Part shown: positions 1-60,332 of the stretch, piece after piece
Layout: each line of letters starts with the position of its first letter
Position numbering within the stretch: position 1 is the stretch's first letter
From: Candidatus Poseidoniaceae archaeon
Lineage (GTDB): Archaea > Thermoplasmatota > Poseidoniia > Poseidoniales > Poseidoniaceae
DNA length: 60,332 bases
Direction: 5' to 3'
Assembly (NCBI GenBank): GCA_049606035.1
Contig: JBMYVD010000006.1
Span: 1 to 60,332, forward strand
Position numbers and translations under genes: made by a program
Notes under the pieces: model-generated
Databases searched by the model: none
What the model saw: only the letters and a program-made list of their open reading frames with translations
Told to the model about the DNA's origin: nothing

Positions 1-876
1 GGAAAGCAAGTTGGAAGAAGAGTTGACGTGAGTACTTCGGAAGGCCAAGGCAAAGCCAGGGCAATGGCTGGTAGCGTAGAATGGATTCTTCTTGACTTGG
101 GGGAATGGAAGATGATCCCTATTGAGAATGTCATTGCATCATGTGACGGTGGCCCCACAAAAGTTGCAGCAAGAATTTCATCCGCTGAACAAGTCCTAGG
201 CGCAGCATTTGCGCTTGAAATCGGTGTTGATGCTTTACTTGTGCCAGAGGATATTTTGCCGACTGCTTTAATCGCAAAATCTCAGAGAGGTGAGCGTATT
301 GAGCCTATGGATGAAGAGATAAACTCTAAGGATTTTGAACTCACTCGCCTCAGAGTAATCGAAGTAAAAGAGGGTGGGGTCGGTGATAGAGTGTGTGTCG
401 ACCTAACCTCTCTGCTCGAATTAGGAGAAGGGATGCTGGTTGGCTCAAGCGCTAGTTCAATGGTTTTGGTGCATGGAGAGACCGTCGAATCTGAGTTCGT
501 TCCCACAAGACCATTCAGGGTTAATGCTGGAGCTGCACACACATACATCATGATGGCAGATGGCTCAACAAAATATCTCTCAGAATTGGAAATGGGCGAC
601 GATGTAATGGTAACCAGTAGTGATGGTACATCCAGAACCGCAACCGTCGGTAGAGTAAAGATAGAGAGAAGGCCGTTTATTTTATTCAAGTGGGAAGATG
701 AAAAGCATAATGAAGCAGGTGCGCTCTTGCAACAAGCAGAGACAGTTAGACTCGTTTCAAATTCCGGATTAATTTCGATTACAGACTTATCCCCCGATAT
801 GGAAATTATTGGTTGGTCCGGAGGAGCGGGCCGGCATGTGGGAATAGAAATATCCGCAGATGTTACAGAAAAATGA
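1..876 (+). CDS. aroB': 3-dehydroquinate synthase II (archaeal type), 5'-partial
   Basis: GDRVCVD...GEGMLVGS, RPFRVNAGAAHTY, VGRVKIERRP and LQQAETVRL motifs; frame stays open to position 1. Confidence 0.92.
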   Translation, partial: GKQVGRRVDVSTSEGQGKARAMAGSVEWILLDLGEWKMIPIENVIASCDGGPTKVAARISSAEQVLGAAFALEIGVDALLVPEDILPTALIAKSQRGERIEPMDEEINSKDFELTRLRVIEVKEGGVGDRVCVDLTSLLELGEGMLVGSSASSMVLVHGETVESEFVPTRPFRVNAGAAHTYIMMADGSTKYLSELEMGDDVMVTSSDGTSRTATVGRVKIERRPFILFKWEDEKHNEAGALLQQAETVRLVSNSGLISITDLSPDMEIIGWSGGAGRHVGIEISADVTEK

Positions 877-885
877 GGTGTTAGA

Positions 886-1767
886 TTGGCGGTATTGGGA
901 ACAGGTACATCAAACGGTGGATGTAGCCTTCTCCATGCTGCTGGTCTTGGTTATGGTGCATCACTCGCTTTGGACTTGCCAGTAACAGTTCGTTTGCTTG
1001 ACAAGGAATCTAGAAGAGAATTAGATGACCCTGACAACTTGTTGGGTACTATTTTGGAGGTTTGGAGGCAGTCCGGGCATCCAGTACCTAACGGTGAATT
1101 GTACTGGACTGTAAAATCCGAGATTCCCCCGCGTCAAGGGCTAAAATCTAGTTCAGCGGTTGCTGTTGCTGCAATCAAAGCATTGTGTGATGCGAGTGAT
1201 TACAATCTCGAAAATGCAGATATCGTCGATATAGCAGCGGCAGCACAACTTGCATCAGGTGTCTCCATTACAGGAAGTTATGGTGACACTTGGGCTGCAT
1301 TGGAAGGAGGATGGAAACTGGTCAATTCTAACGCAGAAGATGCAAGAAGTGGTGTCTTACTCGAGTCCCCAGGTCCAAATTCAGACGATTGGAATGTCTT
1401 GCTAGTATGTCGTGGTGACAGAGACAATAGGCCACAATTAGAAGATTTTAGTTTCCATCAGCAGGCTTTTGTTCAAGCCCTAAACGCATTACAAGAAGGA
1501 AATGACCTCGTTGCCCTCACATGGAATGGAAGAGGCGTTGTTGGCGCTCTAAACGACCCAATTGGTAGGAAATTGACCAATGACGCTTTCGTGAATGGTG
1601 CTAGAGCTGCAGGAATAAGCGGTTCTGGACCAGCTATCGCTGTTTTCGCACCTGCGGTTAATACCCAATCGATTGAGCAATTGAAGAAATGGTATAGCAG
1701 AGCCGGTGATGTAGAGTTGATTGAAACAAAGATAATCAACGCTGAATTGGTATCTATGGAAGAATAA
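886..1767 (+). CDS. aroK: Archaeal shikimate kinase (GHMP family)
   Basis: SEIPPRQGLKSSSA GHMP ATP loop, GVSITGSYGD, AGISGSGPA; SD GAGGTG upstream; aro context. Confidence 0.88.
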   Translation: MAVLGTGTSNGGCSLLHAAGLGYGASLALDLPVTVRLLDKESRRELDDPDNLLGTILEVWRQSGHPVPNGELYWTVKSEIPPRQGLKSSSAVAVAAIKALCDASDYNLENADIVDIAAAAQLASGVSITGSYGDTWAALEGGWKLVNSNAEDARSGVLLESPGPNSDDWNVLLVCRGDRDNRPQLEDFSFHQQAFVQALNALQEGNDLVALTWNGRGVVGALNDPIGRKLTNDAFVNGARAAGISGSGPAIAVFAPAVNTQSIEQLKKWYSRAGDVELIETKIINAELVSMEE

Positions 1768-1815
1768 CCATATTCTTGAATGAACGTCTTCTCGCACTGA
1801 CTGATACTCGTGCGC

Positions 1816-2799
1816 ATGAGTCTTGGTGACAATATTGTCGTGACTCTTTTTGGAGAGTCCCATGGCCCCGCAGTTGGCGCTCTTATAGATGGTATGCCTC
1901 CAAATATAGAAATCGATGCAGACCAATTGATTGCTGATATGGTCGCTCGTAGACCTGGCTCCGGCTTGGCAAGTAAGAGGAAAGAAACCGATGATGTCGA
2001 GATACTCTCTGGAGTTCATGCTGGGAAAACAACCGGAATGCCGGTTTTGTTACTGATAAGAAATCGTGATGTGAAGTCAAAAGATTACTCATTCCTACCA
2101 TATCAACCAAGACCAGGTCACGTAGATCACCCGATTAGCGTCAAAACCGGTGGCGCAGCAGACCTTCGAGGAGGAGGTTCATTCTCTGCAAGATTGACCG
2201 CTGGACTAGTTGCGGCTGCTTCTCTATCACGCAACATTCTGCCTGAAGACTGGAAAATCGAGGCCAAGGTCGGCGCTCTAGGTGGGCTCGAGGGTGAAGA
2301 TGGAATTGCTTTAGCAGAAGCTGCTAGGAAGGATGGAGATTCTCTTGGAAGTAGGGTTGACTTGGTAATTTCGGGCTTGCCTGTTGGCTTTGGTGAACCG
2401 TGGTTTGAAGGAATTGAACCTGCACTGGCAAGAGGGCTCATGGCAATACCTGCGGCTAGAGCTGTTGAATTTGGTAGAGGCGTTGAGGCCGGTGTCATGA
2501 GAGGAAGTCAACACAATGACAAGTGGGGCAAAGATATGTCACTATCCGACGGAGCAGACGGTGCTCTTGGTGGAATGGCTAGCGGAGCACCAATCCATGT
2601 TCGAATTACATTCAAGCCTCCAAGTGGGATTTCAAAGCCACAAGAAACATTCAATCAAGTTACAGGTATGATGGAAGAATTGGCGATTAAGGGTAGACAT
2701 GACCCTGTTATTGGACCGAGAGCAAGGCCTGTTGTTGAGGCGGTTGCAAGACTGGTAATCGCAGACCTTGCCATTCAGGGTGGATATATTGATGGATGA
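1816..2799 (+). CDS. aroC: Chorismate synthase
   Basis: FGESHG, RPGH, DLRGGG.FSARLT and GRHDP motifs. Confidence 0.95.
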   Translation: MSLGDNIVVTLFGESHGPAVGALIDGMPPNIEIDADQLIADMVARRPGSGLASKRKETDDVEILSGVHAGKTTGMPVLLLIRNRDVKSKDYSFLPYQPRPGHVDHPISVKTGGAADLRGGGSFSARLTAGLVAAASLSRNILPEDWKIEAKVGALGGLEGEDGIALAEAARKDGDSLGSRVDLVISGLPVGFGEPWFEGIEPALARGLMAIPAARAVEFGRGVEAGVMRGSQHNDKWGKDMSLSDGADGALGGMASGAPIHVRITFKPPSGISKPQETFNQVTGMMEELAIKGRHDPVIGPRARPVVEAVARLVIADLAIQGGYIDG

Positions 2800-4036
2800 A
2801 ATCATTGTTCACAAATTTGGAGGTTCTTGCCTCAGAGAAGGCAAGGATATCGACCGAATAGGTGAGATAATCAAAAATCATCAAGCACGAAACTTGGTTG
2901 TAGTATCCGCATTGTGGGGAATGACTGACCGTCTGAAAAGAGCATCTAATGAACCTAGATATGCAAGTAGGTTGGTTCAAGATTTGATTTACCAGCACCT
3001 CAGATTCGCTCCCGGATTAGACAAGGGTCCGTTCGCTGAATTATTCCAAAAAGTAATTTCAGGAATTTCAAATGAGTTACTTAACTACACAAGCGGTGAA
3101 AAATCGCTGAATTCCGAGAACCTAATTCTAGCAGCTGGTGAAAGACTCAGTGCTCTTGCAGTAGCACACCGTCTAAGGCAGAATGGATTTGTGGATGCTC
3201 ACCCTGTTGGAGCAGAAGATATTGGATTAAGACTCAAAGGTGTAGGTCGTGCTAAGGAAATTGACATCATATCTTCCAAGCAGCAACTGGACATAGAGAG
3301 TTTGGTAGGTATTCCAATCTTAACCGGGTGGTTCGGTGAAGGAGATGACGGAAATATCGCACTATTGACACGAGGTGGTTCTGACCATTCAGCAGCAGCG
3401 TTTGCGAACTTAACAAATGCATCAAAATTGATTCTTTGGAAGGATATTGATGGAATCAAACGACTGAATCCAAGATGGGGAATCAACACACCTACGATAC
3501 CATACCTAGGGTATGGGCAAGCTGCTGAACTTTCCATGCACGGGACTCCAATTATTCACCCTGCAACTGTTCTGCCATTGGTTTCAGAGGGTATACCAAT
3601 AGAAATCAAGAATTTCCATGACCCTGAAGGAATAATTTCTACCACTATTGGCCCGGATGTAGACAATGATACCATTGTAGCGATTGGATGTCAGCCTGGC
3701 GTTGCGGTAATTACAGATGATAAGCCTCTCAGCAGTGAATTGTTGGCAGAAATCGAATACCATGGAATTACTCCATGGTCGATGAACTCAACACCAGAGG
3801 AGATGAAAATCATAATGCCATTGCACGATCTACACTTAATTGAATCAAAAATTAGCGGTAAAATCGTTCACAAAACTGCAATAATTTCTGTTATTGGAAA
3901 AGCCGATATTTCGATAGATCACGAACTGGTATCTAGAAACGAATACGGAACTAGACTGATAGTTCAAACAGACAAACTTCAGGAAACAATTAGTGAATTG
4001 TATCACTCTTTGTTCTCTCGCCAAGACTGCAAGTGA
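2792..4036 (+). CDS. Aspartate kinase (amino acid kinase family)
   Basis: VHKFGGSCL, VVVSAL, GERLSA, RGGSDHSA and WKDIDG; ATG at 2792 overlaps the aroC end. Confidence 0.85.
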   Translation: MDEIIVHKFGGSCLREGKDIDRIGEIIKNHQARNLVVVSALWGMTDRLKRASNEPRYASRLVQDLIYQHLRFAPGLDKGPFAELFQKVISGISNELLNYTSGEKSLNSENLILAAGERLSALAVAHRLRQNGFVDAHPVGAEDIGLRLKGVGRAKEIDIISSKQQLDIESLVGIPILTGWFGEGDDGNIALLTRGGSDHSAAAFANLTNASKLILWKDIDGIKRLNPRWGINTPTIPYLGYGQAAELSMHGTPIIHPATVLPLVSEGIPIEIKNFHDPEGIISTTIGPDVDNDTIVAIGCQPGVAVITDDKPLSSELLAEIEYHGITPWSMNSTPEEMKIIMPLHDLHLIESKISGKIVHKTAIISVIGKADISIDHELVSRNEYGTRLIVQTDKLQETISELYHSLFSRQDCK

Positions 4037-4917
4037 GTTGGTAGGTCCAAAGCGAATAGTGCGCCTACAACGATGAATACAAACAGTGTTCCCAGTGCAA
4101 CTCCGTAAACTGATATCAGTTCGACTGATTCTTCCATTCGGATAGCGGTCTGCTCAGAGAACAGTGAAATGAACGCTGGCAGAATGGTGTTTACAGACAG
4201 TACTAGCATTGCTAGAGAGCCTGCAATCAATGGATTGATTACAAGTGAACGGTGATATTTACCGACGATTTTCTTGACATTCATCACGTAAACTTCTCTT
4301 GTTCTGATTGAAGTATCAAGCATACTAAACCTGATTACACCATTAGTTAACTCGAAGTACATCACTAGCAAGACTGCGTATACAACAACAAGGATTGTAA
4401 GTAAGAATTGACTATCTCCAAATCCAAAGATATCCTGGGATAGTGAAACCTTTGAAGATGCAAATCGCATTACTGAAAGAATAAACAAAACGTATGATGA
4501 TAGCATAAACCTTGCATCTCTAGTCATCGTTCCCCAGAAACCGGTTCCTATTGCACCTGCAACTACCAATAACTGCAGAATATTTGCAACCGTAATTGAT
4601 CCCGTAATTGCAAACCAAAGAGTACCAACTGCAGGTGTAACGATGTATGTCAAAATACCTAAAGCGATTAGAACCCCATAGCAACCTAGTTGCAAGTTTT
4701 GAACCATCTTATCTGCAGGCAGGAACTTCATCTTTGGAACGAGTGGGCCTCCTAGTAGGCTTTCGACGAATGAAGGGATCTCGACGGTTGGAATAGCATC
4801 TTTCGGGATTTCTCCAGTTGGGCTTGCGGTACCAGCGAGTTTCTTTCGAGAAGGCGCTGATGAGCGAACAGTCTTGCCGTCGTACAGGTGTGCTGTATCT
4901 CCAGATTTAGTTGCCAT
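4003..4917 (-). CDS. Hypothetical multi-pass membrane protein, last gene of the MoxR cluster
   Basis: About 6 hydrophobic segments; SD GGAGGGAG; follows the DUF58 gene closely. Confidence 0.7.
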   Translation of the reverse strand: MATKSGDTAHLYDGKTVRSSAPSRKKLAGTASPTGEIPKDAIPTVEIPSFVESLLGGPLVPKMKFLPADKMVQNLQLGCYGVLIALGILTYIVTPAVGTLWFAITGSITVANILQLLVVAGAIGTGFWGTMTRDARFMLSSYVLFILSVMRFASSKVSLSQDIFGFGDSQFLLTILVVVYAVLLVMYFELTNGVIRFSMLDTSIRTREVYVMNVKKIVGKYHRSLVINPLIAGSLAMLVLSVNTILPAFISLFSEQTAIRMEESVELISVYGVALGTLFVFIVVGALFALDLPTHLQSWRENKE

Positions 4918-4929
4918 TCATCTCCCTCC

Positions 4930-6243
4930 TCAGAATCCTCTCGCACCAGCAAGTGCGGTTGATAGTAGCATATCAGGCTCCCAATCCATGATATTGACAC
5001 CAAGACCTCTCAATTCACTAATCAAGACGTCTCTTTCTGTCTTCAAAACCTCGTATCCAGTTCTATCTAGACGCTTTGCATCGAACTCGAATTCAAGACT
5101 AGATGGTGAGAGAACTGTTACGTCGAAATCTCTAGCTCTGAAATCACGTAGTGCGTTCACAATGGTTGGGTCATCTTCCAAGTTCGATAGAACAATTATC
5201 GGACTTCCCTTGTTGATGTGTGGCATAATTCTGTTCACAACAACCTGTAACGGGATATTACCTCTTGCCATAGCGCCGGCTAACTTGGTTAGAATAACAT
5301 AGAGTTGCTTCTTTCCAGTATCTCTGTCTACGCTGACTACCTCGTCACCGTAGGTGATTAGACCGACAGAGTCTCTTCGACCAAGGAAATACTTTGCAAG
5401 GCTAGCAGCAGCTCTTGTTGAATAGACGAGGGCATTTCTAGAAACGGGTCCTGTTTCAGCAACTGCTCTCGAGTCAACGATTAGAATGATGTCGCTTACA
5501 GCGTCTCTTTCACGTTCGTTGACCATCAGTTTACCACTTCTAGCATAAGCAGACCAATTGATTGCTCTAAATGAATCACCTTCGAAGTATTCTCTCAATG
5601 AGTAGAACTCAGAACCAGGTCCTGGTTGACGAATGTTGACAGCTCCAGTGAAAATTTTCGGTACTCTTGACTTGACGAAGGTTTCCTTCAGGTCTTCCAT
5701 CTTCGGGAACACAAGGAAGTCGTTGTAGACATGCAGTTCCTTTTCCTTGTGGAACAATCCGAATGGATCCTGGACACGGACAGCCACTGGTCCAAGACTG
5801 TAGAAACCTCTCAATGGGCACTCGACGGTATATTCGATGAACGTCTCACGGCGTGGACCTAGTTCCATCAGTATGTAGTTCGCACCATCTTTGATACGCA
5901 TTACCTCTGGCACTCTGTCCTTAACTTCCAGAATCTTTCCTAGGCCGGAATGATTCTGCATACGCAGTGTGACGTTTACCTCACCATCTTCGAAAATCCT
6001 AGCACTGGATAATTTTCGCATTGCAGAGACGTTGGACAAGGAAACTCCTTCCTCACCAGACCATTCTTCTGCTCTGCGGCCGCTAGCAGCAACGTCAGCG
6101 TGACCGCCGAATAGTGCTGCCCAAGTTAGGAACACGAAGATTACCACAGCAATGGTAACCAATTGTGAATTCCTCAATGTAAGACCTAGCAGGTACATTG
6201 CTACCGCTAGGGAACCTAACATTGCACTCTTACGACTCCACAT
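4930..6243 (-). CDS. DUF58 (vWA-like) protein, MoxR partner
   Basis: GSEFYSLREYFEGDSFRAINWSAYAR DUF58 signature; N-terminal TM pair. Confidence 0.9.
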   Translation of the reverse strand: MWSRKSAMLGSLAVAMYLLGLTLRNSQLVTIAVVIFVFLTWAALFGGHADVAASGRRAEEWSGEEGVSLSNVSAMRKLSSARIFEDGEVNVTLRMQNHSGLGKILEVKDRVPEVMRIKDGANYILMELGPRRETFIEYTVECPLRGFYSLGPVAVRVQDPFGLFHKEKELHVYNDFLVFPKMEDLKETFVKSRVPKIFTGAVNIRQPGPGSEFYSLREYFEGDSFRAINWSAYARSGKLMVNERERDAVSDIILIVDSRAVAETGPVSRNALVYSTRAAASLAKYFLGRRDSVGLITYGDEVVSVDRDTGKKQLYVILTKLAGAMARGNIPLQVVVNRIMPHINKGSPIIVLSNLEDDPTIVNALRDFRARDFDVTVLSPSSLEFEFDAKRLDRTGYEVLKTERDVLISELRGLGVNIMDWEPDMLLSTALAGARGF

Positions 6244-6274
6244 GCCATTCGCCTCTCTGTTTCAATTAAGAAAA

Positions 6275-7462
6275 TCAGACAGTAGGAACTGGAACTTCTC
6301 GCAAGATTGTTTGAATAACCTCACCAGCTTCCAATCCCTTGATTTGGTGCTCTGGCTTTAGGATGATTCTGTGTGCGATTGCGAGTTCAGCTACGGTCTT
6401 GATGTCGTCTGGTGTTACGAAGTCGCGGCCACGAAGAGCAGCTGCTGCACGTGATGTCTTCAGAAGTGCCTGAGAACCACGAGGCGACGAACCTACGAGA
6501 ACACGAGGGTCCTCACGGGTTCTGCTTACGATTTCAACCATGTACATACGCAGTGCTGGGTCGACATAGATGTCTTCACATGCTTGCTGCATTGCGATAA
6601 CTCTCTGTGGGTCGGTAATAACGTCGACATCGACTGCATCCTTTCCACGATTGATACGTCGAGCAAGGATTTCGTCTTCGTCTGCACGGTCTGGGTAACC
6701 GACGCTCATCTTGAACATGAAACGGTCCAACTGCGCTTCAGGAAGCGGGTAAGTACCTTCTTGCTCAACAGGGTTTTGAGTTGCCATAACAATAAACGGT
6801 GCTGGTAATTTGTGGGTGACTGTTCCGATAGTCACCTGCTTCTCCTGCATAGCCTCAAGCAAAGCAGCTTGGGTCTTAGGAGGAGCACGGTTAATTTCGT
6901 CCGCTAGTAGTAGGTTACAAAATAGTGGACCTGGCTTGAACGTGAATTCTCCCTTCTTTGCATCGTAGATGTTTGTACCTGTAATATCTGCAGGTAGCAA
7001 ATCCGGAGTGAACTGCACACGCTTGAAGTCACAACCCAACGCATCTGCGAAGGTGTTGGTCATCAAAGTCTTAGCAAGTCCTGGGTAATCTTCGAACAGT
7101 AGGTTACCGTTCGACAAGATGTTGATCAGAACGTTGTCGATAACGTGGCTCTTACCGATAATTACCTTCTGGACTTCGGCGCTAATTGCTTGTGCAATCG
7201 CTCCTACTGCCTGAAGACGTTCACGGACCTCTGGGCTACTTTGGTGTCTGGGCTGTGCCTGTGCTGGCGCTGCTGGTGCAGGTGCTGCAGGGGCTGGGGC
7301 CGGTGCTGCTGGGGCTGGTGCCGGAGCAGGTGCAGGCGCTGGTGGCGCTGCTGGGGCCGGAGCCGGTGCTGGCATAGCAGGCGCTGGTGGCGCTGCTGGG
7401 GCTGCTGGTGCAGGTGGTGCCGGCGCAGGGGGGGCTGCGGGTGGTGGGGGTGCTGGCTGCAT
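6275..7462 (-). CDS. moxR: MoxR-family AAA+ ATPase with Pro/Ala-rich N-terminal extension
   Basis: Walker [69 protein letters not shown]. Confidence 0.95.
7253..7462 (-). repeat. GC-rich low-complexity (PAPA/PAAP)n coding repeat
   Basis: About 70 codons almost entirely Pro/Ala at the MoxR N-terminus. Confidence 0.9.
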
Positions 7463-7480
7463 GTCTTTTTACCTCCTAGT

Positions 7481-9058
7481 TTACTTTCCCCAACGTCGAA
7501 TTTGTTGCAATAATTGCCTCAGTTCTTCGTTGGAATATGATCTCTGTTGTGAATACAACAGTTCGATTAGGCGAGGGTCCTTTACCATAGATTGGATCTC
7601 ACCTGGTGTTTTCCTAGCCATTTCGTCACGGGTTAGGTCGTTGAATTGGCGCACTTTAGCCATCATAGCCTCTCGTACGCGCTGTAAGTACAAATTGGGG
7701 TCGACCTTGTTCGGTCTTTCTCTGAATCTAGTAAGGTCGAAAACGTGTCTCCAGTTCTCTTTTTCTGGTACAACCATTATCGCAATGGATAGCAGTGCCA
7801 TCAGGTTGAGTACGATTAGCCACTTTAGGAGGGTGTCACTAGTTAGCATAACTATTGCACCCATCGCCTCTGTAAATGGGGAAGATATTGCGGAGGTAAC
7901 GTGACGGGACTCGTCGAATACGATGTAGAAATTGTCATTCTTACTCGTGATGACGGTAGAAATCTCGTCGTTGTCGTGCTCCATCATATCTCTGATAAGA
8001 GTCACGAAGTAGTCTTCGTTACCGTTCCAATCTGTTCCAGTTCCCTCGGTTGAAGAAAGTAGAGAATCCCAGCAAGGCCTCTCGCCATAGTATCCGGAGT
8101 CGCACTGTTGCTTACCAGTGACCTCTGCGTCTGCAATATCCCATAGGTGGTTAGCTAGTACAGAGTGGTCTGAAACGAATACGATGCTACCAGTAACTTT
8201 CACGTTCCCTTCCTTGACTCCCTTTACCTGGTCGATTGCTTCGATTCCTGGGTAGTCCATCCTGATGATCAAACCAGTGTTGTTACCACCTAGAATTGGA
8301 TTATCTGGGTCGTTTGCATCCATGTTTTCTCTAGCGATGAATGCGGAACCTGATGCGTGTGCCAGTACCTTTACGTTCCTAGAATCATCTTCATTGTCGA
8401 GCACTTGAATCGCTGTTGGACGGTGAAACAGAATCGGTAAAGCACAGTCGCTGTATCTGTCGCGGTCTTGAAGTGCTTCAGGACTGCAGTATGGTCTGCG
8501 CTCAAATTGGTCATCCCAAACCTTGTTGACACCTGCAACTGCCCAGAGTTTTCTAGAATCTTGAGGTTCAACTTCGCCGGTCTGGCTAGCTACTTCATAG
8601 AATCTGTTTGGATCTACTACTGGGGCATCGAAGAATTTGACATCGAACTTGTCAGCAACTGTTTGAGCGTTTGTTGAGTTGGCAGCGATGATAACCTTGC
8701 CGCCTCTTTCAGTGACGAATTCATAAAGAGCATCGGCTTCTGCGTTATCGAATGGCTTTTCTGGAGCAGCGATAACTAGCATAGTTCGGTGAGGTTCTCT
8801 CCAGTCGTTTACAAGCATTGGAGTGGACATTGTATTTGCAACAACATAGTCCATTCCATCTTCGCCAAGTGAGTCCCTCATACTCGAAACTTGCTGATAT
8901 TGTACGTTTTGGTCCTCATCTGTAACGTATGCAGAATAGACAGTGGTTTTGTTAGAGGATGTGATGACGATTACAGTTGTTGAAAGTAACATAGCAACCA
9001 TGAACCCAACCAAAAGCCAAGTTTCTAACTTGATTCCAGTTGAACCCTCTTCTGTCAT
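7481..9058 (-). CDS. Membrane-anchored DUF4350/GldG-like extracellular protein
   Basis: N- and C-terminal TM helices; VIAAPEKPF..EADALYEFVTERGGKVIIAA GATase-like pattern; typical MoxR/DUF58 neighbour. Confidence 0.65.
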   Translation of the reverse strand: MTEEGSTGIKLETWLLVGFMVAMLLSTTVIVITSSNKTTVYSAYVTDEDQNVQYQQVSSMRDSLGEDGMDYVVANTMSTPMLVNDWREPHRTMLVIAAPEKPFDNAEADALYEFVTERGGKVIIAANSTNAQTVADKFDVKFFDAPVVDPNRFYEVASQTGEVEPQDSRKLWAVAGVNKVWDDQFERRPYCSPEALQDRDRYSDCALPILFHRPTAIQVLDNEDDSRNVKVLAHASGSAFIARENMDANDPDNPILGGNNTGLIIRMDYPGIEAIDQVKGVKEGNVKVTGSIVFVSDHSVLANHLWDIADAEVTGKQQCDSGYYGERPCWDSLLSSTEGTGTDWNGNEDYFVTLIRDMMEHDNDEISTVITSKNDNFYIVFDESRHVTSAISSPFTEAMGAIVMLTSDTLLKWLIVLNLMALLSIAIMVVPEKENWRHVFDLTRFRERPNKVDPNLYLQRVREAMMAKVRQFNDLTRDEMARKTPGEIQSMVKDPRLIELLYSQQRSYSNEELRQLLQQIRRWGK

Positions 9059-9208
9059 TTTTATTACCCCTAAAAAAAAGCCCACTGGTTAACGTAGCAG
9101 GTTTCGCAACTCCAACCCACTCATATAGATTATCGTCGATTGAGCAATACAATGGCTTCTGTATCATCTAAGGATAATGAATATCAATACCGAATTACAG
9201 TCGTAAAA

Positions 9209-10195
9209 TTAGGAATTGCGACGGATAACTGCAGAAAAGAGCATTGTTAGTATACACAAGAAGGAAGATAATGCCGGTAAAGATGAACTTTCGACCTCTA
9301 AATCTGTAGGATCAGTGTTTGTAGTATCATCGGTGTTATCATCGGGTTCTTCTTCAATAGTTTCTACAGATTCTACATCGATTGTTAAGGTTGCATAACT
9401 AGACACACTATCCGATTCTGGATAAATCGTGAACTCAAGAATACATTCCTTGGTTGGATGGCTAGTTGTAGTGCTGACCTGAAGCTCTCCTAGCAGTTTA
9501 TTTTCATCTGACTTGACTGCAGGATTTACAACAATAGGCAGTGCGGACGCAGGCTCAAATGAGTAGTCAAGTTGAGGGCACCTCGATACTGCAATACTTG
9601 TTTTTGTAACAGCATCATCAGTATTTCCGAAATTAAAAACTTGGAGATTGATTGTCTTTGTAGTACCTGACTTCATTGGCATTTTTACGTCAGAAGAGGT
9701 TACACCATCGTCTTGATACTTTACGACGAGATTGTAAATTTTGGAGAACTCTAGATCCATTTCAATCTCTCTTGATGCATCTGCTGCTTGGCCTGCAATC
9801 AATTCAATCAATCTCATTGTGACTGTCTCACTGAATGTGTCTGCGTTGTAAAGAATGCCATCTGCATCCATTCCAGAACCTGAAATCTTCAACTCAAACG
9901 TCTTGTTGGAATTTCCTTCCACAGTGACCTGTCCAGGTTCATCGACGCTGAATTCAACATCCTCAAATTCTACTTCAAAGCCAACCTCGATTGGAGTTAA
10001 CCGATTATTATTAATCCAAAATTCTAGAATCAATTCGAATGAATATGTTTCTTCGTTTAGTTGCATGATTGCAACTTCGTCCTCTGTATTCCAGTCTGCA
10101 GTCCATTGAATTTCAGGATTAGGCAACTGAGCGCTTGTCGAAACAGGAATCAATGAAATCAGAAAGATTGCAATGATTGTTCGTCTCATCTTCAT
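9209..10195 (-). CDS. Secreted acidic protein with C-terminal sorting-like anchor
   Basis: Signal peptide MKMRRTIIAIFLISL; D/T-rich linker then LPA-TM-RR tail; ATGA overlap with the upstream FAD subunit. Confidence 0.7.
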   Translation of the reverse strand: MKMRRTIIAIFLISLIPVSTSAQLPNPEIQWTADWNTEDEVAIMQLNEETYSFELILEFWINNNRLTPIEVGFEVEFEDVEFSVDEPGQVTVEGNSNKTFELKISGSGMDADGILYNADTFSETVTMRLIELIAGQAADASREIEMDLEFSKIYNLVVKYQDDGVTSSDVKMPMKSGTTKTINLQVFNFGNTDDAVTKTSIAVSRCPQLDYSFEPASALPIVVNPAVKSDENKLLGELQVSTTTSHPTKECILEFTIYPESDSVSSYATLTIDVESVETIEEEPDDNTDDTTNTDPTDLEVESSSLPALSSFLCILTMLFSAVIRRNS

Positions 10196-11136
10196 TCCTC
10201 GCATGCGCGTTTGATTAGAACTTTGATCATGTTTCTTCGATACCTCGGAGGCAGAGATGTGTTGTTGACCGGTTTTGTATTATTGTAAACAGCATCACAA
10301 ATCGACTTGATGTCTCCTCCGGATTCAGCTACTTCTTCGTCGTGTCTTCTTGGAATACTTTCTAGGGCAGTGGTAGCAACTCTTAGTGTTGAGCGGTCTC
10401 CTTTCTTCCATGCTGCTGCAGCTCCTGCTTCAGGGAAATCCCATGACTCTCTGAGCCTCAGTTTTCTGTAAGCACCAATCCACTCAGATACATCCGAGGG
10501 CAGGGTAACCTTGAGCATGAATTCTCCAGGCAGTAGGACATTTCGAGTCATGCCATCCAACTGATAAAATTCGGTAAGAGGCATCTCTCTAGCACCATTC
10601 GGTCCGATTAGATGCACGGTTGCATCCAAAACCATGAGATTTGGTGCGATGTCACCTTGATATGTTGCGACACAAAGTGTGTTTTGGTTTGGAATGACTC
10701 TACAATCAGCGCCAGTACCACAATCAGCCTTGTGACACCAATCTATGCTGCTTCTCCACTCCTCTGCTTGGTTGTACCAGAAACATCGTGTATCTAGGCA
10801 CAAGTTACCACCAAGTGTGGCATTTCTTCGGATAAGTGATGATGCAACCTTACTCGAAGCTTCGGCTATTAGTGGGTGAACCTCACTGCTAACTGAAATG
10901 TCATGTAATCTAGCCATACATCCGATTTCAGTCATTGAAATTGTGGAAACGCCCTCTAGACCTGCAAGAGAAATGACGTGCGGTTTGGTATTGATGTGCC
11001 ACTTGTAGTTGGGAATAATGTCGGTCCCGCCTGCAATCCAGTCAAATTCTTGACCTGATTCTAGCAACTGTGCGGCAATTTGACATGCTTCCTCAACGCT
11101 GGTTGGTTTGTGAAGTTCAAATGGTGGCATTAGCAT
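10192..11136 (-). CDS. Xanthine dehydrogenase-family FAD subunit, HcrB-like with [4Fe-4S] insertion
   Basis: AGGTD and ATLGGNLC FAD motifs; Cys-rich insert CLDTRC.WYNQ..EWR...WC...C...C.ATYQGD. Confidence 0.88.
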   Translation of the reverse strand: MLMPPFELHKPTSVEEACQIAAQLLESGQEFDWIAGGTDIIPNYKWHINTKPHVISLAGLEGVSTISMTEIGCMARLHDISVSSEVHPLIAEASSKVASSLIRRNATLGGNLCLDTRCFWYNQAEEWRSSIDWCHKADCGTGADCRVIPNQNTLCVATYQGDIAPNLMVLDATVHLIGPNGAREMPLTEFYQLDGMTRNVLLPGEFMLKVTLPSDVSEWIGAYRKLRLRESWDFPEAGAAAAWKKGDRSTLRVATTALESIPRRHDEEVAESGGDIKSICDAVYNNTKPVNNTSLPPRYRRNMIKVLIKRACEE

Positions 11137-13949
11137 CAGTTTTCACCTCCCATGTGTCTTTGTTCCTGTTTGAGCCATGCTTTACCGGCCAACCCTAGTT
11201 CTGCGAGTTGTTCTGGTTCTGGCTTGTCAGCAGATTTCCAACCTTCGACTTGGTCTTCTAGTGGAAGGTTTGGATCGAATCCAAACAAAACACCGTTGAC
11301 ATAGGCATCGGTATCCTCACTACGTTGCCTTCTCTTATCTCGGATTTCATGCTCAGATGCACGTTGCTCCAACTTCTTTTGCAATTCTGAGAAATCCAAT
11401 CTTGGAACAGGTAAGTCTGCAGGGTCGTCGATACCTTCGACCTTCATCTTCTTGGCAATAGCAGCCCAGACTTTGTCAGGCGTCAATGGAAGGTCGTTGA
11501 TTCTGATTCCAATTGCATCGTATACTGCATTTACAACCGCCGGTAGGATAGGCAATAGAGGGCCTTCTCCAGCTTCCTTTGCACCGAACGGACCTTCTGG
11601 GTCACACGATTCAATGATAATCGGAGTTACATTTGGCATTTCGTGGACACTTGGAATCTTATAGTCGAGAAGGTTAGGATTCTGTAGGTGTCCTGTCCTT
11701 CCATATACCATCTGTTCAGTCAATACTTGGCCTAGACCCATGTGACATGAGCCGATTATCTGTCCTTCAACAGCAAGCGGATTCAGAGCCTTCCCACAGT
11801 CGTGGGCAGCCCATACATCTGTACACTTGATCAGACCAGTCTCTACATCGACCTCTACCTCTGCGACATATGCAGAGAATGAGTATGCCGGAGCAAGTCC
11901 CGCTGCTGCACCTTTGTGAACTCCTCCCATTGGAGGTGAACGGTAAGCACCCGAAGAAATCAAGGCACCCTTGTCTTCTTGTGCTTTGTGAAGTGCTTCA
12001 AGATATGACATTCCTATAGCAGGATCATGCTTGTAGTAGATTCTCCTATCGTTCAAAACAAGTGTATCCGGGTGGTAACCAAGAGTGTCCCATGCTGCAT
12101 TCAGCAACTTTTCCTTAATCTCCAATGCAGCTCGAATTGCAGCATTCGCATTCATGAAAGTCACTCTTGACGAGTATGACCCTAAGTCAACTGGGCTCGT
12201 GTCGCTCTCGTGACTTCGGACGTGAATCATTTCAATCGGTAAAGCCAATACCTCTGCAACGACTTGAGCGACTGCTGTTGTTGAGCCTTGACCGATATCT
12301 GCTGCTCCTGTGTGAACAGTAACTCCACCATCCATGTCGATTTGGATGTGGACAGTTGCGTGTGGGAATTTGTTAGGGTCCCAGTGAATTGGTAATCCTG
12401 AACCAGAGATGAAGAATCCACATCCGATTCCTATTCCTTTTCCTAGAGGCATCTTCCTGAATTTATTGTCCCAGTCGCTTCCTTTCCTAACCTCTTGCAA
12501 TGCCTGGCGCATTCCATTTGAGGTTATTCTGAATCCTGAAATTGTCCTAGAATGTGGAGGGAGTAAATTTGCAAGACGCAAATCGATTGGGTCGACTTGT
12601 AATTGCTCAGACATATCGTCGAGTCCAACCTCAACAGCAGTTCTTGTGTTTACTGCACCGTGACCACGCATAGCACCGCTAGCTGGCTTATTTGTCCAAA
12701 CTCTAGCACCAGTGTAATGGAAAGAGCCTAATTCGTACGGTGCCGTTGCAAGCACTCCGTTGTAGTATGAGGTGACGTGTCCGAATGAGGCGAATCCACC
12801 GCCGTCGATTAGTGCATCAATATCGAATCCTGAGATTCTCGCTTCTTCATCAGCATACATCTGCACTTCGATATGGCTTGGGTGGCGGCCTCGATTTACC
12901 CAGAATACTTCTTCTCTGTCGAAGGTTATCCTAACTGGCCTGCCTGCTTTTCGTGCCAGAATGGCTGCACACATCTCGTGAGGGAATGGGTCGGATTTTC
13001 CTCCAAATCCACCGCCAACAAAGGTTCGAATAACATTCACCTGATGCATTGGAACATCGAGAACTGTGGCAAGTGCCCTGTGGGCATAGTGAGGAACTTG
13101 TTGTGGCGTGTAAAGTTGCAGTCTTCCGTTTGAATCCCAGTGTGCAACCACTGCGTGTGGTTCTGTAAATCCGTGATTTACACCCATGTATTTCCACTTT
13201 CCGTGGTACATGGCATTGGGATTCTCTACCATAGAGCGGTCTCCGAACTCTTGGAATACTCTCTTTTGTACGTTGGTTGAACCCACGTGATATTTTCCTC
13301 TCCAATGAATTGGCTCGTCTACATCTTCGAGACCTTTCTTCATATCGTGAATTGAATCTAGAACTTCATATTCGACATCGATCAATGCGACTGCTTCTCT
13401 CGCTGTGGCTTCGTCTACCGCTGCAACACATGCAACTAGGTCGCCGACGTGTCTAACTTTCTCGACAGCCATTGCGTGTTCGTCTTTTGTAACCGGAAGA
13501 ACTCCGAACTTATTCGGTGCATCTTCGCCGGTAGCGACGGCAATTACACCTGGTAGTGCTTCCGCTTTGCTTGTGTCAATGCTTACAACCTTGGCATAAT
13601 GATGGGGCGACCTTACGATTCTGCCAATTATCTCATTTGGCAATCTAACGTCATCACCGTACCATGCTTGACCAGTGACCTTTGCATTGGCATCGACAAG
13701 AGGAATTGATTTCCCGACTACAGTACCTGTTCTTGCTCTATCGTGAATGTGAGCGCCCGCTGGTTGCTTCTCCTTTCCTCCAACCATTTCTGGAATAAAA
13801 TCGAGGTCTCTAGGTTTCATTACAGGCCTTGAGCCTCCCGAACCTGGTGGTGCGAAACTCTGCTTTCCTGCAACCCTCTTACCATCCTTTCGGATTTCTC
13901 CAGAACCGCTTCCGGGCTGTTGCTTGTATCCACCTGACATAGGTATCAC
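11136..13949 (-). CDS. Xanthine dehydrogenase-family molybdopterin subunit, HcrA-like
   Basis: VGGGFGGK, AMRGHG, DIGQG, GSYSSR, VEGQIIG and GAKEAGE (catalytic Glu). Confidence 0.9.
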   Translation of the reverse strand: MIPMSGGYKQQPGSGSGEIRKDGKRVAGKQSFAPPGSGGSRPVMKPRDLDFIPEMVGGKEKQPAGAHIHDRARTGTVVGKSIPLVDANAKVTGQAWYGDDVRLPNEIIGRIVRSPHHYAKVVSIDTSKAEALPGVIAVATGEDAPNKFGVLPVTKDEHAMAVEKVRHVGDLVACVAAVDEATAREAVALIDVEYEVLDSIHDMKKGLEDVDEPIHWRGKYHVGSTNVQKRVFQEFGDRSMVENPNAMYHGKWKYMGVNHGFTEPHAVVAHWDSNGRLQLYTPQQVPHYAHRALATVLDVPMHQVNVIRTFVGGGFGGKSDPFPHEMCAAILARKAGRPVRITFDREEVFWVNRGRHPSHIEVQMYADEEARISGFDIDALIDGGGFASFGHVTSYYNGVLATAPYELGSFHYTGARVWTNKPASGAMRGHGAVNTRTAVEVGLDDMSEQLQVDPIDLRLANLLPPHSRTISGFRITSNGMRQALQEVRKGSDWDNKFRKMPLGKGIGIGCGFFISGSGLPIHWDPNKFPHATVHIQIDMDGGVTVHTGAADIGQGSTTAVAQVVAEVLALPIEMIHVRSHESDTSPVDLGSYSSRVTFMNANAAIRAALEIKEKLLNAAWDTLGYHPDTLVLNDRRIYYKHDPAIGMSYLEALHKAQEDKGALISSGAYRSPPMGGVHKGAAAGLAPAYSFSAYVAEVEVDVETGLIKCTDVWAAHDCGKALNPLAVEGQIIGSCHMGLGQVLTEQMVYGRTGHLQNPNLLDYKIPSVHEMPNVTPIIIESCDPEGPFGAKEAGEGPLLPILPAVVNAVYDAIGIRINDLPLTPDKVWAAIAKKMKVEGIDDPADLPVPRLDFSELQKKLEQRASEHEIRDKRRQRSEDTDAYVNGVLFGFDPNLPLEDQVEGWKSADKPEPEQLAELGLAGKAWLKQEQRHMGGEN

Positions 13950-14548
13950 CTCGCATGGCCCGGAGGCATTGTCGGCTCTTCAGGACCGCTTGGGTTAGGA
14001 TCAGGGTGAGCATCGCTTGCTGCTGGCGCAGATTCTGATTCACCACGGTGAATTGCTGCTGCTGCTTGAATTGATTCAATGATTTGTTGATATCCGGTAC
14101 ATCTGCACAGATTTCCTTCAATCGCACATGCGATTTCTGAATCTGAGGGGTTGGGGTTTTCATTAAGTAATGCTTGTGAGGCCACTAAGAAACCAGGGGT
14201 ACAAAAGCCACATTGAGAGCCACCATGGTCTGCAAAGCACTGCTGAATTGGTGCTAGGTGTGCACCGTCTGCTAAGCCTTCGACAGTGGTTATTTTGCTA
14301 CCGCTTGCATCCTGTGCCATAGTTAGGCAAGATAGTCGTGGTTGACCGTCGATCATCACAGTGCAGCAACCACAAGTTCCCATGTCACATCCTCGCTTTA
14401 CACCCAAGCATCCTGCTTTGTCCCGCAAGACGTCTAGAAGCACAGCGTTGGATGGTGCAAGGACTTCACGAACCTGACCATTAACTTCGGCTGTCCACAC
14501 CTTGGAAGGTGCCGCTGGAATCATCGAAACGTGCTCTTTTCCAACCAT
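13946..14548 (-). CDS. 2x[2Fe-2S] small subunit (HcrC/CoxS-like)
   Basis: GCDMGTCGCCTV...SC, QCGFCTPG and GNLCRCTGY. Confidence 0.92.
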   Translation of the reverse strand: MVGKEHVSMIPAAPSKVWTAEVNGQVREVLAPSNAVLLDVLRDKAGCLGVKRGCDMGTCGCCTVMIDGQPRLSCLTMAQDASGSKITTVEGLADGAHLAPIQQCFADHGGSQCGFCTPGFLVASQALLNENPNPSDSEIACAIEGNLCRCTGYQQIIESIQAAAAIHRGESESAPAASDAHPDPNPSGPEEPTMPPGHAR

Positions 14549-14644
14549 AATTGTCACCAACTGATTGACCCGAGTAAGAATCACCCTTTCAGCATTGGCA
14601 CTGAATTATCCAATTTACATGTCGCAAATGTTGGTAATTTACAC

Positions 14645-16015
14645 CTACCTTTGAGCAACTGAAGTGTGGTCCTCTGCGCCAGGAGAGGGGGTTTTCCAGT
14701 CCTCATCTCCGGGTAATATTAGCCCATCTCCAATCTGCACTAAATCCGAAGCTAACTTCTGTTGAGTAGCACACAATTCATCCCAATTGAGGGATGAATC
14801 TCTCCACTTCGACCAAAGCCTCATTCTTCGCCAAGAAGACTTGCCTTTGGAGTACAATTTCATCTGTAATTTGCCGGCGGTAGGCATCCACCACAGCATC
14901 AATGGCAGGACAAGTATTGCTGGAAGCGAGAACAAGAATTGAATCACTACGCTATAATCTGCTAAACCTGCAAGAGGGCTAGAATCAGAAAGTAAGGCCC
15001 AAGTGAAGGCATAGGCAGAGATTGACCACCAAATTGGATAGGCAACTAATGCAGTGTACAATTTGAGTGCTCCACGTTTACTATCTTCCATTTTTGGGCC
15101 GAAAATTCGGTCTATTGAAACCACAAACAGGAATGGTGGAAAAGATCCTACAATGGCACTAAAAGTGACGAATCCTAGCATAAATGACCATGCGAATAGC
15201 CACAAGAAAATCGACCTGAGGAACCCGTATGTTGTGACGGATTGAGGCCTATCATCAACATGATGAGGTTTCAAATCAAGAAATTCTAGTCTTTCCATGT
15301 GAGACCTAGTTCTATTTTCGAGGTCTCGGCATTTGTCTTGATTGTTAATCGCCATCCATTCCCAAGCAGCTCTAACTCTTCTGGCGCCAATAACCCCTTC
15401 TCCATAGGTTACTACCTCAGTGATTTCGGGATTCTTACGAAGCCTCTCAGCATGAATAATTGACCTTGCTTTCCAGATTAATTCCCTATCTTTCCAATCG
15501 TCTCTAGATAGGGAAGACCTAGATATTTCACCAGATATTACCTTACTCAGGCTTTCTACATCTCCCTCGATTTCTATTGGCCTCTCAACTGTGAGTGCGA
15601 CTCTCTCTCTGAAGAGATGCTTCTTGCTATAATGAATACCAACCGGCAAGATTACTGGTGGATTATCAGGAGATAATTCGGCAGACCTCAAAGCAATTCT
15701 TGCAGCGTTGTCTTGAATTACTTTCGACTTTGGTGAAGAATGGGATTCTCCTTCTGGAAATACTACAACATTTTTCCCCGATGCAACTTCTTTTGCAATA
15801 CTCTCAAGTTCATTCTCATCATTGATGAAACCGTCAAATTTGACTTGCTCTCCTGGCAACAACCCCTTCGTGAGCATGTTGTCAAACAAGCCTCCCGGAT
15901 GCCATGAGACGATAATTGCACCTCTATCCGAAGGAAGGTTCTCAGCATCGATAACAGAGATTTCTCTGAACCATGTGGACATCAAAACCCGGCTAAACCA
16001 GTTTTGGAGCCCCAT
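14645..16015 (-). CDS. PlsC-like phospholipid/glycerol acyltransferase with C-terminal TM region
   Basis: HPGGLFD catalytic His/Asp motif, VVFPEG, ILPVGIHY. Confidence 0.75.
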   Translation of the reverse strand: MGLQNWFSRVLMSTWFREISVIDAENLPSDRGAIIVSWHPGGLFDNMLTKGLLPGEQVKFDGFINDENELESIAKEVASGKNVVVFPEGESHSSPKSKVIQDNAARIALRSAELSPDNPPVILPVGIHYSKKHLFRERVALTVERPIEIEGDVESLSKVISGEISRSSLSRDDWKDRELIWKARSIIHAERLRKNPEITEVVTYGEGVIGARRVRAAWEWMAINNQDKCRDLENRTRSHMERLEFLDLKPHHVDDRPQSVTTYGFLRSIFLWLFAWSFMLGFVTFSAIVGSFPPFLFVVSIDRIFGPKMEDSKRGALKLYTALVAYPIWWSISAYAFTWALLSDSSPLAGLADYSVVIQFLFSLPAILVLPLMLWWMPTAGKLQMKLYSKGKSSWRRMRLWSKWRDSSLNWDELCATQQKLASDLVQIGDGLILPGDEDWKTPSPGAEDHTSVAQR

Positions 16016-16117
16016 AGTGACTCCTAATGATTTCAGGTTTTGATATATCCCCCGATTTTACGCGAATACACAGGGTTCAAACACTAGCACTAACTCGATT
16101 ACATCGCGGTGAGGATA

Positions 16118-18058
16118 ATGAACGGCTACAAACGTTGTTTCGGACTATTTGGATTATTCATGTTAGTTGCACCATTAATCGTCGCAACTGTTCCAGTATC
16201 AGCAGAATTTGAAGATGATTCTGAGCCAGTTGGATGGTGGACTGAAACCACAGTCGACCGCAATCAAAACAAGATTGGAGACATGGTCGAACTCCACATG
16301 GACAATCCAATCTTCTTGGATGAGGATAACACACTTCCTCTAATCATCGACTACCATTACACTCCCGGCCAAGAAGACATTGATGTTCTAGAGCGCACCG
16401 TTGAATATCAACATCAGTTCATTCTGCACGGCATAGATGCTCTCGCTGGCAGAGTTCCAGTGACTGAATTGCTAACTCTCAGAGATATTCCAGGAGTTGT
16501 GATGATCGAACTTGATGGGATTTTGACAATTGCAAATAATGATGCAAGAATCGGACACGGTGTCGATGTTACATTCGCAGAAACAGGTTATGACGGTGCA
16601 GGAACTACAGTAGCAATCATCGATACTGGACTGGACGGTAATCATACAAGTTTGGATGACCAAGATGACGACCCAACAACATATGACCCCAAGATTTTGG
16701 GATTCTATGACGCTGTCAACAGCCCTGATGATACAAGTGGTAACATATTCCCATTCGATGACCAAGGACACGGTTCCCACTGTGGAGGAACTACAGCAGG
16801 AACCGGTGCACCAACCTACGAACATCCAGGAATGGCACCACAAGCACACCTAGTAGGTGTCAAGGTATTGGGAGCAGATGGCTCAGGTTCATTCGCTGGC
16901 GTTATGGCCGGAATGCAATGGACGATTGATACCATGCACCAGTATAACACAAGAATCGCATCAATGAGTCTAGGTGGACCGGGTGCAATCGAGTGGACAT
17001 CCTCTGAAGAAGACAGCGTAAACCGACAAGCAAACGCAATGGTAAGAGCAGGAATCGCTCTATACATCGCTGCAGGAAACAATGCAGTAAGCGCTCAAAT
17101 TGGAACTCCTGGCTCCGCAGAGGATGTAATCACAGTCGGTGCACTTGACAAGGACACCTCGATTGCGGTTTACTCAAGCCAAGGGCCAACAGAAGAAGGT
17201 AGAGTAAAGCCAAACATCGCTTACATGGGTAGCAGCATCATGTCAGTTGCTTACAACTCAGGTGACCAATATACTGCAATGAGCGGCACTAGCATGGCAA
17301 CGCCAGGTGCTGCAGGTGTCGGAGCATTAATGCTGCAAGCAAACCCGAACTTATCTCCGTTTGATATTCGTAACATCATGCAAGAGACTGCAACTTACAG
17401 ACAATGCCACTACATGGGCGCAAACGAACCGTGTGCTGAGGATTTGATTCCTAAGAACCGCCAAAACAACGTTTACGGGCACGGGCACGTAAACTCACTA
17501 GAAGCAGTACTAGAAGCTGCAGAATACAACCAACAGTATACTTTCAACTCAAACCTTACTTTGATGGTGACTGAAACTATTCTAACAAATGGTAACATTG
17601 TCATGGGTCCAGGTTCAGTCATGGAAATTGAAATCAGCGAAAGTATCGATTCAGTCCAATGGATGAGTAATGACTTGAGAGATTCGTGGTCCAACATCCA
17701 TTCCTATGACGGAGGAACCAGTGTTGTCCTAGATTACGACTTGATTGTCGAAGAACTAGAACACCTTCCTGGAATTCTTCTTCACGACAACCACACACTG
17801 TCCCTGCGTGGACTGGATGGAACAACTTCGAGCCCACTTGTTTCTGTGGACATTACACTGACGAAGGAAGTTATTGTAGCTACAAGTGACGATACAAGTT
17901 CGACAATGAATTACGTCGTATACGGCTCTGTATTTGCGGCAATAATTCTCTCAATTGTTCTGTTAATCGCTTTCATCAATAACGAATCAGAGAAAGAAGC
18001 GAGACACCCAATCGACAAGGATATCGACGAGGTCGTTGAAGCCGAAATCATGGATTAA
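16118..18058 (+). CDS. Membrane-anchored S8 (subtilisin-like) serine protease
   Basis: Catalytic triad IIDTG / HGSHCGG / SGTSMATP; AAGN oxyanion motif; signal peptide, prodomain and C-terminal TM. Confidence 0.93.
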   Translation: MNGYKRCFGLFGLFMLVAPLIVATVPVSAEFEDDSEPVGWWTETTVDRNQNKIGDMVELHMDNPIFLDEDNTLPLIIDYHYTPGQEDIDVLERTVEYQHQFILHGIDALAGRVPVTELLTLRDIPGVVMIELDGILTIANNDARIGHGVDVTFAETGYDGAGTTVAIIDTGLDGNHTSLDDQDDDPTTYDPKILGFYDAVNSPDDTSGNIFPFDDQGHGSHCGGTTAGTGAPTYEHPGMAPQAHLVGVKVLGADGSGSFAGVMAGMQWTIDTMHQYNTRIASMSLGGPGAIEWTSSEEDSVNRQANAMVRAGIALYIAAGNNAVSAQIGTPGSAEDVITVGALDKDTSIAVYSSQGPTEEGRVKPNIAYMGSSIMSVAYNSGDQYTAMSGTSMATPGAAGVGALMLQANPNLSPFDIRNIMQETATYRQCHYMGANEPCAEDLIPKNRQNNVYGHGHVNSLEAVLEAAEYNQQYTFNSNLTLMVTETILTNGNIVMGPGSVMEIEISESIDSVQWMSNDLRDSWSNIHSYDGGTSVVLDYDLIVEELEHLPGILLHDNHTLSLRGLDGTTSSPLVSVDITLTKEVIVATSDDTSSTMNYVVYGSVFAAIILSIVLLIAFINNESEKEARHPIDKDIDEVVEAEIMD

Positions 18059-18126
18059 ACCCCAAACTAATGTTTGATTCCGGCTCAACATTCAAAAGGG
18101 CATAGACTAAATTCACCCTGAGAACT

Positions 18127-21100
18127 ATGGCTGATTCACCATCTAGACCAAAGAGACCAACCGCTGCTCGTGCTCTATCTTCCAGAGCAGGTACGCTTTC
18201 TGCAAACGCAGTATCGACTCCGAATGTACAATTAGGAATTATAGGAGAAACGAGGCATGTCGTAAACTCAGGACTGCAAAAATTCGCTCAACTGATCTTA
18301 TTCGGTATCGCAATGGTTGCTATTTGGGCAGGATTACTTTCCATCGCATTTTTCGGAGACGAAACTGGACAACAAGAGTTCCTTGTTCTTGGATTCGGAG
18401 GATTGCTCTCTGGATTCCTAGCGATTTCTCTGGTAGAATTCCAGAGAAGAAAAGGTGGTAATGAATTACAAAATGTACACGATTACATGCTAGGAGTAGC
18501 ATTCTTCTTCCTTGCAGTAGGAACATTATACGGGTCTAGATGGGTAGTCGGACTCCTGGCTGAACAAGGAGTCGATTGGCTCATTCCTGCAAATTCACCA
18601 GACCCAACAATTACTGATTGGAATCCTTCTGCGAATGCGATTTATGTGCAAATGGCCGCTACAGTATCACTTGCTCTTGCACAAACAATGTACCTTAACC
18701 GGCTTAGAGGGGTTACTACATTCGGATGGGCAGTAACTACGTTTACACCTTTGGTTGTAGCACTTATCGGTTCATCAATCTGGATGGAGTGGTCTGACAA
18801 CATTGTTTCATGGGAACTTGGAATCTCGATGATTGCACTTGCATCGCTATCTATGTGGCTGTCGCTTAGAGCGAATAGTGGAATAATTTTCTCAGTTGTT
18901 GCAGTTACATCTGGTCTCTTACCTCTCTTGTACGAATACAGTAACGAAGATACTGGGTCTGGCGGCGCACTATCGCTGCTCGTATTCATCATTGGAGTAC
19001 AAGGAATACTCGCTGCAGACAAGCGTCTACGTCAAGATTTGATGCAAATAACCTCCATATTCCTCGTTGGTGAGGTCATTATTGCAATGCTTATTGCAAG
19101 AGAAGGTGACTTTGAGCTAATCTTGGGTCCAATCAGACAGTATGAACTTGGAGAATTAGCACCTTATCTTACTCTCCAAGTCGGACTTTGGCTTGCTGTA
19201 CTGGTAGCTTATTTCCCAGCAACACTGATGCGAAGAATTCCTTACATGCCAATCGGGCTTGCTGCAAGTCTATTCTTGATTGAACCGAGTGCGAGTTTGA
19301 TTCCTTGGATGACTACAATGATCATGCTTCCATACTTACTGGTAATTTCGAAGGTGACAAGAAACTGGGTTGCTAACATGACTATGGTCGCAGTTGGATT
19401 CTCATTCTTTGCACAATCTCACTTCATGGGTGGATTCGAACCAGGATGGTTAGAGTTCACGATCCTCGTGGTCGTTTTGATGTCTGGAGAGGCTGGAAGG
19501 CAGAAGGGACACCTATCAGATTGGGCACACTTCGTTACACTAGGATTACTGATTCTATCTGAATCTGTATTATTTGGTGATGACCCTTACACTCCTTGGT
19601 CACTCTTCATCTATGCAGTGGTATCATCTTTCATGATGATGATGGAAGCAGAGAAATCAGAGGACAAGCAAAAGGCGTTCGAAGCATCTGCTGCAACTGC
19701 AGCAACCATGGTACTAGCGATTATTCTCTCTGCTTTCGATAGGCTAGAGGTTCCTCTACCTGACAACATTGCCTCGAATCTAGATGGATTCAACATTACA
19801 CTTGCAGTTGTTGGAATTGTGGTTTATTCTGCCATGAGGAAATTCAAGAGCATCGAATTGGACATAGGAGTGCTTCTCAACTGGGCGGATAGCCAAAGAA
19901 AGAAGATGGTACCAGTCTATGATTCGAATACAAATGCCTGGGTCCTACCCGATGCGGATGCGGAACATGACCCTATGGAATATTCCTGGGGCCCACTGGG
20001 TAGAATGAGTCTAATCGGTCCGATGGTTCTATTCACAATTGCTTTGACGTCAGTCGGAATTACCGATTTGGCTCAAAACATAATTTGGACTGTTCTGATG
20101 GTTGTACCGATTGGAATTATCATCTCTGAAGTACTTCTTGAGAAGGAAGCATCTTCCTCCGGAAGAATGATTGCAACGCTGACTCTGATCGCTGTATCAT
20201 TCCCGATGGCTGTTGGACTCAACGATGCAAGATGGGAAACTGGAGTTTTGTATAATTCAATGATTTTGTTTGATGTAATGCTACTTGCTGGACCACTTGG
20301 AATTTCAGTAATGCTTGATAGAAAGGGATTGAATGATGATTCATTGAACAGAACTGCAGACATCGTCACCATGATGGGATTGCTAATTCTAGGTCTATTC
20401 GACACAACTGGAGGTTTGTTATTCGTTGCAATGTACGCGCTTGTATTCTCCAGAGCCCTGAAGCACAGACTGAATTTCATACTCTGCATTGCACCGCTAG
20501 CATTACTGCTGTATGCGCAGAGATTCGTATCTGATGGAGCGATAATGGCAGAGATCTTGTCAATATTCGACCTTGTTGCCTACGACCCAACCGAAACAAC
20601 GATTCTTGATTTGAGTAGATTTACTTTCATAATTATGACAATTACAAATCTGGTCATACTAGTAAGAGCGGTGATTGACAGAAGAACAACTGAGTTCATC
20701 GAGTTCGAGTCCCCGGTTGCAATACCAGCCCTTTGGTTAACACTAGGAATATTTGGAGTACTGCCAGAAGCAAGTTGGCTACTATTGTCGATGACAGTCT
20801 TACTCACAATCTATTCTTGGTTAATCGGCAAACTGGACTTGATTCCTTGGACTCCAGTAATGGCGTTCTTCTCGTTCTATATCGGATTTACAAACGACCC
20901 TAACTTCAGTCACTTTGATGATATTGACTACTTGACAAACAGCCTTCTTGGAACTGGATTGTTCACATTATGTATCAATCAAGCGAGTTCAACTAAATTC
21001 CTGTACAAGTATGCAGACGAAGTTGATAGCGCAAGCTCGATAGAAGGAATGGCGTTTTCCGTTTTCAATTTAGACTCTGATGAAGCTCGTGACAGACTAA

Positions 21101-22215
21101 CTGACATAATGAGAACCTGGACAATTATCTGTTTAACTTTCTCATGGACTGCTCTGAAAGGAATTGGTACCGTTATCGGTGCAATCTGGGCAACTTACGA
21201 TTCAATCGTAAACGGTCAGAAGTACGCATTACTTGCACTACCTCTCCTGCACGCATTTGCAATATGGAACGTAATGGAGCAACTGAATGTAGCAGATGGT
21301 ACTCAAGATCTGTTTGTTGGAGGAGTATTGATGATTGCTGGAATTGCAATGACAATTATCTCTTCTAAGCCGGAAATGGCATGGAATTGGAAAATCTATG
21401 ACTGGGGTGATGAAATTGAGTATTATGGCTGGATAGACAGAGTAGGTCAACTAGGAATTGTCTACTTCCTGACTGGTATAACATGGGCGATTGGAGAGGC
21501 AGACCTAGACCAGTTCCTATGGGCTGTGTGGGCAGCATATCTCTCCGGAATCGCAGTTCAAGGATTCAGAGATGAGACGGAAACTCCGTGGAGGAGAGGT
21601 TTCGGTTCAATGGGTTCAATTTTCTCGCTGTTCATGCTATCATTGACATTCGACACAGAGTTGTACACCTACGTGACTTGGATGTTCCTTGGTGTAGTCG
21701 CACTTGGATTCGGATTTGCTTACATCTCTAGAATGGGAGAAGTTTCTACAATCTATACAGAAGATTACACTGAAGTCAAAGAGGCGATTATTGAGAGGCA
21801 GACAGGCGGAAGTATTGCTCAAATGGAGGCTATTCCAGAACCTGTGTTAACTGATGACGAAGAAGAGGAAGAAGTCGAGGTAATCGAAGAATCAGTGGAA
21901 GCAGAAGATTACGACGAGGACGGAATTGAAGACGAAGACTTCGACTTCTCTGAATTGGATGAAGAAGAGGAAGATGTCGAAGTCTCCAAAGCTCAAGAAT
22001 CAAAGAAAAAAGTCGAGAAGAAGATTGAGAGAAAGAAATCCACTCTAGAAATCCCCAAACCGGTAACGAGCGCTTTTGATTACGACTTGATTCTAGACCC
22101 AACAATCTCTCAAGCGATTCAAAACTCTCTGGCTAACACGCCTCATGAAGGATTCAAGCCAGTGGTTTCAGTCTCCCAGAACGGTAGTCTGAAGATTGAT
22201 TTCGTACCAATCTGA
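18127..22215 (+). CDS. Large polytopic membrane protein of unknown function (1362 aa)
   Basis: Tens of hydrophobic segments and a very acidic C-terminal tail. Confidence 0.8.
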   Translation: MADSPSRPKRPTAARALSSRAGTLSANAVSTPNVQLGIIGETRHVVNSGLQKFAQLILFGIAMVAIWAGLLSIAFFGDETGQQEFLVLGFGGLLSGFLAISLVEFQRRKGGNELQNVHDYMLGVAFFFLAVGTLYGSRWVVGLLAEQGVDWLIPANSPDPTITDWNPSANAIYVQMAATVSLALAQTMYLNRLRGVTTFGWAVTTFTPLVVALIGSSIWMEWSDNIVSWELGISMIALASLSMWLSLRANSGIIFSVVAVTSGLLPLLYEYSNEDTGSGGALSLLVFIIGVQGILAADKRLRQDLMQITSIFLVGEVIIAMLIAREGDFELILGPIRQYELGELAPYLTLQVGLWLAVLVAYFPATLMRRIPYMPIGLAASLFLIEPSASLIPWMTTMIMLPYLLVISKVTRNWVANMTMVAVGFSFFAQSHFMGGFEPGWLEFTILVVVLMSGEAGRQKGHLSDWAHFVTLGLLILSESVLFGDDPYTPWSLFIYAVVSSFMMMMEAEKSEDKQKAFEASAATAATMVLAIILSAFDRLEVPLPDNIASNLDGFNITLAVVGIVVYSAMRKFKSIELDIGVLLNWADSQRKKMVPVYDSNTNAWVLPDADAEHDPMEYSWGPLGRMSLIGPMVLFTIALTSVGITDLAQNIIWTVLMVVPIGIIISEVLLEKEASSSGRMIATLTLIAVSFPMAVGLNDARWETGVLYNSMILFDVMLLAGPLGISVMLDRKGLNDDSLNRTADIVTMMGLLILGLFDTTGGLLFVAMYALVFSRALKHRLNFILCIAPLALLLYAQRFVSDGAIMAEILSIFDLVAYDPTETTILDLSRFTFIIMTITNLVILVRAVIDRRTTEFIEFESPVAIPALWLTLGIFGVLPEASWLLLSMTVLLTIYSWLIGKLDLIPWTPVMAFFSFYIGFTNDPNFSHFDDIDYLTNSLLGTGLFTLCINQASSTKFLYKYADEVDSASSIEGMAFSVFNLDSDEARDRLTDIMRTWTIICLTFSWTALKGIGTVIGAIWATYDSIVNGQKYALLALPLLHAFAIWNVMEQLNVADGTQDLFVGGVLMIAGIAMTIISSKPEMAWNWKIYDWGDEIEYYGWIDRVGQLGIVYFLTGITWAIGEADLDQFLWAVWAAYLSGIAVQGFRDETETPWRRGFGSMGSIFSLFMLSLTFDTELYTYVTWMFLGVVALGFGFAYISRMGEVSTIYTEDYTEVKEAIIERQTGGSIAQMEAIPEPVLTDDEEEEEVEVIEESVEAEDYDEDGIEDEDFDFSELDEEEEDVEVSKAQESKKKVEKKIERKKSTLEIPKPVTSAFDYDLILDPTISQAIQNSLANTPHEGFKPVVSVSQNGSLKIDFVPI

Positions 22216-22255
22216 TTGCCGCCATAATGAAACACTGCGGGTTTGTGGCAAACCC

Positions 22256-22789
22256 ATGGCAGGAGAGATGGTTTGGATCGACTTGGAAATGACAGGTTTA
22301 GATTTGAACACCGAGTCGATAATTGAGATTGCTACAATAATTACCGATGGTGAATTGAACATAATCGCTGAGGGGCCTAATCTTGCTATCAAGGTCAGTG
22401 AGGAACTGCTAGCGAATATGGATGAGTGGAACACCACTCACCACACATCATCTGGGCTTGTTGATAGAATTCGAAATGAAGGTGTCTCTCTTGAAGAAGC
22501 AATTAAGCAAACTTGCGATTTCCTAGAACAAAATATAGAGCCCGGCACTGCACCGCTATGTGGCAACTCAATACACAACGATAGAGCGTTTTTGGCAAAA
22601 GAAATGCCTGAGGTTCTCGATTTACTTCACTACAGAATAGTAGATGTTTCAACAATCAAAGAACTAGTCAATCGTTGGTATCCAGATTTGCAAAGATACA
22701 GGAAGAAAGAGGCGCATAGAGCTCTAGATGACATTATTGAATCGGTAGAGGAACTGCGGCACTACAGGCAACATATCTTCAGAGATTGA
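22256..22789 (+). CDS. orn: Oligoribonuclease
   Basis: VWIDLEMTGL, MDEWNTTHH..SGL, PLCGNSIHNDR and HRALDDIIES (DEDDh). Confidence 0.95.
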   Translation: MAGEMVWIDLEMTGLDLNTESIIEIATIITDGELNIIAEGPNLAIKVSEELLANMDEWNTTHHTSSGLVDRIRNEGVSLEEAIKQTCDFLEQNIEPGTAPLCGNSIHNDRAFLAKEMPEVLDLLHYRIVDVSTIKELVNRWYPDLQRYRKKEAHRALDDIIESVEELRHYRQHIFRD

Positions 22790-23582
22790 CACCTTTGTGG
22801 GCTGCTAAAATCTCTGCTAGTACCGCTATTGCGATTTCTTCGGGGCTCTCTGCCCCTATTGCAAGACCAATCGGACAATTTACTCCATCAAGGGTTTCTT
22901 GGTCGATACCAGTTTCAAGTGCAACCTTAGTGAACGCTTTCCACTTTGATTTGGAGCCAATTACTCCTAGTCTCCCTGCATAACCTTTGGTGAGTAAACC
23001 AAGAAGACGTTCCTCATCCTCTTTCCAATCATGCCCAAGCAGAAGGATATCACTGAATCGTGAAAGTGTTTCTTGAGTCTCACTTTCAAGGAAATCCTTT
23101 GGACAAGAATGATGGGTCTCTATCGCACCTTCAAGTGTGGCGTAATCAGCCCTTGAATCCTGAACAGAGTATTTCCAATCAAGTGGAATACATGCTTCTG
23201 CTATCGCTTTAGCGCAATGTCCGCCTCCCATCAGAAGTATGTGTGGCATCGGAATCAGTACCTCCAAGGCGACCGTCACCCGGCCGCCACAAAGGCTGTC
23301 CAGAGGTTGCACCTCATAGCCCTTAGCACCCTTGTTCAATCCGTAAGTTACGACTTCTCCACATGGTTTTGAGGCTTCAGAAATCAACTCTCTAAGCCTT
23401 GAAATCACTTTCATCTCCAAGCCAGCACCTCCGACCGTGCCCACTAGATCTGACTCGGTCAAAGCAAGCCTAGCGCCCGCTTTACCAGGAACTGAACCGG
23501 ATGTGTCGACTACACTTGCAATCGCAACTTTGCGATTTAGGGAGAGTTGGTCAAGCGACCACTGTAAAACCCTCGCCGTCAC
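22779..23582 (-). CDS. xdhC: XdhC/CoxI molybdoenzyme maturation factor
   Basis: GSVPGKAGA, GTVGGAGLE, CGG, GGGH, GVIGSKSK and PIGLAIGAESPEEIAIAVLAE. Confidence 0.9.
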   Translation of the reverse strand: MTARVLQWSLDQLSLNRKVAIASVVDTSGSVPGKAGARLALTESDLVGTVGGAGLEMKVISRLRELISEASKPCGEVVTYGLNKGAKGYEVQPLDSLCGGRVTVALEVLIPMPHILLMGGGHCAKAIAEACIPLDWKYSVQDSRADYATLEGAIETHHSCPKDFLESETQETLSRFSDILLLGHDWKEDEERLLGLLTKGYAGRLGVIGSKSKWKAFTKVALETGIDQETLDGVNCPIGLAIGAESPEEIAIAVLAEILAAHKGVNL

Positions 23583-24121
23583 TGTAGTCCCTCCAAATCG
23601 GCGGGCGTGTCGATGTTCATATGTTCGCCGGGAGCATCAATTTTTGAGATAGTTATGCTTTCTCGCAGGGATGCGTCTTTTGGCAGAGATAGGACTTTGT
23701 CGATTTCACACAGCATCAATGGATGACCAGATGGTTTTGGAGACGTGTTTTCATTGCATTCAATCAAGGCCTCAACAGTTTGTAAGTTCCAACCACAACG
23801 GTCGACTGGACTTACAAGTACCCTTCTTGGTGTACGGCCTAATTCACTTACCAATGAGATTAGACCGATTTGTAGAGACCCTGTTCTTCCCTCTTCGGGA
23901 GAAGGGTTGACCACCACTATTGCACCGTCACATTCCAACATTACATCAACCTGTAATTCAGACCTAGTTACAACGAAAATAGGCGAGCAGCCACTCTCGG
24001 TTAGGATTCTTGTTGCCCGAGCCACAAGGGATTCGCCATTCCATTTCACTAGGGCCTTAGGTTGACCTAATCTGCTGGATGCACCAGCTGCCAACACTAT
24101 GGCGGGCACGCCTTTTGCCAT
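23579..24121 (-). CDS. mocA: MocA/MobA-like molybdenum cofactor nucleotidyltransferase
   Basis: IVLAAGASSRLGQPKAL and NIDTPAD; adjacent to xdhC. Confidence 0.8.
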   Translation of the reverse strand: MAKGVPAIVLAAGASSRLGQPKALVKWNGESLVARATRILTESGCSPIFVVTRSELQVDVMLECDGAIVVVNPSPEEGRTGSLQIGLISLVSELGRTPRRVLVSPVDRCGWNLQTVEALIECNENTSPKPSGHPLMLCEIDKVLSLPKDASLRESITISKIDAPGEHMNIDTPADLEGLQ

Positions 24122-24125
24122 AGGC

Positions 24126-25274
24126 TCACAAATCCTTGGTAATTTCACGACCGATGATCATTCTCTGAACTTGACTACTGCCTTCGTAAATCTGCATGAC
24201 TTTAGCGCCACGCATCAGTCTTGCAACCGGATACTCCTCTGAGTAGCCATATCCACCATACACTTGAACTGCATCTGTTGCAACCTCCATTGCAGTGTCT
24301 GAAGCGAATCTCTTGGCGTGGGCAGCAGATTCTGTATTTCTGACACCTGCATCTCCATCAGCAGCTGATTTCCATGTTAGCATTCTTGATGCTTCGATTT
24401 TTGTTTTCATGTCTGCGAGCATGAATTGGATGGCTTGGTGGCGGTGCAGAGGCTTGCCAAATGTCTGCCTTTCTCCAGAATATTGGAGTGCATGCTCGTA
24501 AGCAGCCCTAGCAAGACCTGTAGCGTGTGCAGCGATATTTGGCCTTGACATATCGAATGCCTTCATTGCATTCATCCAGCCACCAGATTCAGAGCCACCG
24601 ACTAAGTTCTCAGCAGGAACTCTCATGTCATCAAATGAAATTGAACGTGTATCCGAGCATCTCTGGCCCATATTGTTCTCTTTCTTGCCTAGAGATAGTC
24701 CTTCAGAATCAGCATCCACAATGAAACCTGACATTCCTTTGTATCCTGCATCGGGGTCGGTTTTGGCTAAAACGAAGAACCAGTCTGCCTTACCTGCTCC
24801 GGTAATCCACATCTTTGAACCGTTGATCACGTAATCATCGCCGTCCCTTACAGCCAATGTTTTGCAAGCAGCAACATCTGAACCTGCTCCTGGCTCAGTA
24901 ACTGCATAGGAGGCCAGTGCACCTTCTTCTGCAACCATTCGCAAATACTTGTCCTTCTGCTCATGCGTTGCTCCAGTGATAACAGGAGCACATGCTAGAC
25001 TTGTAGCGTAGGCAGCGGTAGCAAAACCAGGGTCGCCCCAGGCCAATTCCTCATTGACGAGAACTTCTTCCATAATTCCTAGACCTGGCCCTCCATAGTC
25101 TTCAGAGATGTGTAGATTGAGCAAACCCATCTCGTGTGCGGCATTGATTGCGTCTTTTGGATACTCGGAATTTAGGTCCCAGTGTTCTGCATTCGGTCTA
25201 ATCTCATCGACTGCGAATTCGTGGGCAAGTTCTCGCAGCATTAGTTGCATCTCATCCAGTTGGAAGTCGACCAT
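24126..25274 (-). CDS. Acyl-CoA dehydrogenase
   Basis: YAVTEPGAGSD, INGSKMWIT, QVYGGYGY and IYEGSSQVQR. Confidence 0.95.
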   Translation of the reverse strand: MVDFQLDEMQLMLRELAHEFAVDEIRPNAEHWDLNSEYPKDAINAAHEMGLLNLHISEDYGGPGLGIMEEVLVNEELAWGDPGFATAAYATSLACAPVITGATHEQKDKYLRMVAEEGALASYAVTEPGAGSDVAACKTLAVRDGDDYVINGSKMWITGAGKADWFFVLAKTDPDAGYKGMSGFIVDADSEGLSLGKKENNMGQRCSDTRSISFDDMRVPAENLVGGSESGGWMNAMKAFDMSRPNIAAHATGLARAAYEHALQYSGERQTFGKPLHRHQAIQFMLADMKTKIEASRMLTWKSAADGDAGVRNTESAAHAKRFASDTAMEVATDAVQVYGGYGYSEEYPVARLMRGAKVMQIYEGSSQVQRMIIGREITKDL

Positions 25275-25315
25275 GTTACGCCCACAAAGCCATTCAGCAT
25301 AAGCAGTACTGTTAA

Positions 25316-26443
25316 TCAAATCACGAGATAGCCTTGCCTTTGTAATTCAATTGCGAGTAAGAATAGAAGATAGAATGTAATCAAGATACTACCTTCCCAT
25401 CTACTGAATTGGAAGCCAGTCCACATCATGGCTAGACAAAGCGATACACCAAGCAAAGTTGCTGGGATAATGAGATACATTGTAAGGTCGTATGAAGCAT
25501 CCGTTAGTGAGATTGGAGAGACTAATGCAGCAATCCCGATGGAGAGTAGTGGATCGGTTATGTTCGAGCCAATAAGCGTTCCAATTGCAACACCCTGGCT
25601 CTTTCTTACCGCAACCATCGCCACGGTCAACTCGGGAAGTGAAGTTCCTAATCCGGACATAGTTGAGCCGACTATAGCATGTGGTACATTCAACTTGTAC
25701 GCAATTTCAGCTGCGTACTTTACCAACTCATTTGCAGCATAGACCGCAAGAGATAATCCGACTACAACCATTACGAAGTATGCTGTCCCTGTCCAACTGA
25801 AATCCGCTTTCTTCACTCCATCGACAGCCTGCTGTTCATCTTCTCTAATCTTGTCTGTATCGCTCAACAACCAAGTCAAGTAAAGACCGTAAATCAGGAC
25901 AAGAATACCACCTTCAATTCGGGAAAGCCCGCCTCCTTCCCACAATAGTGCGGTCAACAATACGACAGACATCAACATCAGTAGTCCGTCCCTCTTTAGC
26001 CATGCAGGCCTTATCTCAAGAGGTTTGAAAGCAACTACTATTCCCAAAACTAATGTAATTTGCACTAGAACAGAACCGTAGATATTTCCAACTGCTAAAT
26101 CCATCAGTGCAGGATCACTCCCTGAACCTGCCGAAGCGGTGGCTGTGACCAAAATTTCTGGCAGCGATGTTCCAATACTCACGATTGTCAAACCGATTAC
26201 AACCTCTGCCATTCCAGCTCTTCTAGCGAGTCCCTTTGCACCCTCAACGAAGAAATCCGCAGATGTGATTAAGAGAGCCAGTGCAATGATTATCAGAATG
26301 ATCAGGATTCCAATATTTGTCCAGTCATTTTTTGCTGTTATTCCACCAAGAATTGCCAAGGTGAGGAAAAGCGCAAATGAAATCAGAAGTGCATTCCACT
26401 GAAGCAGAGAGGCTATACCCTGCCTAGGAACCTCTTCCGCCAT
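25316..26443 (-). CDS. Ca2+/Na+ antiporter (CaCA, YrbG-like)
   Basis: Two alpha repeats GTSLPE, with GNIYGS and GTLIGSN. Confidence 0.9.
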   Translation of the reverse strand: MAEEVPRQGIASLLQWNALLISFALFLTLAILGGITAKNDWTNIGILIILIIIALALLITSADFFVEGAKGLARRAGMAEVVIGLTIVSIGTSLPEILVTATASAGSGSDPALMDLAVGNIYGSVLVQITLVLGIVVAFKPLEIRPAWLKRDGLLMLMSVVLLTALLWEGGGLSRIEGGILVLIYGLYLTWLLSDTDKIREDEQQAVDGVKKADFSWTGTAYFVMVVVGLSLAVYAANELVKYAAEIAYKLNVPHAIVGSTMSGLGTSLPELTVAMVAVRKSQGVAIGTLIGSNITDPLLSIGIAALVSPISLTDASYDLTMYLIIPATLLGVSLCLAMMWTGFQFSRWEGSILITFYLLFLLAIELQRQGYLVI

Positions 26444-26514
26444 GATTATCCTCAAATGAAACTCCTCTTTGATGGTTGCGAAATATATAGAGAAAAATCA
26501 TACACATCTTTCTT

Positions 26515-27120
26515 TTGAGAAAGACTGTGTGGAAGAGGTACCTTTCCGAATTTTGTGGTACCTTTTTGATGGTACTTCTCGGGTGTGGCTCGGTTGCGTT
26601 AGGATGGAATTCTTTTGCAGTTAGCCTTACATTTGGATTTGCAGTATTCACTGCGATTATGATTTTTCAACCAATTTCAGGAGCTCATATCAATCCTGCT
26701 GTATCCATTGCTTTTGCCGCAAATGGTGATTTGGAAAAAGAAGCGCTGCCAGGCTATATTGTTGCTCAATGTTTTGGAGGATGGTTAGCCGCGGTGATTG
26801 TTGTCTCTGGTGCAACATCACCTGCTGTAGGGTATGCACAATCTTGGGGAATTGAAATCGCAATTACCCTCCTTCTGATGTACTCCATACACGTATTGGT
26901 TAGAAAAGAGGCAAACCTGTTTGCCCTTGCATTTGGCGTAGGTTTGATGGTTGCAATACTTGCTTTCTTCTTTGGTGGATTTACAGGTGCCAGCATGAAT
27001 CCTGCTCGAACCCTGGGTCCAAACATAGTTACTGGAGAGGGTAACTTGATTCTATATATCGTTGCACCAGTCGTTGGAGCAGTGCTTGCTAACTTTATCC
27101 CTGAACCACTTGACGAATAG
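26515..27120 (+). CDS. MIP family aquaporin
   Basis: EFCGT, SGAHINPAVS and GASMNPAR (two NPA boxes). Confidence 0.93.
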   Translation: MRKTVWKRYLSEFCGTFLMVLLGCGSVALGWNSFAVSLTFGFAVFTAIMIFQPISGAHINPAVSIAFAANGDLEKEALPGYIVAQCFGGWLAAVIVVSGATSPAVGYAQSWGIEIAITLLLMYSIHVLVRKEANLFALAFGVGLMVAILAFFFGGFTGASMNPARTLGPNIVTGEGNLILYIVAPVVGAVLANFIPEPLDE

Positions 27121-29677
27121 CTTTCACAACGTGTTCCAAACTCGGCACGGTGTGGTTTTCAAGTGGAGGAGCGAAAGGCACTGGAGTATCTAATGCGCCA
27201 ATTACCAAAGGCGCAGATTCCAATGCATAGAACGCTTCTTCCATAATTCTGGATTGCATCGAGTGGCCAATACCACCAAACCACTGTCCTTCTTGAAGCA
27301 CGACAAGACGGCCTGTTCTTGTAACGCTTGAGACACATGTCTCTGCATCGAACGGGATGAGTGTCCTTACATCGATAATTTCCACTTCGATGTCTTCCTT
27401 TGCTAGTTGATCAGACGCAAGTTTGGCTATGTGTAACATCGCACCCCAAGTAACCAATGTGACATCTCTGCCACCTCTTACCACACCTGCCTTTCCAATT
27501 TTGAGTCGATTGCCTGATTCAATTGCATCCTTGACTGGTTGAGTGTCGACCTTTTGGCTGATATTTTGACCCCAACCAGTTAGACCTCCCCGCAGCCCGT
27601 AAAGACCGATGTGCTCAAGGAACATAACGGGGTCATCTAATTCTGCAGCCTCTCTGAGGAGGTCGTATGCATCTTGAGGAGTGCCCGGAGCGACAACTAC
27701 CAACCCTGGGTCATTTGCATACCAAGATTCAATCATGTTTGCGTGGAAAGGCCCACTACGAGTTCTTGCACCCAGTGGAACACGAATTGTAAGAGGCACG
27801 TTTGCACCCCATCTCCAACGCAGCATTGCTGCATTATTCAATAGGGCATTGTGAGCAAGAGCAGCAAAACCACCAAATTGAATCTCAGCCATAGGTCGCA
27901 TGCCAGATAGCGCAGCACCAGTTGCGGAGTGAATGATGACCGCTTCACAAAGAGGCATGTCCAGAAGTTTGTCCTGATGCCCGTTCGCCTTGAGTGGAAT
28001 GTTCATTCCAAACGCTCCAGCAACTTCCATGTCCTCTCCCATGAATATTGTAGAGTCCCCATATTGTTCTGCAATATCACACATTGCCTGTTGAATAGCT
28101 CTAGAATAAGTCCATCCGCCACTTTCAGCGTACTCAAGTAAGCATTCACCTACATCGAGCACTGCTTTGTGTTCCGCGTGAATTGTCGAACCTGATAATC
28201 GGATGAGATGGTCTTCGTGGGTATCTGCGTCATGCAGTGATGTGATTCCTTTTGTCACGGTTGTTGGGTCAGCCCAATCCATTTCTTCGACGTGCTTTCT
28301 TGCAGCGTCTAATAACTCAGATTCTTCTTCTTCCATCTGTTTCAATTCTTCTTCGCTAATTCCTAGTGATAGCAGTAAGTTTCTGTGAGTCGGGATTGGA
28401 TCTTTATTTTCCCAATAGGTCAAAAGTTCTCTGTCAACATATCCTGGCGGAGTTCCAGAAGGCGCACCAAGGTACAGGTCATCGTGATGATGAGCGTGCC
28501 CACAACCCCTCATTGTCTCAACATGGATTAGGGTTGGTCCACCGCCAGAAAGCGAAAATTCTCTTGCGCAAGCAACAGATGAATGCCAAGATGCAGGATC
28601 TGAGCCATCGATTGTCCATGATGGCATTCCCATTGCAACCGCCTTATCTGCCCACAACTCTACATTAGATTGGTTCACTGGAGGTGTGTCTAGGGCAATC
28701 TGATTATTCTGAAGGATGTAAGAGATTGGCAGTCCCCTAGTGGCTGCTAAGTTGAGTGCTTCCCACCATTCTCCAGACGAAGATGAACCTTCACCGATAC
28801 AAGCGACGTGGAAACGGTCTTGCCCTTTCTTCCATGAAGACAAAGCCATTCCGGTCATTGTCACACTTGCGATTGGTAGCGGAGCTGTTGGTGGTAAAAC
28901 TCCTCTGTGGAAACATCCAACGTGAAGGTCTCTACCACCTGCTCCCTCTATTCCTCCGTTCATCACAGAGTCGACTTTACCCATTTGTGCCGTCATCAGG
29001 TCTGCAGGTGTATCGCCCATAGCCATACACAAGCCAATATCTCTAATCATCGGTGCAACAAAATCTCCCTCGTAAGGTGAACCGGGTTCGTTTTCTGGGA
29101 ATCTGTTCAGTGCCGTTGCGACTGCAACACAAGCCTCTTGCCAAGTTGAGCGGAATCCTTTACCTCCAAATTTACCTCCATCTGGAGTGTCCATTCCAAC
29201 AGTGAATATCTCCTTGAGATGACTGTCTAGATTTCGTGTTCTAGTCATCATTCTCTGCCATTCCATGCGCATGTCGTTTGATATCGACATGTAGTGAGCA
29301 AGTCTTCTAAGGCAAAGTGTGATATCGATTAGGAATCTTTCACCCCTTCTTTCAAGATGGAGTTCTGAATCTCTTCTTGGGATTACTTCTCCATCTGTTA
29401 ACCCGTTGACCTTCATACGACCACTGAGACCCTGTTTGAGAGCATCTGTGAAACGATTTGAAAATTCATGCCACTGTTCACCATCGAATGATGTCTCTTC
29501 CCTGTGGACGAAGTCCCAAACAGCTCCGACTAGTTGCAAGTGGCCATCATGCCTTTCTGCAGTGAATCGAAGAAGTTCACTTTTTGCAGCATCTGCTGGA
29601 AGAGAATTCAGGAAATTCAGAGGTTCTTCCGGCCTCCAATGCAAACCACGAATCGGCGGTAACTGTCCTTGAGTCAT
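27095..29677 (-). CDS. Fused 2-oxoacid dehydrogenase E1 alpha+beta with N-terminal extension
   Basis: TPP motif IGEGSSSSGEWWEALN...QNNQ; beta-part GED, DMPLCE, EIQFGGF, GPFH and PFD. Confidence 0.85.
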   Translation of the reverse strand: MTQGQLPPIRGLHWRPEEPLNFLNSLPADAAKSELLRFTAERHDGHLQLVGAVWDFVHREETSFDGEQWHEFSNRFTDALKQGLSGRMKVNGLTDGEVIPRRDSELHLERRGERFLIDITLCLRRLAHYMSISNDMRMEWQRMMTRTRNLDSHLKEIFTVGMDTPDGGKFGGKGFRSTWQEACVAVATALNRFPENEPGSPYEGDFVAPMIRDIGLCMAMGDTPADLMTAQMGKVDSVMNGGIEGAGGRDLHVGCFHRGVLPPTAPLPIASVTMTGMALSSWKKGQDRFHVACIGEGSSSSGEWWEALNLAATRGLPISYILQNNQIALDTPPVNQSNVELWADKAVAMGMPSWTIDGSDPASWHSSVACAREFSLSGGGPTLIHVETMRGCGHAHHHDDLYLGAPSGTPPGYVDRELLTYWENKDPIPTHRNLLLSLGISEEELKQMEEEESELLDAARKHVEEMDWADPTTVTKGITSLHDADTHEDHLIRLSGSTIHAEHKAVLDVGECLLEYAESGGWTYSRAIQQAMCDIAEQYGDSTIFMGEDMEVAGAFGMNIPLKANGHQDKLLDMPLCEAVIIHSATGAALSGMRPMAEIQFGGFAALAHNALLNNAAMLRWRWGANVPLTIRVPLGARTRSGPFHANMIESWYANDPGLVVVAPGTPQDAYDLLREAAELDDPVMFLEHIGLYGLRGGLTGWGQNISQKVDTQPVKDAIESGNRLKIGKAGVVRGGRDVTLVTWGAMLHIAKLASDQLAKEDIEVEIIDVRTLIPFDAETCVSSVTRTGRLVVLQEGQWFGGIGHSMQSRIMEEAFYALESAPLVIGALDTPVPFAPPLENHTVPSLEHVVKAIRQVVQG

Positions 29678-29731
29678 GGTTCATCCCAACACGCCGAGAA
29701 GGACGTCTTTTATCAGCCATGCCATTGAAAT

Positions 29732-30985
29732 CTATTCCGATCCCAAACGCTTTTCCATCTCAGAATCATAGCATCGTGCTAACATTTCTTTGTTGGTTAA
29801 GGTGATAAGGAGACCACAGAACATTGGAATTGCTAGAATTCCTAGAGTAATTCCCCACGAGCCTGTGTAATCAAATACTGGACCAATTACCATTGGTCCA
29901 ATTATTGTGCCTGCAGCCCATGCTGTACCAAACGCACCGAATGCTAGGCCTGCTCCACCTTTGCCATAGACCTGTGAGGTTGCAGTGTCAACCATGGGCA
30001 GCATGGGCACCTGTGCTGCTGCGATAGCAAACTGGAATATTCCAAGAATCACTATGATACAATAAGCTGCTAGGATTGCATCGCTTATCGAATATGCAAC
30101 ATAACCTGCGGCAAGCATTGCGAAAGTAACGATATACCATCCAAATACCATGTAACGTACGGGTCCATTTTTGTCGACCAAAGCACCCCACATCCATCCA
30201 CCAATGCCCTGTGCTACAACCATGACTAGGAGAACTGCGCCAATCCAAGCAGCATTCAGACCAAGATTGTCCTCTAAGAATAGTGGGATTCCTGCCTCAA
30301 GAGCTCCGGTCGCTAAGGTGGTCATTGTAACCAAAAGTCCTATTCTGAATAAAACAGGGTTCTGAATGAAAACTTTGATCGGTACCGATCCTTGAGCAGG
30401 TTCGCTACCATGTCCTAACTCCTTTGTTGTGACATACACCACTGGAATAATCGCTGCTGTGATGATTGCTAATCCAATGAAAGCGTATTCAGGACCTAAT
30501 GTGTATGCAACACCACCAATTACCGGGCCAAGAAGACCACCAATGGTTGCCATCGCAATTAACTTGCCAGATATTTCTCCAAAATTAGTCGGCCAAATAT
30601 CACTTGCTGCGGCGAATCCAGCGGTTAGAATCGCTGCACCAGATAAGCCGTGAATCAACCTTGCAATCGCTAAGACGATGAAACCGTCAACAATTGTAAT
30701 CTTCATTGCTACCAGATACATCAATGAAGCACCTGTCAAACAAAACAGAGAGACAAGAATAGTTCTGCCCGCTCCCAAACGGTCGGTCAGTCGACCGGTT
30801 TTCGGACCCAGCAAAAATAATGGAACCGCCCAGAGGGAAACCAACGCTGTTGCTTCAGTATTGGAAAGAGCGAATTCTTGTTTCCATGAAGGTAGGATTG
30901 GAACGATGAATGCATAACCCAAGAAATCTACCAAAAATGCGCATGCTAAAGCCCAAAATGCCCAGCGCTTGTCGGATTCCTTCAT
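29732..30985 (-). CDS. MFS transporter
   Basis: About 12 TM; motif A GRLTDRLGAG and GALVDKNG; ARLIHG. Confidence 0.88.
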   Translation of the reverse strand: MKESDKRWAFWALACAFLVDFLGYAFIVPILPSWKQEFALSNTEATALVSLWAVPLFLLGPKTGRLTDRLGAGRTILVSLFCLTGASLMYLVAMKITIVDGFIVLAIARLIHGLSGAAILTAGFAAASDIWPTNFGEISGKLIAMATIGGLLGPVIGGVAYTLGPEYAFIGLAIITAAIIPVVYVTTKELGHGSEPAQGSVPIKVFIQNPVLFRIGLLVTMTTLATGALEAGIPLFLEDNLGLNAAWIGAVLLVMVVAQGIGGWMWGALVDKNGPVRYMVFGWYIVTFAMLAAGYVAYSISDAILAAYCIIVILGIFQFAIAAAQVPMLPMVDTATSQVYGKGGAGLAFGAFGTAWAAGTIIGPMVIGPVFDYTGSWGITLGILAIPMFCGLLITLTNKEMLARCYDSEMEKRLGSE

Positions 30986-32031
30986 TCCTCTTCATCCCCT
31001 TCTGGTAGGGAAGAAATTACATCTCCCAACATTTCGGTTATATCCTCAATTCGAGTCATTAGAGTGAGATCGGTAACATTTCCTGGCCGACCAATATCCC
31101 ACATCAATTCGTGGGCCTGTTCGGCAACTAATCTTGTGAATTTTAGAACTGCAGGGTCGATAACAACTTGGTCACGGTTTGGTAATAGTGCAACCATGTC
31201 CGGCTTCTCGTCCAAGATTCCGTCCATTATGCCTTCAATTTCGTCTGCGATTCCATCAGCTTGGTTCTGTAGAATCTCTTCCATCGAACTACCGCCGGCC
31301 TTCATAGGGGAGGATTTTGAGCCCAAAGTAGCACTTTTCTTACTGGAGGGTAGATTTTGAGGTAGCCCACCTGTTGCATCACCTTGATTGCTGGAGTCAA
31401 GGTCTCCAACTATGCTATTCAGTGCAACTCTGAGGATATTTGACATCAATGAAGGGTCAAGTCCTTCCTCGACTTCGATTCCTTCTTCTCCTAATTGCCC
31501 AAGAATTTCGTTGATGAAATCTACATTGATTTTCTCTGGGGTAACAATACCCTTTAGCATCGGCAATGCCCACTTTCCATCGCTCATTACCATTGAAACA
31601 TCGAATGAGCCACCACCGCCTCCAGCTGCTGCGTTTGAAACGTCTGCAGGCGGAGGGACAAACTGCTTTCTTGAGTGCTTTTCAAGTTGAGCAAGCAGTT
31701 TATTCATGTCAACCGGTTTTGGAATTACTTCGTTGACGCTTGCTCTGGCTGCGGATACGAGATAATCCTGAGATACGTTTCTTGAAAGAATTACTATTCT
31801 GCATTTGAAAGCAAATTCAGGGTCAGACATCAGACGCTGAGATGCATCTATTGCATCTCCAGTTTTCCATTCACCATCAATTAGGACAATTTCAGGCATT
31901 GTCGCTAATGCAGTACCTTCTGCTTGCCTAAGTGTTCCTGCCCTAGTCACATCGTAGCCTGCCCGCTCGAGAGTACCAGCGAGAAGGTTACGCCGGCCTT
32001 CATTCTCGTCGGCTACGATGAGTTTCGGCAC
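30982..32031 (-). CDS. Response regulator receiver-domain protein with unknown acidic C-terminal region
   Basis: LIVADE, IVLID (phosphoacceptor), IVILS and IPKP; SD GAAGGTG before GTG. Confidence 0.75.
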   Translation of the reverse strand: MPKLIVADENEGRRNLLAGTLERAGYDVTRAGTLRQAEGTALATMPEIVLIDGEWKTGDAIDASQRLMSDPEFAFKCRIVILSRNVSQDYLVSAARASVNEVIPKPVDMNKLLAQLEKHSRKQFVPPPADVSNAAAGGGGGSFDVSMVMSDGKWALPMLKGIVTPEKINVDFINEILGQLGEEGIEVEEGLDPSLMSNILRVALNSIVGDLDSSNQGDATGGLPQNLPSSKKSATLGSKSSPMKAGGSSMEEILQNQADGIADEIEGIMDGILDEKPDMVALLPNRDQVVIDPAVLKFTRLVAEQAHELMWDIGRPGNVTDLTLMTRIEDITEMLGDVISSLPEGDEEE

Positions 32032-32083
32032 AAATCACCTTCGTGCCGTTAACCCCTTGAAGGTTGACCCATTAGTTTCTGAT

Positions 32084-33169
32084 TTAGGCGTGAATTATCC
32101 CTTCAGGGTCAACTCCGGACCAACCGATTATTCCATCTGAAAGATTGTACAATTTTGCTCCATCATATCCTGCTTGGATAAGATGCATAATTGCGATTTG
32201 TGACCTCATTCCAGACCTGCAGTGGATCAATATATCGGAATCTTTCGGGACTTTATCCAAAGAATTCGCTACATCGGTGTGAGGACACAAGTATGCAGCC
32301 TTGGAGATTCTAGCCTCGCTGTTTTCTTGTTCTGAGCGAACATCGAAGAATGCTGGACTCCAGCCCTCTTTCATCTTTGCAATCGCTGTGGCAGAGTCAA
32401 TTTGTTGGAACATGTGGTCTGCCTGTGGGGGATTAGACTCTTCAATTTGTTTGTTGGAAATTTCTCCAAATTTCAATATCTTTTGAGAAGAATTCAGTGC
32501 ATCGTAGACGAGTAACTTACCCGACAATACTTCTCCAACTCCTAGAATTATTTTCAATGCCTCGTTTACTTGTAGGCATCCTATAAATCCAGGTAATACG
32601 CCTAGTACTCCTGCCTCAGAACATGATGGAATCAATTCTGGTGGAGGAGCCTCAGGAAATAGGTCTGAGTAAACCGGACCATCTTGATAATTGAACACAG
32701 AGACTTGCCCTTCAAATCTATATACCGAGCCATAGACCCAAGAAATTCCAAGTTTTTTACAAGTATTATCGATAATATATCTGGTCGGAATATTGTCGGT
32801 TCCATCGATAATTATGTCATGGTTTTTGAATAGGTTTTCAGCATTTGATTCATCCAATCTTTCTGTGATCGCATCGACTGAAATTGAGGGATCTAACCTC
32901 TTGACGAACCTCAGTGCAGATTCAGCTTTTAGAATTCCAATCTCTGATGTACCATGAATTACTTGACGTTGCAGGTTCGAAATGTCTACTCTATCGTCAT
33001 CAATGATTGTCAAATGCCCGATACCTGCCGCAGCAAGGTATTGGATTACTGGGCTTCCAAGACCTCCTGCACCAACACATAGCACCCTAGTTTGGGATAT
33101 CTTTGCTTGACCTTCTGCACCGACTTGAGGCAACAATACGTGCCTAGAGTGGCGGTTTAGGTCAACCAC
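32084..33169 (-). CDS. moeB: MoeB/ThiF adenylyltransferase fused to rhodanese
   Basis: VGAGGLG, SNLQRQ, DGTDN and PSCSEAGVLG; C-terminal HCRSGMRS rhodanese loop. Confidence 0.9.
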   Translation of the reverse strand: MVDLNRHSRHVLLPQVGAEGQAKISQTRVLCVGAGGLGSPVIQYLAAAGIGHLTIIDDDRVDISNLQRQVIHGTSEIGILKAESALRFVKRLDPSISVDAITERLDESNAENLFKNHDIIIDGTDNIPTRYIIDNTCKKLGISWVYGSVYRFEGQVSVFNYQDGPVYSDLFPEAPPPELIPSCSEAGVLGVLPGFIGCLQVNEALKIILGVGEVLSGKLLVYDALNSSQKILKFGEISNKQIEESNPPQADHMFQQIDSATAIAKMKEGWSPAFFDVRSEQENSEARISKAAYLCPHTDVANSLDKVPKDSDILIHCRSGMRSQIAIMHLIQAGYDGAKLYNLSDGIIGWSGVDPEGIIHA

Positions 33170-33178
33170 TTAGTCACC

Positions 33179-34111
33179 TCAGTGTACGTTTTCTTCAAGC
33201 CAGCGTTCACAATCAATCGCTGCTTGGCAACCTAATCCAGCTGCTGTTATCGCTTGCTTGTATCTAGTATCAACCACGTCGCCTGCTGCGAAAACTCCTG
33301 GGACGCTAGTCATTGTGTGCTCTTTGTGAATCAAGTATCCTTCTTCATCGGTTTCGAGTTGTCCTTCTAAAAATCCGGTTATTGGAGTGTGACCAATCGC
33401 AATGAATGCACCAGATACTGCGATTTCTTCAGTACTGCCGTCACGAGGGTCTTCTAGAACAGCCCCGGTAAGACCTGAATCATCTGAAAGCCACTTCTTG
33501 ACCTGTCTGAATGTTTTGATCTCAATCTTTTCGTGGTTAGCAGCTCTGTCATACATTACTTGAGATGCTCTAAACACATCTCTACGGTGGACAAGAGTCA
33601 CTTTGGATGCAAATCTTGTCAAGAATGTCGCCTCTTCCATTGCAGAATCTCCACCACCAACAACTAGAATTTCTTCATCTCTGAAGAATGCTCCATCACA
33701 AGTTGCACATGTTGAGATACCTCGGCCCTTTTGCTCTTCTTCACCTTCTGCTCCTAGCCAGATTGATTCCGCGCCTGTTGATACAATGATTGCATGCGTT
33801 AGGAATTCTTCGCCCTCGGTGTAGACTTTGAATGGCCTTACAGAGAGGTCAACCCTTTCCACGTTTCTGTCTTGAACTTCAAGACCGAATCGCTCTGCCT
33901 GTTCCCTCAACTGCATCATCATCTCAGGACCACCAATCCCTTCAGGATAACCTGGGAAGTTTTCAATGTCGCTAGTTAGCATCAACTGACCGCCTGACAT
34001 GTAGCCTGCAAACATCAATGGTTCGAGCATTGCTCTTGATGTGTATAGCCCAGCAGTGTATCCAGCAGGACCACTTCCAATGATAATCACGTTGCGTATC
34101 TCGGCGCTCAT
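33179..34111 (-). CDS. trxB: Thioredoxin-disulfide reductase
   Basis: IGSGPAG, CATCDG, GGGDSAMEEA, HRRD, FAAGD and QAITAAG. Confidence 0.96.
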   Translation of the reverse strand: MSAEIRNVIIIGSGPAGYTAGLYTSRAMLEPLMFAGYMSGGQLMLTSDIENFPGYPEGIGGPEMMMQLREQAERFGLEVQDRNVERVDLSVRPFKVYTEGEEFLTHAIIVSTGAESIWLGAEGEEEQKGRGISTCATCDGAFFRDEEILVVGGGDSAMEEATFLTRFASKVTLVHRRDVFRASQVMYDRAANHEKIEIKTFRQVKKWLSDDSGLTGAVLEDPRDGSTEEIAVSGAFIAIGHTPITGFLEGQLETDEEGYLIHKEHTMTSVPGVFAAGDVVDTRYKQAITAAGLGCQAAIDCERWLEENVH

Positions 34112-34186
34112 GCTTTTCCCCAAGGCGATAACCTCCTTGAACATTTTCTCTCAATTATCATTAACAGGACTCTGTTCCCAAGAAAT

Positions 34187-34729
34187 ATGGACGTATTTTC
34201 TCACTGGCTATGGGGAATGGCACTCACGAGGAAGAAAATTTCGTGGAAGGTGAGTGGACCAATGGGTGTCCTCCCCGATTTATTGGCTTTCATCCCAGCC
34301 TCAATTTACAGGATGGCAAACGGGATACCAAGAACAAGTGTTGACGATGAGACAGTTACATCCGATATGCCCGTAGCGTGGGAAATATACCAGTGGACCC
34401 ACTCCCTAACAATTGTTGCATTCCTGTATGGATGTGCATATTATTTCTTGAAATCTAAAGGCCACGAAAAGCCCGGCTATATGGCATCAATTTTCGTGCT
34501 ACCGTGGTTTTTCCACATTCTAATCGATATCCCCGGCCACACATTGAGGTTCTTTCCAACCCCTGTATTCCACCCGTGGAGTGACCTAATGTTTGATGGC
34601 GTCAGATGGAGTACATGGTGGCTATGGTTCCCACAATTATTCGTACTTCTAGGAATCTGGTGGGTGATTTTGAAGAAAGAAAATCACGTACTGCTAAGAC
34701 CTAGAGCATGGAAGATATTGCAGAAATAG
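34187..34729 (+). CDS. Membrane metal-dependent hydrolase (YdjM-like)
   Basis: MD..SH, LPD, THSL and HILID motifs. Confidence 0.7.
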   Translation: MDVFSHWLWGMALTRKKISWKVSGPMGVLPDLLAFIPASIYRMANGIPRTSVDDETVTSDMPVAWEIYQWTHSLTIVAFLYGCAYYFLKSKGHEKPGYMASIFVLPWFFHILIDIPGHTLRFFPTPVFHPWSDLMFDGVRWSTWWLWFPQLFVLLGIWWVILKKENHVLLRPRAWKILQK

Positions 34730-35105
34730 CTGCTCTTGCATGAGGCTCTAGCCTTGGTCCAATATGTTCTGGTTCTGCACCAGGACCGATTATTCCCAAA
34801 CCGATTGGCTTATTCCATGAGAGTTGTAAATCGATTATTGACTTCAAAACAGCCTGACCCATCGCCAGACCATGTTGTGTTTGTCCCTTCTCAATGATTC
34901 CAAGGCATGCTGCTCCAACCAATGAACCCCCACTTGCGTTAACAATCCTGTTTAGCGCTAGAGGAACCTCCATTGCTCCAGGAACCCAAACTACCTCTGT
35001 GATTGTTAGTCCCTCCTTGTTTGCTTGGTCCTTGGCCAACTCGAGCATCATTTCGATTTCCTTCTTGTGATAACTGCCACACACTACTGCGATATTCTTG
35101 CTCAA
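34701..35105 (-). CDS. ribH: 6,7-dimethyl-8-ribityllumazine synthase
   Basis: VPGAMEVP, LGIIEKGQTQH and KPIGLGIIGPG. Confidence 0.92.
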   Translation of the reverse strand: MSKNIAVVCGSYHKKEIEMMLELAKDQANKEGLTITEVVWVPGAMEVPLALNRIVNASGGSLVGAACLGIIEKGQTQHGLAMGQAVLKSIIDLQLSWNKPIGLGIIGPGAEPEHIGPRLEPHARAAISAISSML

Positions 35106-35707
35106 TTTCTCGCCTCCAATATTCTCTCTACCGTTGTCACAATTGTTTGGGTCATCGAGTCAACTTCAATGTTGACCTTATCCCCGATTTGTTTACCCCC
35201 AATTGTGGTGAGTGCTAATGTTTCTGGAATTAAATGAAGTGAAAATGAGGTTTCGTCGACGTTTCCAATTGTTAATGAAATGCCATCTATCGCAATGTAA
35301 CCCTTTTCTTGGACGAATTTCATAATGTGGCTAGGACAACTGATTCGTAAATCCAAATTTTCCTCTCCTTCGACTCTTTCGGTTATCTCACCCATTCCCA
35401 AAATGTGACCTGAGAGCAAGTGACCTCCCAATTCATCACCCATTCTTAGAGCTCTCTCAAGATTGACTGCACTACCCGAGGATTTGCTGCCCAGCGTGGT
35501 CTTTTGAAGGGTTTCAGGAATAACATCAAATGATATCTTTGGCGAGTTTATGTCAACTACTGTGAGACATGTGCCGTCAATTGAAACCGAAGCTCCTGTT
35601 TCCAAATTGTCTGTTGTAACCGATTTGAAGTCGATGACGATTCTGACAACTTCCTCGCCAGACATTTCGCAGATGGTACCGGTTCCAGCTACAATTCCTG
35701 TGAACAT
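35102..35707 (-). CDS. ribE: Riboflavin synthase, bacterial alpha-chain type
   Basis: N-terminal MFTGIV, two lumazine-binding repeats (SIDGTCLTV, AIDGISLT), GGHLLSGH. Confidence 0.94.
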   Translation of the reverse strand: MFTGIVAGTGTICEMSGEEVVRIVIDFKSVTTDNLETGASVSIDGTCLTVVDINSPKISFDVIPETLQKTTLGSKSSGSAVNLERALRMGDELGGHLLSGHILGMGEITERVEGEENLDLRISCPSHIMKFVQEKGYIAIDGISLTIGNVDETSFSLHLIPETLALTTIGGKQIGDKVNIEVDSMTQTIVTTVERILEARN

Positions 35708-35719
35708 ATTTCCACCAAC

Positions 35720-36160
35720 TCATTCTTTTCTTGAAGAGGATAATTCCAAAATTCTCGCTATGATTTTTCTCGTACCGTCTAAATCATCACTAAGGCCTTC
35801 AACTCTTACGACTTTGATGTGGCCTAGTCCTCTATCGGTTAATGACGCTCTAATCCTCTCCTCGGCATGTTCCTGGTCATAGCCCAAGGCAATAATATCT
35901 GGTTTCACCGCAGGAAGAATATCAAAAATCGGTACGTTAGGAGGATTTCCTATTACCGCTTCATCAACGGGTTTCAATCCCTCAACCATTCTCCTGCGCA
36001 GATCTTGGCCCGTAACGGGTTCATGTTTGCGCTTACGAACAGTATCATCATGAGCAACGACAACGGTCAAGTGGTCGCCAAGTGATTTTGCCTGCTCCAT
36101 GTAGTGCAGATGACCTGCATGTAGCAAATCAAAAACTCCTACTGCCATTACACGAGTCAT
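35720..36160 (-). CDS. ribL: Archaeal FAD synthase (cytidylyltransferase family)
   Basis: GVFDLLHAGH and PDIIALGYDQ; inside the rib operon. Confidence 0.85.
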   Translation of the reverse strand: MTRVMAVGVFDLLHAGHLHYMEQAKSLGDHLTVVVAHDDTVRKRKHEPVTGQDLRRRMVEGLKPVDEAVIGNPPNVPIFDILPAVKPDIIALGYDQEHAEERIRASLTDRGLGHIKVVRVEGLSDDLDGTRKIIARILELSSSRKE

Positions 36161-36192
36161 GTCACTTACTCCAGTAGTTGGGGTATGTAGTC

Positions 36193-36915
36193 TCACAGGC
36201 CTAACGCTTTAATGAGTTCCTCTCCGGTCAAAAACGGGATTCCTCTCTCATCTGCCCAAACTCTTGCATCATCAACTGGAAGAGCCAAATCACCGTCTGG
36301 TTGAAGCATTTCTGCTCCAATAACTACAGGAGTCATCCCGGAAAGTCTAGCCAATCCTACTGCTAACTCTGTGTGACCTTGACGGCGCGTAAGCCCTCCT
36401 TCTGCCTCCCTGCAAACCGGTATGTGGCCCGGCGTTCTGAACTCCTTTCCTAGTAGTTCAAGCGCATTATCGTCTTCTTTCAGTTCTGAGTATAACTCTG
36501 CAAACCGACGAGTTGTCAATGCACGGTCTCTATCGGTAATTCCTGTGAATGTTTCACGATGATTCAATGATAATGTGAACGCTGACCTAGTATCATATTG
36601 CAGGTCATCAGTTTGCAATTCTCTCAGGACTGGATGGTCAGACATCAGTCTCTCATCCATGTGTAAGTCTTGGAGATAAGGCAGGGAAAACCTCTCTCCG
36701 ACTTCATGACCAATTGCGAGGAAAAGTAAGCCTCCGCAATCAAATCTCAATTGCCTCATCGTTGCAGGCTCAGCAAACTGACCTGGGAAGAGTAAGTCGG
36801 TCTCTCCTTCCCTGTTTTCAGCATCAAATAAACAGACGGGATTACCGTTGCGGAAGGCCTCTATGGCCGCCTCAACATGTTGCTCCATATCCATACCGGC
36901 TGGGTTCATACACAT
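36193..36915 (-). CDS. ribB: 3,4-dihydroxy-2-butanone-4-phosphate synthase
   Basis: DAENREGETD, SAFTLS, TGITDRDRALT, FRTPGH and RQGHTE. Confidence 0.93.
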   Translation of the reverse strand: MCMNPAGMDMEQHVEAAIEAFRNGNPVCLFDAENREGETDLLFPGQFAEPATMRQLRFDCGGLLFLAIGHEVGERFSLPYLQDLHMDERLMSDHPVLRELQTDDLQYDTRSAFTLSLNHRETFTGITDRDRALTTRRFAELYSELKEDDNALELLGKEFRTPGHIPVCREAEGGLTRRQGHTELAVGLARLSGMTPVVIGAEMLQPDGDLALPVDDARVWADERGIPFLTGEELIKALGL

Positions 36916-37012
36916 GAAACCAATCCCTCGCTAATTAACCCGAGTTTTTCCCTTCTCACGGAAAGGGGTTAACATAGGGCAGCCCTTCGGCCTGTTCTGC
37001 GGGGAGTGGGTT

Positions 37013-38161
37013 ATGCCAGTAAAATTGGGTCCAGCGGGAGTTCCACTATCATGTAAAGGCCGTACAATTGTGGAGGGAATGGACGATATCATCTCTCTTG
37101 GCCTTGAGACTATGGAAGTGCAAACTGTAAGAATGGTAGCGCCTCAACACTTCGAACAGTACTGGCAAGCTGGAGTCCTAGCGAACAAGGCCGGGTTCGA
37201 GATGAACATCCACGGCCCATACTACTCTGAACTTCTCGGAGATAGACTCCAAAGAAACCGAAGTTTGGCAAAGGTCGAAGCTGCTCTACAAGCAGCGAAG
37301 ACAATCAATGCTAGGCACATCACTCTTCACGCCGGACATTACGGTGAAACTGGAAGAGGGCAAGCCGCTAACGAACAGGTTGCTTCCGTATTCAAAGGAA
37401 TCGTCCAAAGAATCCATGAGATTTGGAACGATGATGAAGAAGAGTATCCAGTATTTCCATGGTTGAAGGAAGGCACACCGTCAAAGATCGGTGTAGAGAC
37501 TAGCGGACGCCAAGAGTTATGGGGAAGTTTGGAAGAAGTTCTCGAAGTAGTAAACCACGTAGAAGGAACAATCCCGGTACTGAATCTAGCACACATACAC
37601 GCTAGAGGACACGGCAGACTGAGAACATCCGAAGATTATGGTGAATTGTTTGACCAAGTAAGAGAAACAATTGGAACCAAGGAATTCTATTGCCACTTCT
37701 CAGGTGTTGAACACAGAATGGGTAATGCAATGCACTACACACAAATTAAGAAGTCTGATTTGAACTTCGAACCACTTGCTGAATTCATTATCGAAGAAGG
37801 TGCATGGTTGGACATGACACTAATTTCAGATTCTCCACTTCTAGAGCACGATGCTATGTACATGGTACAGAATATCGAAAGAGCTCGCCACAGGCAACTT
37901 GAGAGAAAGGCTCGTGAAGACCGCAGAAAAGCACTCGCAGCACAAGCAAATATCTCTCCAGAGGAAATGGCTGCAAGGGAGGCTGAAATTGCCGCAGCAA
38001 GAGCGAAAGATGCTCTCGCAGCATCACAGATTCCTGAACCAAAGAAGGAAGAAAAGGTCGCTGAAGAACCAAAGAAGGCTCCAGCAAAGAAGGCAGAGCC
38101 AAAGGAAGATACAAATGATGACCTATTCGCAATTGAAGAGGATGATGACGACCTATTCTGA
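37013..38161 (+). CDS. Endonuclease IV-like (AP endonuclease 2) TIM-barrel protein with charged C-terminal tail
   Basis: LGPAGVP, HGPYY, LHAG, ETSG, HIHAR, HFSG and SPLLE. Confidence 0.82.
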   Translation: MPVKLGPAGVPLSCKGRTIVEGMDDIISLGLETMEVQTVRMVAPQHFEQYWQAGVLANKAGFEMNIHGPYYSELLGDRLQRNRSLAKVEAALQAAKTINARHITLHAGHYGETGRGQAANEQVASVFKGIVQRIHEIWNDDEEEYPVFPWLKEGTPSKIGVETSGRQELWGSLEEVLEVVNHVEGTIPVLNLAHIHARGHGRLRTSEDYGELFDQVRETIGTKEFYCHFSGVEHRMGNAMHYTQIKKSDLNFEPLAEFIIEEGAWLDMTLISDSPLLEHDAMYMVQNIERARHRQLERKAREDRRKALAAQANISPEEMAAREAEIAAARAKDALAASQIPEPKKEEKVAEEPKKAPAKKAEPKEDTNDDLFAIEEDDDDLF

Positions 38162-38176
38162 TTAAGAGTCGATCAC

Positions 38177-38740
38177 ATGCCTTTACCAATTCTCTACTCG
38201 TTTAGACGCTGCCCATATGCAATGCGTGCTAGAATGGCAATAGTCAGAACCGATTTCCAAGTCGAACACCGTGAGGTCATCCTGCGAGACCGGCCTGCAC
38301 ACATGATGGAAATATCTCCAAAGGGTACAGTACCCGTATTACTACTTCCAGATGGCACAGTAATCGAAGAGAGCTTAGAAATTATGGAATATGTTCAGTC
38401 TTGGGAGTTATCTCCTGTTGAGAGAGAATGGGTTAACAGAAATGATGAGGAATTCAAATTCCATCTTGACCGCTACAAGTATCCAAATCGCTACGATGAT
38501 GTTGACCATATTGAGCATCGTGAAGCTGCATCCAAATTTATCCAAGATTTGAATGAAGAAATCCCCGAAGGTAACCTCAGCGACGCAATATTCCCATTTA
38601 TCAGACAATTTGCAAACCATGACCGAGAATGGTTTGACTCTCAGAATTGGGATAATGTACACTCGTGGCTTGAAGGAAATCTATCCAGTGATGAATTCAA
38701 GGTATGTATGACCAAATACCCGCAATGGATACAAGAATGA
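38177..38740 (+). CDS. Glutathione S-transferase family protein
   Basis: LYSFRRCPYAMRAR, SPKGTVPVL, ESLEIM, FKFHLDRYKY and IFPFIRQF. Confidence 0.9.
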   Translation: MPLPILYSFRRCPYAMRARMAIVRTDFQVEHREVILRDRPAHMMEISPKGTVPVLLLPDGTVIEESLEIMEYVQSWELSPVEREWVNRNDEEFKFHLDRYKYPNRYDDVDHIEHREAASKFIQDLNEEIPEGNLSDAIFPFIRQFANHDREWFDSQNWDNVHSWLEGNLSSDEFKVCMTKYPQWIQE

Positions 38741-38833
38741 TTGTGTGAAGTTATTGCATTCATCCAAAAATACGCATTTTTTCGAAAGTTCGAGCGAAAC
38801 CCCCTAAAGGGAATTGACTAGCCACATCTCTCT

Positions 38834-47878: not shown

Positions 47879-48670
47879 ATGTTCAAAGGAAGGGTGGAAA
47901 AGGTCAGCCATGAGGGCGGTCTTTTAGTGAGTTATACTGGTGCATGCCCTGCATTAGGAAGTGTGATGGTAGACTCAAGTGAAACCTACATCGGCAAAGT
48001 CGACGGTGTGATTGGCAATCTCGAAAACTCCCTAGTCCACGTCGCTCACCTTGATAGGAAAGCTAACGCACAGGGAATGGTCGGCCTAGAGATAACAATC
48101 CGAAGCAAAAAACCTCGTGATAATCAGCGCTCAAGAGACAATAATCGCTCAAATGACAATCGACGAGATCGCAATGACTGGCGTTCTAATGATAGAGGGC
48201 GAAGAGACGATAGAGACAGAGGTCGCTCAAGGGATGACAGAGGTAGGGGTCGTTCAAGAGATGACAGAGGTGGCAATCGTAGAGATAGAGGTGACAACCG
48301 TCGCCAAAATGACAACCACTCCAGAAATGATTGGGATTGTGGAGAATGTGGCAACTCTAATTTTTCATTCAGAACAGAATGCAACCGTTGTGGAGCGCCA
48401 AAGGGACGTGGCGGCAGAGGTCCAACAAAACAGTGGAATGGCAACGATAGAAGGCCTGGCGATAGAAATGAGGGGCCAGAACCTCGTGCAGGAGATTGGG
48501 AATGCCGCAAGTGCAAGAAGATGAACTTCGCAAAGAGAAACGAATGTTTCAGTTGTAGAACTCCAAAACGTGTTGGTGGACCAAAGAAAAAGGGCCATCA
48601 CAGGAGTCATAGAGACCCTCCTCCTCTTCACTCAGCAAAATACGGCAGAGGTAGGAGGGATGACAGGTGA
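47879..48670 (+). CDS. Gar1/Naf1-like domain + RG/RD-rich linker + two RanBP2-type zinc fingers
   Basis: N-terminal G.V..V...G.L.V.....P.LG..VD.....IGKV..VIG pattern; two W-x-C-x2-C-x3-N-x6-C-x2-C fingers. Confidence 0.8.
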   Translation: MFKGRVEKVSHEGGLLVSYTGACPALGSVMVDSSETYIGKVDGVIGNLENSLVHVAHLDRKANAQGMVGLEITIRSKKPRDNQRSRDNNRSNDNRRDRNDWRSNDRGRRDDRDRGRSRDDRGRGRSRDDRGGNRRDRGDNRRQNDNHSRNDWDCGECGNSNFSFRTECNRCGAPKGRGGRGPTKQWNGNDRRPGDRNEGPEPRAGDWECRKCKKMNFAKRNECFSCRTPKRVGGPKKKGHHRSHRDPPPLHSAKYGRGRRDDR

Positions 48671-49704
48671 GTGCTGAGGGCCATTACCTCGATGCGATTG
48701 AAGCGGAAGAAGATGGTGATTTTGACGCTGCTTTAGAGCACGCCCAAATGGCTGTAAAATCTGACCCAGAACATTCCAATGCTTGGTGGATGGTCACTTG
48801 TTTGTTGGCTCCAGATGGCAAATACCCAGATATCGAACAGGCGTCAAAAGCCCTTGCCGCCTGTACAAAAGTCGTCGAATTAGACCCTACAAGAGTTGAC
48901 GCATGGGTCAAAGGTGGACGCTTGATGGTCGACCACTTAGGTCTGTTTGAGGACGCACTTCACTGGTGGCAGAGATGCAGAGAAGCTGCACCGCTTGAAT
49001 CCGTACCTATTCTAGAACAAACCACAATTCTAGCAGATCTTGGAATGTACCCTGAGGCAAGGGACAGATTGAGTGCTCTATTCGAGGAAAACTTGGACAT
49101 ATCTAACTCACAATTGGCAAAAGTAAGTCAGTTACACAAGACGCTGGAAATGTCTGCTCAGCAGGACACTAATTCCCATTTCAAACCGTGGAAGAAGAAT
49201 GATGGTGGATGGACTGCAATCAAAATGCGTGCTAACAAAGCACCGGTTTCTGAGAATTTGCTATTCATGATGACTACAATTCCTTTCCTCATGATGGAAG
49301 TATTCCTATCTCGCTCATTATTTGGCGATGGATGGCAGGGGTTTTGTTTCACTAGCATCCTAATCCTAGTAACCGTGATAATTGGTATGGGGTTCACAAG
49401 AAGGCTATACAGAAGTGTGAACAAGCCTGGATTCAACCTACTACGAGCGATACAATTCGAAGCAAGCAGTGCTAGATTAGTTATCCCTAGCGATATTCGA
49501 ATGGGGAAACTATACCTTTTCCTATTCTCAAGACACCCGCCAGCATTCCAGCAAAGGCTGGAGAGAATCATTGAATCTGGTAAGAGCCTTCCAAAAAATT
49601 GGAAAATGAATTTACCTGATTTCGATTCTCATCTCGATGAAATAGGATACATCGAGGATGGCAGTGAGGACTCGTCTGAACTCTCTTCTTACGAAGAAGA
49701 GTGA
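48667..49704 (+). CDS. TPR-repeat protein with two C-terminal TM helices
   Basis: TPR-like repeats (AVKSDPEHSNAW, VVELDPTRVDAW); GTGA overlap. Confidence 0.7.
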   Translation: MSAEGHYLDAIEAEEDGDFDAALEHAQMAVKSDPEHSNAWWMVTCLLAPDGKYPDIEQASKALAACTKVVELDPTRVDAWVKGGRLMVDHLGLFEDALHWWQRCREAAPLESVPILEQTTILADLGMYPEARDRLSALFEENLDISNSQLAKVSQLHKTLEMSAQQDTNSHFKPWKKNDGGWTAIKMRANKAPVSENLLFMMTTIPFLMMEVFLSRSLFGDGWQGFCFTSILILVTVIIGMGFTRRLYRSVNKPGFNLLRAIQFEASSARLVIPSDIRMGKLYLFLFSRHPPAFQQRLERIIESGKSLPKNWKMNLPDFDSHLDEIGYIEDGSEDSSELSSYEEE

Positions 49705-50970
49705 TCATGTACCTGCAGTGTAGTCTTTAGAGTATGCAATCTGCTCTTCAGTTAATTCATCGATTGAGAATCCTAAAGTGCTTAATTTTGTGGTTGCAAG
49801 GTCCATGTCTTGCTCCAGAGTGATGTCGTAAACCTTGGAATCCATGTCTGAGCCTTCTGCTGCTAGGCGGCAAAGTGAAAGGAATTGATTTGCGAAACTC
49901 ATGTCCATTACCTCAGAAGGATGACCTTCTGCTGCTGCAAGATTGACCAAACGACCCTCTGCTAGAAGGTGGACCTTTCTGCCATCCTTTAGGGTGTATT
50001 CTTGATTCTCAGCACGAATGGTTCGTACTGATTGTGACCTTTCTGCTAAATCATCGATATTGATTTCACAGTCGTAATGTCCTGTGTTAGAGATGATTGC
50101 ACCATCTTTCATAACGTCAAAATGACGTCCAACAATTACGTCCTTAATTCCAGTTGCAGTGCAGAAAATATCTCCTAAAGCAGCGGCTTCATCCATCTTC
50201 ATGACTCGGAAACCATCCATTACTGCTCTGAGTCCGGGTAGTGGGTCAACTTCTGTAATGATGACGTTAGCACCCATTCCACGAGCACGCATTGCGACTC
50301 CTTTTCCACAGTGTCCGTATCCTGCAACGACGAATGTCTTTCCTGCAATCAGGACACTTGTTGAACGAAGAATACCATCAATTGTTGATTGCCCGGTACC
50401 GTATACATTGTCAAAGTCCCACTTTGTGATTGCATCATTCACTGCGATTACTGGATATCTCAAATCTCCAGCCTCGGCCATTGCTCTAAGTCTGTGTACA
50501 CCTGTTGTTGTCTCCTCTGTACCGCCAATTACCCCGGCAGCATATTCAGATTTGTCACCATGAACTCTGACGATTAAGTCGGCACCATCATCAAGGGTTA
50601 GAGTTGGTTTGAACTCTAGGGTCCTATCGATGCACCAATAGAAGTCCTCAACCGATTGACCGTGCCAAGCATGTATAGAGTATCCTTCACTTGCTAACCA
50701 TGCTGCTACCTCATCTTGAGTTGAAAGAGGATTACAGCCTGACCATGACAACTCAGCGCCAGCCGCCCTAATAGTTTCGATAAGAACTGCGGTTTCTTTC
50801 GTGACGTGTAAACATCCAGCAACACGCATACCTGCTAGCGGTTTGTCCTTCTCTGCCTTGGCACGTAATGCTGCTAGAACAGGCATTCTAGACCTTGCCC
50901 AATCTACGAGTAAAGCACCCTGATCAGCGAGGCTCAAATCTGCAACGGTATACAACTCACTCTTGTCCAT
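49705..50970 (-). CDS. ahcY: Adenosylhomocysteinase
   Basis: GCLHVT, GCNPLSTQD, DDGADL, EETTTG, FDNVYGTGQS, GYGHCGKG and EGRLVNL..AEGHP. Confidence 0.97.
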   Translation of the reverse strand: MDKSELYTVADLSLADQGALLVDWARSRMPVLAALRAKAEKDKPLAGMRVAGCLHVTKETAVLIETIRAAGAELSWSGCNPLSTQDEVAAWLASEGYSIHAWHGQSVEDFYWCIDRTLEFKPTLTLDDGADLIVRVHGDKSEYAAGVIGGTEETTTGVHRLRAMAEAGDLRYPVIAVNDAITKWDFDNVYGTGQSTIDGILRSTSVLIAGKTFVVAGYGHCGKGVAMRARGMGANVIITEVDPLPGLRAVMDGFRVMKMDEAAALGDIFCTATGIKDVIVGRHFDVMKDGAIISNTGHYDCEINIDDLAERSQSVRTIRAENQEYTLKDGRKVHLLAEGRLVNLAAAEGHPSEVMDMSFANQFLSLCRLAAEGSDMDSKVYDITLEQDMDLATTKLSTLGFSIDELTEEQIAYSKDYTAGT

Positions 50971-51011
50971 GAACACCGGCGAGTACGCATCCCTCATAGA
51001 ACAATCGGTTA

Positions 51012-51046
51012 CACAATTCACCCCCGTTTTAAGGGGGTGAATTATG
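51012..51046 (-). terminator. Strong stem-loop after the giant surface protein gene (terminator or RNA-stabilising hairpin)
   Basis: Perfect 11-bp IR AATTCACCCCC-GTTTTAA-GGGGGTGAATT (51015-51043), extendable to 14 bp with one G-U pair on the minus strand. Confidence 0.55.
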
Positions 51047-51057
51047 CCCTAATTCCG

Positions 51058-54000
51058 CTATTGTTGTTGCTGGAAATGTCCGGCATATTGTTGGGCATAG
51101 GCCCGGGCCGTTTCCTCAGGATATCCTTGGGCAATCAGTTGTTGGACGTATTGCTCCATTGGATCCATCTGAGCAACACCAGCGTATCCAGCTGCGGTTG
51201 CACCGAAATCATCGCCCATTGAAGAATCGATGATGTCTCCTTCCTTTCCACCTCTTAGAACGAAGAAGAGGGAGAGAATTACCAATACAGCAATTCCGAT
51301 TCCTCCGCCCAGGTATAGCATCAGATTGTCGTCTTCAGATGCTACCTCGTCGCTCTCTGGAGCCTTGTCAGGAATACCGTCTCCGTCTGAGTCAGTATAC
51401 TCTCCTGACCACTCACATTTGCTGGTTGTTGCATTCCAAATCCAGTATGCATCTGGTTCAGCATCTACAACTTCAGTAGGCGGAGTTATTCCTTGACATG
51501 CCGGCAATACAATCTGGATGTCGTATATGATTGGCCATCTCTTGTCATCACCTTCGTAAATCTTCAGATAGATTCTCCTGTCAAAGTCCGTCTCATTGGT
51601 GAACAAGTCACTGATGGTTAGAGTTAGGGAGAAGTCATCATTGTCTCCCAAAGCCTCTGACTTTGCCCACTTTCCTTCTAACTGTAGTGTATACTTTGCA
51701 ACAGCAGTTTGGTCGAATGTAGATTCGTCTAATGCTGCTTCGACGTAAACATCTCCCTGTTCAGCACCATCTAAGATTGTACCACTCAGTGTTATGGTGT
51801 CTGTTACAACCTGTGTGCCGTTCAATGACAAGTCTAGTTGGACGGTTGGTTCTGCGTCACCGAATCCTTCTGGAACAACTGAGAAGTACATCTTGTACTT
51901 GTCAGAACTCTTTCCTGCTTGGTCGAATACAACCAATTCGATACGGATTAGTGATTCTGTTTGACCACTTGGGTCAACTGTTACGTTGTTGAATTGATAT
52001 GACCACTTACCGTCACTCGAACTAGGAGTAACGAAAGTGTGGCCATCCAACTTGTAATTGTCTTCATCGTATGGCTTGTCGAACAGTACTGTCCACTCGT
52101 ATTGTTCGATACCGTTTCCAGTCAGAGCGTCAGCGTCTGAAGAGTTGCCAGCATCGAAATGGATGACTAGAGAACCTGTATCATCTAGATGAAGTCTCTT
52201 TTGAGGCCAATCTACACCTGAAACGGTCTTGAGACCTTGGTCTTCAATTCTGTCTTCGTATTCAGCACGCATATCGATTTCTACGTCTGCAATAGGTCTG
52301 TATTCGTCTGCTCTTGTGTCATCTGTTTGGACGGTTACTGAGATAGTCCTCGAGTGACCTTCATCATCGTGCAGATACAGAGTAATTTCCCAAGTTGCTC
52401 CCTGAAGACATCCTGTAGCAGAGGATAAGTCGACCTTACAGAATTGAACCATTGGGTTTGCTACATCTGTGTGGTCTGTGCCACTAGCCATTGATGCTCC
52501 CATCCAATCTGTAGGTCCGCTCATTACCCAGTCTGTGTTTAGATTCTCTGTGGAGGTTGTTTGGAATCCGAAGGTTACCTCGGAGTTACTCTTCATGTAA
52601 TGGTATGCATATCCGCCTGTTGATGGGTCGAAGGATGGTACTTCCCCGTTGATGGTTAGGTCCAATCCGTTTCCAAGCGTACCGAACCCTTGAGGGTATG
52701 GTGACACGTGGTAATCTAGCATGTTTCCTAGTAGTGGGAAGGTAGAGCTGTCTGCTCTCTCAGATACGCTTTCCACGTCGATTGTTGTGACTATCAATCC
52801 TCCATCCACGTAACTGCATACACCAAGAACAGTGTCCTGGGAATCTGCCTGAGATTGTATCAATCTCTGGAAGGACCCCCCTTCCTCTGAGTATCCACCA
52901 CATGCACGTGGTATCGCTGTCGAAGATGCGCTCTTTGTATTGACAATCGCCTCAGTTACGGTTCCGAACTGGTCGAATCCTTGGAATGCTGCTAGGTCAA
53001 CACCGTCCAAAATTGGGTGATATGGATCTGCGACTTCCATGTTGTTGTAGGTGATTCTTGTCTCTGGCGTGTCTCTAGGCTGAATGTGCATGTCAAACGG
53101 CAAGAGGCTCTCACCTGTTGATGATGAGTACTCATAGTAGTCAGTAGCACTGGAGAGGTGTACTTGCACAGTACCACCAGATGACATGAAGTTCTTCAAT
53201 GCGTTTTGGTTTGTAGATGAACCAATCAACTCATAGTATCCCTTTCCACCCTCATCACTCGGCTTAGCTGTGTTTACATCTTGCTGAGGCATGATGACCT
53301 TGTCGTAGTGTACAAGCCATCCTAGGTCTAGGTATTCACTCCAATCGTTGATGTTGTACTGAGTGTATGTCATTCCAAGAATTACCAAATCCTCCTTGAT
53401 CGCTGTAACTCTTGCTGAGTCTCCTGATAGGATTGCGACATCAACATCGTATGCAAATCCAGCGTGGAAGTATCGTGTGTTACCGGAGGAACTGCCGTCT
53501 GGCAAGGTTGCGTGGTAACTGATATTGTACTTGTGACCGTCCATCCAACCGTTCCATGGTGTGAAGGTGACCGTAGTCCTCTCGTTTGCTGCGAGGGTTT
53601 GGCTAGGTCCAGCAGTTGTTGTGTGAACTTGTGCTCCAGTATCCATGTCGACTACAGTCATGTGGAATGTGTAATCTCCTTGCAGAACACCGTTTGTTGC
53701 AGATAGCGACCAGTCGTGTTCTGTTACGTTGTCAATTGGTAGGATACAATCTAGAACAACATCTGACAAACAGGAAAGGGTATCTGGTTTACCGAGTGTA
53801 ATATCCACGCTTTCAACCGAGAAGATTACTCTAGCCAGGTTGTTTGCAACTGAAATTTCTTCAGCACCGAACCATGGTGTTCCTTGGGTTGTGTTGTCAA
53901 AGATTGACTCAACTTCAATCATGTAAACTCCGGAAACGAAGTCGTGGTTTGATACTGTGATTGTCCTGTTTTCTTCAGCATCGAGGTCTACAACAGATGT

Positions 54001-57000
54001 GCTGTAAACCGCATCCTGAGTGAATGAGAACTCTTGCAGAGAGATGTTGTCGAATGCAACACCGCGTACACCGTCATTCTGTCCATTGTGGATATCATCA
54101 TTGGAGCGGAACTCGAAGTTGATATCTACTACAGATCCTGCTAGACTGATACACTCATCCGACCAATCGTTAGTATCTGCAGATGTTGTGTTGAAGATGT
54201 ACAGGTGAGTCAAGTCGATGCTCCTACTCTGTACAAGACCGTCAGTGTTGTAGAATACGTTGTAGTTTCCAGAACCACCGTTTACGTTAGTAGGGTCACC
54301 GATATACTCGATTTCAGTGTTGTCGATTGTTGTCTCATTAACTGGGTCAATGAATCCATTGTCGTCCTCATCAACGATACAGAAACCGTCTTCGTTGTAG
54401 TCATTCCACTGGCCGTAGATTAGACCGCTGTAGTCGTTGCCTCCAGTAGTCCAGTCAGCTGTAATTGCAGCGTAATCGTTCACGTCAGTGGTTTGTCCAG
54501 ATTGCTGGATGTCGAACCATGTTTCAGCGAAATATTCGAAGTTTAGAGCAACGAAGTCTCCACTCATGCTCGTCAAATCGATGTCAGGAATGGTTAGGGT
54601 TTCATTCTCCCAAACGCTGCCGTAACTGTTTGGTGTGTCACAAGGATGACCGAACCAGTATGCGTTTGAACCGAATACCTTCTCTGGACATGATGAATCA
54701 TCTAGGATTCCACCGTTTGCGTTACCGTCATCGGTGTATCTGAATCCGGATGAACCACCCTCGAATCCTTCATCGCAAACAACGAGTGGAGATCCACAGT
54801 AAACATCTGTTGGAAGCGCGCTGAATACCGTGGCCTCAAGATCAAATGTTACGTTGGTGTTTCCAAGATGCTCTACCTTTACGTTGACTGGGAAGTTACC
54901 CTCTGCGTACAAACTACCAGGTTTGAAATCTTCAATTCCGACAACTCCGGGGTCGAACAGATTGAACGCAGTAACATACCCAACGATTTCATCGTTAGCA
55001 GGTTGTTCGTCTTGACCGTAGTTCAGTACTGCTGAGATACGATAAGTAGTGCCATTTGTGAAATCTGCTGAAATTGCAGATGTGTAATCCTCGTTTGGAG
55101 CAAGGTTGTTCATGTTGATGTTTGACTGTTGGGTCTGAACATTACTTGTGAATACAGTGTTCTGCTTCCAAATAGTGACGTTGTCAATTGCAAATCCATC
55201 ACGGCCACTCCAAAGTGATTCATTGGAACCCAGGGAGCCTTCCCAACCAGACTTGAATCTAAATCTGATATCGATAGTTTCGCCAGCGAACCTTGACAAC
55301 TCGAAAGCACCTAATCCCTCTTCAGTGAAGTTGCCCCAACCGTACTGAGTACCTGGGATTGCTCCTCCATATCGGTAAATTGCTGCATCTAGACCTGTGT
55401 TAGCTTCACTTTCTACTCTACCGTTGTCATATCCACCCCAGTAACTGGTTCCTGAAGCACACTGTCCTGCGAAGTAGGCTGTGTTTGGACAGTTCAGTAG
55501 AACCCATCCAACATCTTCTGAGAATACTTCAATCATTGCTGCATCGTCCCATACTTCAGCCAGAACAAATCCGTTCTGATCTTGAGAGTAAAGGTCTGCT
55601 AGACCGAGATGGCGGAAAATTTCCAGACTCATCCAAGCACGGTCTGCACCAGTCAAGTCCACGTCATTTAGAACCAAACCTTCGTCCCAGTTTGGCTCAT
55701 ATCCAGACCAAGTGTCTCCGCTGGAGTTTGTCTTCATTAGACCAGACCACATGAAATCGGTTGGGTTGTTTGCGTTAGCAGCCTCTGATGCTGCATTGTT
55801 ACCGGAGGTGTGACCTACAGTGCTGTTTGCTGCTACTTCCTCGTGCCAGTGAGCAACCCCGTAGTATGCTTCAGTTGACCAAGTACATCCTGTTCCACAA
55901 CCACTTCTGTCTTCGGGATTGTCCCAATCCATTGCATAGACTGTGACGTTGCTGGATGCTGCTTCATCAACTTCCTTGATTTCAACATCAAGTGTCGCTT
56001 GGCCGTTTAGAATATCCATTCCCGTGTTGGTTACTGTAACCTCGACTTCACGAGTTCCTTCACCGAGTGCGCCAACGTATGCATCTGTTGGGCTGATGTC
56101 AATACTAGAAACTGCGAGGTCCTTGTTATCCATCTCAATAACGACGATTCTGTCATAGGAACCATCCCAGCCAAAATTGTCATCGTAAGTGAATTGGTCG
56201 TAAGCACCGTGTCCGACAATCAAGTCAGGGGCACTGTTTGGACCACCAATGACTTGTCCAACAGCGACTGTAGTAGGTCTCATTGCACCGAAGTATTCCA
56301 GTGGGCTCATGTGACCTCCACCACCGTTAGAAAGTGTTACCTGGACGCTAGTTGGTAGGTTCAGATAGTAAGTTGAAGTAGTCTCTCCAGTGGACGAGGT
56401 AGAGTTGGACTGTCTAAACTTAGCAGCGTGAACGAAGTCCGGTTCTCCATCGCCATTCAACTCTGCGACAGTGACTTCCCATGCGATGTATGGTCCGAAG
56501 TACACTGTCTTGGTTTGACTGAATGTGTGTGTTGATTGAGTAATTGTTGCATAACTCACGTTTTCGGTGTTTGCGTCGTTCATTGCCACTACGTCAATAA
56601 TGCCGTCTTCATCCATGTCTCCGATGTCGAAGCCACCGAATTCTACTCCTAGTTGGTGATTGTGGGCAGATCCTGTGTATCCTACACCTGTACCTTGACC
56701 GCCAGTGGTGGCCCAAGCGAAGGAATCAGGGAATTTGTTAGAGTTACAATCGAATTCAATTACGGTTACGTTGTCTGAGTGTCCAGGTGTAGTGCTTGTA
56801 CCTGTTAGGTAATCGACACCTTCTGCTCTGACAAGCCACATGTCGACGTCGTCACAAGAGCCGCTGATGCTAGTCTGAGATGGCTCACCCCAGTCTCCCA
56901 GTTCAAGATCTCTGTAAGCGTTTTGAGTTGAATCACCTAGAAGTGTAACCTGTCCCTGAGTTGATGAAGTAATTGGACCCATGTAAGTTACAGCTCTCTG

Positions 57001-57600
57001 ATTCTTTATGTCTGCAAGTAATTCAAGAGTTACGATGTCGTCGTTTCCATCGCCGTTCAAATCTGCGACTGCTAGGTCCCACATCCAAATTACATCGTAT
57101 TGCTCTCCGATAGAGAAAGTTTGCTCGTTACATCCACCATTTTCGATGATGGTTACGTTTCCTGGAGTGTCAACAACAAGCGCACCTGAAGCGTCTTGGG
57201 TCAGAGGCCTGTTTCGTGCATAGATAACGATGTCAATCGCATTGTCACCTGTGAACTCTCCGACCTCAACCTGCTGGGTGTTGGAATGGTCTTCGAAATC
57301 TGCATCCTGGTTTTGATTAGCAGATGTCCAAATATCGGTCCTTTCTTGGAAATGTCCGTTTTCATTCCACAATACCGAAATCTTGGTACTGCGGTCGTTT
57401 GCTGTTACAATATCTAAATCACCGTCACAATCGAAGTCACCCAAAGCAACGTCTACAGGGTCTGTGTCGGTTGTATAGGTCCTTGAAGTCGAAGCAGACA
57501 CAAGGTTTGCGGCGGTCGTTGAAAGTAACATTACTAAAACTAAGAATAACGCTCTACCGCGTCCTTCTGCATTCATACTCTTCCAAAGCATCTTCATCAC
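51058..57600 (-). CDS. Giant cell-surface protein (2180 aa): FG-GAP/VCBS repeats, CARDB/Ig-like and jelly-roll modules, C-terminal TM
   Basis: Signal peptide; GDFDCDGDLDIV, ADLNGDGNDDIV, GDMDEDGIIDVV; IRFRFKS...DGFAIDNV; TM near the C-terminus. Confidence 0.85.
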   Translation of the reverse strand: MMKMLWKSMNAEGRGRALFLVLVMLLSTTAANLVSASTSRTYTTDTDPVDVALGDFDCDGDLDIVTANDRSTKISVLWNENGHFQERTDIWTSANQNQDADFEDHSNTQQVEVGEFTGDNAIDIVIYARNRPLTQDASGALVVDTPGNVTIIENGGCNEQTFSIGEQYDVIWMWDLAVADLNGDGNDDIVTLELLADIKNQRAVTYMGPITSSTQGQVTLLGDSTQNAYRDLELGDWGEPSQTSISGSCDDVDMWLVRAEGVDYLTGTSTTPGHSDNVTVIEFDCNSNKFPDSFAWATTGGQGTGVGYTGSAHNHQLGVEFGGFDIGDMDEDGIIDVVAMNDANTENVSYATITQSTHTFSQTKTVYFGPYIAWEVTVAELNGDGEPDFVHAAKFRQSNSTSSTGETTSTYYLNLPTSVQVTLSNGGGGHMSPLEYFGAMRPTTVAVGQVIGGPNSAPDLIVGHGAYDQFTYDDNFGWDGSYDRIVVIEMDNKDLAVSSIDISPTDAYVGALGEGTREVEVTVTNTGMDILNGQATLDVEIKEVDEAASSNVTVYAMDWDNPEDRSGCGTGCTWSTEAYYGVAHWHEEVAANSTVGHTSGNNAASEAANANNPTDFMWSGLMKTNSSGDTWSGYEPNWDEGLVLNDVDLTGADRAWMSLEIFRHLGLADLYSQDQNGFVLAEVWDDAAMIEVFSEDVGWVLLNCPNTAYFAGQCASGTSYWGGYDNGRVESEANTGLDAAIYRYGGAIPGTQYGWGNFTEEGLGAFELSRFAGETIDIRFRFKSGWEGSLGSNESLWSGRDGFAIDNVTIWKQNTVFTSNVQTQQSNINMNNLAPNEDYTSAISADFTNGTTYRISAVLNYGQDEQPANDEIVGYVTAFNLFDPGVVGIEDFKPGSLYAEGNFPVNVKVEHLGNTNVTFDLEATVFSALPTDVYCGSPLVVCDEGFEGGSSGFRYTDDGNANGGILDDSSCPEKVFGSNAYWFGHPCDTPNSYGSVWENETLTIPDIDLTSMSGDFVALNFEYFAETWFDIQQSGQTTDVNDYAAITADWTTGGNDYSGLIYGQWNDYNEDGFCIVDEDDNGFIDPVNETTIDNTEIEYIGDPTNVNGGSGNYNVFYNTDGLVQSRSIDLTHLYIFNTTSADTNDWSDECISLAGSVVDINFEFRSNDDIHNGQNDGVRGVAFDNISLQEFSFTQDAVYSTSVVDLDAEENRTITVSNHDFVSGVYMIEVESIFDNTTQGTPWFGAEEISVANNLARVIFSVESVDITLGKPDTLSCLSDVVLDCILPIDNVTEHDWSLSATNGVLQGDYTFHMTVVDMDTGAQVHTTTAGPSQTLAANERTTVTFTPWNGWMDGHKYNISYHATLPDGSSSGNTRYFHAGFAYDVDVAILSGDSARVTAIKEDLVILGMTYTQYNINDWSEYLDLGWLVHYDKVIMPQQDVNTAKPSDEGGKGYYELIGSSTNQNALKNFMSSGGTVQVHLSSATDYYEYSSSTGESLLPFDMHIQPRDTPETRITYNNMEVADPYHPILDGVDLAAFQGFDQFGTVTEAIVNTKSASSTAIPRACGGYSEEGGSFQRLIQSQADSQDTVLGVCSYVDGGLIVTTIDVESVSERADSSTFPLLGNMLDYHVSPYPQGFGTLGNGLDLTINGEVPSFDPSTGGYAYHYMKSNSEVTFGFQTTSTENLNTDWVMSGPTDWMGASMASGTDHTDVANPMVQFCKVDLSSATGCLQGATWEITLYLHDDEGHSRTISVTVQTDDTRADEYRPIADVEIDMRAEYEDRIEDQGLKTVSGVDWPQKRLHLDDTGSLVIHFDAGNSSDADALTGNGIEQYEWTVLFDKPYDEDNYKLDGHTFVTPSSSDGKWSYQFNNVTVDPSGQTESLIRIELVVFDQAGKSSDKYKMYFSVVPEGFGDAEPTVQLDLSLNGTQVVTDTITLSGTILDGAEQGDVYVEAALDESTFDQTAVAKYTLQLEGKWAKSEALGDNDDFSLTLTISDLFTNETDFDRRIYLKIYEGDDKRWPIIYDIQIVLPACQGITPPTEVVDAEPDAYWIWNATTSKCEWSGEYTDSDGDGIPDKAPESDEVASEDDNLMLYLGGGIGIAVLVILSLFFVLRGGKEGDIIDSSMGDDFGATAAGYAGVAQMDPMEQYVQQLIAQGYPEETARAYAQQYAGHFQQQQ

Positions 57601-57717
57601 TCGTTTCTGCGGACTCTAACTACCACTTTAATTCCTTTGGAATGATGTCTGAATGCAATTTAGACAAACGGTGCGCAGTAAGCCGTTTTTCCCAAAGAGG
57701 AAATATTTCTAACTGAT

Positions 57718-58362
57718 TTACAATCCAGAGGCCAACCAAGCGGGTGATGGACCCCAACCTGTGTTGTCACCGCCATGAACTTTGACGAGTTTTCCAGACC
57801 TGAACATGGCTTCCAAAAATAGTTCGAGTTCCATGCCTTCTCTGTCACCTAGGTAGTCGCTCGCAGCTAAAGCAATCGTTTCCGTTGTTATTGCTGTAAC
57901 TCCATGAGTTCTTACCGCAATCCTGAGTAATTCTTTGAGCCACGCTTCAGCCATTGGGTCCTTCACCATTGGACCTTGAGCGGGCAGAGGCTCTTCGATA
58001 TCTTGCAATTGTTCTCTCAACTGATCGGCGGTTGGCCGAACTGGTCGTTCGAGTCCAACCTCAACTAATTTTGCTGCTAAATCCAATTCTCCAATTGGTC
58101 TTCGAATTACTGGGATTCTAGATGGGTCTGGTTCTGGACCCATGTCCTTTGGTTTTTCCTCAGGCATCGAAATATCACTTGCAAAACCGGAGTTCGACAA
58201 AGAGGTGCTATCCACCGCCATTGGCATTGCCCAACCCACTTTGGAAAGGCCGAGTTCTGAGACTATGCTGCGGACCCAATCCGCCTCTCCTTCAAGCAGA
58301 ACATCGACGTCATCATCATCGCTACGAAATCGGTAGCGAATGAAACCTCGAAGGTCCTGCAT
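57718..58362 (-). CDS. Hypothetical protein (possible C-terminal winged helix)
   Basis: 214-aa ORF between acnA and the surface protein, same strand. Confidence 0.65.
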   Translation of the reverse strand: MQDLRGFIRYRFRSDDDDVDVLLEGEADWVRSIVSELGLSKVGWAMPMAVDSTSLSNSGFASDISMPEEKPKDMGPEPDPSRIPVIRRPIGELDLAAKLVEVGLERPVRPTADQLREQLQDIEEPLPAQGPMVKDPMAEAWLKELLRIAVRTHGVTAITTETIALAASDYLGDREGMELELFLEAMFRSGKLVKVHGGDNTGWGPSPAWLASGL

Positions 58363-58400
58363 AGTACATCCCTAATGGTAAGAGGAAATCAAACCACCGG

Positions 58401-60332
58401 TTACTGGGCTAGATTTCTGAGTACAGTGTGAAGGATTCCACCATTTCGATAGTAATCAACCTCAACTGGAGTATCTAAGCGTACATCAACTGTAAATTCA
58501 ACAGAAGTTCCATCAGATTTGTTAGCTGTGACAATTAATTCTTGCAAGGCTTGTACGTCATCGGTAACAGGGATATCATACGATTCAGTTCCGTCTAATC
58601 CCAGTGAATCTGCATCTTGACCCTCCTTGAAAGTCAGGGGAAGAACGCCCATTCCAACTAGGTTTGACCTGTGAATTCTTTCAAATGATGTTGCGATTAC
58701 TGCCTTTACTCCTAGCAAATAGGTGCCTTTTGCAGCCCAGTCTCTGCTACTTCCAGTCCCATATTGTGAACCTGCTAGTACGACCATAGGACCGTCATTG
58801 TCCATCGCGGCTTCAAAGACCGAAGAAACCTCTCCAGTCTTGTGATTTAGAGCATATCCACCCTCTGTCCCTGGAGCCATTTGGTTGCGAACTCTCACGT
58901 TAGCGAATGTTCCTCGCATCATAATTTCGTGATTACCTCGTCTGCTACCGAATGAGTTGAAGTCGCCCTGTTCGACACCCCTCTCTGTAAGCCACTTTCC
59001 TGCAGGACCATCTGCTGGGAATGCTCCTGCTGGAGAGATGTGGTCGGTTGTGATTGAATCGCCGAGTTTTAACAGAACTTTCGCGCCGTGAATGGATTCA
59101 ATTGGCTTCGCTTCCTTGGACAAACCTTGGAAGAAAGAAGGAAGGCGGATGTAAGTAGAATCTTCTTGCCACGGATACAGTGGGGAAGCTTCGCTTGGTA
59201 TTGAGTCCCAACGTGGCTCTTGCATTACAGTCGCATATCTCTCACGGAACATTTCAGGTGTGATTTTTGCCATCGCTGCGCTCAATTGCTCATCTGATGG
59301 CCATACGTCAGAAAGCATGACCGCCTCACCCATTCTGTCAAATCCTATCGGTTCAGTTGTCAAATCAACATTCAGATTTCCTGCTATTGCATATGCGACA
59401 ACCAAAGGAGGGCTTGCTAGGTAGGAAGCCTTTACCTTTTGATGGACTCTTCCTTCGAAGTTACGGTTACCTGAAATTACGGAACCTACAATCAAATTAG
59501 ATTCATCGATTGCAGCCTCAATATCTGAATCGAGCGGACCAGAGTTTCCGATACAGGTTGTACATCCGTATCCAACATTGTTGAATCCAAGCGCTGCTAG
59601 GTCCTTATCGAGACCATTTGCCTCATAATATTCGGTAACAACTCTTGAACCGGGTGCTAATGAAGTCTTGACCCACGGCTTTACCATAAGTCCACGCTCC
59701 CTTGCATTTCTTGCCAATAGTCCTGCAGCAAGCATAACTCCTGGGTTAGATGTGTTGGTACAGGAAGTAATTGCAGCGATTACAACATCGCCGTGATTGA
59801 GGTCATAATCGTTGCCAACAAGTGATGATTTTGACAGGTCTGCCTGCGACAGGCCATGTCCTTGGTGTCCGACTTCGTGAGTTAGTGACTCTTCGAAGTG
59901 AGATGCCATGTTTGACAAATCAACTCTGTCTTGAGGACGCTTCGGACCTGCTAGCGCAGGTTCAACAGTGGACAAATCCAATTCGAGAAGTGCGGTGTAA
60001 CTCTTTTCTGGAGCACTTGAATCATACCATAGGCCTTGAGCCTTACAGTAAGCTTCTACTCCTGCAATATCCTCTTCGGTTCTACCTGAGAGTCTCATGT
60101 AGGATAGAGTATTATCGTCAACTGGGAAGAAACCACAGGTTGCGCCGTATTCAGGAGCCATGTTTGCAATCGTTGCACGGTCTGGGAGTGATAATGCAGC
60201 CACTCCTTGGCCAAAGAATTCTACGAATTTGCCAACAACTCCGTGCTCACGGAGCATTTCTACGATTCTAAGCGTCATGTCCGTGGCAGTTACTCCTGCG
60301 TTCAGAGAACCAGTTAAGCGGAAACCGACAAC
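58401..60332 (-). CDS. acnA: Aconitate hydratase A, 5'-partial
   Basis: AAITSCTNTSNP, GYGCTTCIGNSG, SGNRNFEGR, TTDHISPAG and GSSRDWAAKG; frame open to the window end. Confidence 0.97.
   Translation of the reverse strand, partial: VVGFRLTGSLNAGVTATDMTLRIVEMLREHGVVGKFVEFFGQGVAALSLPDRATIANMAPEYGATCGFFPVDDNTLSYMRLSGRTEEDIAGVEAYCKAQGLWYDSSAPEKSYTALLELDLSTVEPALAGPKRPQDRVDLSNMASHFEESLTHEVGHQGHGLSQADLSKSSLVGNDYDLNHGDVVIAAITSCTNTSNPGVMLAAGLLARNARERGLMVKPWVKTSLAPGSRVVTEYYEANGLDKDLAALGFNNVGYGCTTCIGNSGPLDSDIEAAIDESNLIVGSVISGNRNFEGRVHQKVKASYLASPPLVVAYAIAGNLNVDLTTEPIGFDRMGEAVMLSDVWPSDEQLSAAMAKITPEMFRERYATVMQEPRWDSIPSEASPLYPWQEDSTYIRLPSFFQGLSKEAKPIESIHGAKVLLKLGDSITTDHISPAGAFPADGPAGKWLTERGVEQGDFNSFGSRRGNHEIMMRGTFANVRVRNQMAPGTEGGYALNHKTGEVSSVFEAAMDNDGPMVVLAGSQYGTGSSRDWAAKGTYLLGVKAVIATSFERIHRSNLVGMGVLPLTFKEGQDADSLGLDGTESYDIPVTDDVQALQELIVTANKSDGTSVEFTVDVRLDTPVEVDYYRNGGILHTVLRNLAQ

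What the first reader, a model, noticed from the sequence alone, without database searches (positions are those of the whole stretch)
47879..48670. Archaeal Gar1-like protein with FET-like architecture (RG/RD region + 2 RanBP2 zinc fingers)
Seen: residues 1-75 resemble the archaeal Gar1 beta-barrel of the H/ACA RNP. Residues 80-150 are R/D/G/N low complexity (DRGRSRDD twice). Then come NDWDCGECGNSNFSFRTECNRCG and RAGDWECRKCKKMNFAKRNECFSCR. Known: typical archaeal Gar1 is a bare small domain, while eukaryotic Gar1 has GAR tails. RanBP2-type fingers with this N-F-x-x-R pattern bind GGU ssRNA in FUS/EWS/TAF15 and ZRANB2 and are mostly eukaryotic. Inference: a eukaryote-like multivalent RNA-binding, possibly condensate-forming, H/ACA subunit in a non-Asgard archaeon.
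Basis: partly seen in the sequence, partly recalled or inferred. Interest (0 to 1): 0.8.

Follow-up and report, generated by a model that had tools for sequence, protein, structure and literature searches.

The report
Archaeal Gar1 fused to RNA-binding zinc fingers
In marine Group II archaea the small Gar1 subunit of the RNA-guided pseudouridine synthase carries a long arginine-rich tail with zinc fingers of the kind that bind single-stranded RNA in human FUS and ZRANB2, an architecture I found described in no paper.

Summary
Window 47879-48670 (+) is a real 263-aa gene of a Poseidoniales (Marine Group II) archaeon.

- **Residues 1-78:** these fold as a Gar1 barrel (AF2 pLDDT 91; Foldseek top hits all Gar1, TM 0.80-0.86). 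Pfam scores them below its cut-off (16.2 vs 29.3 bits).
- **Only Gar1 candidate:** it is the only one in this genome. None of 61 near-complete Poseidoniales genomes has a canonical Gar1, while the sister family keeps a 75-89-aa one.
- **H/ACA partners:** Cbf5, Nop10 and L7Ae-family genes are present. An in-silico complex with the genome's own Cbf5 scores 0.78 against 0.01 for the best control.
- **Residues 79-150:** a disordered R/D/N/G linker.
- **Residues 151-176 and 204-231:** two Pfam-significant RanBP2 fingers (64.6 bits). Their best solved relatives are the RNA-binding FUS, ZRANB2, RBM10 and RBM5 fingers.
- **Distribution:** the fusion, with 0-5 fingers, is found across the order and is under purifying selection. 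Outside the order I found one RanBP2 finger, in an unrelated protein.

Best reading: this is the lineage's Gar1, and its tail adds single-stranded-RNA binding to the H/ACA particle. RNA binding and condensate formation are untested. It is a new variant of a known kind.

The parts
47866..47870 (+). Shine-Dalgarno-like GGAGG, 8 nt before the ATG
   Evidence: Read directly from the sequence. The intergenic gap to the upstream gene's stop (47851) is only 27 nt.
47879..48112 (+). Gar1 beta-barrel core (residues 1-78), with the lineage-invariant S-H-E-G-G loop
   Evidence: AF2 gives pLDDT 91.4. The Foldseek PDB top 11 are all Gar1 or the Naf1 Gar1 domain; the best is 2ey4_D at TM 0.80/0.85, rmsd 1.8. 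The top 6 profile hits against PDB are all Gar1, best E 1.3e-3. The predicted Cbf5 interface uses residues 8, 10-12, 16, 23-27, 42-48, 50-52 and 54.
48113..48328 (+). Disordered Arg/Asp/Asn/Gly-rich linker (residues 79-150; net charge +10)
   Evidence: Composition. pLDDT is below 50 for residues 80-147 in the full-length model. dN/dS is 0.215, and relatives differ by in-frame indels. A metatranscriptome contig carries an 18-nt in-frame insertion behind 48118.
48223..48280 (+). 27-nt tandem repeat (2.1 copies) inside the linker, encoding RGRSRDDRG twice
   Evidence: Tandem Repeats Finder score 74; peptide positions.
48329..48406 (+). RanBP2-type zinc finger 1 (residues 151-176), FUS/EWS-like class
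   Evidence: PF00641 scores 37.4 bits at 48329-48403. pLDDT is about 82. The Asp before the Trp, N14, aromatic-17, R20 and N24 are kept, with Phe at position 19. I mapped these through the ZRANB2 alignment and passages of PMC6384913.
48407..48487 (+). Inter-finger spacer (residues 177-203), Gly/Arg/Pro-rich
   Evidence: Composition; low pLDDT for residues 179-200.
48488..48571 (+). RanBP2-type zinc finger 2 (residues 204-231), RBM5/RBM10-like class
   Evidence: PF00641 scores 41.5 bits at 48485-48568. Its best PDB match is the FUS finger 6g99_B, E 1.6e-6. Position 14 is Lys, 19 is Lys and 24 is Phe. In the family this class occurs only as the last finger.
48572..48667 (+). Basic C-terminal tail (residues 232-263) with a conserved G-P-K..K-G-H-H-R..D-P-P-P-L-H-S-A-K-Y-G motif
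   Evidence: P235, G239, H240, P247, Y255 and G256 are invariant in 27 close homologues. dN/dS is 0.038. A related G-H-A-H-N motif is seen in more distant members. Its function is unexplained.
48667..49704 (+). Downstream gene (345 aa, N-terminal TPR repeats and hydrophobic segments); its GTG start overlaps the gar1 stop by 4 nt
   Evidence: ORF; TPR_1 scores 28 bits. It follows gar1 in 7 of 7 same-genus loci and in 3 loci of the other large family. RNA-library contigs bridge the junction (records 11, 18 and 25). A functional link is not shown.

Best explanation
This is the Gar1 subunit of the box H/ACA pseudouridylation particle of a Poseidoniales (Marine Group II) archaeon, with a lineage-specific C-terminal extension. 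The N-terminal barrel sits on the catalytic domain of Cbf5 as canonical Gar1 does. In characterised archaeal particles that position governs the thumb loop and product release (established knowledge, as stated in the introduction of PMC8096250). The extension is a flexible, positively charged Arg-rich linker carrying two RanBP2-type zinc fingers of the single-stranded-RNA-binding subclass, followed by a short conserved basic/His motif. I infer that the tail gives the particle extra, partly sequence-selective contacts with single-stranded RNA. Finger 1 would prefer GGU-like triplets; finger 2 would be G-G-N-like with a relaxed third base. These contacts would help capture or hold rRNA substrates, or chaperone their folding. 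That would make the tail a functional analogue of the RGG tails of eukaryotic Gar1, built from different parts. Shown in silico: gene, fold, domain content, distribution, selection, and predicted Cbf5 docking. Inferred: RNA binding, its specificity, and its effect on pseudouridylation. My confidence is about 0.9 that this is the lineage's Gar1 orthologue with true RanBP2 fingers, and about 0.5 for the RNA-tethering mechanism.
For: **Identity as Gar1**
- The AF2 model of residues 1-80 has pLDDT 91.4.
- Foldseek ranks archaeal, yeast, human and insect Gar1 and the Naf1 Gar1 domain in the top 11, with TM 0.80/0.85 to P. furiosus Gar1.
- A 19-sequence profile of the N-domain hits only Gar1 chains in its top 6 PDB matches.
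- In 1.84 billion representative proteins that profile reaches short 75-130-aa proteins. Of the 10 I scanned, 9 are Pfam Gar1 and 6 are over the cut-off.

**Orthology**
- This ORF is the only PF04410 candidate in the 82.8%-complete genome.
- In 71 genomes of the class, 0 of the 61 Poseidoniales genomes other than this one have a match over the cut-off. Their better-scoring matches all lie in long open frames, 126-512 aa for every match at E up to 0.06.
- In the same search, 9 of 9 sister-family genomes have a Gar1 match in a 75-89-aa frame, 6 of them over the cut-off.

**Partners**
- Cbf5 is present, 318 aa, with DKCLD, TruB_N and PUA domains.
- Nop10 and L7Ae-family genes are present.

**Docking**
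- The score is 0.78 against a best control of 0.01, a mark reached by 58 of 80 solved complexes and 2 of 110 mismatched pairs.
- The runs agree in at least 92% of contacts, and the partner's pLDDT is at least 88.
- My own alignments were used, so the calibration counts hold only roughly. Like complexes are solved, so the pass may reflect likeness.

**Fingers**
- Pfam scores them 64.6 bits.
- The best solved relatives are FUS, ZRANB2 finger 2, RBM10, ZNF265 and RBM5. Full-length RanBP2 (7r5j) ranks third by whole-sequence E-value (3e-6), but its single fingers score only 3.5-15.6 bits. Nup153 is weaker, E 1.5e-5 and above.
- Across the 282 family fingers that fit the strict spacing pattern, the Asp before the Trp is kept in 281. 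Position 17 is Phe or Tyr in all 282. R20 is kept in 281. Position 24 is Asn in 229 and Phe in 50.
- These are the contact positions named in passages of PMC6384913.

**Conservation**
- 40 of 41 relatives searched have the gene.
- RanBP2 fingers (E up to 1e-4) are in 41 of 42 and 13 of 21 genomes of the two large families. They are in 0 of 8 of the sister family, and over the cut-off in 1 genome outside the order in a 301-genome phylum sample.
- dN/dS is 0.03-0.2 in all parts.
- Contigs of four seawater RNA libraries from one study cover the gene. This shows presence only.
Against: - Pfam and NCBIfam Gar1 models do not reach their cut-offs: 16.2 against 29.3 bits, and 21 bits against a cut-off of 132. 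By the curated sequence criterion it is not a member.
- The profile-to-PDB E-value is only 1.3e-3.
- The docking result is for a textbook pair and may be recalled from solved structures.
- No H/ACA guide RNA was looked for in this genome, so a working H/ACA system is assumed from its proteins.
- Finger 2 lacks two of the base-reading Asn residues (Lys and Phe instead).
- Finger 1 has Phe where ZRANB2 has Arg19. In FUS and EWS that position is an aromatic Trp, and the paper reports that this did not appear to affect specificity.
- Some members of the order have no finger at all: 8 of 21 genomes of one family, both genomes of a third family read, and 2 of 98 apparently complete proteins. The fingers are therefore dispensable for the core function.
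- In yeast, removing the Gar1 RGG domains changed activity only modestly and in opposite directions for two hairpins (PMC8096250, passages). By analogy the effect of a tail may be subtle.
Confidence: 0.7

Rival explanations
1. Condensate scaffold. The multivalent tail (Arg-rich disordered region plus 1-5 RNA-binding fingers) mainly drives RNA-dependent phase separation. This would concentrate ribosome-biogenesis factors in a nucleolus-like body, rather than tune catalysis of single particles.
For: The architecture is multivalent and largely disordered: pLDDT is below 50 for residues 80-147. Finger number varies from 0 to 5, and linkers expand by tandem repeats. Some members carry long Gly/Arg runs (L022). 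PMC8096250 (passage) notes that RGG domains are involved in phase separation in other proteins.
Against: No evidence of any kind bears on condensates here. The window's linker is R/D/N-rich with 16 Asp and only 2 RGG, which differs from classical GAR domains. Members without fingers and with short tails exist.
Confidence: 0.12
2. Repurposed Gar1-like protein. The N-domain keeps the fold, but the protein works apart from Cbf5 as a general single-stranded-RNA-binding protein or chaperone. It might act like a Naf1-like factor or an mRNA or rRNA regulator. Poseidoniales Cbf5 would then work without Gar1.
For: The N-domain is diverged enough to fail the curated Gar1 cut-offs. It carries lineage-invariant residues (S-H-E-G-G) that are not seen at the aligned positions of P. 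furiosus Gar1. Naf1 shows that the Gar1 fold can serve another role; it appears at rank 9.
Against: The invariant residues lie in the predicted Cbf5 interface (residues 10-12, 24-26, 46 and 54). The docking score is 0.78 against 0.01 (same caveats as above). It is the single Gar1-like gene, replacing the short one of the sister family. N-domain dN/dS is 0.026.
Confidence: 0.1
3. The fingers are protein-binding modules, like the ubiquitin-binding NZF fingers or the Ran-binding fingers of Nup153 and RanBP2. They would recruit a protein partner rather than RNA.
For: The RanBP2 fold serves both uses in eukaryotes. Nup153 and RanBP2 fingers do appear among the PDB hits, and full-length RanBP2 ranks third by whole-sequence E-value.
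Against: The top single-finger matches are the RNA-binding fingers. The RNA-contact positions are almost invariant in the family. PMC6384913 (passage) reports that a finger with Lys and Ser at positions 19 and 20 did not bind RNA; here R20 is kept in 281 of 282 fingers. From recall, not from any call here: the NZF ubiquitin-binding dipeptide is not at the matching place.
Confidence: 0.05
4. Artefact: a chimeric assembly, eukaryotic contamination, or a spurious ORF in low-complexity DNA.
For: Low-complexity DNA here also yields spurious ORFs in other frames (48117..48524 + and 48124..48516 -). RanBP2 fingers are mainly eukaryotic.
Against: The same gene is in 40 of 41 related genomes. It sits in the same gene order in 7 of 7 same-genus loci. 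Selection is codon-position-biased. Genome contamination is 0.42%.
Confidence: 0.01

Closest known systems
Archaeal Gar1 (e.g. Pyrococcus furiosus, PDB 2ey4, 2hvy, 3mqk, 2rfk)
   Same: The same small beta-barrel (TM 0.80-0.86, rmsd 1.7-2.1, 24-25% identity). The same predicted seat on the Cbf5 catalytic domain. A single copy beside Cbf5, Nop10 and L7Ae.
   Different: Canonical archaeal Gar1 is short: 75-89-aa frames in the sister family and mostly 68-153-aa frames elsewhere in the phylum. Some carry basic tails of about 45-70 residues. This protein adds 185 residues with two zinc fingers, and its core is too diverged for the Pfam cut-off.
Eukaryotic Gar1 with glycine-arginine-rich (RGG/GAR) tails (yeast 3u28_C, human 7trc_D)
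   Same: A Gar1 core flanked by a disordered Arg-rich region thought to touch RNA (PMC8096250, passages). The fold matches at TM 0.77.
   Different: Eukaryotic tails lie on both sides of the core and have no zinc fingers. Here the tail is C-terminal only. In this protein it is R/D/N-rich with 2 RGG, and it carries folded RanBP2 fingers.
RNA-binding RanBP2-type fingers of FUS/EWS/TAF15, ZRANB2, RBM5 and RBM10
   Same: The best sequence matches among solved structures: FUS 6g99_B at E 1.6e-6, ZRANB2 finger 2 at 2.4e-6, RBM10 at 2.8e-5. The spacing of Trp, the four Cys and Asn is the same. The contact positions named in PMC6384913 are conserved.
   Different: The host protein is an archaeal RNA-modification subunit. 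It has no RRM, and no Ser/Tyr/Gly/Gln-rich or SR domain. Finger 2 has Lys14 and Phe24. RNA binding has not been measured.
Naf1 (eukaryotic H/ACA assembly factor with a Gar1-like domain)
   Same: A Gar1-fold domain embedded in a longer, largely disordered protein that binds Cbf5 (2v3m_D at rank 9, TM 0.63).
   Different: Naf1 coexists with a true Gar1 and is replaced by it (abstract of PMC10123114 in the listing). Here no second Gar1 was found, and the fold is closer to Gar1 than to Naf1.

Membership tests
Gar1 (H/ACA RNP subunit) | Sequence match to the curated family model at its cut-off (Pfam PF04410; NCBIfam Gar1 equivalogs) | tested here: not met
   PF04410 scores 16.2 bits against a cut-off of 29.3, or 18.4 bits in the genome scan. 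NF009629 scores 21.2 bits against a cut-off of 132.
Gar1 (H/ACA RNP subunit) | Profile-level homology to bona fide Gar1 | tested here: met
   The top 6 PDB hits of the N-domain profile are all Gar1, best E 1.3e-3 over the full domain. The weak tail of the 1.84-billion-protein search is canonical Gar1: 9 of 10 scanned, 6 over the cut-off.
Gar1 (H/ACA RNP subunit) | Six-stranded Gar1 beta-barrel fold | tested here: met
   AF2 pLDDT 91.4. Foldseek ranks 1-11 are Gar1 or the Naf1 Gar1 domain, TM up to 0.86.
Gar1 (H/ACA RNP subunit) | Binds the catalytic domain of Cbf5 | tested here: met
   In silico only. The score is 0.78 against a best control of 0.01, a mark reached by 58 of 80 solved and 2 of 110 mismatched pairs. 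Runs agree in at least 92% of contacts and the partner's pLDDT is at least 88. My own alignments were used, and a like complex is solved, so the pass may be from memory.
Gar1 (H/ACA RNP subunit) | Sole Gar1 of the genome, co-occurring with Cbf5, Nop10 and L7Ae | tested here: met
   The genome is 82.8% complete. None of 61 related genomes, all at least 90% complete, has another candidate over the cut-off.
Gar1 (H/ACA RNP subunit) | Presence of box H/ACA guide RNAs, and a role in product release | not tested
   No guide-RNA search of the genome was made. Rfam found nothing in the window. Activity needs biochemistry.
RanBP2-type zinc finger (Pfam PF00641) | Match over the curated cut-off, and the pattern W-x-C-x2-C-x3-N-x6-C-x2-C | tested here: met
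   64.6 bits against 27 in 2 stretches; 41.5 and 37.4 bits singly. The pattern is read directly.
RNA-binding subclass of RanBP2 fingers (ZRANB2/FET/RBM5-10 type) | Asp before the Trp, Asn14, aromatic-17, Arg or aromatic at 19, Arg20 and Asn24 (positions as in ZRANB2 finger 2, PMC6384913) | tested here: met
   Finger 1 has all of these, with Phe17 and Phe19. Finger 2 keeps the Asp, Phe17 and Arg20 but has Lys14, Lys19 and Phe24. That the paper's 'D4' is the Asp before the Trp is my own mapping.
RNA-binding subclass of RanBP2 fingers (ZRANB2/FET/RBM5-10 type) | Measured binding to GGU-containing single-stranded RNA | not testable with these tools
   Needs purified protein and binding assays.
FET family (FUS/EWS/TAF15) | N-terminal Ser/Tyr/Gly/Gln-rich domain plus an RRM plus RGG boxes around one finger | tested here: not met
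   Pfam finds no RRM. The N-terminus is a Gar1 barrel. Only the finger subclass and an Arg-rich disordered region are shared. The FET architecture itself is stated from general knowledge.

The most novel reading that the evidence does not exclude
The ancestor of Marine Group II archaea acquired a eukaryote-type, sequence-reading single-stranded-RNA zinc finger, most simply by transfer from a marine eukaryote. It welded arrays of this finger onto the H/ACA pseudouridylation particle. Gar1 would then read GGU-like triplets on pre-rRNA or other RNAs, and might nucleate an RNA-protein assembly. That would be an independent, prokaryotic version of what the GAR tails of Gar1 do in the nucleolus.
Probability: 0.2. 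Interest if true: 0.8.

Novelty: new variant of a known kind. Interest (0 to 1): 0.6.

Why it matters
Gar1 is the one H/ACA core protein that does not touch the guide RNA, and the role of the RGG tails of eukaryotic Gar1 is called elusive (PMC8096250, passage). Here one of the most abundant groups of ocean archaea has given Gar1 a different RNA-binding tail, built from folded fingers whose RNA specificity can be measured and mutated. That offers a natural experiment on what a tail on Gar1 is for. It also places RanBP2 fingers of the FUS/ZRANB2 class in a non-Asgard archaeal order. They were found in 54 of 63 sampled genomes of its two large families and in almost none of the rest of the phylum sample. 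This bears on how 'eukaryotic' RNA-binding modules are distributed and exchanged. Databases name these proteins 'zinc finger protein' or 'hypothetical', and only some JGI entries say Gar1. The gene is therefore easily missed as the H/ACA subunit, which matters for marker sets and annotation of these genomes.

Tried and rejected
- **Single-sequence search of the N-domain against PDB:** it gave only one weak hit (2hvy_B, E 0.69). A profile and a fold model were needed.
- **Origin of the fingers:** a scan of viral contigs with the two-finger region found no relative. Ten pattern matches came back and none was confirmed.
- **Longer fused forms:** only 2 proteins of 468 aa were found, with no further Pfam domain. 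The tool says that finding none is weak evidence.
- **Rfam at gathering threshold:** nothing in the window. No search for H/ACA guide RNAs in the rest of the genome was attempted.
- **The one over-cut-off RanBP2 finger outside the order (G063):** it lies at the C-terminus of a 449-aa proline-rich membrane protein, and at the contact positions it does not have the family's N-F..R residues. It is not a Gar1 fusion.
- **Long open frames around Gar1 in four other genomes of the phylum:** these are mostly upstream non-coding read-through. The real proteins are about 75-146 aa, two of them with basic tails of about 45-70 residues and no finger.
- **RNA-library contigs:** they show presence, not transcription, start, end or level. 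All four runs come from one study, and most pieces are 90-95% alike, so they come from relatives. Stretches without cover in that call mean nothing.
- **Literature:** no paper in the held library contains both 'Gar1' and 'Poseidoniales'. Searches combining RanBP2, zinc finger, archaea and Gar1, RanBP2-type finger, archaea and prokaryotes, and Gar1 with MGII terms listed nothing on this fusion. Subscription journals and supplements were not searchable.
- **Papers seen:** I saw PMC6384913 and PMC8096250 as passages only, PMC7641849 as two passages, and all others as search listings.
- **A script that missed:** one script's pattern matched nothing useful, and I redid it.
Full report
**The gene**

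Window 47879..48670 (+) is an open frame of 263 codons with an ATG start. A GGAGG lies 8 nt upstream. It sits 27 nt after a 633-aa gene with no Pfam match. Its stop overlaps by 4 nt the GTG start of a 345-aa TPR-containing protein. An S-adenosylhomocysteine hydrolase gene on the other strand follows. Other ORFs listed over 48117-48524 on both strands are by-products of the low-complexity DNA.

The frame is under purifying selection. Against the nearest relative, dN/dS is 0.026 for residues 1-78, 0.215 for the linker, 0.064 for the finger region and 0.038 for the C-terminal tail. Length differences between relatives are in whole codons.

**The organism**

The window is contig 6 of a 1.74-Mb, 109-contig genome that is 82.8% complete with 0.42% contamination. 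Close homologues of the protein are named by NCBI as coming from Candidatus Poseidoniaceae or Poseidoniales archaea, that is, Marine Group II.

**The N-terminal domain**

- Single-sequence scans are weak. Pfam Gar1 gives 16.2 bits against a cut-off of 29.3. The best NCBIfam Gar1 model gives E 2.2e-4, but over its whole length. The only PDB hit is P. furiosus Gar1 at E 0.69.
- I aligned 19 N-domains from across the order (A1). The top six PDB hits of the profile are all Gar1: four P. furiosus constructs at E 1.3e-3 to 2.8e-3, then two yeast GAR1 entries.
- AlphaFold2 on A1 gives a six-strand barrel with mean pLDDT 91.4.
- Foldseek against the PDB puts Gar1 of P. furiosus, yeast, human and insect and the Gar1 domain of Naf1 in ranks 1-11 (TM 0.80/0.85, rmsd 1.8 for 2ey4_D). 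Generic barrels of ATPases and RimM come only below.
- The same profile, run over 1.84 billion representative proteins, finds 139 proteins, 113 of them at E up to 1e-10. These 113 are the family itself. A weak tail of short proteins follows. I scanned 10 of them: 9 are Pfam Gar1 and 6 are over the cut-off.

The domain is therefore a diverged Gar1.

**Is it the Gar1 of this lineage?**

- It is the only PF04410 candidate in its genome.
- In 71 genomes of the class (all but G000 at least 90% complete), none of the 61 Poseidoniales genomes other than this one has a match over the cut-off. Every match at E up to 0.06 lies in a long frame of 126-512 aa. Five of the 61 have no match at E up to 1.
- All 9 genomes of the sister family have a match in a 75-89-aa frame, and 6 of these are over the cut-off.
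- Elsewhere in the phylum, Gar1 frames are mostly 68-153 aa. I read four longer ones. They proved to be proteins of about 75-146 aa, two with basic tails of 45-70 residues and none with a finger.
- The partners are present: a 318-aa Cbf5 with DKCLD, TruB_N and PUA domains, Nop10 and two L7Ae-family genes.

**Docking on Cbf5**

I folded the N-domain alignment with an alignment of 23 Cbf5 sequences from the class (A2). The model supports binding:
- The score is 0.78 and the best of 3 controls is 0.01.
- That mark was reached by 58 of 80 solved complexes and 2 of 110 mismatched pairs.
- The runs agree in at least 92% of contacts, and the partner's pLDDT is at least 88.

My own alignments were used, so the calibration counts hold only roughly. 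Cbf5-Gar1 complexes are solved, so the pass shows likeness rather than proof that this copy binds.

The interface on Cbf5 is residues 114-138 and 169-177 of the catalytic domain. From recall, this is the region around the thumb loop. On Gar1 it includes the family-invariant S10, H11, E12, P24, L26, G46 and H54.

**The tail**

- Residues 79-150 contain 26 Arg, 16 Asp, 12 Asn and 7 Gly out of 72, with net charge +10 and only one RGG. They include a 27-nt tandem repeat and are modelled as disordered, with pLDDT below 50 for residues 80-147.
- Two fingers follow, at residues 151-176 and 204-231. Pfam scores them 64.6 bits together, and 37.4 and 41.5 bits singly. pLDDT is about 80-86.
- No other significant RanBP2 finger exists in the genome, and none exists in 14 well-known control genomes.

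**The finger subclass**

Against all PDB sequences the best matches are the FUS finger (6g99_B, E 1.6e-6), ZRANB2 finger 2 (2k1p/3g9y, 2.4e-6), RBM10, ZNF265 and RBM5. Full-length RanBP2 (7r5j) ranks third by whole-sequence E-value (3e-6), but each of its fingers scores only 3.5-15.6 bits. Nup153 entries are weaker, from E 1.5e-5.

Passages of PMC6384913 name the RNA contacts of ZRANB2 finger 2:
- a stacking aromatic at position 17;
- Arg19 and Arg20, which read the two guanines;
- Asn14 and Asn24, which read the third base;
- an Asp at their 'position 4', present in 80% of putative RNA-binding fingers.

The passages add that FUS and EWS have Trp at position 19 with no apparent effect on specificity. 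Fingers with both Asn replaced, such as human RBM10, tolerate any third base.

Using the alignment, finger 1 here has Asn14, Phe17, Phe19, Arg20 and Asn24, which is FUS/EWS-like. Finger 2 has Lys14, Phe17, Lys19, Arg20 and Phe24, which is RBM5/RBM10-like.

Over the 282 family fingers that fit the strict spacing pattern:
- the Asp before the Trp is kept in 281;
- position 17 is Phe or Tyr in all 282;
- Arg20 is kept in 281;
- position 14 is Asn in 229 and Lys in 49;
- position 24 is Asn in 229 and Phe in 50.

The Lys/Phe class occurs only as the last finger.

The last 32 residues carry a conserved motif (G-P-K..K-G-H-H-R..D-P-P-P-L-H-S-A-K-Y-G). Six positions in it are invariant in 27 homologues. 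More distant members have a related G-H-A-H-N motif. I have no explanation for it.

**Distribution**

- 40 of 41 relatives have a homologue.
- The word-indexed protein search gave 228 hits. The 120 listed nearly all carry PF00641, and the named ones are Poseidoniales.
- Among 193 family proteins in hand that have the N-domain motif, finger counts are 0 (56, many of them fragments), 1 (29), 2 (74), 3 (29), 4 (4) and 5 (1).
- Of 98 proteins that also have the C-terminal motif, 96 have at least one finger.
- In a 301-genome sample of the phylum, fingers at E up to 1e-4 were found in 41 of 42 genomes of the window's family. They were found in 13 of 21 of the second family and in 0 of 8 of the sister family.
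- Outside the order only one match exceeds the cut-off. It sits in an unrelated membrane protein.
- Two genomes of a third family of the order have proteins of about 150 aa with basic tails and no finger. One genus has a degenerate finger.
- The simplest history, which is an inference, has three steps. A basic tail is old in the phylum. Fingers were gained early in Poseidoniales. They were then multiplied by tandem duplication and lost in some genera.

**Other context**

- The gene order (upstream gene, gar1, TPR gene, ahcY) holds in 7 of 7 same-genus loci.
- The TPR gene also follows gar1 in 3 loci of the other large family.
- Contigs from four seawater RNA libraries of one study cover the gene and bridge into the downstream gene. 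Most come from relatives that are 90-95% alike. This shows presence in RNA libraries, not transcription.

**What it most likely does**

Established knowledge, as summarised in the introduction of PMC8096250:
- archaeal Gar1 does not touch the guide RNA;
- it mediates between the open and closed states of the Cbf5 thumb loop, and so controls product release;
- eukaryotic Gar1 differs by RGG domains whose role is elusive.

In that paper, deleting the RGG domains changed activity modestly and pointed to contact with substrate RNA.

I read the Poseidoniales protein as the same core with a different RNA-binding appendage. The appendage is a flexible cationic tether with one to five small fingers, each expected to grip a three-nucleotide single-stranded motif. 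This would raise the local concentration of substrate RNA at the particle or hold unfolded rRNA. The fingers are dispensable in some genera, so this is an accessory function.

RNA binding, its specificity and any effect on catalysis are inferred and not shown. Condensate formation is possible for such a multivalent protein but nothing here tests it.

**Novelty**

- No paper in the held library contains both 'Gar1' and 'Poseidoniales'.
- Three wider searches listed nothing on this fusion.
- Public annotations call it 'zinc finger protein' or 'hypothetical', and JGI calls some members 'rRNA processing protein Gar1'.
- I file it as a new variant of a known kind: a Gar1 with an undescribed, order-wide domain architecture.
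- It is not a FET-family member, since it has no RRM and no Ser/Tyr/Gly/Gln-rich domain.

Noticed in passing
window 48572-48667 (residues 232-263): A strongly conserved C-terminal motif lies after the last finger (G-P-K..K-G-H-H-R..D-P-P-P-L-H-S-A-K-Y-G). More distant members have R-G-K-x-x-G-H-A-H-N instead. dN/dS is 0.038. There is no family match and no explanation.
   Followed up: partly
window 48667-49704 (+): A 345-aa protein with N-terminal TPR repeats and hydrophobic segments. Its start overlaps the gar1 stop by 4 nt. It follows gar1 in 7 of 7 same-genus loci and in 3 loci of the other large family. It may form an operon with gar1; no functional link is known.
   Followed up: partly
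window 45950-47851 (+): A 633-aa protein with an N-terminal signal-like segment, a Ser/Thr/Asp-rich stretch and a C-terminal hydrophobic anchor. It has no Pfam family at E up to 0.001 and ends 27 nt before gar1.
   Followed up: no
window 51058-57600 (-): A very large ORF (2180 aa) whose only Pfam match is FG-GAP-like repeats near the N-terminus. It is probably a surface protein.
   Followed up: no
L061 1392-2741 (-), genome G063 contig 2: This is the only RanBP2 finger over the cut-off outside the order in the phylum sample. It sits at the C-terminus of a 449-aa proline-rich membrane protein of a high-GC relative, and at the contact positions it does not have the family's N-F..R residues.
   Followed up: partly
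L028 (genome G030) and L017 (genome G036): One genus has a Gar1 tail with a degenerate zinc ribbon that has lost the N-F..R residues. Another has fingers with N-Y and an extended last Cys pair. These look like stages of decay or divergence of the fingers.
   Followed up: no
window 48118: A metatranscriptome contig (run X6) from a close relative carries an 18-nt in-frame insertion in the linker, adding one more repeat unit (table 4). Linker length is polymorphic in nature.
   Followed up: no
L019 and L027 (genomes G028, G033): Parts of the Arg/Gly-rich tails of these homologues read as N (withheld bases), so their tail lengths and finger content could not be read.
   Followed up: no
window 48117-48524 (+) and 48124-48516 (-): Two ORFs of 135 and 130 aa in other frames overlap the linker and finger region. 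They are by-products of the repetitive purine-rich DNA and not genes (selection on the gar1 frame).
   Followed up: yes
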